Positions 1 to 64,000 of a DNA stretch of 64,000 nt are shown here, piece by piece. The notes under the pieces were generated by a model that had not been told where the DNA came from, searched no databases, and saw only the letters and a list, made by a program, of their open reading frames with translations. The DNA is from Terriglobia bacterium (GTDB lineage: Bacteria > Acidobacteriota > Terriglobia > 20CM-2-55-15): positions 992,001 to 1,056,000 of the forward strand of contig CAXWPJ010000002.1 of the NCBI GenBank assembly GCA_963664115.2. The letters run 5' to 3'. The translations under genes were made by a program, and so were the position numbers. The first letter of the stretch is position 1; every line of letters starts with the position of its first letter.

Positions 1-8
1 GCAACAAG

Positions 9-83
9 AACACGGATGTTCGGACGGGGCTACAGAACCTGTTTGGATCAAGGAGGATCACACTTTAAACATTCTAAGGAGGA
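9..83 (+). promoter_or_regulatory. Flagellin 5' UTR with CsrA/RsmA-type binding sites
   Basis: AACA-CGGA-TGTT hairpin at 9-20 matches the ACA(N)GGAUGU consensus; GATC-AAGGAG-GATC hairpin at 46-59; AAGGAGG Shine-Dalgarno at 76-82 also contains GGA. Confidence 0.6.
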
Positions 84-87
84 TCCC

Positions 88-916
88 ATGAGCTTTTCAT
101 GTAGTTACGAATCTTTCGTCAATTAACGCACAGGCCACTTTGGACAGCACCCAGATGGGTTTGCAGCGGACCCTGGCGCGACTGACGTCGGGGCTGCGTA
201 TCAACAGTGCAGCTGACGCCGCCGCCGGCCTCGCCGTGGCCAACCGGCACAAGTTGGACAACACCGGTCTGACAATCGGTATCCGGAGTGCGAACGATGC
301 CATCAGCAAGCTGCAGATCGAAGACGGCGCACTCAACAACATTTCTTCGTCGCTGGACCGGGCCCTGACTCTGGCCAGCCAGGCCGCATCGGACACCTTT
401 ACCGGTTCCCGGTCCACGCTGGATTCCGAGTTCCAGTCGGTTCTTTCGGAAATCACCAGAAACGCTACAGCCGCGGGTATCGAGACCGGTAACGCGAACC
501 TGAACGCACGGTCGGTTTTCGTGGGCAACACACAAACCAGCACTACGGCAACGGTCACCTACGTATCGTTCGCTCTGACCACTGCGGCCGACGCCACGGG
601 TCTGGGAGTCAACGCGGAGAGCATTACCAGTCAGGCGAATGCTGCCACCGCCATCTCAACTATTCAGACCGCAATCGGCACTCTCGGTACGGTACAGGGT
701 CGAGTGGGTGCGGCAATGAACCGATTGAGTTTCGCCATCTCTCAGGCGCAGACGATGTCGGTGAGTGTTCGGGCTTCGGAATCCCGAATCCGTGATGCCA
801 ACATTGCGGAAGAAGCGGCATCGTTGACGAAGTTCAATATCCTGACCCAGAGCGGCTTAGCCGCGCTGTCTCAGGCAAACTCGTCGTCTCAGTCCGTCCT
901 GCAATTGCTCCGTTAG
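88..916 (+). pseudogene. fliC: Flagellin, ~275 aa if repaired; +1 frameshift near nt 100 (real lesion or assembly error)
   Basis: SD then ATG at 88; removing one base at ~100 gives MSFSVVTNLSSINAQ joined to ORF 140-916 with RLTSGLRINSAAD, SRIRDANIAEE and C-terminal SQANSSSQSVLQLLR. Confidence 0.9.
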
Positions 917-1214
917 AGTGTTGTGTCGAGTTGCAGGTGTTAGAACGGCGGACTTAAGACGAGCAACCGCGCCCGACACGCAGAATCGCACGGGCCCGAG
1001 CACACGAATCCCGCGTCGGCTTTTCATGAGAGGATTCACATCCGTCTTAAACAGCCGAGGCAAATGATCAAGATTGGACTGTATGCTACGTTTGCCCTAG
1101 TTGTGAGTGCGAACCGGCTTCATATTCTGTTGGCGCCTTTCGTGTAAAGGCCGGCAATTCTGTAAGGCCTGGGACGCATTTATGATCCGGGTCATATTTT
1201 CGGGAGAGTTTTGC

Positions 1215-2225
1215 ATGACGACGAATCAGATCGGGCGAATTGACGTACACAATCACGCTGTGACTCCCGCCTACCTCGGAGCGATCCAGTCAATAGGCGG
1301 GATCATACTCACACCGGAATGGTCCGTGGATCTGGCTCTTGAATATCTCGACAACTATTCGAAATCGTCCGCCATACTCTCGATTTCCATACCAGGGGTT
1401 CACCTGGGAGACGACCGGAAGGCGCGAGTCCTCGCGCGTCGAATCAACGAAGAATTCGCCTCTTACATCTCATCGCATCCTAAGCGATTCGGGGCGTTTG
1501 CGGCCATCCCCCTGCCCGACGTGGAAGGAGCATGCCTCGAGGCAGAATATGCACTCGATACCTTGAAGCTGGACGGGGTTGGATTTTTCGCCAGCTACGA
1601 TGGCCGGTACCCGGGCTCGCCCGAATTCGATCCGATCCTGGACCTGTTGCTGAACCAGCGTTCAGCGGTAGTCTTCATCCACCCGACCAATCACCCTTCC
1701 ACAAAAATGATTCGCGAGGGTATCAGTTCCGGTATCGGCAACTTTCTCGTGGAGTTCCTGTTCGATACCACCCGCGCGGCACTGAACCTCCTTTTCTTCG
1801 ACGTCCTGGAACGGTTCCCAAACATCCGTTTCATCTTGTCCCACGGAGGCGGTACATTGCCTTATGTCGCCTGGCGTGTGGCGCACATCGCAGCCAGGAT
1901 GATGACCGAGGCCCCGTGGGATACTCAGTACCCGTCACCTTTCATGACTCGGCACGGGCAGTCGCTGACGCCTGAAATCGTTCTTACTGAGCTACGTCGA
2001 TTCTGGTACGACACGGCCATGTCTGCCGGCCGTCAAAGTTTGGGGGCCCTTAAAGAAGTCGCTGCTCCGGAGCGGATTTTGTTTGGTAGCGATTGGCCCT
2101 ATTGCCCCGAAGTCGCGACTAAGGACATGTTGGAAGCTCGCTATGACAGTCAAATGTTTAGCGACAGCGAGCAAGCGGCGATAGATCGCGGCAACGCCTT
2201 GCGTTTGTTTCCGCGATTTGCCTGA
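1215..2225 (+). CDS. Amidohydrolase family 2 (ACMSD/decarboxylase-like)
   Basis: IDVHNH, VFIHP, ILSHGGGTLP, FWYDTA and ILFGSDWP motifs; ATG 1215 after GGGAGAG preferred to ORF start 1107. Confidence 0.88.
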   Translation: MTTNQIGRIDVHNHAVTPAYLGAIQSIGGIILTPEWSVDLALEYLDNYSKSSAILSISIPGVHLGDDRKARVLARRINEEFASYISSHPKRFGAFAAIPLPDVEGACLEAEYALDTLKLDGVGFFASYDGRYPGSPEFDPILDLLLNQRSAVVFIHPTNHPSTKMIREGISSGIGNFLVEFLFDTTRAALNLLFFDVLERFPNIRFILSHGGGTLPYVAWRVAHIAARMMTEAPWDTQYPSPFMTRHGQSLTPEIVLTELRRFWYDTAMSAGRQSLGALKEVAAPERILFGSDWPYCPEVATKDMLEARYDSQMFSDSEQAAIDRGNALRLFPRFA

Positions 2226-2426
2226 GCAGTGTCATGGAACTTTCTGTCACCTCCACTAAAGGAGAGTCCAAGTCCCACTCGCCACCCACGGACAGTGATA
2301 TTCATGTGGTGCACGGAAACCCCGGTCGAGTGTCCCCGCTTTCATTTACCTGCTTTGAAGTCCCCTCCGGGTTCGATGCGGACCCGTTCGTGAATGCTGT
2401 CTCGGCTCAGGAAGTGCGTGCGTGGC

Positions 2427-3575
2427 CTACCGGGCCACGTACTTCGTGATGCCACCGCCGGCGACCGGACGCGATCCAGGACCTTCTGCGGCGTAGATGT
2501 TGCCGTCGGCGTCGACCGCCACGCCTTCGCCGGCCACGCCCTGCAACACGCGTGTGTCGTGGGCGTGTGGCGGCACGAACGCCGTCACGCGGTCCTCGCC
2601 CGCGGGACCGATCCGCACCCCGGTGCGCCATCCCGGATGGCGCTGGGCGTCGGATTCCGAATCGATCGCGTAGAGCGTGTCGTCGTCCGTGATGAACAGC
2701 CCGCTGACCCGGCTGAACTCCAGGTACGTGTCGAGCAGGTCGCCGTCCTGGCTGAAGATTTGAATCCGATGATTGCCGCGGTCGGCCACATACAGTCGAC
2801 CTTGCGAGTCGAACTCCAGCGCGTGCGGCGTGCGGAACTGGCCTGGCCTGAAACCGAGCTCGCCCCACGCCGTAATGAAGTTGCCCTCCCTGTCAAATTT
2901 CAGGATGCGCCCCGTGGAGCCCGGAGGCGGATCCGGACTCTGGCCGCTGTGTCCGTCGGCGACGAAGATGTCACCGTTCGGCGCGGTGATCACGTCGCAC
3001 GGCTCGTTAAGCTGACCCGGACCGCTGCCCGGTTGTCCCGCCGTCCCCAGGCGCAAGAGCACCTCGCCGTCCGGGCTGAACTTGATGACCTGATGCCCCT
3101 TCGTCCCGGCCTCGTTGCCTTGGGAGTCGGTAACCCAGACGTTGCCCTCCGCATCGACGTGGAGCCCATGCGGGAGCACGAACAGCCCTGCGCCAAAGCT
3201 CGTCAACATCTCGCCGGTGTCCTTGTTGACCTTGAAGATCGGATCCCGATCGGGATTCTCCTCGCAACCGCCTGCCAGCGCCAGCCCGCCGCAGCGGTCG
3301 TAGGTCCAGATATGCCCATCGGGACCGATGTCGATGCCGGCCGTCGATCCCCACTCCCGACCCTCCGGAAGCGGTGCCCAGTTCAGCATCACTTCACCCG
3401 TGGGGTTCGGTAGCTGCCGGTCGACGAAGTCACTCGAGGTCGCGGTCGACTCGGATCCTATCCCTATCTCCGGCTCAGACGGCGGATTAGGGGCGCACGC
3501 GGCCAGCATCATGGACGCCGTGGCCAGGAGCGCCACGCCGCATCGGGTGAGGAACAACCATCGCATGTCACTCAT
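2427..3575 (-). CDS. NHL-repeat beta-propeller lipoprotein, peptidyl-alpha-hydroxyglycine amidating lyase-like
   Basis: Lipobox LAAC; repeated PHGLHVD.EGNVWVTD, IFVADG, PHALEFDSQGRLYVADRGNHRIQIF. Confidence 0.82.
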   Translation of the reverse strand: MSDMRWLFLTRCGVALLATASMMLAACAPNPPSEPEIGIGSESTATSSDFVDRQLPNPTGEVMLNWAPLPEGREWGSTAGIDIGPDGHIWTYDRCGGLALAGGCEENPDRDPIFKVNKDTGEMLTSFGAGLFVLPHGLHVDAEGNVWVTDSQGNEAGTKGHQVIKFSPDGEVLLRLGTAGQPGSGPGQLNEPCDVITAPNGDIFVADGHSGQSPDPPPGSTGRILKFDREGNFITAWGELGFRPGQFRTPHALEFDSQGRLYVADRGNHRIQIFSQDGDLLDTYLEFSRVSGLFITDDDTLYAIDSESDAQRHPGWRTGVRIGPAGEDRVTAFVPPHAHDTRVLQGVAGEGVAVDADGNIYAAEGPGSRPVAGGGITKYVAR

Positions 3576-3706
3576 TTTTCTTCTCCTTCAAGTCTCGAGT
3601 CCGGCCGGACCCGGTGCACGGCGGACCGATGGGCCCGCCAGCCTTCCCTAACATCAAATCCTGAGAATTCCCGTTCGTTTCTGATTTCAATCCGCCCCCG
3701 ATTGGA

Positions 3707-5779
3707 TCAGCGCAACGCCATCGCCGCCAGACCGTTTTCGAGCTGGACGATGACGTACTGTCTTCCTTCGTGGACCCAACTCGACATGCCGTACCGAGAA
3801 ACGTCCGGTATCTCCACAGCCCCGACACGCTCCCCGGTCTGCTTGTCGATCGCGAACAAGTGCGGTGTGCCATCGCTGGTCTGGCCTGAAGCAAGGAGTA
3901 GCGTAGGCGTTGTCAACATCGCGGCCTGACCGAGGCGGCCGGGGTTCGTCGGAACATCCTCGATCCCCTGGAGCAATGGGTGATTCCGAATCAGCTCCTG
4001 TTGCTCTCGAGGCGCATCCCCGTGAGGAATCACCCAGAGATGCTCACCTGTATTCATATCGATCGCCGTGATCCGCCCGACCGGCCCCCTCCAGATTGAG
4101 AGGCCATCCAGGGTCTCCGTTCTGGGCGGGGCTTCCACGTCGATCGCTCGCGAATAGTCGGAGTGGGTAGTCCCCGTCTGCGCGGGTCCGTCCAATGGGG
4201 AGTCCGACGCCGGTGCGAGATGGATCGTGGAGCATGCGCTTTGGGAGTTGATAAAGATCACGCCCGCCACCGGATCTGCGACAGGCGGTCCGGTAATGTT
4301 CGCGCCGCCGCCCCCGCCCGGACACGCCCGGGCCGGCACTACCAGTTCCAAGTCGCCGACATAGGTCGGCGGGTCGAACAGCGGGACGAACAGGTTGTTC
4401 TCGAGCGCCACTTCCATCGCCCTGCGTTTGATCTCGGGCGTATAGTCAATGAGCTGTTCCTCGGTTCTCCCCTGGATGTCGAACGGCGCCGGTTTGGTCG
4501 GGAACGGTTGTGTACGAGAGAGCTGCTCACCGGGCACCCGGGATTGAGGTACCGGCAGTTCCTCGATGGGCCAGATCGGCTCACCGGTCTCCCGGTTGAA
4601 AGCGTAGACGAATGACTGCTTGGTGACCTGGAAGACGCCGGGGATCACACCGCCGTCGACCGCCACGTCCATCAGTATCGGCGCCGTCGGGGTGTCGTAG
4701 TTCCAGATGTCGTGGTGGACCAGCTGGAAATGCCAGGCCCGGTTACCGGTCTCGACGTCGAGGGCGATCAGGCTCGTGCCAAATAAGTTATCTCCGGGAT
4801 GGAACCCGCCATAGTAATCGATGGTGGGGCCATTCGTCGGAACGTAGACCAATCCGAGCTCCGGATCGGCCGACAGCGGCGCCCAGGAAGAGACATCGCC
4901 CGTCCACTGCCAGGCATCGTTCTCCCACGTCTCGTGTCCCAACTCACCCGGTCGCGGAATGACGTGGAACTTCCACTTGAACTGGCCGGTCCGCGCATCG
5001 AAGGCGAGGATGTCGCCGGGAACGTTCTCGATGCGGGTCTGGTTATACCCCTGCTCCGCGGAGTTCCCCACGATGACGGTGCCGTTCACAACGATGGGCG
5101 GGGAAGACGCCGTGATGTAGCCCAGCTCTAGAGGGATACCGTAGTAAGGATCGTACTCTTCGCCGTGCTCCAGCCACCGGTCCCAATCCGCGATGAGGGG
5201 TGGCAGCAGATCCACGACGCCCGTCTCCGGGAAGCCCGCCAGCGGTATCCTCGTGCCCCAGTTCTCGAGGTGCAGGCCGGTCTCGGCATCGATGGCGTGG
5301 AGGAAAAACGCGGGTGTCGCAAGAAATACGACGCCGCGGCCGTCGACCTCACCGTACGCGATTCCCTTTCCGTAACCCTTTCGCATGGAGTACTCGTAGC
5401 GCGCGGTCATCGGCTCAGAATAACTCCAGAGAAGCTCTCCCGTCTCGGGATCAAGAGCCACGACATGCCGGCGCTCGCCGGTGACCGTGATCAACTTACC
5501 GTCGACGTAGGTGGGCGTTGACCGCGGGGTGCTTGAGCCGAAACTCGCCGCGGTCCACTCCCAGACGACCTCCAGGTTCTCGAAGTTGGTGGCATCGATT
5601 TCACTCGCCTGGGTGTAGCGGGTGTGCCAGGCGTCCCCGCCGATGTAGGACCACTGCCCGTTCTCGACTCCCGGTCCCTGGGACAAGACCGCCGCAGGCG
5701 CAATAACCAGCACGCCGAGTGCCGGGATGAGCCACTTGCAGGTCACCGACCGCTGCCACCGTTTGTCCTTAATTTTCAT
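3707..5779 (-). CDS. Exported PQQ-dependent dehydrogenase (glucose/quinate-like, no membrane anchor)
   Basis: Signal peptide; PQQ propeller repeats ALDPETGELLW, AFDARTGQFKWKF, WHFQLVHHDIWNYD. Confidence 0.88.
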   Translation of the reverse strand: MKIKDKRWQRSVTCKWLIPALGVLVIAPAAVLSQGPGVENGQWSYIGGDAWHTRYTQASEIDATNFENLEVVWEWTAASFGSSTPRSTPTYVDGKLITVTGERRHVVALDPETGELLWSYSEPMTARYEYSMRKGYGKGIAYGEVDGRGVVFLATPAFFLHAIDAETGLHLENWGTRIPLAGFPETGVVDLLPPLIADWDRWLEHGEEYDPYYGIPLELGYITASSPPIVVNGTVIVGNSAEQGYNQTRIENVPGDILAFDARTGQFKWKFHVIPRPGELGHETWENDAWQWTGDVSSWAPLSADPELGLVYVPTNGPTIDYYGGFHPGDNLFGTSLIALDVETGNRAWHFQLVHHDIWNYDTPTAPILMDVAVDGGVIPGVFQVTKQSFVYAFNRETGEPIWPIEELPVPQSRVPGEQLSRTQPFPTKPAPFDIQGRTEEQLIDYTPEIKRRAMEVALENNLFVPLFDPPTYVGDLELVVPARACPGGGGGANITGPPVADPVAGVIFINSQSACSTIHLAPASDSPLDGPAQTGTTHSDYSRAIDVEAPPRTETLDGLSIWRGPVGRITAIDMNTGEHLWVIPHGDAPREQQELIRNHPLLQGIEDVPTNPGRLGQAAMLTTPTLLLASGQTSDGTPHLFAIDKQTGERVGAVEIPDVSRYGMSSWVHEGRQYVIVQLENGLAAMALR

Positions 5780-6216
5780 GTAAATCCCCCAAGGGTCGAC
5801 CCGCCTCTTTCTCGAGTTGGGCGGGGGTGACCCGGACTGGCCCGAAATGATTTCAGAATTCTCCCGCTATTCTACTCAAATAGGCTTCCGGGCCGAGAAC
5901 AGAAAAATGAGTATTTCCATGGAGCCAATGGAGCCAACGATCGCGCAGTGCGGAACCCCAGCAGGTGCGACCTATAGCGGAGTTCCATCTTAGGTCTATT
6001 GGTTGCACACGCGTTTCTACCCGATGCGGAAGCGGAATCTCAGGTCCCGCCCAATTCCCAACGACCGCGCGAGGGGGCCGCGGTTCATTCCGCCGCTCGG
6101 TCGAAGAAATGGCTGACATGACGGAGCCCCGGCTGTATCCTAATCTCGGAGCCAACGAGGCGCGGCGCCCAGCTTGTGTGTGTCGGGGAGAGACTACCGG
6201 AATAGGGAGAGGATCG

Positions 6217-6954
6217 ATGAGGTCTGCAAACGCAAATCCTTTGCGGCGTCGAGTGTTTGAGGCGGCCGCTGTCGGTGCCCTCATGTTCGTGGGGACCGGG
6301 CCGTTCGCAGCTAACGCTCAGGCTCCGAGTGCCTCTTCTGAGGTCCCCGATCTGTCCGGGATCTGGAAGCGGGCAGAACGGCGTGAGGTGCTGACTCCCT
6401 TGCGGTTGAACGCGAGGGCGGAGGCCTTGAGAGGCGTGTTGGATGAACGTGCCTATCCCAAGTACGACTGCGTGGCAGCGACGATGCCCCGTATCGTGAC
6501 CGACTCCTACAACTTTCAGATCCAACAGCAGGCTGACCGGGTGCTGTTGATGTTCGAGAAGGACGACGTTGTTCGAACGGTCTGGTTGGAAGGGTATGGC
6601 CATCCGGCGCCGAGTGTGGGCGAGTACTTTCTTCAGGGTTACTCGATTGGCCGGTACGAAGGCGCAGAGCTCGTCGTCGAGACGACCAAGTTTACCTACG
6701 ACCCGCATGGATTCAGCGACGGGTCCCCCACGATTGCGTCCTCGCAGCGGAAGACAGTGAGTGAGCGATACTGGCTCGACGAGGGTCGTCTTCGCGTCGA
6801 GGTCGTCACCGAAGATCCCCTCATGATCCTGGAGCCGAATCGATTCCGTTACGCTTGGGATCGGACAGACGAGGAATGGCTGGAGTTTGCGTGCGATATC
6901 GAGAACTCGCACACGGTGCTGCCCTTCCTGACCCCGCAATACGGCGTGCCATAG
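6217..6954 (+). CDS. Exported hypothetical protein, DUF6152 partner type
   Basis: SD GAGAGG before ATG 6217; RRRVF Tat-like signal; PDLSGIW, GYSIGRYEG..LVVETT and EFAC motifs. Confidence 0.7.
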   Translation: MRSANANPLRRRVFEAAAVGALMFVGTGPFAANAQAPSASSEVPDLSGIWKRAERREVLTPLRLNARAEALRGVLDERAYPKYDCVAATMPRIVTDSYNFQIQQQADRVLLMFEKDDVVRTVWLEGYGHPAPSVGEYFLQGYSIGRYEGAELVVETTKFTYDPHGFSDGSPTIASSQRKTVSERYWLDEGRLRVEVVTEDPLMILEPNRFRYAWDRTDEEWLEFACDIENSHTVLPFLTPQYGVP

Positions 6955-6985
6955 CCGAGGGTCCCTTTGGTGGAGCGTAAGGCGG

Positions 6986-7429
6986 ATGAGGGAGATGATG
7001 AAATCGAGTATAGCGACGTTCCTGGTAGGTGCTCTTGCGGCTGTCGGACTGCTGTTGCCGATCGATCGCGCCGATGCCCATCATTCTGCCGCGGTGTTCT
7101 TCGATCGGGATCAAATTGTGGAGATTCGTGGAGTCGTCACCCGGTGGTCGTTCTTGAACCCGCATCCGATCCTGATGGTCGAGGTGACGGACCCGGACTC
7201 TGAGAAGGTCGAATGGCTGATGCAGTTCACGAACGTGCTCAACATGAGGAGACTCGGGATCACGGACGCGACCTTCGCCACGGGCATGGAGGTGACTGTC
7301 GCTGGACCGAGAGCACTCGCGGAAGAAATATATGCGCTGAATCCCGAGCTGGTGGTGCTCCCTGATGGCACAGAAATTGTCGCAGCGCCAGGGCAGGGAG
7401 GCGAAAGGCGGGTGACGCGCCCGAACTGA
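6986..7429 (+). CDS. DUF6152-like exported protein
   Basis: Signal peptide ending ADA, mature start HHS; G.VT.W.F.NPH motif; start could be 6995 or 6998. Confidence 0.78.
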   Translation: MREMMKSSIATFLVGALAAVGLLLPIDRADAHHSAAVFFDRDQIVEIRGVVTRWSFLNPHPILMVEVTDPDSEKVEWLMQFTNVLNMRRLGITDATFATGMEVTVAGPRALAEEIYALNPELVVLPDGTEIVAAPGQGGERRVTRPN

Positions 7430-7451
7430 ATCGGGCGGGCGCCGCAACCCG

Positions 7452-7496
7452 GCTCTCAAGTCCTGACAATCCTTTTGCCGGGGGTTGAGAATTGGC
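7452..7496. repeat. REP-like palindrome, copy 1
   Basis: tctCAAGTCCTGACAA-n15-TTGAGAATTGGC, imperfect hairpin; second copy at 8423-8460. Confidence 0.55.
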
Positions 7497-7644
7497 CTAC
7501 AGCCAGGCGTTGACCTACTGATTGCTTACAAACCCCTCCCTTAGTTAGTATTCTTTACCAACTTTTTCAGGGTTCAATCAGCAACACACTAAAGCGACGG
7601 AATCTGGCACCTAACCACGGATACTTAACAATACGGAGAAAACA

Positions 7645-8283
7645 ATGAGACTTTTTCTTGCACTATCGATTATCGCAACTCTCTCTTGCTCATTGACCCT
7701 CGAGGCTCAGGACACACGGATGAGTTTTTTCGTCACAAGCGAGGGATCGGGTAACGGGGCCGACCTCGGCGGACTGGCCGGCGCAGACGCCCACTGCCAG
7801 GCACTCGCCGCGGCTGCCGGCGCAGGCAACCGGACCTGGCGCGCTTATTTGAGCACCGAAGCCGAAGGAGGCCGCGGTGAGAGCGCCCGCCAGCGTATTG
7901 GCAATGGCCCCTGGTACAACGCGCACGGCGTGCTCATTGCAGCCGATGCTGACGACCTGCACTTGTACAACCGCACCATCACAAAGGCCACTGCGGTCGA
8001 CCAAAACGGCGATCAAATCAATGGCGTTGGCGACACCCCGAATCAGCACGACCTTCTGACGGGCTCGATGGGAGACGGCATGGCGTTCTTCCCGGACGCC
8101 GACGACCACACGTGCAACAACTGGACGAGTAGCGGCGACGGCAGCGCGATGCTCGGGCACACGGACCGCTTCGGCGGGGGCAATGCCTCGTGGAACGCAG
8201 CGCACCAATCGGCTGGTTGCAGTCAGGCTCAGCTGCAGGCCACCGGCGGCGGCGGCCTGTTTCTTTGCTTCGCCACGGACTGA
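7645..8283 (+). CDS. Secreted endostatin/collagen NC10-like (lectin-like) protein
   Basis: Signal peptide; FFVTS, GDLGGLAGADAHCQ-like motif, WRAYLS, TCNNWTS, terminal LCFA. Confidence 0.78.
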   Translation: MRLFLALSIIATLSCSLTLEAQDTRMSFFVTSEGSGNGADLGGLAGADAHCQALAAAAGAGNRTWRAYLSTEAEGGRGESARQRIGNGPWYNAHGVLIAADADDLHLYNRTITKATAVDQNGDQINGVGDTPNQHDLLTGSMGDGMAFFPDADDHTCNNWTSSGDGSAMLGHTDRFGGGNASWNAAHQSAGCSQAQLQATGGGGLFLCFATD

Positions 8284-8324
8284 GTCGCGGCCGTCTTCAC
8301 GACGAAAAACTAATTTCAGGAAAC

Positions 8325-8370
8325 ACGGGAACTCGCAGTCCGTTACAGGCGGAACCGAATGCGAGTTCCC
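8325..8370 (+). terminator. GC-rich hairpin after the lectin-like gene
   Basis: CGGGAACTCGCA...TGCGAGTTCCCG 12-bp stem, followed shortly by GTTGTTTT. Confidence 0.4.
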
Positions 8371-8422
8371 GCAAGTTGTTTTCAGGGAACCCAAGCGAAG
8401 TCCTCGATACTCAGTATTTCGG

Positions 8423-8460
8423 CAAGTCCTGACAAATCTTGTCGGACCTTGAGAATTGGC
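8423..8460. repeat. REP-like palindrome, copy 2
   Basis: CAAGTCCTGACAA-atc-TTGTCGGACC-TTGAGAATTGGC. Confidence 0.55.
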
Positions 8461-8600
8461 AGGTAGCCCAGAATCATCTGAGTCCGTCGAGTCATTCCTT
8501 AAATCCAACGACTTTGAGCCGAGGCAGTGACCCGAGTTGCTGTCGAGGCAGGCAAGGTGCGTGACTCGCCTGCGTCGGGTGCGGCTCGGTTAGGTGCCTA

Positions 8601-9751
8601 GTGGTCCCCGTTAAACAGACTGTAACTTATCAAGATTTCGCCGGCCGCGCTGGACTTTAGCAAGGATGTCGGAAGCCGTTGCAGTCCAGATGAAGGGTTT
8701 CGGGTCTTCATTGTGACGAGCGAGGTAGTCCTCCACGGCCTGGATCAACTCGGGGACCGAGCGGAAAACGCCACGCCGGAGTCGTTGCTCGGACAGATCC
8801 CGGAAAAAGCGCTCGACCATGTTGAGCCACGACGCACTGGTTGGCGTGAAGTGCACATGAAAACGCTTGTTACGCTTGAGCCAGTTGACGACTTTCTGAT
8901 GTTTGTGAGTCGCATAGTTGTCGCAAATAATGTGGATCTCCTTATCTTTCGGCATGGCGCGTTTGATCTGATTCAGAAACCGGATCCATTCCTGATGGCG
9001 ATGCTTTGGCATGCAGGTTCCGATGACCGAACCGTCCAGGATGTTGAGCGCGGCGAAAAGCGTGGTTGTCCCGTTACGTTTGTAATCGTGGGTCATGGTG
9101 CCACACCGCCCCTTCTTCAGAGGTAACCCGGGTTGCGTGCGGTCCAGGGCCTGCATCTGGCTCTTCTCATCGCAGGACAAGACAATGGCGTTTTCCGGTG
9201 GGCTCAGATACAGACCGACCACATCCTCCAGCTTTTCGGCGAATCGTTTGTCGTTGGATAGTTTGAAGGTTCGTGACAGATGAGGCTTCAGTCCATGGAC
9301 CCGCCAGATTTTCCCGACCGTGGACTCGCTCACGCCAACGGCCTTCGCCATCGAGGCCCGACTCCAGTGCGTCGCGTTCGGGGGCTTCTCTTCCAGTGTC
9401 TTCTTGACGATCCGGGCTCGCTTCCGGCGACTGATCGTGGGAATCCGTCCGCTTCGCGGCGCATCCTTTTCGATCCCAGCCAAGCCCTGTTCCACAAAAC
9501 GATTGCGCCAGCGGCCCGCTTTCTGGCGCGTGATCTCCAAGCGGGCGGCGATCTCATAATTGTTCCGACCTTCAGCGGCCAGTAATACAATTCGGGATCG
9601 TTCCGCCAACCGGACCGATGTACTCCGGCTTCGACTCAGTCGCTCCAACTCCATCCGCTGCTTGTCATCCAATTCAATGGTCGGTGCTTTCCTCATTCTC
9701 TATTGGACGTTGGAAAGCTATTTTAGTTACATTACTTCGAGCGGGGTACAC
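8601..9751 (-). mobile_element. IS630-family insertion sequence
   Basis: Terminal IRs GTGGTCCCCG and GTGTACCCCG (rev-comp of right end); TA duplication at 8599-8600 and 9752-9753 within CTAG. Confidence 0.92.
8611..9696 (-). CDS. IS630 transposase
   Basis: HTH N-terminus; SCDEKSQ, HIICDNYATHK, FTPTSASWLNMVERFF DDE motifs. Confidence 0.95.
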   Translation of the reverse strand: MRKAPTIELDDKQRMELERLSRSRSTSVRLAERSRIVLLAAEGRNNYEIAARLEITRQKAGRWRNRFVEQGLAGIEKDAPRSGRIPTISRRKRARIVKKTLEEKPPNATHWSRASMAKAVGVSESTVGKIWRVHGLKPHLSRTFKLSNDKRFAEKLEDVVGLYLSPPENAIVLSCDEKSQMQALDRTQPGLPLKKGRCGTMTHDYKRNGTTTLFAALNILDGSVIGTCMPKHRHQEWIRFLNQIKRAMPKDKEIHIICDNYATHKHQKVVNWLKRNKRFHVHFTPTSASWLNMVERFFRDLSEQRLRRGVFRSVPELIQAVEDYLARHNEDPKPFIWTATASDILAKVQRGRRNLDKLQSV

Positions 9752-9920
9752 TAGGTATAAGATACCCAGAGGCAGCATCACAACCTTTATAGAGCCACAA
9801 TTGCCAGTGTATTGATTAGATCGCAAGGCGCAGTAGAGTTAGACGTGTCCGATGCCGGTTTCTCAATGTTAGACGGCTCGCATAGCGAGCCACTGTGTCC
9901 TTGGGAAGGAGCACGAATCA

Positions 9921-10322
9921 ATGATCATCGGAACGATTCTGGAAATCGCGCTGAAGCTCACGGGCCTGAAGGATCAACTGGATCAGGCTCGGAGAGAGCG
10001 CCGCGACAGGATTGCGGACTACTTCATGCAATTGAGTAAGACCCTTAAAGATGCCCATGAGTCGCTGAGTCAAGGGATGATTCCGCACGGCACTTGCGAG
10101 GAAATGCTTTACCATGCCCGCAGCCTGGCTACCACGGTACAGGATGAAATTGGAGAAGCTGAGGCGAAGAAGCTAGCCGAGAGTATGGAAGAGGCGCATG
10201 CTCTTGAGCAGTTGCTTTCTGAACTCCATGATGAGGGGGCCCGTCAACAGACACTTGCAGATCTTGATCGTGCACGCGGTATGTTCAAAGCCCTTGGCGT
10301 GTCGATGCGTGGGGCGAAGTAG
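9921..10322 (+). CDS. Hypothetical helical protein, possible integron cassette ORF
   Basis: SD AAGGAG; 133 aa coiled-coil-like; flanked by GTTAGAC upstream and attC-like half site downstream. Confidence 0.65.
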   Translation: MIIGTILEIALKLTGLKDQLDQARRERRDRIADYFMQLSKTLKDAHESLSQGMIPHGTCEEMLYHARSLATTVQDEIGEAEAKKLAESMEEAHALEQLLSELHDEGARQQTLADLDRARGMFKALGVSMRGAK

Positions 10323-10350
10323 CGAGTGATGCGCATATTGGGTAAATAGG

Positions 10351-10411
10351 CGTGTAACAAGCAACTGCACTTGACGAGGCGCGCGCACCTTTTCACGCCT
10401 CCATTCAGGTG
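10351..10411 (+). other. Degenerate attC-like site
   Basis: CGTGTAAC-AAGCAACTGCACTTGACGAGGCG...CGCCTC.....CAGGTG; left arm typical, right core eroded. Confidence 0.45.
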
Positions 10412-10523
10412 GCGGGTCGCGAAATAATTAGGGGCCGGATTGCTCCGACCCCTGAAACGCTCGCCTTCTTTGGTTGTCTCTGGGTACTTGGCTTTCGACG
10501 TGGCGCTGCAGCGGTGAGGCACG

Positions 10524-12707
10524 ATGGCACAACCTAAGGTTTCAGCCGCTGGAGGATGGGCCGCGGTTCGTTATTCCCTCCGCATGGGCCGCCAGGCCGG
10601 CGGCTTCCTCAAATTATACAGCCGTCTTCGGAAGCGGAACGTTTGTAAAACCTGCGCTCTGGGGATGGGTGGACAGACGGGTGGAATGGTCAATGAGGCT
10701 GGCCACTTTCCCGAAATTTGCAAAAAATCTCTGCAGGCCCAAGCCGGAGACATGCAGGCGCCGATCAGCGTCGGGCAACTCGAGAGCCATCCCCTGTCAC
10801 GGCTCGAGAAGTTCACGTCGTTGGAACTCGAGCGCATGGGGCGCATCGGGTTCCCGATGATCGCCCGGGAGGGCGACACCCATTTCAGTCGTATCGGTTG
10901 GGACGACGCTCTCGACATGGCCGGGGCCGCGTTTCGAGAAGCGTCGCCTGAGGAAGTCTTTTTCTACTCCTCGGGCCGATCGAGTAACGAAGCCGCCTTT
11001 CTCATGCAGTTGGTTGCCCGTGCCTATGGGACGGGAAACATCAACAACTGTTCCTGCTATTGCCATAACGCGTCGGGCGCCGCCCTCGCCGGTGTATATG
11101 GATCCGGAACTGCGTCAGTGGTTCTTGAAGACCTGGAACGCGCTGACCTCGTAGTGATCGCGGGGGCGAATCCTCCGAGCAATCATCCCCGTCTGATGAC
11201 GCAACTGGTCAATCTGAAGCGGCGAGGCGGCAAGGTGATCGTGGTCAACCCTCTGCGCGAACTCGGTCTCGTGCGATTCCGTGTGCCTTCGGACTGGCGA
11301 AGCATGCTCTTCGGATCCGCGATCTCGGACCTGTACCTGCAGCCGCACGTTGGCTCCGACGTCGCACTGTTCAAGGCTTTCTTGAAGGGAGTGATCGAGA
11401 AGGGCGGTTTGGAAAACGAATACGTCCAGCGCTACACGGAAGGATGGGCCGACGTCCGTCAAGATATCGAGACGACATCCTGGGAAGACCTGTGTGGTGT
11501 CAGTGGTGTGTCCAGGGAGGAAATAGCGTCCGCTACTGAACTGCTGGTTCGGGCACGACGCGGTATTTTTTGCTGGGCGATGGGGTTGACGCATCACAGC
11601 AACGGTGTCGACAACGTTCTTGGACTGGCTAACCTGGCACTGGCGCGGGGCTGGTTGGGCCAGCCCGGTAGCGGCCTCTTGCCGATCCGGGGGCATTCGA
11701 ATGTTCAAGGTGTCGGATCGGTCGGTGTTACCCCCGCATTGAAGAAGGGGTTTGCCGAAAAGCTCGAGAAGCTTTATGACCTTGGGCCGATTCCCGAGCC
11801 CGGGATGGACACATTCCATTCGATCGAGGCTGCGGCAAAAGGGGAGATTCGCTCTGCTTTTCTGCTGGGAGGTAACCTGTTTGCCAGTAATCCGGATCGA
11901 AGTTGGGCGGGGCGAGCCCTCGCCAAGATCCAAACGACAGTGCATGTTTCCACGAAGCTGAACGAAGGCCACGTCCATGGTCGCTCCCGGACGGTTCTGA
12001 TTCTGCCGGCACTGGCGCGTGATGAAGAAATCCAGACGACCACCCAGGAGTCCATGTTCAATCTCGTTCGGCTTTCTGAGGGCGGTAGCCCCGCGCTTTC
12101 GCCGGAAATGCGTTCGGAAGTGGAGATCATTGCTTCCCTGGCCGAGCGGATCCTGCCCCCGGACCGCTTCGATTGGTCCGCGTTGCGTTCGCACCGGCAA
12201 TTGCGTCACGCGATATCCCAGACCGTGTCGGGCTATGAGGCGATCAGACGGATCGACGAACCCGACGGAGGGGAGTTTCAGATCGGTGGGCGAACGTTTC
12301 ACCAGCCGACCTTTGAGACCTCGGGGGGGAAGGCAACGTTCCACGTCACTGCATTGCCGGATCTTGAGATGAAGAGTGACGAATTCCGGTTGATGACCCT
12401 GCGTTCGGAAGGGCAGTTCAACACGGTTGTCTACGAGGAAGAAGATCTCTACCGGGGTAATTCCCGGCGTGACGTCGTCATGCTGGCCGATGCCGATGCA
12501 CGGCGGCTTGGAGTGCGGGAAGGCAAGCGCGTGCGGGTGATCACCGAAGCAGGGGATCTGGAAGTCACAGTGGCGATCGTCGATATCCGGCCGGGTAACC
12601 TGGCCATGTACTATCCGGAAGCGAACACGCTTGTTCCCAAACGGATCGATGCCCGTTCAGGCACCCCCGCCTTTAAATCGGTTGTCGCAAGAATCGAAGT
12701 TTCCTAG
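10524..12707 (+). CDS. FdhF/YdeP family molybdopterin oxidoreductase
   Basis: FYSSGRSSNEAAF, NNCSCYCH, WAMGLTHH, PIRGHSNVQG, TLRSEGQFNT, YYPEAN, SGTPAFKS. Confidence 0.9.
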   Translation: MAQPKVSAAGGWAAVRYSLRMGRQAGGFLKLYSRLRKRNVCKTCALGMGGQTGGMVNEAGHFPEICKKSLQAQAGDMQAPISVGQLESHPLSRLEKFTSLELERMGRIGFPMIAREGDTHFSRIGWDDALDMAGAAFREASPEEVFFYSSGRSSNEAAFLMQLVARAYGTGNINNCSCYCHNASGAALAGVYGSGTASVVLEDLERADLVVIAGANPPSNHPRLMTQLVNLKRRGGKVIVVNPLRELGLVRFRVPSDWRSMLFGSAISDLYLQPHVGSDVALFKAFLKGVIEKGGLENEYVQRYTEGWADVRQDIETTSWEDLCGVSGVSREEIASATELLVRARRGIFCWAMGLTHHSNGVDNVLGLANLALARGWLGQPGSGLLPIRGHSNVQGVGSVGVTPALKKGFAEKLEKLYDLGPIPEPGMDTFHSIEAAAKGEIRSAFLLGGNLFASNPDRSWAGRALAKIQTTVHVSTKLNEGHVHGRSRTVLILPALARDEEIQTTTQESMFNLVRLSEGGSPALSPEMRSEVEIIASLAERILPPDRFDWSALRSHRQLRHAISQTVSGYEAIRRIDEPDGGEFQIGGRTFHQPTFETSGGKATFHVTALPDLEMKSDEFRLMTLRSEGQFNTVVYEEEDLYRGNSRRDVVMLADADARRLGVREGKRVRVITEAGDLEVTVAIVDIRPGNLAMYYPEANTLVPKRIDARSGTPAFKSVVARIEVS

Positions 12708-12735
12708 AACTGATACTGCATGCCCGTTTCGATCC

Positions 12736-12855
12736 GTCTACGGAAACCGCTTTCCCGCCGACCGAGGTCGGGCTGGTGGTGAATCAACACGCCCCCAGAT
12801 CAACATCGTCGTGAACTGGTTTGCAGAACTGAGGGTACGGCTGCCGGTTCCGTAA
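12736..12855 (+). pseudogene. C-terminal relic of a Ser/Thr kinase-TolB/PD40 propeller protein
   Basis: Reads GNRF...PQINIVVNWFAELRVRLPVP-stop, the typical terminal motif of this family; no start or upstream domains. Confidence 0.6.
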
Positions 12856-12862
12856 ATTACCA

Positions 12863-12877
12863 TGAGAATGATTCTCA
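12863..12877. promoter_or_regulatory. Fur-family-like 7-1-7 operator
   Basis: Perfect palindrome TGAGAAT-G-ATTCTCA in intergenic DNA. Confidence 0.45.
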
Positions 12878-13061
12878 GCGCCTGATCGATCATCCTGTCG
12901 GAAGTTGACCGTGTTCCAGGCGAACATCCGCCCGAAAATATCAGGAGCTGAACGGATCAGGGCTTGTCTGTATGTCGATGTCTGGGGCACCGTATATTGA
13001 AGTTACGTAAGAACACGGGTTCAAAATTATTTCAGCCAAGAATCGAGGGAGATTTAACAGG

Positions 13062-13623
13062 ATGATTTTCGAACAGATCCGGGTGGACGGTGACCGGAAC
13101 CTGGCTTACCTGATCGGCGACGGGAATAGCAAACGAGTGGCCATAGTCGACGCGTCTTATGCGCCCGAGCGCGTTTTGGAAAGAGTGCAACATCACGGGA
13201 TGGAACTCTGCTATATCATCAGCACGCATTCGCATCCGGATCATATTGCCGGCAATGGCTACCTTGTCGAACGCACCGCGGCGCCGGAAGTTCTGCACGA
13301 AAGTACCCCGCATCCCTGTAGTGTGCGTGCTGGTAGAGAACAAATTGCTGACCGGCGATATTCTTTTCGTCGGAAAGGTCGGTGGTACCGGTCCACATTT
13401 TCCTCGAAGCGACCCACGCCAGCAGTGGGACAGCCTGCATCGATTGATGCATCTCGACCCATATACTGAGGTATGGCCAGGGCACGACTATGGGGTGCAA
13501 CCCTCGTCTACGATTGGCAACGAGATCGCCACCAATCCCTTCCTAATGACGAAGACCTACGAAGAGTTTATCCACCTCAAGGAACACTGGGCTGAATTCA
13601 AGAAAAAGCACAACATTTCCTAA
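13062..13623 (+). pseudogene. MBL-fold hydrolase (glyoxalase II-like) with internal deletion and frameshift
   Basis: Frame 1 carries THSHPDH; another frame carries LLTGDILF, VWPGHDYG, STIGNE..TNPF; junction ~13320; HTPGH segment missing. Confidence 0.82.
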
Positions 13624-13800
13624 TAGAGAACGCCAGGTTCACAGCCTTGTGCCGTGGGACCGCAGCTTGGCTCTTGCCCTCGATGTCACGGCTATCACGC
13701 CGGCGAACCAACATGATCCGCGGTGAACAGGCGTAGTAATCTATTTGCGAGTCAGACCCTTCAGAGCTTCAATGGCTAGATATGACAAGGGAGAGAAAAA

Positions 13801-14808
13801 ATGAAGGCGGTCGTTTTACATGAAAAAGGTGGCCCGGAAAGTCTGAGAATCGAGGAAATCGATACGCCTCAAGCGGGCCCGGGTGAGGTACGGGTCAAAC
13901 TCAAAGCCTCGGCACTGAATCGGCGTGACTACTGGATCACGATCGGCCGGTATCCCGGAATGACCTATCCCATCACTGCAGGCTCCGACGGAGCCGGTGT
14001 GGTTGATGCTGTTGGCGAAGGCGGGGATATGTCTGCAATCGGAAGGGAAGTCGTGGTCTACCCGGCACGGGCGTGGGGCGACAGTCCACGCAAGTTCGGG
14101 CCTGATTTTCGGGTCTTGGGAATGCCCGATCAGGGCACCTTTGCAGAGTATATCTGTGTTCCGGCGAGCGATGTGTATGCCAAACCGGGACACTTATCCT
14201 GGGAACAGGCAGCCGCCGTTCCCCTGGCGGGTCTCACATCCTGGCGCGCAGTGGTGACGCATGCAGAAGTGGAACCGGGCCAGAAAGTTCTGGTGACAGC
14301 CGCCGGAAGCGGTGTGTCGACTTTCGCCATCCAGTGGGCCCTGGCCCGCGGTGGGGAAGTTTATGTCACCAGTGGGAGTGAAGGGAAGATTGACAAGGCG
14401 AAAGCAATGGGTGTGAGCGGTGGTGTGGTCTATCGCCAGGAAGAATTCACGAAGGAGCTTCGGAGGCTGTCCGGCGGCTTCGATGTGATCGTCGACAGCG
14501 CCGGTGGAGACGGCATCAACGTCTTGCTGGACACACTGAACGGCGGCGGCCGGTATGTGTTCTTTGGCGCAACGCTGGGTAATGCCTCCACCGGACTGGA
14601 AATGGCGAAGCTGTTTTTTCGACATATCCGTATTCAGGGCACGACCATGGGTTCACCGAAAGAATTTGCTGCGATGATGCAGTTTATCGCTGCGAATAAG
14701 ACCCAACCGATTATCCATCAGGTCTTTGCCATGGATGAGGCCGTGGCGGCGCACAAATTGATGGAGAACTTCAGCCAGATGGGCAAGATCGTGTTACGCA
14801 ACGAATAG
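13801..14808 (+). CDS. MDR-family NAD(P)-dependent oxidoreductase (quinone oxidoreductase/ADH-like)
   Basis: MKAVVL, LNRRD, GSDGAGVV, GTFAEY, AAGSGV, GTTMGS, GKIVL. Confidence 0.9.
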   Translation: MKAVVLHEKGGPESLRIEEIDTPQAGPGEVRVKLKASALNRRDYWITIGRYPGMTYPITAGSDGAGVVDAVGEGGDMSAIGREVVVYPARAWGDSPRKFGPDFRVLGMPDQGTFAEYICVPASDVYAKPGHLSWEQAAAVPLAGLTSWRAVVTHAEVEPGQKVLVTAAGSGVSTFAIQWALARGGEVYVTSGSEGKIDKAKAMGVSGGVVYRQEEFTKELRRLSGGFDVIVDSAGGDGINVLLDTLNGGGRYVFFGATLGNASTGLEMAKLFFRHIRIQGTTMGSPKEFAAMMQFIAANKTQPIIHQVFAMDEAVAAHKLMENFSQMGKIVLRNE

Positions 14809-14921
14809 GGACCCGGCAGTCTGAACGGAGGGAATCCTCAAATCGATAATAAATTCCTTTCCGGGAAACCCGGAGCGGTTCGTTAGTTCGTGTACTAATA
14901 ATTCGGGATACTGGAGCCCAT

Positions 14922-15171
14922 GGTTAGAAGTTCGGTTTTTGATGAATTCGTTCTTGCCCATCCGATCATTTAATTACTCTTAACGCCTCGGCTTCCGCCT
15001 CGTTGTTCACCCGCACCGTCGGACCGGTGCGGGTTTTGTTACGGACAAGACTTCAATTACGTCAATCCCCAACAAGCCTCTCCATCAGGATGATGGAGAG
15101 GGTCGCCGGTCGTTCGGCCAGGATGGCCGATTGAACGACCGAGCGAAATCTTTATTCGTGCGGTGCCAACT
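14922..15171. repeat. Structured repeated element, copy A (MITE-like or ncRNA)
   Basis: Reverse complement aligns in colinear blocks with 39119-39396; hairpins at 15009-15034, 15077-15101 and 15103-15146; left end GGTTAGAAG. Confidence 0.8.
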
Positions 15172-15225
15172 CAGCGTCGCAACTGAGTTATCTTCATTGA
15201 CCATCTGTTCGTTGGGAGTTGCTGC

Positions 15226-15972
15226 TTGGACTATGTACTGATCATTGTTGCTGCTCTGATTGCGGGGACCATGAACGCGGTGGCGGGAGGGGGGTCCTTT
15301 CTAACCTTTCCGGCGCTTGTGTTCATTGGCGTGCCGCCGGTCGTCGCGAACGCGTCCAGCACGGTGGTCCTGTTTCCAGCTTCTTTCGCCAGCGCGTGGG
15401 CTTACCGGAAAGATCGTAAGAATTTTGGAGACCTTGGTTTCAAGGCGATGGCTTTAATGAGCGTAGCCGGAGGCACCCTCGGAGCCACCTTGCTGCTGTC
15501 CCTTCCTGAAACCGCTTTCGATTTCATCATTCCATGGCTTCTGCTGGTGGCGACCCTGGCTTTTGCGTTCGGTCCCTACCTTCGCTTGAAACTTCAACGG
15601 GAAATCAAACTGAACGCTCCCGTGTTCCTTGCCGTGCAGTTTGTTGCGGCTATCTATGGGGGCTATTTTGGTGGGGCCGTCGGCCTGATATTGCTGTCAT
15701 TCTGGGGACTGTTCGGATTCTCCGACCTCCGAATGCTGAACGCGAACAAAACCCTGCTTGCAGGTTTGATGAACGCTGCCGCCGTTGTCATTTTCATCTC
15801 GGCCGGCCGCGTGTCGTGGACGGAGACCTTGGTGATGTTGGCCGCGGCGATTACCGGAGGTTACTTCGGGGCGCGCGTAGCCCGGCGGTTGAATCCTAGG
15901 TTCGTTCGCGCTCTGATCACGGTGATCAGCGTCGGTGTGACCATCGCGTTCTTTGTGCGCAGCTTCTCGTGA
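15226..15972 (+). CDS. TauE/SafE (TSUP) family permease
   Basis: MNAVAGGGSFLTFPAL, ANASS, YGGYFGG; multiple TM helices. Confidence 0.9.
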   Translation: MDYVLIIVAALIAGTMNAVAGGGSFLTFPALVFIGVPPVVANASSTVVLFPASFASAWAYRKDRKNFGDLGFKAMALMSVAGGTLGATLLLSLPETAFDFIIPWLLLVATLAFAFGPYLRLKLQREIKLNAPVFLAVQFVAAIYGGYFGGAVGLILLSFWGLFGFSDLRMLNANKTLLAGLMNAAAVVIFISAGRVSWTETLVMLAAAITGGYFGARVARRLNPRFVRALITVISVGVTIAFFVRSFS

Positions 15973-16049
15973 TGACCCGAGAAAGAGGTGTAGTCTGACC
16001 CGTTCCGTTCCACCAGGAGCGATATCGTAGCTGCGGTTCTCGAAGGTCG

Positions 16050-17333
16050 TTAGAACTCCGGTCGCGGGAAGATCAGGCCGGAAAAGACGATCCAGACCAC
16101 GAGCAGTGTCAGCAGAACATTCAATGTCTGCCCCGCCAGGTAGAGCAACAGAGGTTTTCCACTGCCCATTTGTTTTCCGAGCTGTCGAAAATCTGACTCC
16201 AGGCCGATCGAAAGGAAAGCCAGACAAAAGAACCAGCTTCGGTAGTCACTGGTGACGTCGATCGCCCGGTCGACTGCATCGCCGCCCAGCAGTGGTACGA
16301 GGAAGAACGAAACAATGAAAGAGGCTCCGATGAAACCCAGAACGAACTTCGGAAAGCGGTTCCAGATTTCACCGAGCTGAGGCCGGCCGCCTGAGCCGGG
16401 TTCGATGCGAGCGACCCAATATAGAGCCACGCCGAAAGCGATGATGCCGATCAGGATATTCTGAATCATCTTCACCACGGCAGCGGTCTGCATCGCGTCA
16501 TCGCCGAGAATCTGTCCTGCCGCTACAACGGCTCCCGTTGAATCCACCGTGCCTCCGATCCATGCACCGGCGACGATCGGGTCCAGATTGAGGGCCTGCG
16601 CGAGGAAAGGCATACCCACCATCATCAGGACCGTGAATATCAGCGTCATCCCGACCGCCAGCGTCAGTTCTTCTTTTCGAGCGCGACAGGCGCCGGCCAC
16701 AGCGATCGCCGCCGATACACCGCAAACCGAGGTCGCCGCCGCTATGACCATCGCGAAGGACGGTGAGAGTCCGAATCGGCGAAATCCGAGCCAGAACATC
16801 GAAAGCAAGACGACGGGCGTCACACCCCAGGCCACGATCAAACCGTACTGACCCAGCTCCAGAATTCTACCGAAGATGACCTCGGCGCCCAACAGGACCA
16901 AGCCTATCTTGATGAAGAGCTCTGTTCGAACCCCAGGCCGCAACCAGTCCGGGGTTCCGATGATATTACTGATGATCAGGCCAAGGACCAGGGCCCATAA
17001 GGCGTATCCCAGGCCAAAGGCTGCGAGCACTTCATTGGCTGCGATATAGAAGGAGACTGTCGCCAGGACGAACACTGCTGGAAAAGCGCGGATGTAAGCG
17101 CCGGTGTTATCTCCGAGCGTCCCGACGGCTATCGTTGTCAGTGCACCCGCTCCGAGCATCAAAAGAACCAGTGGAAGGATCAGCGATGCGGGAAGTCCCG
17201 ACAGGGGTGAAGACCACTGGGGAATTCCTGGAACGTAGGAAACCATGCCCGCGAAAACCGACGCCAGGAGCGCGAAACCGATCCACACCGACCACCAGTC
17301 CTCTCGCGTTACGAATTCCTTGAGCCAACTCAT
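16050..17333 (-). CDS. YeiH/UPF0324 putative sulfate exporter family membrane protein
   Basis: EDWWSVWIG, IKIGLVLLG, SVCGVSAAIA, GAWIGGTVDSTGAV, VKMIQN, RFPKFVLGF. Confidence 0.88.
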   Translation of the reverse strand: MSWLKEFVTREDWWSVWIGFALLASVFAGMVSYVPGIPQWSSPLSGLPASLILPLVLLMLGAGALTTIAVGTLGDNTGAYIRAFPAVFVLATVSFYIAANEVLAAFGLGYALWALVLGLIISNIIGTPDWLRPGVRTELFIKIGLVLLGAEVIFGRILELGQYGLIVAWGVTPVVLLSMFWLGFRRFGLSPSFAMVIAAATSVCGVSAAIAVAGACRARKEELTLAVGMTLIFTVLMMVGMPFLAQALNLDPIVAGAWIGGTVDSTGAVVAAGQILGDDAMQTAAVVKMIQNILIGIIAFGVALYWVARIEPGSGGRPQLGEIWNRFPKFVLGFIGASFIVSFFLVPLLGGDAVDRAIDVTSDYRSWFFCLAFLSIGLESDFRQLGKQMGSGKPLLLYLAGQTLNVLLTLLVVWIVFSGLIFPRPEF

Positions 17334-17563
17334 CGCATATCCCTCGATAGATGCCCGGCGTTTGCCGCCTCAGGCCTGCGGAGTTCTTCCAGATTCACTT
17401 CCGTATAAAAGAGAGCGCCTGCGTCGAATCCGTCTTCAAGATTCCGGGCGGGCACAGGACCCAGCCATCCTTTCGTTGCCACCGGCTCCAGCACTGTAAT
17501 GAGCAAGCAGACGAAGATGGGAAACAGGATTATGACCAACACTGTTCGTTTTCGAGATGTCAT
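17330..17563 (-). CDS. Small membrane protein coupled to the YeiH gene
   Basis: One TM helix, DAGALFYTE motif, 4-bp overlap with downstream gene. Confidence 0.6.
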   Translation of the reverse strand: MTSRKRTVLVIILFPIFVCLLITVLEPVATKGWLGPVPARNLEDGFDAGALFYTEVNLEELRRPEAANAGHLSRDMR

Positions 17564-17672
17564 GGGTTTTTCCGTCGTTCAGGTCCGACAATTAGATAGG
17601 AAGTTGTTATGTATGGCAAACGCAGTGGGTGTTCGTTTTCCAATATTCAGAGCAGTTTTCCTGGAAGCTCGC

Positions 17673-18347
17673 TCACATCCACTTGTCGCGATCTTTGTAG
17701 GCCTTGAAAGGTGTGTTCGGGTGGTCTTTCTTAAACTCGAGAAATTTCTTGAGCATTTGCTCGTGGCGCCGAATCGACGTCTTGAGCGCCGCATGCGGCA
17801 TATCGATCAAGAGCCGTTCGACTGCCCACACGTTCCGTTTCGAAAGCCTCCAATTGCTCCGGGTAAATTCCCTGAGGTCAGCGACTCCGTAAGCGATGAT
17901 CCGCCCTGAGCCGTCGACGTAGGGATCGACATAACTGAGTGCCAGTTGCCGAATCGTTCGAAAGACCGGTTTACGTCCGTGCAGTCCCACGTCCCGGGAT
18001 TTCGCAATGGTTCCCCACATTCCCCTGACGCTGAACAGGAACAGCACATGGTCCAGATAGTCGACTGATTCCAGATCGAGCAGCAGGGGCGGGTGGCCAT
18101 GTTGCTCCATGATCGTTGCCGCGGAAAGTGCGGCCTCAATACAGTTGGCGCTGCCAGACCGCACGACTTCCCGAAAGGTTCTCAGGGTGTGCGGTTCCCA
18201 GTTGTAGGGCAACGAACGCAGATATTTTTGGACCTGAAGGGGCGTTCGGTGTTGTTGAATAACCGATTTTTCCTTTCGGTTGAACTCAGTCGAAGACGGC
18301 CTTCGGTAATTTTTTCCCGCGTCCGGTTTCGGTCGTTTTCCAGTCAA
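17673..18347 (-). CDS. Transglutaminase-like conserved hypothetical protein
   Basis: LPYN, ANCIEAAL, DHVLFLF, WG.IAKS, GRKPVFR motifs. Confidence 0.65.
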   Translation of the reverse strand: MTGKRPKPDAGKNYRRPSSTEFNRKEKSVIQQHRTPLQVQKYLRSLPYNWEPHTLRTFREVVRSGSANCIEAALSAATIMEQHGHPPLLLDLESVDYLDHVLFLFSVRGMWGTIAKSRDVGLHGRKPVFRTIRQLALSYVDPYVDGSGRIIAYGVADLREFTRSNWRLSKRNVWAVERLLIDMPHAALKTSIRRHEQMLKKFLEFKKDHPNTPFKAYKDRDKWM

Positions 18348-18364
18348 GAGAAGTTCAAGATGGT

Positions 18365-18910
18365 CTATGACGACGCCTTCGCTGCCTGGGCCATTCGCTC
18401 CTGCATTCGGCGGGTCAGGTGTGGCACGATACCGATCATGCGTTCGATCAGCATGAGTTGGCCTCGATGATGCATCTCGTGCTCTTTGACCGAGAGCAAT
18501 ATCTCGAATCTGCTTTTCGCGGGCGGCGTTGCGCCTTCCGGCATTTCAACGGACTCTCCAAGGAACTCTTCGGACACGCTCTCGACAAACTGTGCCCAGA
18601 TTTCACCGTTTTTCTTGAGCAGATCGATCACCTCATCCTTGGTTCGCGACTGTGCCTCCTCCGCTCCGAGTTTCTCCATAGTGCCGCGGAAATCGTAACC
18701 CTCAAGCGTCGTTCTACGCTCGACGGCGTTGATCTGATGCCAGAAGCTGTAGGAGAGTGCAATGTGTGTGAGTAGCTTCTCAACCGTCCGGGTCTGGGGC
18801 CCGGCCTGATAGCCGTACTGTTCGTCCGGAATGTCTTCCGCGATCTGAATCGTATTCTGACGGACGGTTCGAATGCTGGCCGCCAATTCTTTTGTACCGT
18901 AGTAGTTCAT
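18365..18910 (-). CDS. DinB family protein
   Basis: SD GAGG before MNYYG; LLTHIA and HEMHHRGQL His triad. Confidence 0.88.
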   Translation of the reverse strand: MNYYGTKELAASIRTVRQNTIQIAEDIPDEQYGYQAGPQTRTVEKLLTHIALSYSFWHQINAVERRTTLEGYDFRGTMEKLGAEEAQSRTKDEVIDLLKKNGEIWAQFVESVSEEFLGESVEMPEGATPPAKSRFEILLSVKEHEMHHRGQLMLIERMIGIVPHLTRRMQERMAQAAKASS

Positions 18911-19008
18911 TTCTTTCCTCCGACAAGTTTTCCTAATTCTATGGCATTTCCTGTGGATCGTGTTTCGTGCAGAAAATAGCCTGGGTAACATAGGATTCGC
19001 TATCCTAG

Positions 19009-20857
19009 TCCCAAAACAAGCGCATAACCAGTCCGCCGAGGCCCAGTTCGCGCCGATAGAATTCGAGGCATAGAATCCCGTTCCCGGATGGCCTGTTCCA
19101 GGTATCGAGTTTCTGTTGAATCTGTTTCAGTTCAGCCTCGCTGGTGTTGGACGGTTGACAGAAACCGGGACCTCGATCGCCCGGGCTCAGAGTCATGATC
19201 GGGTCAACATCGCAGAGGCTGACGCAACACATCCACCCCGCGGAACAAGACCGGCAACCACCGGTTCCAGGCCAGGATCCGGAACAGAATGCGCCGCCCG
19301 GTGCGCACGAGTTGGCACGGCACAAGCATGAAAGCGTTCAAGAAGGTTTTGAACTCCATGCGCAGCACGGTTTGCTTCTCAGCCTGATATTTTTGGCCCC
19401 AACGTCCGGTTTCGGGAAGCAGCAATGCAAACCACGCTTTCAGTGTCCAGGCCAGTGACGCGATCACCATGTAGGCCCAGTTGCTGGTCTGATCTCCGAC
19501 CGGCATCCGCAACGCCTGAACGCCGTTCTTCAACTGCTCAATGAGATTCTCCTGATTGCACCGTTGATTGGCACGCATCACAATCTGGTCGGCCGGATCC
19601 GAACGGTTGGTAATGTAGAAGAAGTACCGGATGTCGTCAAACAACACCTGCTCTCCTTTGGCCACCGACAGATTCTTCCGCACCACGACGACACGGTAGT
19701 CCCGATCGCAGGCTCCGGGTCGATACCGAAACTCGGCCACATCCTCACCCTGCAAGCGGATATTGTCGAAACCGCGCTGCCGAACGATCTCTTCCTTCAC
19801 GTTGTCGGGACGTTGGCGCGGTTCGGTCGCCACGTCGTATTTCGCGGGCCGTTCCAGGCGCTTCCACTGGCGCGGCTCCAGTTCATCGGCCCGGGCCTTC
19901 AGGTTCGCCATCGCGTCAATCCCGAATATGAAACCCACCTGCTGGTCGTCCCATCCGTCCAGATGCCGGGTCTGGCTGAAGTCCGTGTCCCCGCGCAGCA
20001 GGATCTGGCGAAACCCCGCATGCCGGCACAATGCGATGGCTTGGTCGAACCGGACCGCGGCTCCTTCATGCGACGGCCGGTTGCCGCTACGATTGACCAG
20101 ATACAGCGGTTCGGCGGTGTTGGCCAGCGAGATCATCAGCGGGTGATATCCCCACGTCCCGTCGTAGGCCACGTCCATCCCTTGCTTGCATTCCCCCGTG
20201 GTTTCGGCCAGTGTCCCGTCCGCGTCCAACACCGCTTCTTCGAAAAACGCCGCCGGTTGCTGTCGCCAGACTCCGAGCCGGACTTGATTGGTTGCCTCCA
20301 TCAGACACTCCACGTCGTCGGCCTCGAATCTCCGGCAGAAGTCTCCCGCCGTCGTCGGATCCGGAATCCGTTGCGCTCCCAGCGCATCCAGATACACCGC
20401 ATCGTTGCGCCGCAGTTCGATGTCTTCCAGGCACGTTCCTCCGCTCAAGGCGTTGTAGGCGATGTTCAGCACGTGATCCGACTCGTGATACGGCAGGTGC
20501 CGCTTCAACACATGCACGCCCTTGTCGATGGCTTCGATCAGCCCGGTCCGCCGCGCCACCAGTTGCATCGTCCCGATACCACCAACCGATGTGCCCCGCG
20601 TCCGCTCTCCCATCTCGTACTGAATGTTGCTCGCCGAAAACATCGGCTCTACCTGATCCGTCCAATGCCGGTCCCCAAGCCGACGTTCGATTCGCCGCTT
20701 GCGGTTCCTCATGTTCTTGCGCGTATAATCGTTCATCTGAAATGCCTCCTTTTCCGAAGAATCTGTTCAAGGTTTTTTTCGCACGGAGAGGGGGCATTTC
20801 GGGTACTTCCGCTCTTATTGCACTATCATTTCCTCGTCAATCACGCTTGTTCAGGGA
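19009..20857 (-). mobile_element. IS1380-family element type A, copy 1 (1849 bp)
   Basis: IRs TCCCAAAACAAGCG and TCCCTGAACAAGCG; CTAG on both sides (19005-19008, 20858-20861). Confidence 0.93.
19204..20736 (-). CDS. IS1380 transposase
   Basis: LDADGT, GYHPL, LLRGDTDF, RCNQENLIEQLK motifs. Confidence 0.93.
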   Translation of the reverse strand: MNDYTRKNMRNRKRRIERRLGDRHWTDQVEPMFSASNIQYEMGERTRGTSVGGIGTMQLVARRTGLIEAIDKGVHVLKRHLPYHESDHVLNIAYNALSGGTCLEDIELRRNDAVYLDALGAQRIPDPTTAGDFCRRFEADDVECLMEATNQVRLGVWRQQPAAFFEEAVLDADGTLAETTGECKQGMDVAYDGTWGYHPLMISLANTAEPLYLVNRSGNRPSHEGAAVRFDQAIALCRHAGFRQILLRGDTDFSQTRHLDGWDDQQVGFIFGIDAMANLKARADELEPRQWKRLERPAKYDVATEPRQRPDNVKEEIVRQRGFDNIRLQGEDVAEFRYRPGACDRDYRVVVVRKNLSVAKGEQVLFDDIRYFFYITNRSDPADQIVMRANQRCNQENLIEQLKNGVQALRMPVGDQTSNWAYMVIASLAWTLKAWFALLLPETGRWGQKYQAEKQTVLRMEFKTFLNAFMLVPCQLVRTGRRILFRILAWNRWLPVLFRGVDVLRQPLRC

Positions 20858-20913
20858 CTAGTGGAGAGGCCCACAACAGACAGAATAGAATGGTTCGGAG
20901 GGAGGACAGGGAA

Positions 20914-21810
20914 ATGAAAGCGCTGGTCACAGGTGCGACCGGATTCATCGGGCAAGAGCTCATCAAGCGCCTCGACGCGCCAGTGGCGCTGACCCGCAAC
21001 CCCGATGGCGCTGCTGCACGCGGACTCGGAGTGCGGACCATGGCCTGGGAGCCCGCTGCGGGTCCGCCTCGAGTGGCTGCATTCGAGGGCGTAGACACAA
21101 TATTTCATCTTGCCGGTGATCCCGTGGCCAAAGGCCGTTGGACTCGAGCGAAGAAATCCAGAATCCGTTCGAGCAGGGTCGACGGCACCCGCCACCTTGT
21201 CGATGCCCTTGCCGCCATGGAAAAACGACCGTCCTGTCTCGTGAGTGCTTCGGCCGTGGGGTATTACGGTGATGGGGGAGAAGAAATCCTGGACGAAACG
21301 TCCAGCGCTGACGGATCCTTCCTCGCCGAAGTCTGTCAGGCCTGGGAACGGGAAGCCTTGCGAGCGGCGGATCACGGGATTCGCGTCGTCACAGTGCGGA
21401 CGGGCATCGTTCTCGGCGCGGGAGGTGGGGCATTGGCCTCGATGTTGCCGCCCTTCAAGTTGGGCTTAGGCGGCCGTTTGGGGAACGGAAGGCAGTGGAT
21501 GCCATGGATTCATATCACAGACCTGATCAGCCTGATGCTGCATGCGGTGGACCATAAGGATATGCGGGGTGCAGTGAACGGGGTTTCTCCCAACCCGGTC
21601 ACGAACAGAGATTTCACGGCCGCGCTGGCGGGCACCCTCCGCCGCCCGGCGCTCTTTCCGGCACCCGGATTGATTCTCAGGCTCGCCCTCGGTGAATTTG
21701 CCATCGTTTTGCTGGCGTCACAGCGAGTGGTTCCGACCATGGCGACCCAGTCAGGATTCGAGTTTCAATATCCGAAGCTCGAGGGCGCCCTCGCCGAGAT
21801 TCTTGAATAG
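20914..21810 (+). CDS. TIGR01777 family NAD-dependent epimerase (YfcH-like)
   Basis: MKALVTGATGFIG, SASAVGYYG, GRQWMPWIHI, NPVTN; ATG 20914. Confidence 0.92.
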   Translation: MKALVTGATGFIGQELIKRLDAPVALTRNPDGAAARGLGVRTMAWEPAAGPPRVAAFEGVDTIFHLAGDPVAKGRWTRAKKSRIRSSRVDGTRHLVDALAAMEKRPSCLVSASAVGYYGDGGEEILDETSSADGSFLAEVCQAWEREALRAADHGIRVVTVRTGIVLGAGGGALASMLPPFKLGLGGRLGNGRQWMPWIHITDLISLMLHAVDHKDMRGAVNGVSPNPVTNRDFTAALAGTLRRPALFPAPGLILRLALGEFAIVLLASQRVVPTMATQSGFEFQYPKLEGALAEILE

Positions 21811-21883
21811 GCGCGTTACGACTCCTCTATTAAAGAGAGGGCAGGTTTCTCTCCGCATGCGGGTCGCTGATCCCGGGTCTCGG

Positions 21884-22873
21884 TCACTTCTTCCCGGCCA
21901 CCTCTGCTTCGAGCACAACTGTTTCAGAGGGAACCGTGTTACGGGCTGAGGATGCGCGCCAGTAACCCGCCAGAACACTGCCGATCAAAGAATGGAAGAG
22001 ACTGGAAATGGCACTGGGAACCGCGACGAGAGGATTGACGAAGTTCGCTCCGGCCAGCACAACCCCCAAGCCGGAGTTCTGCATGCCGACTTCGATCGCG
22101 ACCGTGCGGGCCGAGACCACGTTTGGGGATAAGGCGCGGGTCAGAATGTAGCCGAGGCCGAACCCGCAGACATGCAGTGCGAACACGGCTCCGATCAGCA
22201 GCGAGCCGGACTCGATGATGGCAGCCCGGCTGGCTCCGATTATCGAAGCGACGATCATCGTGATCAATACGACCGATACTAATGGCGCCACCGGAAGTAT
22301 TTTGTGAGTCAGTCCGGGTGCATATCGTCTGAGGGTCAGACCTGCCACGACCGGGACGATGACGACCTGCAGCGTGCCGAAGAGAAGACCGGCTGCGGGA
22401 ACATCCACCCGGCTGCTGGCATACATTGCCGTGAGAGTGGGGGTCATCAGGACCGAGAGTGATGTGGACACCGCCGTCATTGAAACCGAAAGGGGCACGT
22501 CGGCAAGCGCCAGATACGAAATTACGTTCGATGCGACTCCGCCCGGACAACACGACACCAGAATCAAGCCGACAGCGAATGGAGTCGGCAGCTCCATCAC
22601 TCGAGCGATGCCCCAACCAAGAAACGGCATCACTATGTACTGCAGAGCCACACCCAGGCCGATCAAGCGCGGCCGCAACGCGACCCGGCGGAAGTCGTTA
22701 ATCTCCAAGGTCAGGCCCATAGACATCATGGTCGCGCCGAGAGCGAGGGTAATGAGAACACCGCTGAACCAGGTAAACACCTCTGGCCGGTAGAGTGCCG
22801 CGACGCTGGCCAGGAGGACCCAGAGTGGAAATGCGAAGGTCGCGAATTTTATGATTCGTGAAACTCGGAGCAT
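21884..22873 (-). CDS. Bile acid:sodium symporter (BASS) family
   Basis: MGLTL, QY.VMP, CCPGGVASNV, IEVGMQNSGL; start approximate. Confidence 0.92.
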   Translation of the reverse strand: MLRVSRIIKFATFAFPLWVLLASVAALYRPEVFTWFSGVLITLALGATMMSMGLTLEINDFRRVALRPRLIGLGVALQYIVMPFLGWGIARVMELPTPFAVGLILVSCCPGGVASNVISYLALADVPLSVSMTAVSTSLSVLMTPTLTAMYASSRVDVPAAGLLFGTLQVVIVPVVAGLTLRRYAPGLTHKILPVAPLVSVVLITMIVASIIGASRAAIIESGSLLIGAVFALHVCGFGLGYILTRALSPNVVSARTVAIEVGMQNSGLGVVLAGANFVNPLVAVPSAISSLFHSLIGSVLAGYWRASSARNTVPSETVVLEAEVAGKK

Positions 22874-22985
22874 CGAATCCGGGATATTACGCGAAAAATT
22901 TAAGGACTGCATTCAAATCTGGCCTTTATAGGTGACATTTTGATAATTTAACTTCGTCGTCAGAAGCCTTTTCTCTGGAGGAAGC

Positions 22986-23561
22986 GTGGGAATCCGAAAC
23001 TTGACCCTATTCGTGCTGGCTGCTCTGCTCTGTGGGTTCGTGCCCTCATCCCTCTCCCAGCGCCCCAATCCCTTAGATGAATTGCAGCGCCGGGCCGAAG
23101 AAATCTATTTCCAGCAGAGGATCGATTCTTTCGTCGAGGACACCTTTGAATTCTACGAGATCAGCGGTGAACTGATTTCTTTTCGTGTCCATCCGAACAT
23201 GACGCGGGAGGAATTGAATCTCGTGGATGAGAAGGCCGAAGACCTGGAAGACATGGCGGGCGATCTGATTTCCTTTGTGCAATTCATCTCTCCGAGAGTG
23301 CGTGGAAACACAGACGACCTCTGGGTCATTCTCGAACCGGTGGATGAGAACTCCAGCATGGAAGCCCGGCTCACCCTGCTCCTGTCAATGGTCAATGGAA
23401 TACAGCCCAAACTCCAGCATTTCGTCGAACTCCTCACAGAAGAGACTGAACCCTCCGTCGAGGTTGAAGATCTGATAGTGGAAGCATCGCTGCCGTATCT
23501 GATCGCGGGAGGGCTGGAAGAACTTCGCGAGATGGCACGCGCCCTTCGACGCACCTTGTAA
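22986..23561 (+). CDS. Exported helical hypothetical protein
   Basis: SD GGAGG, GTG start, signal peptide, acidic helical body. Confidence 0.65.
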   Translation: MGIRNLTLFVLAALLCGFVPSSLSQRPNPLDELQRRAEEIYFQQRIDSFVEDTFEFYEISGELISFRVHPNMTREELNLVDEKAEDLEDMAGDLISFVQFISPRVRGNTDDLWVILEPVDENSSMEARLTLLLSMVNGIQPKLQHFVELLTEETEPSVEVEDLIVEASLPYLIAGGLEELREMARALRRTL

Positions 23562-23587
23562 TTCGAAAGTCTGGCTCGGAGTCTTCC

Positions 23588-24010
23588 ATGGGTGGCCAAA
23601 GCGCCTCGCACCAGATCCTGTTCGTTTGCATCGAAAACTCCAATCGAAGCCAGATGGCCGAGGCTTTTGCCCGGATCCACGGCGGCGATGATGTGGCTTC
23701 CTACAGTGCGGGCTCGGAACCGGGAGGGGAGGTGAACGCCCGTGCCATTGCCGCCATGGGGGAGATTGGCTACGACTTGGGGACTCACCGCTCCAAATCC
23801 CTGAGTGACGTTCCGGACGTGGAATACGATTGGCTCATTGCTATGGGCTGCGGCGATCGGTGTCCCTTCGTGAAGGCCCGGCATCGGGCCGATTGGGACA
23901 TTCCCGACCCGAAATCCATGCAACCTGACCAATTCCGCGAGGTCCGGGACCTGATCGAGCGAAAAGTCAGGGAGCTGGTCGATCGCCTCCGAAACCCCTC
24001 CCAGGTCTAA
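23588..24010 (+). CDS. arsC: LMW-PTPase family arsenate reductase-like protein
   Basis: ILFVCIENSNRSQMAE P-loop, SAGS, MGCGDRCP, WDIPDP. Confidence 0.85.
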   Translation: MGGQSASHQILFVCIENSNRSQMAEAFARIHGGDDVASYSAGSEPGGEVNARAIAAMGEIGYDLGTHRSKSLSDVPDVEYDWLIAMGCGDRCPFVKARHRADWDIPDPKSMQPDQFREVRDLIERKVRELVDRLRNPSQV

Positions 24011-24137
24011 TTCCTAAGCGCAAATAATGCGCGTATGTGCATGATTCGCGTCAAGAAAGGCCTGTTATGCACACATAAAACAGGCAGAAAACCGGAAACA
24101 ACCGGCCTGAAAAAGGTCAAAACACCCCAAAATTCCC

Positions 24138-24166
24138 TTGACATCAGGGCGACTCGGCGTTGAAAT
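24138..24166 (+). promoter_or_regulatory. Sigma70-type promoter of the HTH-pil operon, now separated from it by an IS
   Basis: TTGACA-17 bp-TGAAAT. Confidence 0.55.
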
Positions 24167-24188
24167 AGGCAACCCCCGGGAGATCTAG

Positions 24189-25937
24189 CCCGGATTTCTC
24201 AAGAGATCTGAGATAAATCGAAACAGAGTACGACGGTAAAGGACCGAAAAAGGCCGCCCTGTCTGGCATAGAAGGTTTTGTCGAGAAACTTTCAAACCAA
24301 GACGGAGGCGGCCTTTGTCATGACAGAGTGTAAAACAGAAACGGTTCAATTTCACGCTTTGGGTTCACGCGAAGTACGCGGTCAATTCGACGGTGGAGAC
24401 ATCAGTTCCGACGGTGGCGGTTTGCTGCTGCGGGAGGTGGAGAAACGGACCGGCATTGTGAAACAGTTTGCCGGATGTTTCCAGGATCATCGGGATCCAC
24501 GATTTGTGGAACACCGCATCGAACAACTGGTGGGGCAACGGGTGTACGGACTGTGCCTGGGCTATGAGGATCTGAACGACCACGATGAACTGCGTTCCGA
24601 TCCGGTCCTGGCCGTGATGGTGGATGAGACCGATCCGAAGGGACGAGGTCGGAAGCAGGCGCGGGATCGAGGCAAGGCGCTGGCGGGCAAGAGCACGCTG
24701 AACCGGCTGGAGCTGTCGACCGAGGGTGCGGCCAACCATCCCTACAAAAAGATCGGCCGGAACGAAGGGGCGATCGATCGGTTGATGGTGGACGTGTTTC
24801 TCCAAGCCCATCGGCGAGCCCCACGGCAGATCATTCTGGACCTGGATGCGACCGACGATCCGATTCACGGGAATCAGGAAGGGCGCTTCTTTCACGGCTA
24901 CTACCGGCACTATTGTTATCTACCGCTGTATATCTTCTGTGGGGAGTTTCTGCTCTGTGCCCGGCTGCGACCCTCCGACATCGATGGTGCGGCCGGATCG
25001 GTCGAAGAGCTGGAACGGATCGTGGGCCAGATTCGACAGAAGTGGCCCCGAGTCCAGATTGTGATTCGGGCCGACTCGGGTTTCTGCCGCGATGAGATCC
25101 TGAGCTGGTGCGAGGCCCAGCACCGTGTCGATTACGTGATCGGACTGGCGAAGAACAAGCGGCTGCTCCGCGCGATTGAAACTCCGATGGAGAAAGCGAA
25201 GCAGCGATTCGACAGGACCGGAAAGTCGGCGCGCGTCTTTAAGACGTTTCAGTATCGGACCCTGGACAGCTGGACCCGAGAGCGACGCGTCATTGGCAAG
25301 GCCGAACATCTGGCCAAGGGCGCCAACCCGCGGTTTATCGTTACCTCGTTACCGAAAGGCCAACCCACCCCACAGCAGATCTATGAACAGATCTACTGTG
25401 CTCGTGGGGACATGGAAAACCGGATCAAAGAGCAACAGCTCGGATTGTTTGCCGACCGGACCAGCACGGCCACCATGCGCGCCAATCAACTCCGACTCTA
25501 CTTCTCATCGGTCGCGTACATGTTGATGCAGGCCTTGCGGCGGCTCGGATTGCAAGGTACCCAATTCGCGCGTGCGCAGTGCACCACCATCCGCCTGAAG
25601 CTACTCAAGATCGGAGCGCAGATCCATGTCACCGTCCGCCGGGTCTGGATTCGGATGGCCGGTGGTTATCCCTATGCCAACGTGTTTGCTCAGATCTACG
25701 CGAACCTTCAGAAAATTCCTCTGCGCTGTTAAACGCCTCCCCCGAACATCACGACCTTCCGGCCTCGGTAGGGATAGCTGTCTCCGAAATCCGCTTTCAC
25801 AGTACCGTTGTCATGAACGACAGTCCCGAAGCGCCCATTTCTCAGTTGAGCCGGTGCCTTTACTCGCGCCGCACCGCTCACGAACCCTATTCTGTCTCCA
25901 AAATACAGTTCCCGGCATCATTCATGAGAAATGCGGG
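24189..25937 (+). mobile_element. IS1380-family element type B
   Basis: IRs CCCGGATTTCTCA and CCCGCATTTCTCA; CTAG at 24185-24188 and 25938-25941. Confidence 0.93.
24320..25732 (+). CDS. IS1380 transposase
   Basis: ISSDGG, GYEDLNDHD, LDLDATDDP, RADSGF, YCARGDMENRIKE; SD GGAGG before ATG 24320. Confidence 0.95.
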   Translation: MTECKTETVQFHALGSREVRGQFDGGDISSDGGGLLLREVEKRTGIVKQFAGCFQDHRDPRFVEHRIEQLVGQRVYGLCLGYEDLNDHDELRSDPVLAVMVDETDPKGRGRKQARDRGKALAGKSTLNRLELSTEGAANHPYKKIGRNEGAIDRLMVDVFLQAHRRAPRQIILDLDATDDPIHGNQEGRFFHGYYRHYCYLPLYIFCGEFLLCARLRPSDIDGAAGSVEELERIVGQIRQKWPRVQIVIRADSGFCRDEILSWCEAQHRVDYVIGLAKNKRLLRAIETPMEKAKQRFDRTGKSARVFKTFQYRTLDSWTRERRVIGKAEHLAKGANPRFIVTSLPKGQPTPQQIYEQIYCARGDMENRIKEQQLGLFADRTSTATMRANQLRLYFSSVAYMLMQALRRLGLQGTQFARAQCTTIRLKLLKIGAQIHVTVRRVWIRMAGGYPYANVFAQIYANLQKIPLRC

Positions 25938-25949
25938 CTAGAGGTCAAA

Positions 25950-26171
25950 ATGGAACGATTAAAAGAGGTTATGACTCTGCGAGAAGCCTCGCAATATTTA
26001 GGGGTCTCCCCAGATACCCTTTACAAGTATCTGGGCGAGGACAAGATTCCTGCGTTCAAGCTCGGAAATCGGTGGCGATTCAAGAAGGACTTGCTGGACC
26101 GGTGGATGGAAAAGAAGAGCGAACGCGGGCCAAGTTCTCTGGTGAGACCCGGTCAGAAGACACGGCGCTAA
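25950..26171 (+). CDS. Excisionase-like (HTH_17) DNA-binding protein
   Basis: MTLREASQYLGVSPDTLY..IPAFKLGNRWRF..LDRW. Confidence 0.85.
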   Translation: MERLKEVMTLREASQYLGVSPDTLYKYLGEDKIPAFKLGNRWRFKKDLLDRWMEKKSERGPSSLVRPGQKTRR

Positions 26172-26197
26172 GCCGCCGATGAAGGAACGATTGACGT

Positions 26198-27245
26198 ATG
26201 TTTGGTAAGAGTAAGGCACTTGTTGGACTCGACATCGGTTCGAGCTCGATCAAAGCGATCGAGCTGTCCAAATCCAAGAGTGGCTACGAAATCGTAGGTT
26301 TTGCGCGCCATACGCTCGGGCCGGATGCGGTCGTCGATGGAGCGATCACCGACTCGGGGGCGGTGTCGGAGGCCATAAAAGCGGCGTTCACCATGGGTGG
26401 CTTCAAGAGCAAGGCCGTGGTGACCAGCGTGTCCGGGCACTCGGTGATCGTCAAACGTGTTGTGCTTCCTGTGGATAGCGCCGAAGAAGTCGAGAGCTCG
26501 ATACAGTTCGGTGCCGACGAGTACATTCCCTTTGAAATCACAGACGTCAACCTCGACTACGAAGTGATAGGCCCGTCCGAAGGCGAGGACGAGGGCCTTG
26601 AGGTTCTTCTGGTCGCTGCCAAGAAAGGACCAGATCGAGAACAATACCAACGTCGTTACGATGGCCGGTCATTCCGCAGAAATTGTTGATATTGATGCCT
26701 TTGCGCTGCAGAACGCCTTCGAGGTCAACTACAATCCGGATCCTGATCAGACGATCGCGCTGCTCAATATCGGGGCGTCGCTGACCAACATCAATATTAC
26801 GAAGGGCGGCATGCCCCTGTTTATTCGGGATGTGTCCGTGGGTGGAAGCCAATATACCGACATCTTGCAGAAAGAGCTGCAACTCAGCTACGAGGAAGCC
26901 GAAGACTTGAAGTTTGGAAAGCAGGTTGGGATGTACGATGCCGACATGGTCGCCCCGCTGCTGGATTCGATTACCGACATGTTGACCATGGAGGTTCAGA
27001 AGACTTTCGATTTCTTCAAGGAGACCTATCCGGACGAGACGATTTCGGCCGTCTATCTGGCCGGAGGCACGGCCAGCGCGGCGGGTTTAGTCGAAAAGAT
27101 TCAAACGGCTTTCGGTTATACGACCGAGATTATAGATCCGTTTAAGGCCGTTACGGTGGGTTCGAAGGTGGGTACCGGGATTCAAGAGGTAGGCCCGGCT
27201 GTGACGGTCGCACTCGGTTTGGCTTTAAGAGGTTTTGACGCATGA
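26198..27245 (+). pseudogene. pilM: Type IV pilus protein PilM, +1 frameshift at ~26621-26628
   Basis: GLDIGSSSIK and YIPF in one frame; LLNIGAS and YLAGG in the next; removing one base in AAGAAAGGAC gives a 348-aa PilM. Confidence 0.88.
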
Positions 27246-27877
27246 TCCGCGTGAACCTATCCGGAGCTCCTAAGAAGGCAGCGGGCCGCAAGGGCCTCAG
27301 CATTCAGCTGCCGGCCAATGCGCTTCCTGTCCTGTGGGTTGTGATCATCCTGGGAACCGCCCTTTATGGCTACACCTGGTATTCGGGCCTCAACTCTGAA
27401 ACTGCGGATCTTGCGATTCGGATTGCGTCCGCGGAAGGCCAGTTGGCCCAGCTTCAGTCCGTCATCGATGAAGACGCGGCTTTCGAAGCCCGGAGAGAAG
27501 AATTAGCAAACCGGATCATGACGATCGAAGGACTGCAGAGGGATCAGGTTAGTCCCGTTCTTCTGCTGGATCGTTTGAGCGAGGCCATTACGCCGACGGA
27601 ATACGTATGGTTGGAGCAGGTCCAGCTAAATGACACGGTGATCACGATGGCGGGTGTCGGGACATCTGTAATCGCGATAGCAGATTTCGTATCCAGTCTC
27701 GAAGACACGGGCTATTTCGGCAACATCAATCTTGTGAACGCCCAGGACACGGCCGGAACATTTACATTCCAGATGAGCTGTGATTTCTTGCCGCCACCGC
27801 TGACAGTTGAAGAAGCAGTGGCTGAGGAGTCCGAAGGCGCAGGCGAAGGAGAGAACCCCGAACCCGAATCCAATTAG
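27242..27877 (+). CDS. pilN: Type IV pilus protein PilN
   Basis: MIRVNL, TM helix, coiled coil, VWL; operon position. Confidence 0.88.
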   Translation: MIRVNLSGAPKKAAGRKGLSIQLPANALPVLWVVIILGTALYGYTWYSGLNSETADLAIRIASAEGQLAQLQSVIDEDAAFEARREELANRIMTIEGLQRDQVSPVLLLDRLSEAITPTEYVWLEQVQLNDTVITMAGVGTSVIAIADFVSSLEDTGYFGNINLVNAQDTAGTFTFQMSCDFLPPPLTVEEAVAEESEGAGEGENPEPESN

Positions 27878-27901
27878 TGGATGCGGGTTTGAATACGGTT
27901 T

Positions 27902-28492
27902 ATGGCTGTCAACTACAGTGACTTTCAGAATTTGCGCTGGTACTACCAGGCCCTCATCGTAGTGGGTGCTTCGGGAGTCATCCTCGGTTTGTTCTGGTAT
28001 CAGTTCCTGAGCCCGATCGAGGCCACCGTCGTGGCCCAGAACGCCCAACTGACCCAACTCAATCAGGATGTTGCGGCCGCCCTAGCCAGACAGCAGCAAT
28101 TGGCCGAGATCCGTGAGGAATCTGAAGCGTTGCAGGTGCAACTTGACGCCCTGAAGCCCATTTTGCCGCTGGAACGGGAGACCGACCAGATTCTGCGCCA
28201 GGTCCAGCAAGCCGCGACAGAATCGTCTCTGAGGATCCTGCGGGTATCGCCACGGGCGACCGTGGACAACGAGTTTTACTCAGAGTGGCCGATCGATATG
28301 CAGGTTGAAGCCACGTACCACAACATGGGTCTGTATCTGGATAGAATTCGGGATCTGGAGCGAATCGTGAACATCACCGGGCTTCAGATGACTGCGGCCG
28401 GAGGTGGCCTCACATCGTCGGTGTCCGCTACCTTTACCGCGACGACATTTGTATATCGCGAAGAGGAGCCGCCGGCGGGGAACGGACCATGA
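27902..28492 (+). CDS. pilO: Type IV pilus protein PilO
   Basis: TM plus coiled coil, LP, ATYH..G.YLD.I..LERIVNI. Confidence 0.88.
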   Translation: MAVNYSDFQNLRWYYQALIVVGASGVILGLFWYQFLSPIEATVVAQNAQLTQLNQDVAAALARQQQLAEIREESEALQVQLDALKPILPLERETDQILRQVQQAATESSLRILRVSPRATVDNEFYSEWPIDMQVEATYHNMGLYLDRIRDLERIVNITGLQMTAAGGGLTSSVSATFTATTFVYREEEPPAGNGP

Positions 28493-29016
28493 GCTATAAA
28501 TGGTTACTCATATGGGCTCTTGTTCCGGTCGTCGTGCCGGTCGCGGAGGGGAAAACTGCTCCTCCGACGATGCTGCTTCAAGATGCGCCTGATGTTGCGG
28601 TAGAGGAAGAAGAAGAGCCCGCGCCGCCGCCATTGGCGATTCCAGAAGGCTATCGATACGACCCGCGCGGTCGACGGGATCCTTTCGTGAATCCGGTGCC
28701 ACCACCACCACAGGCAGTCGACCCTCTGTCATTGGTGCCGTCGGTGCGCCCTTTGGGCCTTCCGGGTGTGCTGTTAAACGAAGCCCTGCTGGTTGGAGTG
28801 GTGACCTCGGAAGAGCCGTCGATGAACGTCGTGGTTGTGCTGGCTCCCAACAATCGGACGTTCTTTGCTCGGGCAGGGGATGAACTGTTCGACGCGGTGG
28901 TCAAAGAGATCAGCCCCAACGCAATCATATTCGAAGTAAAGCCTCTCGGAGGTCAACCCGAACCCGAACAACGAGAGGAAGTCGTGCGAACGTTAAACGC
29001 GACGCCAGGAGAATAA
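28489..29016 (+). CDS. pilP: PilP-like protein
   Basis: YDPRGRRDPF motif; lies between pilO and pilQ. Confidence 0.8.
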   Translation: MSYKWLLIWALVPVVVPVAEGKTAPPTMLLQDAPDVAVEEEEEPAPPPLAIPEGYRYDPRGRRDPFVNPVPPPPQAVDPLSLVPSVRPLGLPGVLLNEALLVGVVTSEEPSMNVVVVLAPNNRTFFARAGDELFDAVVKEISPNAIIFEVKPLGGQPEPEQREEVVRTLNATPGE

Positions 29017-31317
29017 GTGATGACTGTCTTCACTAAAACAACCACTGCAGCGAGCGTTCTCTTGGTCCTGTCAACCATGACCCTGGGGCAGATTTCAGAC
29101 GATTCCATAGCGGTTGAAACGCTGGTTGTGGCTCCGGCCGAAGAAGGGGTCGAGTTCACCATCAACGCGACCGAGTGGGTCCGGTACACGTACTTTGACC
29201 TGGAAGGGCCGCGTCTCGTTGTCGACTTCCACAACGCGCGGAATGCCTTGGGATTTCTGAACAAGGAAGTGGGTCATGCCGGCGTCGACCGGGTCCGGGC
29301 GTCTTTGTTCACTGATGACAAGCGCGAAGTGACGCGTCTCGTATTTGACCTGGAGGAAGAAATACCCTATGAGGTCATTGATGATGGCGCGGGTCAAGTT
29401 CGTGTGCGTTTCGGTGTGAACGACGATCGGGCAGTGCAGGCACCCGGTACAGACTCGGGCGAGGGTCTGGCGAACCTCCCCACAGAGGACACTCCGATCG
29501 AGCCTGGACCTTCTGCCGACGCTTCTCTGATTCTGGCGACCTATGAGCCGACGGAAACGGAGACGATACCGAGAGTCTTGCCTGCGGTCGACGTCCATGA
29601 AGTCGCCCATGAAGTCATTGATGCGCTTGAAGTGGCCGAGGTGGTTGCTGTTGGAGACGGCACCCTTGAGATAGCAGAATTTGCTGCGGATGATGACCGA
29701 GAAGCGTCTCTGGTTCCCATAGCCGCGCCGGTTTTGACGCCGGCAGTGGAAACGGTATCGCTAGGCCAAGGTCTCTTAGCCTCGATATCGGAGCGCGCAG
29801 AGTTTGAGATTGGTGTGGCCCCAGCAGCTATCGTTGTGGAAGCGCTGGGATCTCCCGCCCCTGCCGGCGTCGATCCGGGATCCCTGGCCCGGCTTGAAAC
29901 GGCAGGTGTGCCTCCTCGATCTAACGCCGAGGCCCCCGCCGAAACCGTTCCTGTTGCCGGGATCGCAGCTGCCCCACCCCCGTCAGCGTTCTTGAGTCAG
30001 ACCGTCGAGCCTTCCCCAACGCCGCAGTACACCGGTGAGATTGCTACGTTTGATTTTAGAGATCTGGACCTGCAGGATTTCTTCCGATTAATCGGAGACA
30101 TCAGCGGTTTGAACGTGGTCTTGGATCCTGCGGTCAACGGCACCGTGACCTTGCTGTTACGCGCCGTGCCCTGGGATCAAGCTCTCGATTTGGTGCTCCG
30201 GAACAACAGCCTGGGTTATGAGTTGGAGGGGAATATTCTGAGGGTCGCCACGCGCGCCACCCTGCAGGCCGAAGAAGATGCAGCGCGCCTGTTGCGTGAA
30301 GCACAGGCATTGAATGCGCCGCTGATGACCGAGACCTACATATTGAGCTACACGCAGTCGGCAACGGTGTCGGCCATCGTTCAGGACCTGTTGTCGCCGC
30401 GAGGCACGATCATTACCGACCCGCGCCGCAATGCGCTGATTATCACCGACATCCCAAGCCAGTTTGGACGTGTGGGATCTCTCGTTTCGTTCCTCGACAC
30501 TCCGTCCCAGCAGGTGGAAATCGAAGCCCGCCTTCTTTCAGCGAGCAAGTCGTTCTCCAGAGATCTCGGTACCCAGATCGGTCTTCTGATTGGCAACAAC
30601 AGTCAGAACGCTGTTACGGGTCTCCCGGGCTCGGGAAGTCCCTTCGCCCGGACGCCTGTGCCCAGTGTGAACGTGGGTGGAGCCCTCCCGCTTATTTCCG
30701 ATTTTCCGGCTGGGGGGACGTCCGGACTGTCGTTCCTGCTCGGTGCGGGCGGCGACATCTTGTTAGACACGATTATTCAGGCAGCCGAGGCCAGAGGTAC
30801 CGCAAAACTGTTGTCCCGGCCCAGAATTACGACGCAGAACAATCAATCAGCGACTGTTTCCCAGGGCACTCAGATACCCGTTCAGACCAATGTGAACAAC
30901 ACGATTACGGTCACCTTCGTCGACTTTTCTCTCAGTTTGACCGTGACGCCACAGATAACGGAAGCCGGGACGATTTTGCTGACGGTGGCCATCGAGAACA
31001 GCAGCCCGGAATTCGGGCGATCCGTCAACGGCATCCCCTCGGTTTCCTCACAGCAGGCCACAACGCAGGTTCTCATACCCGATGGCGGAACCGCCGTGAT
31101 CGGAGGAATTCTGCTCGACAACGATTCCGTCAACGTCAGTCAGGTCCCCGGGCTGGGCAACATCCCCGTGCTGGGGAATCTGTTCAAGAGTGCGCAGGTG
31201 ATCAAGAGCACGAGCGAACTGTTGTTCTTCATTACGGCGCGCATCAAGCCGGCGAACCCGCTGGAGTTCCTGTCGGCAACGACATCGGAGGAGTCCTCCC
31301 AGCTCTTCGCTCAGTAA
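29017..31317 (+). CDS. pilQ: Type IV pilus secretin with AMIN domain
   Basis: PRLVVDF AMIN, VPWDQALD, QVEIEARL, DGGTAVIGG, VPGLGNIPVLGNLF. Confidence 0.93.
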   Translation: MMTVFTKTTTAASVLLVLSTMTLGQISDDSIAVETLVVAPAEEGVEFTINATEWVRYTYFDLEGPRLVVDFHNARNALGFLNKEVGHAGVDRVRASLFTDDKREVTRLVFDLEEEIPYEVIDDGAGQVRVRFGVNDDRAVQAPGTDSGEGLANLPTEDTPIEPGPSADASLILATYEPTETETIPRVLPAVDVHEVAHEVIDALEVAEVVAVGDGTLEIAEFAADDDREASLVPIAAPVLTPAVETVSLGQGLLASISERAEFEIGVAPAAIVVEALGSPAPAGVDPGSLARLETAGVPPRSNAEAPAETVPVAGIAAAPPPSAFLSQTVEPSPTPQYTGEIATFDFRDLDLQDFFRLIGDISGLNVVLDPAVNGTVTLLLRAVPWDQALDLVLRNNSLGYELEGNILRVATRATLQAEEDAARLLREAQALNAPLMTETYILSYTQSATVSAIVQDLLSPRGTIITDPRRNALIITDIPSQFGRVGSLVSFLDTPSQQVEIEARLLSASKSFSRDLGTQIGLLIGNNSQNAVTGLPGSGSPFARTPVPSVNVGGALPLISDFPAGGTSGLSFLLGAGGDILLDTIIQAAEARGTAKLLSRPRITTQNNQSATVSQGTQIPVQTNVNNTITVTFVDFSLSLTVTPQITEAGTILLTVAIENSSPEFGRSVNGIPSVSSQQATTQVLIPDGGTAVIGGILLDNDSVNVSQVPGLGNIPVLGNLFKSAQVIKSTSELLFFITARIKPANPLEFLSATTSEESSQLFAQ

Positions 31318-31408
31318 TTGGAAACAGGCGATCCTCTATCCGGGTGAGGGTCCTCCGCCTTCGAGCGTAAGGATTGTCATCCGGAACAGGTTCGAACAGG
31401 TCGATCAG

Positions 31409-31786
31409 GTGCCTAGTCCTCTCTTCCAAGAAGTGTTTGAAAGCGTACGTAAGCAGCTCGCGGGTTTTCGGGCGCTCGCTCTCGTAAGCCTGGATGGCGG
31501 AGTCGTCGAACAGTTGACCGGCGATTCCACGCTCAATCCGGACACGCTGTCCGAGTTCGCCACGATCCTTCGCATTGCACAGCACACCTCCGAAGACACC
31601 GCCGCGGGCCAGCTTACCGAAATGTCATGGACCGCGGACCGGTCCCTGGTCCTCGCACGGCGTGTTGCGGGAGAAAGTTTTCTGATCCTGGCGGGAGAGC
31701 CGGAACTCCGTCTTGGTTTCGCCCGGTATCTGCTCAGAAGAGCTGCCTGGGAACTCCGGCCACAGTTTGAGAAAGCTCCAGGGTAG
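31409..31786 (+). CDS. Roadblock/LC7 (MglB-like) protein
   Basis: G.RALALVSLDG; C-terminal LG.ARY.LRRA; 125 aa. Confidence 0.65.
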   Translation: MPSPLFQEVFESVRKQLAGFRALALVSLDGGVVEQLTGDSTLNPDTLSEFATILRIAQHTSEDTAAGQLTEMSWTADRSLVLARRVAGESFLILAGEPELRLGFARYLLRRAAWELRPQFEKAPG

Positions 31787-31831
31787 GAGCACGGCGTTGA
31801 TCTACGGTGCTACAAGTGCCGTTCGGTCCAA

Positions 31832-31840
31832 TGCTATACT
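31832..31840 (+). promoter_or_regulatory. Extended -10 element before accB
   Basis: TGcTATACT 12 bp upstream of the ATG. Confidence 0.4.
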
Positions 31841-31852
31841 CTTCCGATTGTC

Positions 31853-32314
31853 ATGAACTTCAAAGAGCTGAAAGAACTCATAGAAATCGTTTCAACGAAC
31901 GATAACATCGAAGAACTTGAGGTCGAGAAAGCGGGCGTACGTCTGAAGGTCCGGAAAGCCGGGAGCGCTCGGAAGCCGACGCAGAGTTTCGACGTTCCGC
32001 ATCCCCAGGGTGCCGCTGCCAGGGTTCTCAATCAGCCTTCCGCAGATACCCCAGCGGCGGCTGATGGGGCGGGAGTATTTTTCGTGGCCTCCCCCATGGT
32101 AGGAACGTTCTACCGGGCGCCCAACCCGGACACGGAACCTTTTGTAAAAGTAGGGGATTTCGTCGAAAAGGGTAGTGTCGTTTGCATCGTCGAGGCGATG
32201 AAGTTGATGAACGAAATCGAATCCGAGGTTGCCGGAGAGATCGTCAGTATTCCTGTCGAGAATGGCCAACCTGTTGAATATGGTGAGCGACTGTTCGCCA
32301 TCCGCCCGCGCTGA
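31853..32314 (+). CDS. accB: Acetyl-CoA carboxylase biotin carboxyl carrier protein
   Basis: [17 protein letters not shown]. Confidence 0.96.
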
Positions 32315-32341
32315 TCGTCTGATCTGAGGTCTCCAATCCCG

Positions 32342-33712
32342 ATGTTCAGGAAAATACTGATTGCCAACAGAGGAGAGATCGCACTCCGAGTCATGTTTGC
32401 ATGTAAGGAACTCGGTCTCGGGACGGTTGCCGTGTACTCCGAGGCGGACAGGGATGCCCTTCATGTTCGATTCGCCGATGAGGCCGTATGTATCGGGCCG
32501 GCTCGTAGTGTGGAAAGTTACCTCAATATTCCCAGCGTGATCAGCGCCGCCGAGCTCTCCAACGCAGACGCTATACATCCCGGTTACGGTTTCCTTGCCG
32601 AAGACGCCCATTTTGCCGAGGTGTGTGAGGAGTGCGGGATCAAGTTTATCGGTCCGTCTCCGCTCAGTATCCGGATGATGGGCGACAAGGCCCGTGCGCG
32701 GTCGGCAATCTCCCGGATCGGCTTGGAGGTGCTCCCGGGAAGCTCGGATCCAGTTAAGGACTCCGACGAGGCTCTGGCAATTGCGGATGAGATCGGGTAT
32801 CCCGTCATTATCAAGGCTGTGGCCGGTGGTGGAGGCCGGGGAATGCGGATTGTGAGAGAGCCCTCCGACATGGCAGGGTCATTGGGGACCGCGCGAGCCG
32901 AGGCCCTGGCGGGCTTTGGTTCGGACGCGTGCTATTTGGAGAAATTTGTCGAGAAGGCCCGCCATATCGAGTTTCAGATTCTGGCCGACGAACACGGCAA
33001 CGTGATTCATCTTGGTGAGAGAGAGTGTTCGATTCAGCGCCGGCATCAGAAACTGCTGGAAGAGGCTCCGTCGGTAATCATTGATGATGCGCTACGGCAC
33101 AAGATCGGGTCCCGGGTCGTGGCTGCAGTTAAGGAACTCGGCTACACGAGTGTCGGGACGATGGAGTTTCTCGTCGACGGAGACATGAATTTCTATTTCA
33201 TGGAGATGAACGCGAGGATACAGGTCGAGCACGGTGTGACCGAAATCGTTACAGGTGTCGATCTGATCCGCGAACAGATCCAGGTTGCTGCGGGCGAGGT
33301 CTTGCGCCACCGCCAGGAGGACGTTCATTTCCGGGGTCATGCGATTGAATGCCGGATCAACGCCGAAGATCCGTTTACTCATCGGCCCTCTCCAGGGAAA
33401 ATAACCTCGTGGCACCCTCCGGGAGGGCCCGGTGTGCGCGTTGATACGGCTGCATACGCGGAATACGTGGTGCCGCCCTATTACGATTCGCTGATCGCCA
33501 AGGTGATCGCTCTTGCAGCGAGTAGGGACGAAGCACTGCGCCGGATGGACCGGGCATTGAGGACGTTTATCGTCGAAGGCGTTCAAACAACGATACCCCT
33601 CCATTTGAAGATCCTGGCTGACCCGCGTTTCAAGGCCGGGGACATGTCCACGGCTTTTCTCGAACAGACCGGTATCCTCGCCCCCGGCACCGGGGTTAGC
33701 AAGCCTGCATGA
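32342..33712 (+). CDS. accC: Acetyl-CoA carboxylase biotin carboxylase
   Basis: [43 protein letters not shown]. Confidence 0.96.
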
Positions 33713-34332
33713 AGCGGCCCCCCCCGCTCTACGCCATCGCCGATGCGGCCTTCGGCGATCCAATTGACATTTCCCGCCGTCTATTCCGAGGTGGCGCCCT
33801 ACTCGTACAGATTCGTAACAAGCAAGCCGCGTCTGGACAACTTCTGGAACAAGCCGTTCGGATCGTGCGGGAGGCTCCGCCTTCCGGAATGGTCATCGTG
33901 AATGATCGGGCCGATGTCGCGGCAATTGCGGGTGCGGCGGGTGTCCATGTCGGTCAGGGCGATCTCCGTCCGTCTATGGCGCGGGCAATCCTCGACAGCG
34001 AGAGCGTGGTTGGCGTTTCCACACACAACGTATCTCAAGTCCAGGCTGCCCTTGCCGAACCTGTGGACTATATCGCCGTCGGTCCCGTTTTCGAGACATC
34101 TACGAAAAAAGATCACGCAAAGGTGCTTGGCTTGGAGTGCCTCGCTGAGATCTGTGAAGCGGTTGACCGGCCGGTCATTGCTATCGGGGGTATCCGACTG
34201 GAACACCTGGGAGAGGTATTTGCGGCCGGCGCAAACTCGGTAGCGGTGATTTCGGATCTGATCGGTCATGGATCAATTGAGGCGCGGACGGAAAAGTATC
34301 TGGATAGACTGGCCGAGATCGAAGGCGTTTAG
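33709..34332 (+). CDS. thiE: Thiamine-phosphate synthase
   Basis: [37 protein letters not shown]. Confidence 0.93.
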
Positions 34333-34497
34333 GACCTCGTGGATCGCTTAAATACTGTTGAAGCGGGCTCCAGAATGACTCGTAGCGGTCCGCACGTTCA
34401 GAGATCAAAGATGATTGGATCGAACCGGGGGCCGAGCAAGCGCCGAACTTCGGAATCGGTGCGCGGGTGCCGATAAGCCATTAGAACCGTCTACTAG

Positions 34498-36346
34498 TCC
34501 CAAAACAAGCGCATAACCAGTCCGCCGAGGCCCAGTTCGCGCCGATAGAATTCGAGGCATAGAATCCCGTTCCCGGATGGCCTGTTCCAGGTATCGAGTT
34601 TCTGTTGAATCTGTTTCAGTTCAGCCTCGCTGGTGTTGGACGGTTGACAGAAACCGGGACCTCGATCGCCCGGGCTCAGAGTCATGATCGGGTCAACATC
34701 GCAGAGGCTGACGCAACACATCCACCCCGCGGAACAAGACCGGCAACCACCGGTTCCAGGCCAGGATCCGGAACAGAATGCGCCGCCCGGTGCGCACGAG
34801 TTGGCACGGCACAAGCATGAAAGCGTTCAAGAAGGTTTTGAACTCCATGCGCAGCACGGTTTGCTTCTCAGCCTGATATTTTTGGCCCCAACGTCCGGTT
34901 TCGGGAAGCAGCAATGCAAACCACGCTTTCAGTGTCCAGGCCAGTGACGCGATCACCATGTAGGCCCAGTTGCTGGTCTGATCTCCGACCGGCATCCGCA
35001 ACGCCTGAACGCCGTTCTTCAACTGCTCAATGAGATTCTCCTGATTGCACCGTTGATTGGCACGCATCACAATCTGGTCGGCCGGATCCGAACGGTTGGT
35101 AATGTAGAAGAAGTACCGGATGTCGTCAAACAACACCTGCTCTCCTTTGGCCACCGACAGATTCTTCCGCACCACGACGACACGGTAGTCCCGATCGCAG
35201 GCTCCGGGTCGATACCGAAACTCGGCCACATCCTCACCCTGCAAGCGGATATTGTCGAAACCGCGCTGCCGAACGATCTCTTCCTTCACGTTGTCGGGAC
35301 GTTGGCGCGGTTCGGTCGCCACGTCGTATTTCGCGGGCCGTTCCAGGCGCTTCCACTGGCGCGGCTCCAGTTCATCGGCCCGGGCCTTCAGGTTCGCCAT
35401 CGCGTCAATCCCGAATATGAAACCCACCTGCTGGTCGTCCCATCCGTCCAGATGCCGGGTCTGGCTGAAGTCCGTGTCCCCGCGCAGCAGGATCTGGCGA
35501 AACCCCGCATGCCGGCACAATGCGATGGCTTGGTCGAACCGGACCGCGGCTCCTTCATGCGACGGCCGGTTGCCGCTACGATTGACCAGATACAGCGGTT
35601 CGGCGGTGTTGGCCAGCGAGATCATCAGCGGGTGATATCCCCACGTCCCGTCGTAGGCCACGTCCATCCCTTGCTTGCATTCCCCCGTGGTTTCGGCCAG
35701 TGTCCCGTCCGCGTCCAACACCGCTTCTTCGAAAAACGCCGCCGGTTGCTGTCGCCAGACTCCGAGCCGGACTTGATTGGTTGCCTCCATCAGACACTCC
35801 ACGTCGTCGGCCTCGAATCTCCGGCAGAAGTCTCCCGCCGTCGTCGGATCCGGAATCCGTTGCGCTCCCAGCGCATCCAGATACACCGCATCGTTGCGCC
35901 GCAGTTCGATGTCTTCCAGGCACGTTCCTCCGCTCAAGGCGTTGTAGGCGATGTTCAGCACGTGATCCGACTCGTGATACGGCAGGTGCCGCTTCAACAC
36001 ATGCACGCCCTTGTCGATGGCTTCGATCAGCCCGGTCCGCCGCGCCACCAGTTGCATCGTCCCGATACCACCAACCGATGTGCCCCGCGTCCGCTCTCCC
36101 ATCTCGTACTGAATGTTGCTCGCCGAAAACATCGGCTCTACCTGATCCGTCCAATGCCGGTCCCCAAGCCGACGTTCGATTCGCCGCTTGCGGTTCCTCA
36201 TGTTCTTGCGCGTATAATCGTTCATCTGAAATGCCTCCTTTTCCGAAGAATCTGTTCAAGGTTTTTTTCGCACGGAGAGGGGGCATTTCGGGTACTTCCG
36301 CTCTTATTGCACTATCATTTCCTCGTCAATCACGCTTGTTCAGGGA
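34498..36346 (-). mobile_element. IS1380-family element type A, copy 2 (1849 bp)
   Basis: Same ends, length and translation as copy 1; CTAG at 34494-34497 and 36347-36350. Confidence 0.93.
34693..36225 (-). CDS. IS1380 transposase
   Basis: Translation identical to 19204-20736. Confidence 0.93.
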   Translation of the reverse strand: MNDYTRKNMRNRKRRIERRLGDRHWTDQVEPMFSASNIQYEMGERTRGTSVGGIGTMQLVARRTGLIEAIDKGVHVLKRHLPYHESDHVLNIAYNALSGGTCLEDIELRRNDAVYLDALGAQRIPDPTTAGDFCRRFEADDVECLMEATNQVRLGVWRQQPAAFFEEAVLDADGTLAETTGECKQGMDVAYDGTWGYHPLMISLANTAEPLYLVNRSGNRPSHEGAAVRFDQAIALCRHAGFRQILLRGDTDFSQTRHLDGWDDQQVGFIFGIDAMANLKARADELEPRQWKRLERPAKYDVATEPRQRPDNVKEEIVRQRGFDNIRLQGEDVAEFRYRPGACDRDYRVVVVRKNLSVAKGEQVLFDDIRYFFYITNRSDPADQIVMRANQRCNQENLIEQLKNGVQALRMPVGDQTSNWAYMVIASLAWTLKAWFALLLPETGRWGQKYQAEKQTVLRMEFKTFLNAFMLVPCQLVRTGRRILFRILAWNRWLPVLFRGVDVLRQPLRC

Positions 36347-36436
36347 CTAGGTATGTCAGGATGGTGGTTCGAGAGCACGGAATTGCGTAAACTGTAGGGT
36401 TGAATAACGTGTGCTGCGGTCTGCCGTGGCCGAAGG

Positions 36437-37159
36437 ATGGGGCGGAAGGTGCCAAGAGACGCATTGTTGGAAGTGTCCCAGCAGCAGCATGAGTGGAGTT
36501 CGTCCGTTGTTACTGCAGCCGTGCCTGCGGTCGAGCTGTATATGATCCGCACGCCACGGCATCGACCCGCGCTGTTTTTGCCGCGCAGTTCACTTGAGCT
36601 GTGCGCCGCCACGGAGAGCAATCGATTCCGCCGCTTTATTCGCCGGATGATGAGGAATCGAAATTTCCTCATCCGTTGGGTCGGTCGGGTGACGCGGGGG
36701 GGATACCGCTACTATCAGAAACTTGAAGATAGGATCGACCCGCTCGAACGGATGATCAAGGCGCTTAACTGCCCGCGCTCGTTGCGTATCCTGCACGCTC
36801 CAAGCTCCAATCCGGAATCGCAGTTTCGGGATCTTCTGCGTGCGCAGATCATCAAGCACACGGCGTGGCTCATCGTCGACGGGGCCCTGACGACAGTTGC
36901 TGCGATGTTTTTCTGGGTGCTGGTGCCCATTCCGGGTCCGAACGTATTGTTCTATTACCCCGCATTGCGGTTAGCCAGCCACTACAGAGCCATGACCGGG
37001 GCGAGACGCGCGCTACACAGTATCGAGATCAAGTTTGATGCGCTGTCCAACTTGGCCCGTGTCGAAGAAGACCTCCGAAACCAGTCGAGCGGCACTGACG
37101 CAGATGAGTTCGTCACCGGTGTTGAGGGACTGGCAGTTTTTCTCAAACGATTCGTGTAG
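36437..37159 (+). CDS. Hypothetical membrane protein resembling the mitochondrial K+/H+ exchange-related (Mit_KHE1) family
   Basis: H..W.....LVPIPGPNVLFYY...R..SHYRA..GA; true start probably nearer 36521. Confidence 0.6.
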   Translation: MGRKVPRDALLEVSQQQHEWSSSVVTAAVPAVELYMIRTPRHRPALFLPRSSLELCAATESNRFRRFIRRMMRNRNFLIRWVGRVTRGGYRYYQKLEDRIDPLERMIKALNCPRSLRILHAPSSNPESQFRDLLRAQIIKHTAWLIVDGALTTVAAMFFWVLVPIPGPNVLFYYPALRLASHYRAMTGARRALHSIEIKFDALSNLARVEEDLRNQSSGTDADEFVTGVEGLAVFLKRFV

Positions 37160-37452
37160 TGGCCTGTACACCAAAATCGGGACCAGCGTTCGGGCCAAAC
37201 GGCGCTGGATTCCAGGAGACGACTTGGCGACGACTCGACGTCACAGCGACGAGGCAATGTCCCTGCATTCCGAGGAGTTGACGACAACGAAGGCAATGCC
37301 GATTCGCGGGAACCCTTTGGGCCGATGGGGGTTGCCGACGATATCTTCGTTACGAGCCGTCCTCGATGCAAAAACATCGATTTCCGTCTCGCGCCTCGAT
37401 CTCGCCAGCAAGACCCATCGGCGCTGGTCCCGATTTGGGTGGTACAGGCCAC
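37159..37452. mobile_element. Fold-back MITE, IS630/Tc1-type
   Basis: ~30-bp TIRs GTGGCCTGTAC(C)ACC(A/C)AAATCGGGACCAGCG; TA duplication at 37157-58 and 37453-54; no transposase. Confidence 0.85.
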
Positions 37453-37574
37453 TAGCAGCCCGCGGCAGCAGTCTGCGCGTTGTACTTTGAGGGATTCACA
37501 AGACATATGTGCGATGTGATTGGGTGCCCCGTTATACTGGCGTAAGCAGCTAAATTATAATGACATAACGCCAT

Positions 37575-39110
37575 ATGCACCTCCCGCTCGAAGCTATGCC
37601 GTCCGTATCTGCGCTGTTTCTGGACTACATTCAGGGTTCGGATCGCGCCCGTCAGTTCTTCTCCTACGATCACTCGTTGGACGCTGTCGCGGCTTTCGCA
37701 CGCGAGTCTGCACCCACTATTGATGCCACCCGTCGGGACAGCCTGACTGCGGCTCTGGAAGCGGGGCACAGAAGGTGGGGCCTGGACATAGACTCGATCG
37801 AGCGGCTGCGATCGGGTGCCGTAGCCGTCGTTACTGGCCAGCAGGCCGGACTCTTCACCGGCCCCATGTACTCGATCCTGAAAGCCCTGACTGCCGTCAA
37901 GCTTGCCAGGGCGCTGGTCGAACGGGGTGTTGAGGCTGTACCTGTATTTTGGATCGCGGCAGAAGATCACGATCACGAAGAGATCGAATGGGCCGGAATT
38001 CTAAGCGAGGACTCGACGCTCGGGAGGGTCACGACCCAATTGGGTGATGGCGCCCCGACACCGGTCGGATGGCTCCGCTTTGGTTCCTCCATCCAGGAAG
38101 CGATCGACGAGTGTTTCAGCTTCCTCCCGCCTTCGGAGCATCAGGACGAGGTGCGGACGCTTGTCGAAGACGCGTATTGTCCGGACGCGTCTCCGGTTGA
38201 TGCCTACGCCCGGATGATGGCCCGCCTGTTCAAGGATTCCGGGTTGATACTGGTGGATCCACTCGATTCGGGTTTGCGGGAGCTGGCAAAGGATGTCCTC
38301 GGGACTTTAGCGAGTCAGGTAGCTGCGGTTCGTTCGGCACTTCTGGCACGGGGCCGGAAAATTGCGGAGGCGGGTTACGCGGAGCAGGTGAGAGTCGACG
38401 AAAGCTTTACGGGGTTATTTGCCTATCGCGGCCGTGCCAGAGAGCCATTGGGGCCAGGAGACGAGATGGCTTCTCTGAGCTTGAGTCCGAACGTGCTTCT
38501 GCGGCCACTCGTACAGGATTCGCTGTTTCCGACGACCGCTTACGTGGGTGGGCCGGCTGAGATCGCCTACATGGCCCAGGCAGGATCCGTTTATGAGTGC
38601 ATAGGGAAGCCGATGCCCCCGATCTTCCCGAGGATTACGGCTACGTTGGTCGAGCCTCCGGTGGCACGCGTCATGAAGAAATATGATTTCAGCATCGCAG
38701 ACGTATTTCAGGGTATGGATAGCCTGAGAATGAGCGCGGTGTCCTCAGGTTCCGGGGCGGAGGTCTTCCGTGACGCACGTCAACGCATGTCCGATGAGAT
38801 GGCTCGTCTACGCCCGGTTCTGGAGGGCGTGGATCCCACTCTGGGTGGAGCCCTGGACAACGCCGTTCAAAAGATCATGCACCAGGTCGATACCTTGCAT
38901 GCGCGGTTTGTAAAGGGTGAGTCACGACGTGACGCAGTTCTGGAGAGACATCTGAAAACACTGACAACCCGTTTGTTTCCCGACGAGAAAGTACAGGAAC
39001 GTGTGGTGAACGTGACGACGTTTCTCGGTCGCTATGGCTTGAATCTCGTTCCGATGATGGATAGGGCTTTGGAACTCGACGGCTCGGTGCACCAGGTGGT
39101 TGAATTGTAG
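37575..39110 (+). CDS. bshC: Bacillithiol biosynthesis cysteine-adding enzyme
   Basis: VVTGQQAGLFTGP.Y...KA, VPVFWIAAEDHD, SPNVLLRPLVQD, YVGGPAEIAY, QER. Confidence 0.93.
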   Translation: MHLPLEAMPSVSALFLDYIQGSDRARQFFSYDHSLDAVAAFARESAPTIDATRRDSLTAALEAGHRRWGLDIDSIERLRSGAVAVVTGQQAGLFTGPMYSILKALTAVKLARALVERGVEAVPVFWIAAEDHDHEEIEWAGILSEDSTLGRVTTQLGDGAPTPVGWLRFGSSIQEAIDECFSFLPPSEHQDEVRTLVEDAYCPDASPVDAYARMMARLFKDSGLILVDPLDSGLRELAKDVLGTLASQVAAVRSALLARGRKIAEAGYAEQVRVDESFTGLFAYRGRAREPLGPGDEMASLSLSPNVLLRPLVQDSLFPTTAYVGGPAEIAYMAQAGSVYECIGKPMPPIFPRITATLVEPPVARVMKKYDFSIADVFQGMDSLRMSAVSSGSGAEVFRDARQRMSDEMARLRPVLEGVDPTLGGALDNAVQKIMHQVDTLHARFVKGESRRDAVLERHLKTLTTRLFPDEKVQERVVNVTTFLGRYGLNLVPMMDRALELDGSVHQVVEL

Positions 39111-39118
39111 GAGTCCGC

Positions 39119-39396
39119 GGTTAGAAGTCCGCGAAATATGATTTCGCTCGGTCGTTCGCTCAGATGACCATCTCTGTCGCGTTCCACGCGTGGTCTGAAC
39201 GACCGGCGACCCTCTCCATCATCCGTGATGGAGAGGCTTATTGGGAATTACGGAATCTTTATGCCGTGCTTAGAAATAACCCGCAGCGTTCCGACGGTGC
39301 GGGTGGACGGCCTTCAGAACGAAGAGGCGGTAGCCGAGACGTCAGAGTAAGAAAACGATCAAACCGAGCACGATAATTATTCGGCCGCCTTTAACC
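39119..39396. repeat. Structured repeated element, copy B (MITE-like or ncRNA)
   Basis: Homologous to rev-comp of 14922-15171; degenerate 34-bp TIR (about 22/34 ungapped matches) beginning GGTTA. Confidence 0.8.
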
Positions 39397-39486
39397 CCAG
39401 GAAGCGAGCTTCGTGGGGAGAAACCCGGCGCAGGATAGCGACATGAGATCATCAAGAGAGTCATTCAGCCGACCCTCAGACGCCAT

Positions 39487-40611
39487 ATGAAGATTGGTAT
39501 TACCTGCTACCCGACTTACGGCGGCAGTGGAGTCGTGGGCACGGAATTGGGCAGGGAAATGGCCGCGTTGGGCCATGAGGTCCACTTCATAAGTTATGCG
39601 CTTCCGATTCGCCTCAGGGAAAGTGACAGAATTCACTTCCACGAAGTCGAGGTCCTGTCGTATCCGCTATTCGAATATCCCCCGTATGATCTGGTCCTGG
39701 CGACAAAAATGGCGGAAGTGATGAGCAGGTCTCAGTTGGACATCCTGCACGTGCATTACGCTATTCCGCACTCTATCAGTGCTTATCTGGCGAAGAAGAT
39801 GTCCACCGACAGAGAAATTCCGTTTGTGACGACACTCCACGGTACCGACATCACCTTGGTGGGGAACGATCGATCTTATTTGCCGATCACCCGCTTCGGG
39901 ATCAACGAGAGTGATGCGGTGACGGCGGTCTCCGAATACCTGAAGGAGCGAACAGTTCGGGAGTTCGACACGAAGCGGGCGATTGAGGTCATACCGAACT
40001 TCGTCAACTGTGACGTCTTCCGGAAATCGTTCGACTCAAAGTTTCGCGCCAGGTTTGCCGCCGAAGATGAAGGATTGATGATCCATATTTCGAACTTCAG
40101 ACCGGTCAAACGGACGGCAGACGTGATCGAGTTGTTCAGCCGTTTACGACGGAAGCAGAAGGCCAAGCTCCTGATGGTCGGGGACGGTCCCGAGCGGCCG
40201 AACGCAGAGTGGCTGGCCGAAGTGCATGGAATTCCCGACGATGTGCTCTTCCTGGGCAAGAGTTCTGACATGGAGCAGTTGCTGTCGATCTCAGATGTTT
40301 TGGTGTTGCCTAGCGAACAGGAGTCGTTCGGTCTGGTTGCGCTGGAGGCCATGGCATCGGAGGTTCCCGTGATCGCGACCCGAGTAGGAGGCCTGAGCGA
40401 AGTTGTGGAGGATGGATCGGACGGGTTTCTGTTCGATGTGGGTGACATCGACTCTATGGCCGAGGCGGGGACATCGCTCCTTGGCGACAGAGAACTCCGT
40501 CAGAAAATGGGAAAATCCGGCCGCGATCATGCCCAGCGCGATTTTTGCCACGAAAAGATCGTCAAACGTTACGCGGATCTCTACGAGAAGACGATTTCCG
40601 AGGCATCCTGA
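39487..40611 (+). CDS. bshA: N-acetyl-alpha-D-glucosaminyl L-malate synthase
   Basis: MKIGITCYPTYGGSGVV, HVHYAIPH, TTLHGTDIT, HISNFRPVKR, ESFGLVALEAMA. Confidence 0.95.
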   Translation: MKIGITCYPTYGGSGVVGTELGREMAALGHEVHFISYALPIRLRESDRIHFHEVEVLSYPLFEYPPYDLVLATKMAEVMSRSQLDILHVHYAIPHSISAYLAKKMSTDREIPFVTTLHGTDITLVGNDRSYLPITRFGINESDAVTAVSEYLKERTVREFDTKRAIEVIPNFVNCDVFRKSFDSKFRARFAAEDEGLMIHISNFRPVKRTADVIELFSRLRRKQKAKLLMVGDGPERPNAEWLAEVHGIPDDVLFLGKSSDMEQLLSISDVLVLPSEQESFGLVALEAMASEVPVIATRVGGLSEVVEDGSDGFLFDVGDIDSMAEAGTSLLGDRELRQKMGKSGRDHAQRDFCHEKIVKRYADLYEKTISEAS

Positions 40612-40733
40612 AGCGTCTCTGTTCCCCTGAATAACAAAATTTTTATTAATAACTGGGAGGGATCTGGGCCGCCCTGCCCGTACGACGCAAAATTTGCGCG
40701 GTTGTCTTATTGATTTAAGTGATTGAAATTAAA

Positions 40734-40806
<73 letters not shown>

Positions 40807-40897
40807 AAAAAAATGCTCACCCAAAGGGTGAGCAAGAGTTGTAAAGAGAAAAAGGATCTACCCCTCAGAAAGGGATAGAAAGCTCCAATGCACCCAT

Positions 40898-40926
40898 AAT
40901 TTAAATAGGGGGTTGGAGCTTGTCAA
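40898..40926 (-). promoter_or_regulatory. Sigma70 promoter of tRNA-Thr
   Basis: TTGACA-17 bp-TAAATT on the minus strand. Confidence 0.7.
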
Positions 40927-40960
40927 CATAAATCATTTCTAATGACAGAAGGCGTTGCGT

Positions 40961-42103
40961 TTATTCGGGTTGTGCGGATTCGGGCGGTTCCGGATTGAGT
41001 TCTTTTCGTGTAAGCGATTGATTTAGCTTAAGTTGTATGAATTCCAGTTCGTCCGGACCACTGAAAATGAGACCCGGGTGGTGATTTATCATGTAGATAC
41101 GGAAACTGACGAATAGCACGCTGAAGACCACCGTAAAAGCCAGCGCAACTGCTATGAATTCGAAGATGGTCAGAATCATTTCGGGCAGCGTCAGAGGATC
41201 CGGAAGCGTCTCCGTCCACGTCACCTCCGATTGATAACTGAGAGCCGACATGATGGCCTCAGACAGATCGTCGCTGTCGCTATTGATGAGTATGGCAAAG
41301 AGAGGCCCGGATCTCCCATTGGGCAAATTACCGTCGAAGGTTTGAAGCCAAGCTTCAGAATGCCGCCGCGCCAGTTGTTGTGTCGGATAGAGCAACATGG
41401 CGAGTTGTCCTCGACCGCTCGGCTGTATGTAATCGGCAAGGGCGACTTCCACGCTGTTGTCAAAGCCGAGCGCGGCAGGATCGAGGCCTGTGAGGGTCTC
41501 GAAAGCAGCCGATGTCAGGATATATTTCTCAGACTCTGTGACCCGGCCTTCCGCCGGTAAGAGCAGCGACACGGGGGCCTTTCTCGATCGACCGATAATG
41601 TTGTCGGCGATTATCTTGCCCATGGCATCCATGAGCTGGGGCGCGCCTTCCAGTCGGACCACGTAACTGGATTGCCAGAGAACGAGCATATTGTTTGTGC
41701 GATAGCTCTCAGCTCCGACGACCGCCGGCTCGAAGCCCGGCCCCTGCCAATCACGCTCCAACGCGAAGAGACCATAAGAAGCCGTGGAGTCGTTCATTTC
41801 GAAGAGCGTGATTTCCACCCTCCCATCGTTCGAAGTGAGTCCCACCTGAGAAGCTCCAATCAGGCCGAAATCGAGGACGCTTGAGACATTATCCCCGACC
41901 AGGATTTCGACATCGCCGGTAGTGAACTCGATGGGTTCGGCTTCGAGGCTCCAGGCAGGATCCTCCAGTATCAAGCTGATAAGAGTTTCCCGGTTCTGGG
42001 CCGCGACGTGAACGGAGATCAAAAGAATGGCCGCAACAGTCTTTGCTAGATTTAATAGGAAACTGGAGGTCATCGTAGGTTTAACAGCCTGTGGCACGGC
42101 CAC
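40961..42103 (-). CDS. Exported membrane-anchored hypothetical protein (DUF6599-like)
   Basis: Signal peptide, EITLFEM.D...SYGLF, C-terminal TM helix. Confidence 0.65.
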   Translation of the reverse strand: MAVPQAVKPTMTSSFLLNLAKTVAAILLISVHVAAQNRETLISLILEDPAWSLEAEPIEFTTGDVEILVGDNVSSVLDFGLIGASQVGLTSNDGRVEITLFEMNDSTASYGLFALERDWQGPGFEPAVVGAESYRTNNMLVLWQSSYVVRLEGAPQLMDAMGKIIADNIIGRSRKAPVSLLLPAEGRVTESEKYILTSAAFETLTGLDPAALGFDNSVEVALADYIQPSGRGQLAMLLYPTQQLARRHSEAWLQTFDGNLPNGRSGPLFAILINSDSDDLSEAIMSALSYQSEVTWTETLPDPLTLPEMILTIFEFIAVALAFTVVFSVLFVSFRIYMINHHPGLIFSGPDELEFIQLKLNQSLTRKELNPEPPESAQPE

Positions 42104-42130
42104 CGAGGGTTGTCCTCAGGCTGTAAGAAT

Positions 42131-43804
42131 TCAGTCCCGAGCCTGGGCCGTCTCGAAGCCGCTCAGGGTGTCCGAGTACGATTTTACACCTTCAAAGAGA
42201 GCATCGGTAATTTGTTCCCGGCGTTCTGCCCCTTTGAGCAGACGTTCGTCGTCGGGATTGCTGATGAAGGAGACTTCAGCGAGGATCGAAGGCATGTTGG
42301 CGCCGATCAGCACCACAAACGGAGCCTGCTTCACGCCCCGGTCTCTCCCGAAGTCGGGCGTGGTCGCCAGTGCCCGTTGCACATGGGTAGCGAATTCTCT
42401 CGATTCATCCACCTTGTCCCGAAGCATGATCTTGCTGACAATATCCTGGAGTTCAGAAATCGACTGAGCGGAAGCCGCGTTTTCACGCGCGGCGATTTCC
42501 GAACCCTCGCGGGTGGTCGCGAAATTGAGGAAGTAGGTTTCAAATCCTCGGATAGACTGACTGTTACTAGCGTTGGCGTGTATGGATAGAAACAGGTCTG
42601 CTTCTGCCTGATTCGCCATGGCCGTTCGGGTTTCCAGCGGTACAAAGGAATCGTTTTCGCGTGTCAGGACGACTTCTGCGTCCAGCTCTGCTTCGATCCG
42701 CTCTTTGAGACGACGTGCAATATCGAGAACCAGGTCCTTTTCAGTGAGCCCACTTGGACCGATCGTTCCCGTATCGCGCCCACCATGGCCCGGATCGATA
42801 ACAACACGCGCTACCTTCAATCCCAGGCTGCGAATGAGGGAATGGTCTCCGTTTTCCGTCGGTTGCGCCAACCTTAGCGTGCGCTCCTCGCTTGCCTCGG
42901 TGAGTTCCGCCCCAGCCGCAGGTCGGGTTTCAGCCGCGACAGCGGTCGCTTCGGGCTCAGGTTCCGGCGCTGGCAGCGGCTCCTCTGCTGCGGGTTGGCC
43001 GGTGGCGCCCAGAACGTCGATGACCAGCCGATTGGGATCACGAAGCGTGAAGGTTGTCACGTTGCTCAGCTGAACCAGGTCGAGGACAACGCGGACGGTA
43101 TCCGAGTCGTACTGGCCCACGCGGATGTTCTCCAGCATGACCGATGCGACCGGCAGGGCGCGTTTCTCAAGCGATGCCCCGACCCGAGAGTTCGCCAGGT
43201 CGATGAAAACCCGCGGCGGGTCTTGAACCTCACCCCTGGTAAAGGCTGGTTCTCCAATCATATCGACGACCACCCGCACCGATTTCAGTGACTCCCAGTA
43301 ACGGATGTTTTCTATGGAAACTGTCTCCGGCGATTGAGCGGGCTCGGCCCTGTCCTCGGAGACGACTCGAGCCGCTTCGACTGTCTCTTCATTCCGGCGG
43401 TTCATGCGCTCGATGTCAGTACGGGCAGTGGGCAGAAATCGGGACGAAGGATATTCCCGGATCAGGAATCGAAGCGTCGTGATCGCATCTTTCGGATCTT
43501 GGATTTCTTCATAGAGCGCTGCGATATTGACAAGGGAGTCGTCTGCGTAGCCGGTGTGAGGTGTGATCAGGTAGACGCGCTCATAAAGCCGAATCACCCG
43601 CAAAATTTCGGCTCGGGATCGATCTGCGGCGGGTTTTTCTTTGAGAGCTATTTCCTCTTTCTGCGCCGTCTGGTAGGCCTCGACTGCCTGGGCTCGCAAA
43701 GGGGATTGCGACCAGGCAGCAGTTGCAGAGAGCAGCCCTGCCAACAGCACCGAGAAGAGCTTGGACAGTCGCACTCGCTCCGGTGGTCGGGGGTTTATAA
43801 TCAC
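42131..43804 (-). CDS. amiC: N-acetylmuramoyl-L-alanine amidase with TPR and AMIN domains
   Basis: VIDPGHGG, LSIHANA, GFETY, GVKQAPFVVL, LAEVSFISN. Confidence 0.9.
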   Translation of the reverse strand: MIINPRPPERVRLSKLFSVLLAGLLSATAAWSQSPLRAQAVEAYQTAQKEEIALKEKPAADRSRAEILRVIRLYERVYLITPHTGYADDSLVNIAALYEEIQDPKDAITTLRFLIREYPSSRFLPTARTDIERMNRRNEETVEAARVVSEDRAEPAQSPETVSIENIRYWESLKSVRVVVDMIGEPAFTRGEVQDPPRVFIDLANSRVGASLEKRALPVASVMLENIRVGQYDSDTVRVVLDLVQLSNVTTFTLRDPNRLVIDVLGATGQPAAEEPLPAPEPEPEATAVAAETRPAAGAELTEASEERTLRLAQPTENGDHSLIRSLGLKVARVVIDPGHGGRDTGTIGPSGLTEKDLVLDIARRLKERIEAELDAEVVLTRENDSFVPLETRTAMANQAEADLFLSIHANASNSQSIRGFETYFLNFATTREGSEIAARENAASAQSISELQDIVSKIMLRDKVDESREFATHVQRALATTPDFGRDRGVKQAPFVVLIGANMPSILAEVSFISNPDDERLLKGAERREQITDALFEGVKSYSDTLSGFETAQARD

Positions 43805-43813
43805 AGGCGATCG

Positions 43814-44584
43814 CTACTCGACGTTCGAGAAACGCAATACTCCGCGGTCATCGACCGTGGTTGAAATTGCCCGGCTCGCCGGCGCTTGCACTGCGGCCTG
43901 GCTGGGCGCGTTGGCGGCCGGTTCGGGAATCGCCCGAGCTGGAGGCAGAACATCGGCAACGGATTGGATCCTCCCGCTCTGGCCGCCACGACGGCTGTAG
44001 GCAGACTTTACCTTTCGGACGTAGTCCTGGGTTTCCGGTATGTTAGGTATTCGACCCAGTCGTGCCACACGGTTTTCACCTGAGTTGTATGCGGCCAGCG
44101 ACAAATCAAGGTTCCCCTGGAACATCTCCAACAGGAGTCTTAAATAGCGGACACCGCCGTCTATGTTTTGAGCCGGATCGAAGAAATCGCGGACTCCAAA
44201 TCGTGCGCCTGTTGCCGGAATCAGTTGCATCAGTCCCATCGCCCCCTTTGGGGAGACAGCGCGCCTATTGAAATTGGATTCAATTTCTATTACTGACCGA
44301 ACCAGCGTCGCATCGACTCCGTGTCTGGCCGAGATACTGTCGATAAGGGAGTCCAGTGGATTGGCAGGATTGGAGGCTGCAATCCGACCGGGTAATGTCG
44401 TTGGGTTTCGAACAGCTGTCGTGGGCTCGATGGCGGTTCGGCTGTTAATGGCTAGGTTCGTGAACACGATCTTTCCGTCGGTGCTGACAATTGCTGAAAT
44501 ACGGTTCTGTCCCCAGGCCTCCTCGGCAACGCTCAGGGCAGCAACGGTCAGACCGATCGCGAAAAGCCATCGAATGTTATGCAT
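43814..44584 (-). CDS. Lytic transglycosylase (SLT domain)
   Basis: IESNF, AVSPKGAMGLMQL, LAAYNSGE, ETQDYV; ATG 44584. Confidence 0.92.
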   Translation of the reverse strand: MHNIRWLFAIGLTVAALSVAEEAWGQNRISAIVSTDGKIVFTNLAINSRTAIEPTTAVRNPTTLPGRIAASNPANPLDSLIDSISARHGVDATLVRSVIEIESNFNRRAVSPKGAMGLMQLIPATGARFGVRDFFDPAQNIDGGVRYLRLLLEMFQGNLDLSLAAYNSGENRVARLGRIPNIPETQDYVRKVKSAYSRRGGQSGRIQSVADVLPPARAIPEPAANAPSQAAVQAPASRAISTTVDDRGVLRFSNVE

Positions 44585-44603
44585 AACCACTACAGACGGT
44601 GGT

Positions 44604-47243
44604 CTAGCCCACCAAATCTCCCACGATATTGTACACTTCTTGTAAAGCCTGATCCAGCTTTCCGGGTTCTTTGCCCCCGGCTTGGGCGAAGTCAGCTCGG
44701 CCTCCACCGCTGCCTCCGACCAGAGCGGCCACCTGCTTGATGATCGTTCCAGCGTGGAGTTGGCCTTGCAGGTCTTCCGATACTGAAGTCACCAGCGTTG
44801 CTTTTCCGTCGGAGGCCATGCCGAGGACCACGATGCCTGAACCCATTTTCCGACGCAGGTTTTCAGCCAATTCGCGCATCAGCGCCGCGTCGACCCCGTC
44901 TACCTTCTGAGACACGACACGGACGCCCGATACTGTGTTTTCAGCCTGGAGCAGATCGTCGAGCCTGGAATTGGCACCTTTGCGCTTCAGGCCTGCTAAC
45001 TCAGTTTCAGTCTGCTTTTGCTGATCGAGAATCTTCTCGATGGTTCGTGCCAGCTCGGAGCGCGGTGTCTTGAGCCGCTCCGTCAGCGCATCGAGGAGCT
45101 GTTCGTCTTCACCGAGCCGTTCATAGCTGCCCTGACCCGTGACCGCTTCGAGGCGGCGGATTCCGGAGGCGATGCTGCCCTCCGAAACGATTTTGAACAG
45201 ACCGATGTCGCCGGTCCGTGTCGTGTGCGTCCCGCCGCAGAGCTCGCTGCTAACCCCAGGCACCGAAACGACACGTACTTTTTGCTGATATTTCTCACCA
45301 AAGAAAGCAATGGCCCCCGATTCGACAGCCGCGTTGAGCTCCATGATTTCGGTCCCGACCGGGTGATTCTCAAGGATGACGCGGTTGATGTTTCCTTCGA
45401 TGTCCTCGATCTCAGCTCTACCGAGCGCGGCGTAGTGCGTGTAATCGAATCGCAGGCGGTTCGGGGCCACCAATGAGCCTGCTTGCTTGACATGCACGCC
45501 CAGGGCACTCCGTAGTGCGGCATGGAGCAGGTGGGTTCCGGTGTGGTTGGCTGCGATTCGTTTCCTCCGCGGGGCATCGACCCGGGCTTCAACCTCTTCA
45601 CCCACCGAGAGTTTTCCGACTTCAACCTCCACGCGGTGGACTGTGAGCCCGTGCGCGGGTGAAATGGTGTCGACCACCCGGACGGCCCCATTCGGAGAAG
45701 TCAAACCCCCGATGTCGCCGACCTGCCCCCCGGATTCGGCGTAGAAGGGGGTTTCCGACAGAATGACCTCCGCCTCCCCGCCCTTGCCTTCCACCGTCTG
45801 GATGGACTCGTTGCCACGGACAATCCCCAACACACGGGCCCGGCCTTCGGTCGTGTCATATCCGAGAAATGTGGTCCCGCCCTCTGTGAGGAACTTTTCG
45901 TAAGCCGCCGACGTCCTTTGACTGCCTTTCCAGCTCTCTTTCGCCCGTTTTTTCTGCTTTTCCAACGCCGCGTTGAAACCGTCGGCATCGAGACCCAGGG
46001 CCTTTTCTTCCGATATCTCTCGAATGAAATCCAGCGGCAGCCCGAAGGTGTCGTACAGCCTGAACACCTCCTGGCCGGCGATGACATCGCTTCCTGCGGC
46101 AAGCGTCTTTTCCGCTATTTCCTCCAGCTTGCCCACAGCCACGGATACTGTGGCTGAAAAACGCCGTTCCTCACTTTCGACAACCCGGGACACGTATTCA
46201 CGGCTGTTGACCAGATCGGGATAGGCGTCCTGCATCAGCTCCACGACATGTCCGGTCATGGTGTGGAGAAACGGTTCTTTGTGACCGAGGATGGTGCCTT
46301 GTCGAATCCCGCGGCGCATGATCTTCCGCAGTACGTATCCTCGACCCTCGTTGGACGGAATGATGCCGTCACTGATAAGAAATGTTGCGGACCGAACGTG
46401 GTCGGCAATGATTCTCAGTGACACATCGTTCGAGGGTGACTCCCCGTATCGCACACCGAACAGTTCGCCCCCACGATCGATCAGCGAGCGCAACAAGTCT
46501 GTGTCGAAAACGCTGATCTTGTCCTGCAAGACCGAAGCCATGCGCTCCAGTCCCATGCCCGTATCGATGGATGGTCGTGGGAGCGGGTTCAAATCACCGC
46601 TCTGGTTCCGGTCGAACTGCATGAAGACCAGATTCCAAATCTCGACGTATCGTCCGCACTCGCAGGGGAATTCGCAGTCGGTGTGGTTTCGTTCGCTCCC
46701 CCCGGCCCCGAAGTCGTAGTAGAGTTCTGAACAGGGGCCGCATGGTCCGGTCTCGCCCATCTGCCAGAAGTTGTCCTTTTCGTCCATCCGAACGATGCGT
46801 TCTGAGGCCACTCCGACGTGATCGTTCCACAAATTCGCAGCTTCGTCGTCCTCCCGGAACACAGTGACCCACAGTTTTTCGGGGGGCAAAGCGAATTCCT
46901 GGGTCAGGAGTTCCCACGCGAATTCCACCGCTTCTTTCTTGAAGTAGTCTCCAAACGAGAAGTTGCCCAGCATCTCAAAGAACGTGAGGTGTCGGCTCGT
47001 GTGCCCGACGTTGTCCAGATCGTTGTGTTTGCCACCGGCGCGGACGCATTTCTGAGCGCTGACCCCACGGGAGTAATCCCTGGTGTCCAACCCCAGGAAA
47101 ACGTCCTTGAACTGGTTCATGCCTGCGTTCACGAAAAGGAGTGTGGGATCCTCGGCGGGTATCAGCGACGAACTGGATACGCGTGTGTGACCGCGGTTCT
47201 CAAAAAACGTCAGAAACTTTTGCCGGACTTCGACGCTGTTCAT
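44604..47243 (-). CDS. alaS: Alanine-tRNA ligase
   Basis: NAGMNQFK, FFEMLGNFSFGDYFK, HTGTHLL, ELCGGTH, GGSGGGR. Confidence 0.98.
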   Translation of the reverse strand: MNSVEVRQKFLTFFENRGHTRVSSSSLIPAEDPTLLFVNAGMNQFKDVFLGLDTRDYSRGVSAQKCVRAGGKHNDLDNVGHTSRHLTFFEMLGNFSFGDYFKKEAVEFAWELLTQEFALPPEKLWVTVFREDDEAANLWNDHVGVASERIVRMDEKDNFWQMGETGPCGPCSELYYDFGAGGSERNHTDCEFPCECGRYVEIWNLVFMQFDRNQSGDLNPLPRPSIDTGMGLERMASVLQDKISVFDTDLLRSLIDRGGELFGVRYGESPSNDVSLRIIADHVRSATFLISDGIIPSNEGRGYVLRKIMRRGIRQGTILGHKEPFLHTMTGHVVELMQDAYPDLVNSREYVSRVVESEERRFSATVSVAVGKLEEIAEKTLAAGSDVIAGQEVFRLYDTFGLPLDFIREISEEKALGLDADGFNAALEKQKKRAKESWKGSQRTSAAYEKFLTEGGTTFLGYDTTEGRARVLGIVRGNESIQTVEGKGGEAEVILSETPFYAESGGQVGDIGGLTSPNGAVRVVDTISPAHGLTVHRVEVEVGKLSVGEEVEARVDAPRRKRIAANHTGTHLLHAALRSALGVHVKQAGSLVAPNRLRFDYTHYAALGRAEIEDIEGNINRVILENHPVGTEIMELNAAVESGAIAFFGEKYQQKVRVVSVPGVSSELCGGTHTTRTGDIGLFKIVSEGSIASGIRRLEAVTGQGSYERLGEDEQLLDALTERLKTPRSELARTIEKILDQQKQTETELAGLKRKGANSRLDDLLQAENTVSGVRVVSQKVDGVDAALMRELAENLRRKMGSGIVVLGMASDGKATLVTSVSEDLQGQLHAGTIIKQVAALVGGSGGGRADFAQAGGKEPGKLDQALQEVYNIVGDLVG

Positions 47244-47665
47244 AGAAACTCTTCCATCTCACGGAGAATCTCCTCCGCATCATATCCAAGACGTTCCATG
47301 GACCTCGAAAGACGAGCCGCATCCTTCTTTCGAAGGGGGGAGTCGAGCTTCGAACTCTTCATTTTAGCCCTCAGGATTTCCCGGGCTGTAGGCCAATTCT
47401 CACTTTCTATAACTTCCCGAATAACGTCTGCAGGAACGCCGTGGCGCTCGAGGTCGGCTTCGAGCTGTAGTCGGCCCCGGCGTGTACGACTCCTTACGAA
47501 GTTTTCAGCGAAGCGGCGGTCATCGAGGAAACCCTCCAACCTTAAGCGTTCGATCACTTCTTCGGGAACGGTTTCGAACCGTTGTTCCAGCTTAAGGCAT
47601 AGTCGGTGAGTGCTGTAGTCACGGCCTGCCAGCAGTTTCAGGGCGTGGCCGTATATTTCCTTCAT
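47240..47665 (-). CDS. recX: Regulatory protein RecX
   Basis: ALKLLA.RDYS, GFLDDRRFAE.FV, RG...L..HGV; adjacent to alaS. Confidence 0.82.
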   Translation of the reverse strand: MKEIYGHALKLLAGRDYSTHRLCLKLEQRFETVPEEVIERLRLEGFLDDRRFAENFVRSRTRRGRLQLEADLERHGVPADVIREVIESENWPTAREILRAKMKSSKLDSPLRKKDAARLSRSMERLGYDAEEILREMEEFL

Positions 47666-47728
47666 GAAACTGAGATGGGTGACCCGGGTTAAGGATGTCT
47701 GAACCCGTGTCACTGCCGTTCGAGCAGG

Positions 47729-48646
47729 TCAGCCTACGGGGGTCAGCCAGCCCGCGGGCGCTGGACCGTTTCCGCTGACGATATCGAAAAATCGAGATTG
47801 GATCTGTTCGGTCACCGGGCCTCGCTTGCCCGTGCCGACTTCAATGCGGTCGACGGATCGAACGGGAGTGATTTCGGCCGCGGTTCCGGTGAAGAACAAT
47901 TCGTCGGCGATATACAGCCATTCGCGGGGAATTGCCTGCTCCCGAACCGTCAATCCAGATTCCTTCGAGATCGCCAGGACCGAGTCGCGAGTGATTCCGG
48001 CCAGAACGGACTGGGCGACGGCGGGTGTGTAAAGGATGCCATCACGGACCAGAAAGATGTTCTCACCGCTGCCTTCGCTCACAAAACCGTCTGTGTCCAG
48101 GGCGATGCCCTCAGCGTACCCGTTTGTTACGGCTTCGATCTTGATGAGCTGTGAATTCAGATAGTGGCCCGCTGCCTTTGCGGTCGCCGGAGACGAGTTT
48201 GCCGCGGATCGGGACCAGGTGGACACGCAAACATCCACTCCGGTCTCCAACGCTTCCTGTCCGAGATATGAGCCCCACTCCCACACCGCGATATAGGTGT
48301 CGATCGGGATTCCAGCCGGGTCGATACCCAGATGCCCGTACCCTCGCAGAACGATGGGGCGGATATAGCAGGCCTCCAGTTTATTAGCGCGAATCGTCTC
48401 CAGAACCGCTTCGGATAAAGCCGATTCGTGGTAGGCCATATCGAGCCTGTAAATTTTTGCAGAGTTTATTAATCTGCGAATATGAGCGTCCAACCTGAAC
48501 ACTACCGAACCCGCAGGGGTTTTATAGCAACGGATGCCCTCGAAGCAGGCCGAGCCGTAGTGGACGACATGCGAAAGCACGTGAATTTGGGCACTTTCCC
48601 AATCGATGAGTTCACCGTTACGCCAGATTTTTTCTGATCGAGTCAC
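47729..48646 (-). CDS. ilvE: Branched-chain amino acid aminotransferase
   Basis: HYG..CFEG, YIRP, AKA.G.Y, EGSGENIF, LAGITR, FFTGTAAE. Confidence 0.95.
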   Translation of the reverse strand: MTRSEKIWRNGELIDWESAQIHVLSHVVHYGSACFEGIRCYKTPAGSVVFRLDAHIRRLINSAKIYRLDMAYHESALSEAVLETIRANKLEACYIRPIVLRGYGHLGIDPAGIPIDTYIAVWEWGSYLGQEALETGVDVCVSTWSRSAANSSPATAKAAGHYLNSQLIKIEAVTNGYAEGIALDTDGFVSEGSGENIFLVRDGILYTPAVAQSVLAGITRDSVLAISKESGLTVREQAIPREWLYIADELFFTGTAAEITPVRSVDRIEVGTGKRGPVTEQIQSRFFDIVSGNGPAPAGWLTPVG

Positions 48647-48700
48647 GCGTCAATACCGGGATCAAAAGGTCCCTGACTCGCATGTTACACTGAGCCGACC

Positions 48701-49231
48701 ATGCTAACGGGGAAATTCCGCACGGGATTGGCTGTCTTACTGTTGGTAGGATTGATTGCGGGATGTGGCTATCGCTTGGCCGGAGAGCGTGTTGATTCAG
48801 GTGCAGGGCGGACCCTGGCCGTTCCTGTTTTTCGAAACCTCACAACGGACTTCAGGATCGAACAGCAGTTGACTGACGCCGTACGCCGCGAACTCATTCG
48901 GCGGACGCGCTATCGGGTGACACCGGCTGGGAATGGCGATGTCATTGTCGCAGGCGAAGTCCTGGACGTTACCTCGATTCCGATCATTTTCACCGACCAG
49001 GGGCGTGGTACGGCCTACACTGTTGCCGTTGCGCTGAGTGTCCGAGTGACCGATACCGCCGACGGCAGCATCCTGTTTCAAAACGACAGATGGACGTTCA
49101 GCGAGGTATTCGAGCTTTCGAACAACTCGGTAGAGTTTGTTCCTGAGGACTCTGCCGCAATCGATCGTCTGGCCGGTCAATTTGCGTCTTCACTGGTCGC
49201 GTCGCTCAATTACGCGAGCCGGAACCCGTGA
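48701..49231 (+). CDS. lptE: LPS assembly lipoprotein LptE family
   Basis: Lipobox IAGCGY, VPVF.N.T; directly upstream of holA. Confidence 0.78.
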   Translation: MLTGKFRTGLAVLLLVGLIAGCGYRLAGERVDSGAGRTLAVPVFRNLTTDFRIEQQLTDAVRRELIRRTRYRVTPAGNGDVIVAGEVLDVTSIPIIFTDQGRGTAYTVAVALSVRVTDTADGSILFQNDRWTFSEVFELSNNSVEFVPEDSAAIDRLAGQFASSLVASLNYASRNP

Positions 49232-50181
49232 AGTTTTCCCAATTTCGGCAACACACGCCCTCAAATCCCAGCCATGTCTACGTGTTCGCTTGCGAGGACG
49301 ACTTTCTAGTCGAGGAATCCAAGACGACGTGGGCCCGCATCTTCGGAGGGACGTGGGATTTTGAGAAGCGGACCGTAAAGGAATTCGAATCCATCGATTC
49401 ATCTGAGCTGATGGAGTCGGCCCTGAGCCCGCCGCTGTTCGGTCCGTCGCGAGCGATACTGGTTACAAACGCCGGCAAGATTACAAAGAAAAGACTGGAA
49501 GACATCGGGCGCATCGGAGAACTGCCTCAGTCCTGGCTGAAGATAGTCCTGGTGGTGCAATCCCGGCGTTCAATTATCCGCGCAAAGCCGGCGATTCCCG
49601 TAATCGAAATTGACCCTCTACGGGCTGGAGACACGGTTCGCTGGCTGCGTGAGGGCTACGGTGTGTCTGCTGATGTCGCGCGATATCTGGTCGACAATCT
49701 GGGGACGGAACTCCAGACGCTCCATGCGGAAATGGAGAAGCTGACGATCTATCTGCGCGGAGCCCGTCCGCCGGAAATCCTGGACGTTGACCAGTTGATC
49801 CTGCGTTCGGAACAATTCGGCCCGTTCGAACTCGACGATGCCTTTTTAGGCGGCGACTACTCCCGGGCCGTGCGTGTGGTGGGTGCGATGATCGACGAAG
49901 GCGTCGTTCCTGTCCTGATCCTGTCCAGGATCGTTCGGGTCTGGCGGCAGATATTCGTGGGAAAGGTGCTGGAGGGGCGAGTTCCATCTGGCGACATTGC
50001 CAAGGCGGCCTCAATACCCCCCTGGAAAGCGGCTACCCTCGTCAACGCGTGCAGGCAATTCCAGTTGGAACACGTCGTTGAAGGTTTCGCCGTACTCCTC
50101 CGGGCGGATCGGGCGTTTAAGACCTCCTCCCCACATCCGGAACTCTATTTTGACGCGATGCTGTGGAAACTGATGCGGTGA
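49228..50181 (+). CDS. holA: DNA polymerase III delta subunit
   Basis: SPPLFG, EMEKL, FELDDA, D...KTS; context lptE-holA-rpsT. Confidence 0.85.
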   Translation: MKFSQFRQHTPSNPSHVYVFACEDDFLVEESKTTWARIFGGTWDFEKRTVKEFESIDSSELMESALSPPLFGPSRAILVTNAGKITKKRLEDIGRIGELPQSWLKIVLVVQSRRSIIRAKPAIPVIEIDPLRAGDTVRWLREGYGVSADVARYLVDNLGTELQTLHAEMEKLTIYLRGARPPEILDVDQLILRSEQFGPFELDDAFLGGDYSRAVRVVGAMIDEGVVPVLILSRIVRVWRQIFVGKVLEGRVPSGDIAKAASIPPWKAATLVNACRQFQLEHVVEGFAVLLRADRAFKTSSPHPELYFDAMLWKLMR

Positions 50182-50239
50182 CAGCGGACGGACCCGACCT
50201 GGCTTCACAGGGGATTGCAAAGCGGCATCAAGAGAGCTT

Positions 50240-50506
50240 TTAAGCGGCTATGGCGTTGGCGCGACGGTTCATTCTGGACTTGTAGCGCCGGGCCGTGTTG
50301 GCCTTAATCACGCCTTTTTGTACGGACTTGTCGATCAGGCTGAAGGTCTTCCGCAGCACGGTCCGGGCCTCGTCATTCTTGCCGTCTGAGATCGCCGTTC
50401 TCAGCTTCTTGAGTTGGGTCTTCAATTTCTGGCGGTTCATCTGATTAATGAGCCGTCGACTTTGATTCTGCCTGTTCCGCTTGAGTGCGGATGCATGGTT
50501 TGCCAT
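50240..50506 (-). CDS. rpsT: 30S ribosomal protein S20
   Basis: MANHASALKR, IDKSVQKGVI..NTARRYKSR. Confidence 0.97.
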   Translation of the reverse strand: MANHASALKRNRQNQSRRLINQMNRQKLKTQLKKLRTAISDGKNDEARTVLRKTFSLIDKSVQKGVIKANTARRYKSRMNRRANAIAA

Positions 50507-50529
50507 CTATGGATCACCTCAAACCCCGT

Positions 50530-50559
50530 ATGGTAGCAGTCTGCACTCTTTTCAGTCAA
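50530..50559 (-). promoter_or_regulatory. Sigma70-type promoter of rpsT
   Basis: TTGACT-18 bp-TACCAT. Confidence 0.5.
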
Positions 50560-50737
50560 TGCAGGGGCGGAAGCTTAGGGGATGCTGGAGTCGCTTCCGA
50601 AGTCGCTTCCTCATGGACCCCAGAGGCTCGGCTGTTGGAAAGACACCAACAAGGCTTTCCGCTACGGCCTTCCAGAGACGGCCTGTTCTCTTCGATCCGC
50701 ATGATATAATTCGTGCCAGAAACATAACTCGCCAAGA

Positions 50738-51742
50738 ATGAAAAAGACCATCCCCATCGGCGAAGGTGTCGCCGACCTGTTCGGTACTTACGACAGCAAC
50801 ATTAAGTATTTGGAATCCGTGCTCGGTGTCGAGGTCCGTATTGCGGAACACAATTTGACCGTGGAAGGCGACGATGCCGATGTCAGACTCGTGGACAGTA
50901 TCATTCAGGACTACGCCAGAGTTCGGGCTGAGGGCGTGAAGCTTTCCGAAGAGGACTTGAAATCCGTCATTCGGATAGTCTCGGAAGACAATTCCGTCAC
51001 CCTGCGCCAGGTGGTTAGCGAACCCCGCCAGTTTCAAATCGGGAAGCGGAACGTTTCACCGAAGACGCTCAATCAAAAGATCTATATGGAAGCCATTGAC
51101 CGATATGACATGGTCTTTGGTGTGGGTCCGGCCGGGACCGGCAAGACCTATCTGGCCGTCAGTATGGCTGTACGGGAACTTCTGGCAAAGCGCGTCAGCC
51201 GTATAGTCCTGACGCGGCCGGCGGTTGAGGCCGGTGAGCGGCTGGGATTCCTTCCGGGGACTCTGGAAGAAAAGGTCGATCCTTACCTGCGTCCGCTCTA
51301 TGACGCCCTCTATGACTTGCTGGACACCGAACGGGTCGAACGGTATCTCGACCGCCGTGTGATCGAAATCGCCCCGATTGCTTTCATGCGGGGGCGAACC
51401 CTGGACGATGCTTTCGTCATTCTCGATGAGGCGCAGAACACGACGCCCGAGCAAATGAAGATGTTTTTGACTCGAATCGGACGGTCCTCCAAGGCAGTGA
51501 TCAATGGGGACGTCACGCAAGTCGACTTGCCCTTCGGGAAACGGTCCGGGTTAATCGAAGCACGGCAAGTGCTGTCGGGAATCGAGGGCATCGTCTTTGT
51601 GTCGTTCGACGGACGCGATGTGGTTCGCCACCGTTTGATTGCGGATATCGTGCGGGCTTACGAGGAGTTCGGCGCCGATAATGGTGCGGGTCAGGGTTCG
51701 CTGGAGTTCAGATCGCCGGAAGCCAAGGTCGAGGCGGGCTGA
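50738..51742 (+). CDS. phoH: PhoH family ATPase (YbeZ-like)
   Basis: GPAGTGKT, RPAVEAGE.LGFLPG, FMRGRT, LDEAQN. Confidence 0.95.
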   Translation: MKKTIPIGEGVADLFGTYDSNIKYLESVLGVEVRIAEHNLTVEGDDADVRLVDSIIQDYARVRAEGVKLSEEDLKSVIRIVSEDNSVTLRQVVSEPRQFQIGKRNVSPKTLNQKIYMEAIDRYDMVFGVGPAGTGKTYLAVSMAVRELLAKRVSRIVLTRPAVEAGERLGFLPGTLEEKVDPYLRPLYDALYDLLDTERVERYLDRRVIEIAPIAFMRGRTLDDAFVILDEAQNTTPEQMKMFLTRIGRSSKAVINGDVTQVDLPFGKRSGLIEARQVLSGIEGIVFVSFDGRDVVRHRLIADIVRAYEEFGADNGAGQGSLEFRSPEAKVEAG

Positions 51743-52206
51743 TGACGTCGGCAATAGCTTCCGGCGGTGCATCCCCCGGGTCGTCCGATCTTGGAGAATC
51801 CGAACCCTTTCTCTTGATAAACCGGCAACGAAAGCATCCGGTTGATCGCCCCCGAATACTGGACTTCCTGTCTCGGCTTGTTGCGGACCTGTCCCCGGAC
51901 GCACCCTTTTCAGTCGTTCTAATCAGTGACAGGGTGATTCATCGATACAACCGGGAATACAGAGGACAGGACAAGGCCACAGACGTTCTTTCGTTTCCGG
52001 GAGACCCGCCATATCTGGGCGACGTTCTCATCTCTGTCGAGACTGCTTACGATCAGGCCGGACGGTCGAGGGTTTTGACTTTGGAAAGCAACATCAGACG
52101 ACTCGCCCTGCATGGATTGCTGCACTTGATGGGATTTGACCACGAAATTGACGATGGCCAGATGAGAGCCTTAGAAATCCGCCTGCGTCGTAGATTCCAA
52201 TGTTGA
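51742..52206 (+). CDS. ybeY: rRNA maturation RNase YbeY
   Basis: NREYR, TDVLSF, LGD, HGLLHLMGFDH. Confidence 0.95.
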   Translation: MTSAIASGGASPGSSDLGESEPFLLINRQRKHPVDRPRILDFLSRLVADLSPDAPFSVVLISDRVIHRYNREYRGQDKATDVLSFPGDPPYLGDVLISVETAYDQAGRSRVLTLESNIRRLALHGLLHLMGFDHEIDDGQMRALEIRLRRRFQC

Positions 52207-53468
52207 TCGAACTGGAACTATTTATAGCCGCGACCCTGGTCCTGGGACTGCTGGTGATGTCGGTTCTCGACTTCGCACTTGCCGCCGTGAACAAGATAGC
52301 ATTGCGGCGCATTACAGAACACCGGGAGGGGCGGCAGCGCCAATTGACAGAGGCGCTTGAAGAGGCGCGGGCCGAAGTGTTGATGGCCGTTCACATCACG
52401 ATTCAGACTCTGCTCATAGCGCTCGCCGTTCTCTTAACCGGGACGTTCCTAAGTTATCCGCTGCCGTTTTTCGCGGCTTTGCCGCTGGCGGCGGCAACGA
52501 CGTTGATCATAGTCCTGGCTTTCAGGCAGTTGGTTCCCAGAGCTATAGCCCTTCGAAGCCCGGCAGACGTGCTCGAGCGCCTCATTCCCGTACTTGCCGT
52601 TCCTTATTTCGTTCTTCGGCCTATCGCCCGGCTCATCACCGCGATGCTGAATCGCTTCCACCAATGGGACGAGATTGAAGCCGAGGAGGAAGAAGAGGCA
52701 TCCGAAGAGGAAATCCAGGCATTTATCGATGCCGGTCAGGAAGAGGGAATTCTCGAACAGGATGAAGGTGCCATGATTCAATCGATCGTCCAGTTTGGAG
52801 ACAAAGTAGCCCTGGAAGTCATGACGCCGAGAACTCAAATCACCGCGGCCGAGGTCGCATGGGATTTTGACAGGTTCGTTGGTCAAATACTGTCGAGCAA
52901 ACACTCACGGATGCCTGTGTACCGGGACGAACTGGACAACATCGAAGGGTTTATTCACGAACGGGACCTGTTGCGTTTGAACAGAAGTGGTGGAGCGCCG
53001 GACAGCCTGCGCCCCTTCCTCCAACCCGTACACTTCGTTCCCGAGACCAAACCGATCGACGATTTACTCGAGGAAATGAGGAGCAATGGACAACAACTGG
53101 TGCTTGTCGTCGACGAATATGGGGGCATCTCGGGGCTCATAACGATTGAAGACCTGCTCGAGGAAATCGTGGGTGAAATCAGCGACAGCCCGGGTTCTGG
53201 CAGTGCCAAGCTTCTGGACGAAGGTCGGGGAAGCTATCTTGTGCCAGGCACAACCGAACTGGATGTGTTGGACACACGGCTCGGCCTCACCGCCTTTCCG
53301 GACACCGAGTGCACCACCGTCAGCGGTGCCGTGGTGGAACTTTTCGGGCGCTTGCCCTTGTCCGGCGAACGGATCCGGCATGACGCGCTCGCAATCGAAG
53401 TCGTGGATGCGGATCGACGGAAGGTTCGGAGCTTGCGGATAAGCACACTCGCTTCGAAATCGGGATGA
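52200..53468 (+). CDS. Hemolysin/CorC-like CNNM-CBS protein
   Basis: N-terminal TMs, VMTPR, HSRMPV, VVDEYGG, TIEDLLEEIVGEI. Confidence 0.9.
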   Translation: MLIELELFIAATLVLGLLVMSVLDFALAAVNKIALRRITEHREGRQRQLTEALEEARAEVLMAVHITIQTLLIALAVLLTGTFLSYPLPFFAALPLAAATTLIIVLAFRQLVPRAIALRSPADVLERLIPVLAVPYFVLRPIARLITAMLNRFHQWDEIEAEEEEEASEEEIQAFIDAGQEEGILEQDEGAMIQSIVQFGDKVALEVMTPRTQITAAEVAWDFDRFVGQILSSKHSRMPVYRDELDNIEGFIHERDLLRLNRSGGAPDSLRPFLQPVHFVPETKPIDDLLEEMRSNGQQLVLVVDEYGGISGLITIEDLLEEIVGEISDSPGSGSAKLLDEGRGSYLVPGTTELDVLDTRLGLTAFPDTECTTVSGAVVELFGRLPLSGERIRHDALAIEVVDADRRKVRSLRISTLASKSG

Positions 53469-53469
53469 G

Positions 53470-54357
53470 ATGGCTGACGCTACTTTAAAATCAGGTTTCG
53501 TCTCCATCGTTGGACGCCCGAACTCGGGAAAGTCAACGCTGCTCAACCGGCTGGTCGGCCAGAAAATATCGATCGTTACTCCCCGGCCGCAGACCACACG
53601 CAACGTTGTTCGCGGCATCGTGACCGATGCTGAAGGCCAGATCGTATTTCTCGACACACCTGGAATTCACAAGCCGCTCCATCGACTGAACGAACGCATG
53701 ATGCGGTTCATGCTCGATTCGCTCAAGCACATCGACATTGTCATGTTGATCGTGGATGCGTCGGCCAGCCACGGTCACGGCGACGAGTTCGCCCTCGACC
53801 TGATTCGGAAAGTCCATACCCGGCGTTATCTCTTGCTGAACAAGATCGACAAGATTCCCAAGCGTCAGTTGCTGCCGCAGATCACACGCTACAGCGAGGC
53901 CGTCGACTTCGACCTCATCGTTCCCATATCGGCAAAGACCGGTGATGGCGTGGATGTTTTGAAAAAGGAAATCTATAAATGCCTGCCGGAAGGTCCACTG
54001 TACTATCCGAAAGAGCAACCGACCGACCAGCCGGAAAGGTTCCTGGTATCAGAAGTCATCCGCGAAAAATTGATTCTCATGACGCGTGAAGAGTTGCCGC
54101 ATGCCACCGCGATCGCTATTGAACGATTTGAGGAGGGTGAAGGCAGGCTCCAGATCTTCGCGTCGATCTTTGTCGAACGCGAGTCGCAAAAGAAGATTGT
54201 CATCGGCCGCGGGGGACAGGTGATCAAAGAGGTCGGCACTTCAGCCCGACGAGAAATCGAATCCCTGCTCGACAGGAGAGTGCATCTTGAACTGCACGTC
54301 AAGGTCAGAAAGAAGTGGCGGGACGATGAGCAGGTCCTCAAAGCCTTAGGGATGTAG
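53470..54357 (+). CDS. era: GTPase Era
   Basis: GRPNSGKSTL, PQTTR, DTPG, NKID, KH-domain VIGRGG. Confidence 0.97.
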   Translation: MADATLKSGFVSIVGRPNSGKSTLLNRLVGQKISIVTPRPQTTRNVVRGIVTDAEGQIVFLDTPGIHKPLHRLNERMMRFMLDSLKHIDIVMLIVDASASHGHGDEFALDLIRKVHTRRYLLLNKIDKIPKRQLLPQITRYSEAVDFDLIVPISAKTGDGVDVLKKEIYKCLPEGPLYYPKEQPTDQPERFLVSEVIREKLILMTREELPHATAIAIERFEEGEGRLQIFASIFVERESQKKIVIGRGGQVIKEVGTSARREIESLLDRRVHLELHVKVRKKWRDDEQVLKALGM

Positions 54358-54390
54358 ACGGGAAAACAAGTCAGGAACTCCGACCCCGAT

Positions 54391-54822
54391 TTACCACTCG
54401 CTATAAGGCGTGCCTTCTGTCGAAAGGGCAGGGGCGCCGCTGCGGACATCCACTACACCCGTATCGAGTTGATCGGGAACCATCGCCGTCGAGCCGAACT
54501 CGACTTGCCATGTCGTTCGTGAATCGGTGATCGGATCTTCAGGAACTTCACGCAGGTAACCTGCCGCGATCAGGTCTTCAAGAGATTGCGGCGCGGTTCG
54601 CTTGTCGGCGGTGTACTGATCGATGACGGAGCGGATAGAGTGGAGGTTTTCCTTGAGGACCGCTTCTTTTGCCCGGAGGATCGTCGCCTGGTACATCGGA
54701 ACGGCAATCGAAGCCAGGATGGCGATGATCGTCAGGACGATCATCAGTTCCAGCAACGTGAAGCCGCGCGTTCGGTTCAATCTACCACTCCGAGTACACG
54801 CTGCCGTCGAGAGCCAGCGCAT
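54391..54822 (-). CDS. GspG-like pseudopilin
   Basis: Prepilin site G/FTLLELM; YLREVPEDP; GTPYSEW. Confidence 0.88.
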   Translation of the reverse strand: MRWLSTAACTRSGRLNRTRGFTLLELMIVLTIIAILASIAVPMYQATILRAKEAVLKENLHSIRSVIDQYTADKRTAPQSLEDLIAAGYLREVPEDPITDSRTTWQVEFGSTAMVPDQLDTGVVDVRSGAPALSTEGTPYSEW

Positions 54823-55243
54823 TGGATCGTGTGTAGACGTCGAAGACGTTTTCGCCTCCCCATGAATTGGACTCTGGATCGTCCTGGTAGGAGCGCAAAC
54901 CCCATTCGGTGGAGTTTGTCATAGGGTCAACGAGAATTCGCCTGAGAAATCTTAACCTCCTGTCTACTGCGCCGATCTGATCCACGCCCTCGACCAGAAG
55001 TTCCAGGCCCTCGGGGTATCCCTCAGTACCCAGAGTGATTTCGATCAATCCAAGATCGGATGCTTCCTTGAATCGATCGATAGCCACCCGCATTTCCCGA
55101 AGGGCCCGCCGCAACTCGACTTCCTGCTGGCGCCGGATGGAGTTTCGGGCGAGTGGGACAGCCAAACCCGCGATGATAGCGATGAGCGTCACCGTGACGA
55201 TCAACTCGATCAGAGAAAACCCGTGTTGGCGGTGCCCCCTCAC
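54782..55243 (-). CDS. GspG-like pseudopilin
   Basis: Prepilin site G/FSLIEL; FLRR..DPM; DG..YSEW. Confidence 0.88.
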   Translation of the reverse strand: MRGHRQHGFSLIELIVTVTLIAIIAGLAVPLARNSIRRQQEVELRRALREMRVAIDRFKEASDLGLIEITLGTEGYPEGLELLVEGVDQIGAVDRRLRFLRRILVDPMTNSTEWGLRSYQDDPESNSWGGENVFDVYTRSNALALDGSVYSEW

Positions 55244-57471
55244 GGTGTGGTTATTCGGATCTCGGTGGCGGGAGCGGCCCGCGGAGGTGTTCCCGTGGAA
55301 CGGATTACAACATCGCGGATACGCAGTGCGGACGTTCCGCCGGCAAGGATCTCCAGCGTCAGTTCCAGGATTTGACCCTGGCCTTCCACCGCGTCAGCCA
55401 GGTTCGGCCGTTCGATGGTGACCCGAGCACGACCCTGATCACTGTCGATATTCTGGACCAGGGCGATGCTGCCGCCGTCCTGGCTTAGAAACCCGCCGTC
55501 GCTTATCTGCCGGAGTGCGACCATTGCCGGATCGAACTCGATCGTGAAGTCCGCACCGGTCATGTTCGGTGTGTCAATGAAGATCCCAAGTTGGGTGCGT
55601 GCGCCGGTTTCCAGCATAACGACCGGCACATCAAAGCTGAGGCGGTCGTCTCCGACTTCCAGGTCTGGGGCGGGTTCCGGTTCGGGTGCGAGTAGGAGAC
55701 TGTCCGCTTCGATTGCTTCACCGTCCACACCTGGAATTCCGAGAAAGCGTGTATTGGTTTCCGTCCCGACAAGGAGTCCTCGAAGGTTCCTGTCACTGAT
55801 ATTGGGCATCTTCACGATATGCGGTGTCAGCAGGATGATGATCTCGGTCTGGTCCTGTTGAGCCGTCTCGGTAGAGAACAGGCGTCCCAGAATAGGTATC
55901 TTGCTCAGCCCCGGGATCCCGGAACGTGCCACAGTTTCGATGTTGGTGATCAAGCCACCCAGAATGTTGGTTTCTCCCTCGCTCAGGCGGATTTCATGGG
56001 TGATTTCCCGGTTCGTGAATACGGGCAAAGATACCCCGCTGATTATATTGTTTCCCGCGGTTGCCTGTATCTGTACGACGACCTGCATCGAGATCTCCCG
56101 ATTCAGCAGGACGCGTGGCGTGATGTCCATGTTCACGCCGACATCGATGTATTGAAACTGAACGACGGGCGTTCCCGTGGCGCCAACAAAAGCCGGCTGG
56201 AAGCTGCCTTGGGCGACAGGTACACGGGAACCGATGCGGATGGTCGCCAACTGACCATCTGTAGCCCGCACGCTCGGGTTTTGAACCAAGCGCGTTCGGG
56301 AATCACTTTCCAGGAACCTAGCTATACCGTCAGGAATGACTATGTTGAAACTACCCGAGTTCAGGTTGTTGAGATCCCTAAGGTTTACTTGATTTCTCGC
56401 GCTCGCGGCGGGTCCTTCGCCCCCGACGAGCCCGGTGTCGGCCAGTCCGATACTCGTTCCCTGCGGCGGGAGTATGCCGAGTTCCCGAAGCGTGTTTCTA
56501 TCCACTTCGAGAACCGTTGCTTCGACGAGGATTTCCGGTTTGCTCTTGTCGATGTCATCGATGATTTTTTCTGCGATCGCCACCCGACCGGGCGTGTCCC
56601 GGATGATGATGGCGTTCATCGACGTGCTTTGGGCTATGAAGCGTACGTTCAGCAGCGTTCGAATCGCCGTGATGGCCTCGGTGATGTCGGTCGGGTTCAC
56701 GCTGTTGGTCAGGTAGATTGTTTTGAGGATGTGGTGCTCATAGTCCCGCCGCTTCTGCTGGTTGTCTGGCGAGACGATGAACGTGTTCTGGTTAATCGGT
56801 GTCCAGAACGTCCGGGTCTGGAGTCCCAATATGTCGAGAGCGTCGTAAACAGAGATGTCGTTCAACTCCACCGATATCTGGGTGGACCGGAAGTCGGGGT
56901 CGAAAATGACGTTGAGGCCGGAAAGTTCGGCTATCGTCTCGTAAATTGCCTGAGCCTCCTGGGTGATCCTGAACGAAATAGTGGATATCTCCGGTGAGAG
57001 CTGAAGATCGAGGTTCGGATCCGTCCTGGCGAGTTCTTTACGGACTTCGAATTCCTCGGCAGCGCTGGGGACATTCGTCGCTTCCGATTGCATCAAAACT
57101 TCCGCCCTCTCCAGTTCGACACGGGCAAGGTCGTGAGTCGGATCGAGTTCTATGGCGCGCATGAACTCGGCTATCGCTGTCTCCAACTCTCCTGCTTCCA
57201 ACGCTCTCCGACCGTTCTCAAAATGTTGAAACGCGGCGGCAAAGCGCGCCTGTTCCACCTTCAACCTATATTCGATCTCCCCAGGATCTTCACTGAGTGC
57301 CTCTTCATAGTGGGTGAGTGCTTCTTCGTAGTTTCGTAAGACCTCTGCTTCGATGCCCTGACGATAGGCCCCGCGGCCGGCGGCGCATCCCGCTGTGACC
57401 AGCAAGACTGCCAGGAAGGTGATGAGAGTTCCCGCCGGACCTGCGGATCGACGTGGACGTGTGAATTTCAT
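55240..57471 (-). CDS. gspD: GspD-like secretin lipoprotein with TPR N-terminus and C-terminal cohesin-like domain
   Basis: Lipobox TAGC, TPRs, FQYIDVGVN, IPGLSKIPILGRLF, beta-sandwich tail; start approximate. Confidence 0.8.
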   Translation of the reverse strand: MKFTRPRRSAGPAGTLITFLAVLLVTAGCAAGRGAYRQGIEAEVLRNYEEALTHYEEALSEDPGEIEYRLKVEQARFAAAFQHFENGRRALEAGELETAIAEFMRAIELDPTHDLARVELERAEVLMQSEATNVPSAAEEFEVRKELARTDPNLDLQLSPEISTISFRITQEAQAIYETIAELSGLNVIFDPDFRSTQISVELNDISVYDALDILGLQTRTFWTPINQNTFIVSPDNQQKRRDYEHHILKTIYLTNSVNPTDITEAITAIRTLLNVRFIAQSTSMNAIIIRDTPGRVAIAEKIIDDIDKSKPEILVEATVLEVDRNTLRELGILPPQGTSIGLADTGLVGGEGPAASARNQVNLRDLNNLNSGSFNIVIPDGIARFLESDSRTRLVQNPSVRATDGQLATIRIGSRVPVAQGSFQPAFVGATGTPVVQFQYIDVGVNMDITPRVLLNREISMQVVVQIQATAGNNIISGVSLPVFTNREITHEIRLSEGETNILGGLITNIETVARSGIPGLSKIPILGRLFSTETAQQDQTEIIILLTPHIVKMPNISDRNLRGLLVGTETNTRFLGIPGVDGEAIEADSLLLAPEPEPAPDLEVGDDRLSFDVPVVMLETGARTQLGIFIDTPNMTGADFTIEFDPAMVALRQISDGGFLSQDGGSIALVQNIDSDQGRARVTIERPNLADAVEGQGQILELTLEILAGGTSALRIRDVVIRSTGTPPRAAPATEIRITTP

Positions 57472-57596
57472 GATGTTTATAGAAAGTCTGTTCATGGTGG
57501 TGTTCGCTAATTCAGTAATATAGAGACTCAACCCAAGCCGCTCGAACGGGGGAATCTTCCTCCGGTGTCAACATTCGGTCGGTGGGTTTGGCACGA

Positions 57597-58946
57597 ATGA
57601 TTGAGCAACGACAGAAGATAGTGGCCTTGAACCTCTTTTTGGCCGACCTCGGTCTGACGGGGGCCAGTTTCTTTCTCGCCTACGTACTCCGCGCCTCTTT
57701 CGAGATCGAAGGTTCTACCGTGATGCCGGTCGGGGTGTACATCTGGATGTTGGCGTTGATACTTCCCATTTGGGCTGTCTTGCTTCCCGCGTTCCGGGTG
57801 TATTCGTCGAGGTTTCTCCAGCTCAAAGACCAGCTCGTTCAGCTCTCCAAAGCGATTGGTTTGGCCTGGGTTGTTATGGTGGCCGTACTTTTCCTCCTGA
57901 ACCATGAGGCCACGAGCCGACTGATCGCATTGTTTACTCTGGTTATCAATTATGGGGTTCTCGTTTCCTATCGTCTGGTCCTTTATGCCCTTCGCGGCTG
58001 GAATTGGACGTCCCTCCGCCACGTCGCCATTATCGGAGAAGGTCCGGCTGCGGCGTCGTTTGCGCAATCGATAGCGAACCATGCGTCCTGGGGTCTCAAA
58101 CCGATCGGCGTTTTCCCTGAAGAGAGGGCCCGAGAAATCATCGAAAGCGGGGGTATAGACGACTTGATCTTCGTCGTTGACCGTCAACGCCTGGATCCCC
58201 TCGAAGAACTCTTCCTGTTGTGTGAGGAACTCGGGATTACGGCCCGGATTGTCTTGAACCTGTTTCCGCATTCGATCGCCCACATGGATTTCGATAAGCT
58301 CGACGGTTTCTCGCTGCTGACCTTCAGTCCGACGCCCTCGGATGAGTCGCTGCTTTTCGTTCGCCGCCTGATGGATGTGGCGCTGTCTATCATTATTGGA
58401 ATCCTCACTCTGCCGCTGATAGGAGCAACGGTGTTGGCGATCAAGCTGACCAGCACCGGCCCCGTATTGTTTAGCCAACGACGGTCGGGACTTCATGGCC
58501 GTCCCTTCATCATGTATAAATTCCGGTCCATGATCGACGATGCCGAACAGCGGCGCGTTGAACTGGAATCCATCAATGAAATGGACGGTCCGGTCTTCAA
58601 GTCGTCCCTCGATCCCCGTATTACTCCGATCGGGAAGATTTTGCGGCGTTTCAGCATCGATGAAGTGCCCCAGCTGTATAACGTACTTAAAGGCGACATG
58701 AGCCTTGTCGGTCCCCGCCCCCCATTGCCTCAGGAAGTCGAGCGCTACAAGCGATGGCAGCGACGGCGTCTCAGCATGAAACCGGGCATGACCTGTCTCT
58801 GGCAGATCACCGGCCGCAATCAGGTCGGCTTCGACGAGTGGATGAGACTCGACCTCAAATACATAGACAACTGGTCTTTGCTTTTGGATTTAAAGATTCT
58901 GATCAAAACTATTCCAGTCGTTCTGTTGGGAAAAGGGGCGCTATAA
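57597..58946 (+). CDS. Polyprenyl glycosylphosphotransferase (WcaJ/WbaP-type priming sugar transferase)
   Basis: KFRSM, DPRIT, SIDEVPQL.NV..GDMSLVGPRP, KPG.T..WQ. Confidence 0.93.
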   Translation: MIEQRQKIVALNLFLADLGLTGASFFLAYVLRASFEIEGSTVMPVGVYIWMLALILPIWAVLLPAFRVYSSRFLQLKDQLVQLSKAIGLAWVVMVAVLFLLNHEATSRLIALFTLVINYGVLVSYRLVLYALRGWNWTSLRHVAIIGEGPAAASFAQSIANHASWGLKPIGVFPEERAREIIESGGIDDLIFVVDRQRLDPLEELFLLCEELGITARIVLNLFPHSIAHMDFDKLDGFSLLTFSPTPSDESLLFVRRLMDVALSIIIGILTLPLIGATVLAIKLTSTGPVLFSQRRSGLHGRPFIMYKFRSMIDDAEQRRVELESINEMDGPVFKSSLDPRITPIGKILRRFSIDEVPQLYNVLKGDMSLVGPRPPLPQEVERYKRWQRRRLSMKPGMTCLWQITGRNQVGFDEWMRLDLKYIDNWSLLLDLKILIKTIPVVLLGKGAL

Positions 58947-58995
58947 TGGGGTTGTTCCGACTTTTAAGCGTGGTCCGTGATGGGCGGGAGGATCG

Positions 58996-59793
58996 ATGAG
59001 ATCGCTGGCGTGTTTGGCAATGTTGATGGCAATGCTCGTTGCCTTGCCTTCGGATGCGAGTGCGGTTCAGGTGGATGGCCTGAGTATCCTGGTGGTTGAT
59101 GGAGAGATTTCGATTGATGCTGAGGCGGTGGGCTTGGGTCGTCTCTTGAGTTTGTTCGATCGCGCTGCCGGTACCGAATCCACCGTACCCACTGAATTAG
59201 TGAATCGAAATGTCAGCGTTCAGTTTCAATCACTGGACCTGGCGCAGGCCGTGACAAAAATATTTGAAGGCCTTCCTCTGGATTATGTCGTCTTGGAACA
59301 GCGACGGATCGTGGTCACAGCCGTGGCCGGGACATTAGCGGCAAGTGCCGGTGGCGTGCCCGCTCCCGTAAACGATCCAGTCCAGGCACCTGGACAACCC
59401 TTCGTTCCAGTGCAACCGCCGGTTGCGGCAGCCAATCCGTTTCAGTCGTCCCGCGTGGAACCCGCCCCAAACGCGAACCGAGGTCAGGGTGCCCCCGCGC
59501 AGCCCGCCATTATTCAGACGCCCTTTGGACCTCTGGTGAATCCGAGAGCCAACGCGCAACCCACGATGCCGCTCGCCGGTCCCGGCCAGGGATTTCCTGC
59601 GGGCGCCGGAGCGGGTTCAGTTGCGCCGCCAGTCACCACCGATGGCCGGTCCGTGTTCCCGACAACAAACGGACTCCCGGCGAACGGAGCTCAGCCTGGT
59701 TCAACGCAGTCTGACCTTTTCGGTAACACATCCCCTGCGATTCTCGATTTTAAGAATCCTCAGCCCGCGTTCCCCAACCGATCCCGGCCGTGA
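58996..59793 (+). CDS. Exported protein with secretin N0/STN-like domain and Pro-rich tail
   Basis: Signal peptide; ISIDAE.V.LG.LL and VSVQF..LDL..AV..I pattern; P/A/Q-rich C-terminal half. Confidence 0.6.
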   Translation: MRSLACLAMLMAMLVALPSDASAVQVDGLSILVVDGEISIDAEAVGLGRLLSLFDRAAGTESTVPTELVNRNVSVQFQSLDLAQAVTKIFEGLPLDYVVLEQRRIVVTAVAGTLAASAGGVPAPVNDPVQAPGQPFVPVQPPVAAANPFQSSRVEPAPNANRGQGAPAQPAIIQTPFGPLVNPRANAQPTMPLAGPGQGFPAGAGAGSVAPPVTTDGRSVFPTTNGLPANGAQPGSTQSDLFGNTSPAILDFKNPQPAFPNRSRP

Positions 59794-60239
59794 GCGGTCC
59801 GGTTCTTGCGGTCAACCGGAAAGCGTCTCACAATTACGAGTTTCTCAATAAATTCGAAGCGGGACTGGTCTTGACAGGTACCGAGGTGAAGTCCGCCCGC
59901 GAAGGACGCGTCAATTTAAGGGATGCCTACGCTGTGGTCCGGGCAGGGGAAGTGTGGCTCATGAACTGTCACATCAGCCACTTCTCCCATGGCAACATTT
60001 CCAATCACGACCCGATGCGGGCGCGGAAACTGCTTATGAACCGTGCGGAGATCCGAAAGCTGATCGGAAAAACAACCGAACGTGGATTGACTCTTGTTCC
60101 ATTGAAGATGTATCTGAAGAATGGCCGCATCAAGTGCGAGATTGCCCTGGCGAAGGGCAAGAAAACTTACGACAAACGGGAAACAGAACGCCGCAAGACG
60201 ATTGATAAGGAAGCGCGGCAGGCGGTGCGCGACCGATAG
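59790..60239 (+). CDS. smpB: SsrA-binding protein
   Basis: NRKASHNY, EAG.VL.GTEVKS, RKLL, KGKK.YDKR. Confidence 0.97.
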   Translation: MSGPVLAVNRKASHNYEFLNKFEAGLVLTGTEVKSAREGRVNLRDAYAVVRAGEVWLMNCHISHFSHGNISNHDPMRARKLLMNRAEIRKLIGKTTERGLTLVPLKMYLKNGRIKCEIALAKGKKTYDKRETERRKTIDKEARQAVRDR

Positions 60240-60403
60240 GCTGCGTGGGGGTACTGGCCCGGCAGTTGCGTTCCCTGAATTTCGGGTCAAGGAAAGCGTT
60301 GGTGCACTCGTGATCGTGAGGGTCCGAGCAGGGACGGTGGGCCCCAGGCTAATGAACGGTCAGGGAAGCGCGGCAGGCGGTGCGCGACCGATAGGCTGCG
60401 TGG
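60209..60403 (+). repeat. Perfect 40-bp direct repeat of the smpB 3' end (60209-60248 and 60364-60403)
   Basis: GGAAGCGCGGCAGGCGGTGCGCGACCGATAGGCTGCGTGG twice, 115-bp spacer. Confidence 0.92.
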
Positions 60404-60430
60404 AGAAACAGGCCTCACTTCTAAACGACT

Positions 60431-61051
60431 ATGACCCACGATCTTCCAATCGTCCCTGACGCCGACTTTCGCCGCTCCCAACGTTTCCCGGATCTTGACC
60501 GTATCGAGAATCTCGATCTCGAACCGTCGCTTGCACGCTTTGATGAGGCCATCAGCGGACGCGGCGAAATAGGAGATGTCGCTCAAGCACGATCCGTGAT
60601 GACGGACCCTGGAAAGTCCGGACTGCTTCATATTCACCGTGTCCTTTTTCATCCGCGACCGGGTGCGGGTCAGTTGCGTCAATCGTCCGTACCTGCAATG
60701 TTCAGTGGGCAGGATTGTCCGGAACCGGAATTTATCGATCGGGCTCTAGACAACTTTGAACGTTGGCTTTCAGCCGATAGCTTTCTGGAGATTCACGCGA
60801 TTGAGCAGGCCGGTCTCGTTTTGACCCGGCTCGTGGATATCTGGCCATTCGATTTTGGTAACCGAACCGCGGCCGTCGTGTTCTCTAGTTTCTTCCTTAT
60901 TCGTGCCGGATATCCCCCGTTCGCGGTCCTTCCGGCGCAGGAAGAGGCCTTCGCGGAAGCTCTGTCCGCGGCGATCCGGATGCAAACCGAACCGCTGGTC
61001 GGCGCTATTTACAAAGCTATCATCAGAGAATTGGATCTCGCCGATGGATGA
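60431..61051 (+). CDS. Fic/Doc-fold protein with degenerate active site
   Basis: IHRVLF, AGQLR, IWPFDFGNRTAA in place of HPFxxGNGRxxR, AGYPP. Confidence 0.72.
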   Translation: MTHDLPIVPDADFRRSQRFPDLDRIENLDLEPSLARFDEAISGRGEIGDVAQARSVMTDPGKSGLLHIHRVLFHPRPGAGQLRQSSVPAMFSGQDCPEPEFIDRALDNFERWLSADSFLEIHAIEQAGLVLTRLVDIWPFDFGNRTAAVVFSSFFLIRAGYPPFAVLPAQEEAFAEALSAAIRMQTEPLVGAIYKAIIRELDLADG

Positions 61052-62060
61052 ACGTTACTCACGTCAGATTCGATTCGAGCCCATCGGTGAATCCGGGCAG
61101 ACGCGCCTATTGGAGGCGCGGGTAGGCATCGTCGGTTTGGGCGCCCTTGGAACCGTCGTGGCGGATCAACTCGTACGAGCAGGCGTGGGCTATGTCCGCC
61201 TAATCGACAGGGATTTCGTTGAGCTTTCCAATCTCCAGAGACAGACCCTATACGACGAATCGGATGCCCACAGGAGCTTGCCAAAAGCTGTTGCGTCCGA
61301 GGAAAAACTCCGGAGGGTTAATTCCACCGTTCGCCTGGATGCCATCGTGGAGGATCTCAATCCTTCCAACGCCGAAGAGTTGATAACGGATCTCGATCTT
61401 GTGATGGACGGGCTGGACAACTTTGAAACCCGGTTCGTGCTGAACGACGCCTGCCGCCAGGCGCGTACACCCTGGATTTACGCAGCGGCCGTCGGAAGCT
61501 ACGGCCTGGTGATGCCGGTATTGCCCGATGGGCCGTGCTTGCGATGCCTGATGGATACGCTACCGGCCGCAGGGTCTGGTCCGACATGTGACACGGCCGG
61601 CGTCATCGCACCAGTAACGGGCGCGATTGCCTCCATCGCGGTCGCACATGCGCTTCGATTTCTGACCGGACAAGCCGAGAGTGGCAACACGAGATTGGTT
61701 TCCATCGACATATGGAGTCTCAAGTTTCAAACGCTGCCGCTGTCCAAGGTCCTGCAAAGCGAGTGTCCTCTATGTTCTGGAGGGCAGTTGGATTACCTTA
61801 ATTCCCGAGCGATGAGAACGATCAGTCTTTGCGGCAGGAACGCAGTCCAGGTCATACCGAGCGAGCGGGCCGAACTGGATCTTTCGGCGATGGGCAAGAA
61901 CCTCGAACTCTATGGCCCGGTCCGGTCGAACGACTTCCTGCTCAAATGTGAGAACCCGCCTTACGAACTGACGCTGTTCCGCGATGGCCGCGCGATTATC
62001 AAGGGTACTGAAGAAGCCTCCGTAGCACGATCTGTGTATTCGAAGATGGTTGGTCTGTGA
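61044..62060 (+). CDS. ThiF/MoeB family adenylyltransferase
   Basis: RYSRQ, GLGALG, DRD.VE.SNLQRQ, DNFETR, PCLRC, TCDTAG, CPLC. Confidence 0.92.
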   Translation: MDERYSRQIRFEPIGESGQTRLLEARVGIVGLGALGTVVADQLVRAGVGYVRLIDRDFVELSNLQRQTLYDESDAHRSLPKAVASEEKLRRVNSTVRLDAIVEDLNPSNAEELITDLDLVMDGLDNFETRFVLNDACRQARTPWIYAAAVGSYGLVMPVLPDGPCLRCLMDTLPAAGSGPTCDTAGVIAPVTGAIASIAVAHALRFLTGQAESGNTRLVSIDIWSLKFQTLPLSKVLQSECPLCSGGQLDYLNSRAMRTISLCGRNAVQVIPSERAELDLSAMGKNLELYGPVRSNDFLLKCENPPYELTLFRDGRAIIKGTEEASVARSVYSKMVGL

Positions 62061-62128
62061 CCCTCATATGTTTCGATCGGTGCGCAGCCCGTTCGACTGA
62101 ACGTCGACCGGTGTGATACACCGTCGCT

Positions 62129-63628
62129 ATGGCGGACGGGAATGGAGAATCAGGCATCGGTAGCGTTGAGACAACCTTGACCGTGGATCGTCTCCGTCGA
62201 AAGATCGGTCTCGTTCTGACGCCGGCCCTCTTCGGACTGATGCTGGTTCTGCCTCTGCCCGGTCTATCAGTTGAGGCCCACCGTTTGGCCGCCGTAATGG
62301 TCGCAGTAATCACGCTGTGGGTGACCGAGGCCATCCCTCTGCCCGTTACGGCTTTGCTCGGCCCGACTCTCGCAATCGTTCTCGGGGTTGCTCCGGCCCG
62401 CCAGGCTTACGCACCGTTCGCCGATCCCCTGATACTTCTGTTCATCGGAAGCTTTATCCTGGCACAGGCGATCTTCGTCCATAGGCTCAACGAAAGAATC
62501 GCCTACGGTGTGATGTCCTGGAAGGTGATTGGAGCCCGTCCCACCCGCATCCTGATCGCGTACGGCTGTATCGCAGCGTTTATTTCAGCATGGATGAGCA
62601 ATACCGCCACCGCCGCTATGCTTCTGCCTATCGGATTGTCCTTGCTGGCGTTTATGGAGTCGGAGTCCAACATAAGTCCACGATATGGGACGGCGCTGAT
62701 GTTGGCTACGGCCTACGGGTGCTCATTGGGCGGTATGGCAACAATTGTTGGGACGCCGCCGAACGTGATCGCGGCGGGAATGCTCCGCGAATTCACCGGA
62801 ACGGAAATTTCTTTCGTCCAATGGATGTTCTTTGCCGTTCCGGCTTCCGTCTTCATGGTTGGCTTCCTGGTCATTTACATGAATTGGCTGGGTCGTAGTG
62901 GAGTTCGAGAAATTCCGGGAGCCGATGAGATCATTCGAGAACGCATGGCGGCACTCGGGCCCTGGAAAAATGGTGAAAAAAACGTCCTGATCGCATTTCT
63001 GGTAACGGTGACACTCTGGGTTGTTCCCGGAATTCTGGGGATCGTACTTGGAACGGATCACCCGGTTGCGGCGGCATTGTCTTCAGCAGTGCCAATTTCG
63101 GTCGCCGCGATTGTCGGCGCCACATTGCTATTCCTGATGCCGGTGAATGAGACCCAACGGTCCACGATTACTTGGAAGCAGGCAGCGAACATCGATTGGG
63201 GAACCATTCTGCTGTTCGGTGGCGGCCTCGCTTTGGGACAGATGGCGTCATCGACGGGCCTGGCGGAAGCGTTCGGACTGGGAATTACGGGGGTGGTGCC
63301 CGTCGGATCGGTGATCACGCTAACTTTCGCGTCCGCTATTTTCACGACCATCCTTTCGGAAACAATGTCCAACACCGCGGCCGCGACTATTGCCATTCCA
63401 GTGATTATTTCGATTGCACAGGCTGCAGGAGTGGACCCTATTCCTCCAACTCTCGCCGCCAGTCTTACCGCTTCAGTCGCTGTAATACTTCCGGTTTCCA
63501 CACCCGCCAACGCCATAGTCTATTCTTCGGGTAAGGTTCCGATCACGAAGATGATTCGATACGGCATCGTCGTGGACATCGTGGCCATTATTGCGATTCC
63601 GACCATAGTCCTCTTGTTCTTCCGATAA
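62129..63628 (+). CDS. DASS/SLC13 sodium-coupled anion symporter
   Basis: WVTEAIP, SNTAT, VGTPPN, IDWG..LLFGGG, LPVSTPANA. Confidence 0.93.
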   Translation: MADGNGESGIGSVETTLTVDRLRRKIGLVLTPALFGLMLVLPLPGLSVEAHRLAAVMVAVITLWVTEAIPLPVTALLGPTLAIVLGVAPARQAYAPFADPLILLFIGSFILAQAIFVHRLNERIAYGVMSWKVIGARPTRILIAYGCIAAFISAWMSNTATAAMLLPIGLSLLAFMESESNISPRYGTALMLATAYGCSLGGMATIVGTPPNVIAAGMLREFTGTEISFVQWMFFAVPASVFMVGFLVIYMNWLGRSGVREIPGADEIIRERMAALGPWKNGEKNVLIAFLVTVTLWVVPGILGIVLGTDHPVAAALSSAVPISVAAIVGATLLFLMPVNETQRSTITWKQAANIDWGTILLFGGGLALGQMASSTGLAEAFGLGITGVVPVGSVITLTFASAIFTTILSETMSNTAAATIAIPVIISIAQAAGVDPIPPTLAASLTASVAVILPVSTPANAIVYSSGKVPITKMIRYGIVVDIVAIIAIPTIVLLFFR

Positions 63629-63640
63629 ACAGAAGCTCGG

Positions 63641-63669
63641 TTGACAGAAATTTCGGTGAAGTGTAAAAG
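63641..63669 (+). promoter_or_regulatory. Sigma70-type promoter of cstA
   Basis: TTGACA-17 bp-TAAAAG. Confidence 0.5.
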
Positions 63670-63711
63670 AAGGGGCGTCTTTGCGGGGATGTTTAAAGGA
63701 GGAATGGAGCT

Positions 63712-64000
63712 ATGCAACCTGTAGTCGCGGCGGTCCTGTGCTTCATCGCTTATATACTGTTCTACCGATTCTATGCCCGCCATCTCGGCCGGCACATCTT
63801 TAAGCTGGACCCCACTCGGCAGACCCCGGCCCACACCATGTCTGACGGTGTGGACTATGTCCCATCCAGAAAGGTAGTTCTCTTCGGCCACCATTTCGCG
63901 TCGATTGCAGGTTTGGCTCCGATGCTGGGCCCTGCCATAGCCGTCATCTGGGGCTGGCTGCCGGCAATGCTGTGGGTCGTCCTGGGAACGGTTCTGATCG
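63712..64000 (+). CDS. cstA: Carbon starvation protein A, 5' part (runs off the window)
   Basis: Own translation: YRFYA..TPAH...DGVDYVP...VLFGHHFASIAG..P.LGP. Confidence 0.92.
   Translation, partial: MQPVVAAVLCFIAYILFYRFYARHLGRHIFKLDPTRQTPAHTMSDGVDYVPSRKVVLFGHHFASIAGLAPMLGPAIAVIWGWLPAMLWVVLGTVLI

Follow-up and report, generated by a model that had tools for sequence, protein, structure and literature searches.

The window analysed here, i.e., a stretch of 64,000 nucleotides from a Terriglobia bacterium (G000:C2:992001-1056000, where G000 is the genome under study and G001-G004 are its congeners), holds two related non-coding segments, copy A and copy B, that form hairpins with GGA in their loops. 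These segments raise the question of whether they belong to a mobile element, to an RNA that contacts CsrA, or to both, and of what keeps their hairpins. The earlier note had described them as two copies of a repeated element, either a CsrA sponge or a new MITE or RNA family. The element is indeed repeated, but it occupies 60 loci in G000 rather than two. Moreover, the five colinear blocks reported as common to copies A and B are all there, and the three GGA hairpin loops attributed to one strand are seen on the + strand of copy A, where two of them read CAGGATG (15086-15092 and 15119-15125). The element is very probably an IS630-type MITE, whichever explanation of its hairpin core holds. Its parts in the window, together with an autonomous IS630 element, are as follows:

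14911..15182, no strand assigned: copy A, the whole element (~272 bp), very probably a MITE, between an alcohol-dehydrogenase gene and tauE
14911..14934, + strand: terminal inverted repeat of copy A, IS630 type, matching the family consensus at 17/24
14983..15001, - strand: conserved module GAGGCG-N-AGCCGAGGCGT of copy A, a small hairpin also present in repeats of genus g3
15009..15034, + strand: hairpin H3 of copy A, 10 bp, loop TCGGAC (15019-15024)
15035..15076, no strand assigned: variable linker of copy A, 0.24 differences per site between nearest copies
15077..15101, + strand: hairpin H2 of copy A, 10 bp, loop AGGAU, closed by C-G and then U-A, the layout of RsmZ SL4
15103..15146, + strand: hairpin H1 of copy A, loop AGGAU on a covarying inner stem, below which a nearly invariant outer stem of 13 bp contains a one-base bulge
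15159..15182, - strand: second terminal inverted repeat of copy A, strongly decayed (~10/24)
39107..39408, no strand assigned: copy B (~302 bp), with the long variant of H1, a hybrid H3, and its GGA loops on the - strand
8598..9754, - strand: autonomous IS630 element, 361-aa transposase, CTAG target

Copies A and B lie in opposite orientations. The GGA loops of copy A are on the strand of both flanking genes, with the start of tauE ~100 nt from the nearest GGA loop, and H3 is directly followed by a T-rich run with a terminator-like match, which is present in this one of the two window copies. A scan of both copies for sigma-70-type promoters gave no match. The folding of copy A beats 200/200 shuffles on either strand (z of -4.2 on the + strand and -6.0 on the - strand). 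Copy B is inserted at the TAG stop of bshC, ahead of a gene for a bshA-like glycosyltransferase; at this stop site, no insertion is present in G001 and G003, the copy carried by G002 has near-perfect repeats, and G004 contains a lone IS1182-like end. The compensatory change between the copies that had been noted earlier (GGCCA/TGGCC versus GACCA/TGGTC) is real, although the arms in copy B enclose an inserted 22-nt hairpin. The extra G in the second loop of copy B is ungapped in contigs from 4/4 DNA runs, and in the DNA runs both copies are present with no join across either.

Comparison of positions 14808-14911 with L039, L040, and L041 indicates that a 280-aa gene between adh and tauE is kept in G001, G002, and G004, and lost next to copy A in G000. 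From its translation, we take this gene to be fdhD-like. At the same place, G002 and G004 retain complementary halves of the element.

Ends, target site, and spread of the family

A consensus built from 121 copies in five genomes displays a perfect 24-bp inverted repeat, CTAGTGTCCTGAGTCAGAAGTTCG, which ends in CTAG and outside which identity falls to background. Since this repeat marks the ends, the element spans ~14911-15182 in copy A and ~39107-39408 in copy B. The true ends, formed by the 24-bp terminal inverted repeats, are thus located ~11 bp further out than initially proposed, and the sequence GGTTAGAAG, formerly taken for the element end, is an inner piece of the repeat that lies at opposite core ends in copies A and B. 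The element is 272-302 bp long and has no transposase gene. Its terminal repeats are intact in L090, and those of the copies in G000 are mostly decayed (median 13-14 of 24). The left and right ends of G000 copies match each other at 12.8/22 positions, versus 12.2 across copies and 11.8 after shuffling. The idea that decayed ends are mere alternative repeats was rejected, because the self-match stays near the cross-copy and shuffled values and most of these ends are thus decayed.

In loci from metagenomes, viruses, and the phylum, 18 elements of 1.15-1.45 kb end in this same 24-bp repeat, and L351, the one of these that was scanned, encodes an IS630 transposase (NF033545 at 282 bits). In G000-G004 as examined, an autonomous element with exactly these ends is absent, and the IS630 elements there end differently; the cognate IS630 partner was likely lost or transient. 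Among 196 ends, no clear similarity past the 24-bp repeat was found that would point to the closest autonomous parent. The proposal of a new MITE family is nevertheless borne out by the existence of same-ended autonomous IS630 elements and of empty sites, and one of the refuting outcomes named in the earlier note, a match to a known IS end, applies in part, since the ends match an IS family. Furthermore, the repeat bounds at least 56 short elements from metagenomes and other Acidobacteriota with palindrome-rich, unrelated cores; it appears from this that IS630-type ends may often capture host palindromes. The short same-ended elements include L212, L237, L314, L337, L341, L344, and L352.

Foreign copies with enough flanking sequence amount to 148, and 99 of them have a syntenic site in G000, which is empty in 79 cases and filled in 20, the filled sites being occupied in the opposite orientation in 4/20. 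Among 11 empty sites that were aligned, L069 is clean, with CTAG once in the empty site and TA at both ends of the filled one, L088 and L022 are nearly so, and the rest are less clean. The bshC stop site likewise agrees with CTAG in the empty state and TA on either side of the insertion. Since CTAG is the rarest four-mer in G000, repeated use of one site is likely. Moreover, most sites are lineage-specific and, thus, no single copy is essential.

An iterated nhmmer search of G000 gave 65 hits, merged into the 60 loci, of which 42 are near-full cores. As copies were detected via the core, wholly decayed ones are under-counted (10/42 recovered at 40% simulated change). The element is present in all four congeners, and G002 contains 147 matches to an 18-mer motif, with 0 for the control. 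A covariance model matched 9/35 genomes of the family, of which five belong to genus g1 and three to g3, with a single hit in g4; the g3 loci that were read have H3 and the 3' module alone in common with the element. BLAST against 26 genomes from other families returned no match, and the look-alike loci carry Terriglobia labels. In g3, H3 and the 3' module form inverted or tandem arrays (L008, L015, and L021 in G022; L009 and L465 in G025), in which an AGGAA loop is retained through compensatory stem changes. The core was also seen on two short non-Terriglobia MAG contigs (L023 and L026), which may be mis-binned.

Genomic location and conservation of the hairpin core

With gene positions taken from our own dicodon ORF caller rather than from curated annotation, 33/60 copies lie between convergent genes, versus 10-12 expected from three backgrounds (p<2e-9), and so do 8/30 copies of the young IS630. 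Among genes that end <=250 bp away and read into a copy, 44 do so on the TCC strand and 37 on the GGA strand (p=0.5). Harmless parasites, too, are expected to lie preferentially between convergent genes (PMC3049150, in part).

The core is conserved far above neutral sites. Its identity is 0.92-0.94 in every bin of terminal-repeat identity, from 0.42 to 0.92, and core-based detection cannot generate this contrast between core and ends because the contrast sits within single copies. Along the 169 tree edges that join nearest copies, the outer stem of H1 accumulates 0.04 differences per site, the 3' module 0.06, H2 0.08, and H3 0.09, compared with 0.24 for the linker, 0.25 for the tail, and 0.35 for the ends. 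Likewise, pairing extends to 86-95% of positions in the stems and to 54.5% between the two end repeats. In copies that share a site between genomes (n=11 pairs), identity is 0.88-0.94 for the H1 arms, H2, and the 3' module, 0.76 for H3, and 0.46-0.55 for the terminal repeats and linker. These same-site copies are no closer to each other than random paralogues (0.545 versus 0.588 in the linker). Identity of G000 to its congeners at four-fold sites is 0.43-0.68, with 0.64-0.68 for the genomes of the same-site pairs.

The earlier proposal that the structure is under selection is supported by covarying stems: 14/37 pairs change on both sides, and 0/500 shuffles score as high (38 short-variant copies, whose relatedness inflates this control). 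The compensatory changes mainly replace one Watson-Crick pair with another, and wobble pairs are balanced between strands (90:87), so that DNA hairpins fit the pattern as well as RNA. RNAalifold recovers H1 and H2 and misses H3 because of alignment shifts in the latter. Variants of H1, H2, H3, and an optional insert assort freely between copies, which points to gene conversion. The ends vary too: of 170 copies, both ends are of IS630 type in 41 and IS1-like in 7, one or both are IS1182-like in 9, and both are unclassifiable in 56. The IS1-like ends of the 7 copies are those of an element present in G000, which makes an 8-bp target duplication.

Candidate roles of the core

The explanation that we favour, held as a whole with moderate confidence, builds on what was observed above: the ends and target, sites both filled and empty, the biased location, covariation in the stems, the strong core conservation, and the reshuffled variants. 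It envisages a non-coding element of ~280 bp with IS630-type ends, which is found at CTAG sites at gene ends within one Terriglobia genus and was likely moved there in trans by an IS630 transposase. Selection on the fold of the RNA transcribed across gene 3' ends would be the likely reason why the hairpin core persists, with gene conversion between copies probably helping to maintain it and to reshuffle its variants. In read-through RNA from either flanking gene, the core may act as a REP/ERIC-like structure that affects transcript ends or stability, and contact with CsrA at two loops would be an added property and not the founding function. A role as mere structure has against it that the H1 outer stem is fixed in sequence, beyond what structure needs.

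A competing and rather improbable account holds that the core is selected as a dispersed CsrA decoy, in which dozens of copies would supply GGA-strand RNA, by read-through or after processing, with two or three stem-loops to which CsrA would bind. Binding of CsrA by the loops is plausible. In H2, the first A is kept in 164/170 copies, and the base after GGA is U in 133, A in 28, C in 6, and G in 3; between nearest copies this base changes 37 times versus 6 for the first A, and in the short H1 the corresponding counts are 8 and 0. A fixed first A with a free base after GGA fits CsrA recognition and would not be predicted from an A-U closing pair. The A(N)GGAX rule and the C-G/U-A closure are described for RsmZ (PMC4005645, in part). 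Moreover, two or more GGA loops fold on the GGA strand in 126/170 copies, versus 26/170 on the other strand and 1/56 unrelated same-ended short elements. Wobble pairs in H2 lean to the GGA strand (60:21; 26:15 per genome, p=0.12), a trend that in H2 and the inner stem of H1 is not significant when counted once per genome. Finally, PrrB/RsmZ (RF00166) recurs as a weak Rfam match, with a best score of 23.4 bits against a gathering score of 44 and 17-19 bits in 4/20 G002 loci, but no Rfam family reaches gathering in the window except a tRNA.

The loops themselves argue in both directions. Two or three A(N)GGA hairpin-loop motifs are present in 104/170 copies, one in 54/170, and none in 12/170. 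The loops of H1 and H2 vary in an RsmZ-like manner, but H3 is near neutral, with 0.17-0.40 changes per site in its loop columns, as in the linker, and GGA intact in 121/170, and one third of copies are without the H1 loop (replaced in 57/170, with GGA retained in 25 of those). Even H2 misses the first G of GGA in 30/170 copies and has GGA intact in 138/170. In addition, five-base loops without the N bind with lower affinity (PMC4005645, in part), copies A and B show no sigma-70-type promoter match, read-through has no strand bias (44:37), the opposite strand gives the more stable fold in 145/170 copies, and the decoy leaves the best conserved part, the H1 outer stem, unexplained. The related suggestion that neighbouring genes come under Csr control is poorly supported, since the GGA strand is sense and <=250 bp before a gene in 11/60 copies.

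The csrA gene is present in the genome, which had been put forward as a check, and flagellin leaders bear A(N)GGA hairpins; these leaders are likely native CsrA targets. By eye, such hairpins were seen in the leaders of 4/6 flagellin genes (G000:C9:633045, C9:629475, C9:72865, and C2:992140, the last at the start of the window). In g3, a related module is found in 3/3 csrA-bearing and 0/2 csrA-less genomes, numbers too few to weigh. Against the decoy, 24 csrA-bearing genomes of the family have no element match, and csrA is found in 32/34 other family genomes, mostly without the element. A second csrA-like gene in G000 (L002:1402-1629, at G000:C9:507406) is below the NCBIfam cut-off and lacks the RNA-binding arginine, presumably that of position 44; its match ends at position 43, and short matches of this kind are seen repeatedly in the family. 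The first csrA, above the cut-offs, lies beside flgL and a fliW-like gene. A role of the arginine in RNA binding is described in PMC4005645 (in part). The fliW-like neighbour also speaks against the decoy, since a protein antagonist of CsrA has been proposed for FliW lineages, including Acidobacteria, and these are thought to be without RNA antagonists (PMC4682653, in part).

It is also unlikely that the core is a DNA-level cis element serving the mobile element itself, with hairpins or a sequence that would be recognised in the course of copying, either as an enhancer of transposition or, akin to REP, as the substrate of a single-strand transposase, and with old sites refreshed by targeted conversion. 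Such an element would account for the sequence-fixed stem, the conserved bulge, the strict Watson-Crick covariation, the absence of an overall strand bias, and the sometimes inverted loops, as well as for one core between three kinds of IS end (IS630-type, IS1-like, and IS1182-like), the many other palindromic cores held by IS630 ends elsewhere, and the inverted and tandem pairs of the H3 module in g3. Genes for Y1 transposases are present in 5/5 genomes, but those examined are unflanked by the core, with a weak partial match at 1/18 loci, and a RAYT link was thus not found. Moreover, a transposition enhancer is expected to decay with the ends after immobilisation, which the core does not, and the asymmetry between the A and X positions of two loops falls outside the prediction. 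Conversion among copies and palindrome repair alone, with no selection, are highly improbable as the cause of core uniformity. Same-site copies resemble random paralogues and variants assort freely, as conversion would have it, but differences per site amount to 0.24 in the linker, which is central and separates H2 from H3, and to 0.04 in the H1 stem, which adjoins the decayed left end, and conservation thus tracks structure and not position; in addition, the stem sequence persists across species with 43% four-fold identity. Distinctly doubtful is, finally, the more far-reaching view that the hairpins make up a structured RNA module in its own right, which spreads with ends borrowed from three unrelated IS families, its 60-150 copies jointly forming a transposon-borne CsrA decoy in an acidobacterium that has FliW.

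The favoured explanation places the element closest to RUP of Streptococcus pneumoniae, ERIC, and Correia/NEMIS (PMC3184786 and PMC10969869, both in part, are further sources), and precedents are given by RUP and SPRITE (PMC3049150, in part) and by ERIC and Correia (PMC2229807, in part). Like RUP, ERIC, and Correia, it is short and transposase-free, with IS630-matching repeats and a TA target, and these elements are likewise intergenic, enriched between convergent genes, and stably folded (PMC2229807 and PMC3049150, both in part). Unlike them, it is longer (~280 bp) and GC-rich, has an interior better conserved than its ends, folds into several local hairpins where they have a single end-to-end stem, and is also seen with IS1-like or IS1182-like ends. 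With CsrB/RsmZ (PrrB) it shares AGGAX stem-loops on a C-G closing pair, H2 having the layout of RsmZ SL4 (PMC4005645, in part), whereas it has two or three sites, versus eight or more there, 60-150 mobile copies, a host with FliW, and neither a promoter nor a terminator of its own that could be found. REP/BIME/REPIN and SPRITE are also multi-copy modular palindromes at gene 3' ends with stems kept, but the present element has DDE-type inverted repeats and a TA duplication, is not located beside Y1 (RAYT-like) genes, and in most copies seen is devoid of a long U-tract. Literature searches listed no paper on this MITE family or on a CsrA sponge borne by a MITE, and the main text of PMC2996986, PMC13443453, and PMC11602168, in the parts covered and with supplements (including the MITE sequences of PMC11602168) aside, does not describe the family.

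A MITE family is ordinary in itself. Its inverted conservation is unusual: the interior outlasts the ends and travels between three kinds of IS end, which suggests how bacteria could distribute a structured module throughout the genome and retain it. Should CsrA bind the loops, the element would represent a mobile RNA antagonist within a FliW lineage.

Other mobile elements of the window and genome

The IS630 element at 8598-9754 has 30 full copies, with two close variants among them, and all lie in CTAG; four copies of this young IS630 type lie within the right end of the MITE family. It was considered as parent or mobiliser and was not assigned as such: family, target, and an AAGATTTCGC word are the same, but the repeats differ. 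This IS630 cuts another dispersed repeat at ~8423-8598, which contains the word AGCCGAGGC. At ~37157-37455, a second TA-ended short element abuts an IS1182-like end; its ends resemble those of an IS630 at G000:C9:159317 and have 11 matches in the genome. The window also contains three genes for DDE_Tnp_1_4 (IS1380-type) transposases (19204-20736, 34693-36225, and 24278-25732), the first two of which are equal in length and score and appear to interrupt genes. Elsewhere in G000, an IS1-like element with an 8-bp target duplication was observed at L446:160-3290 (G000:C4:64361-67480), with a second copy on C6; it carries an XRE/ImmA-peptidase gene and an unknown 228-aa partner.
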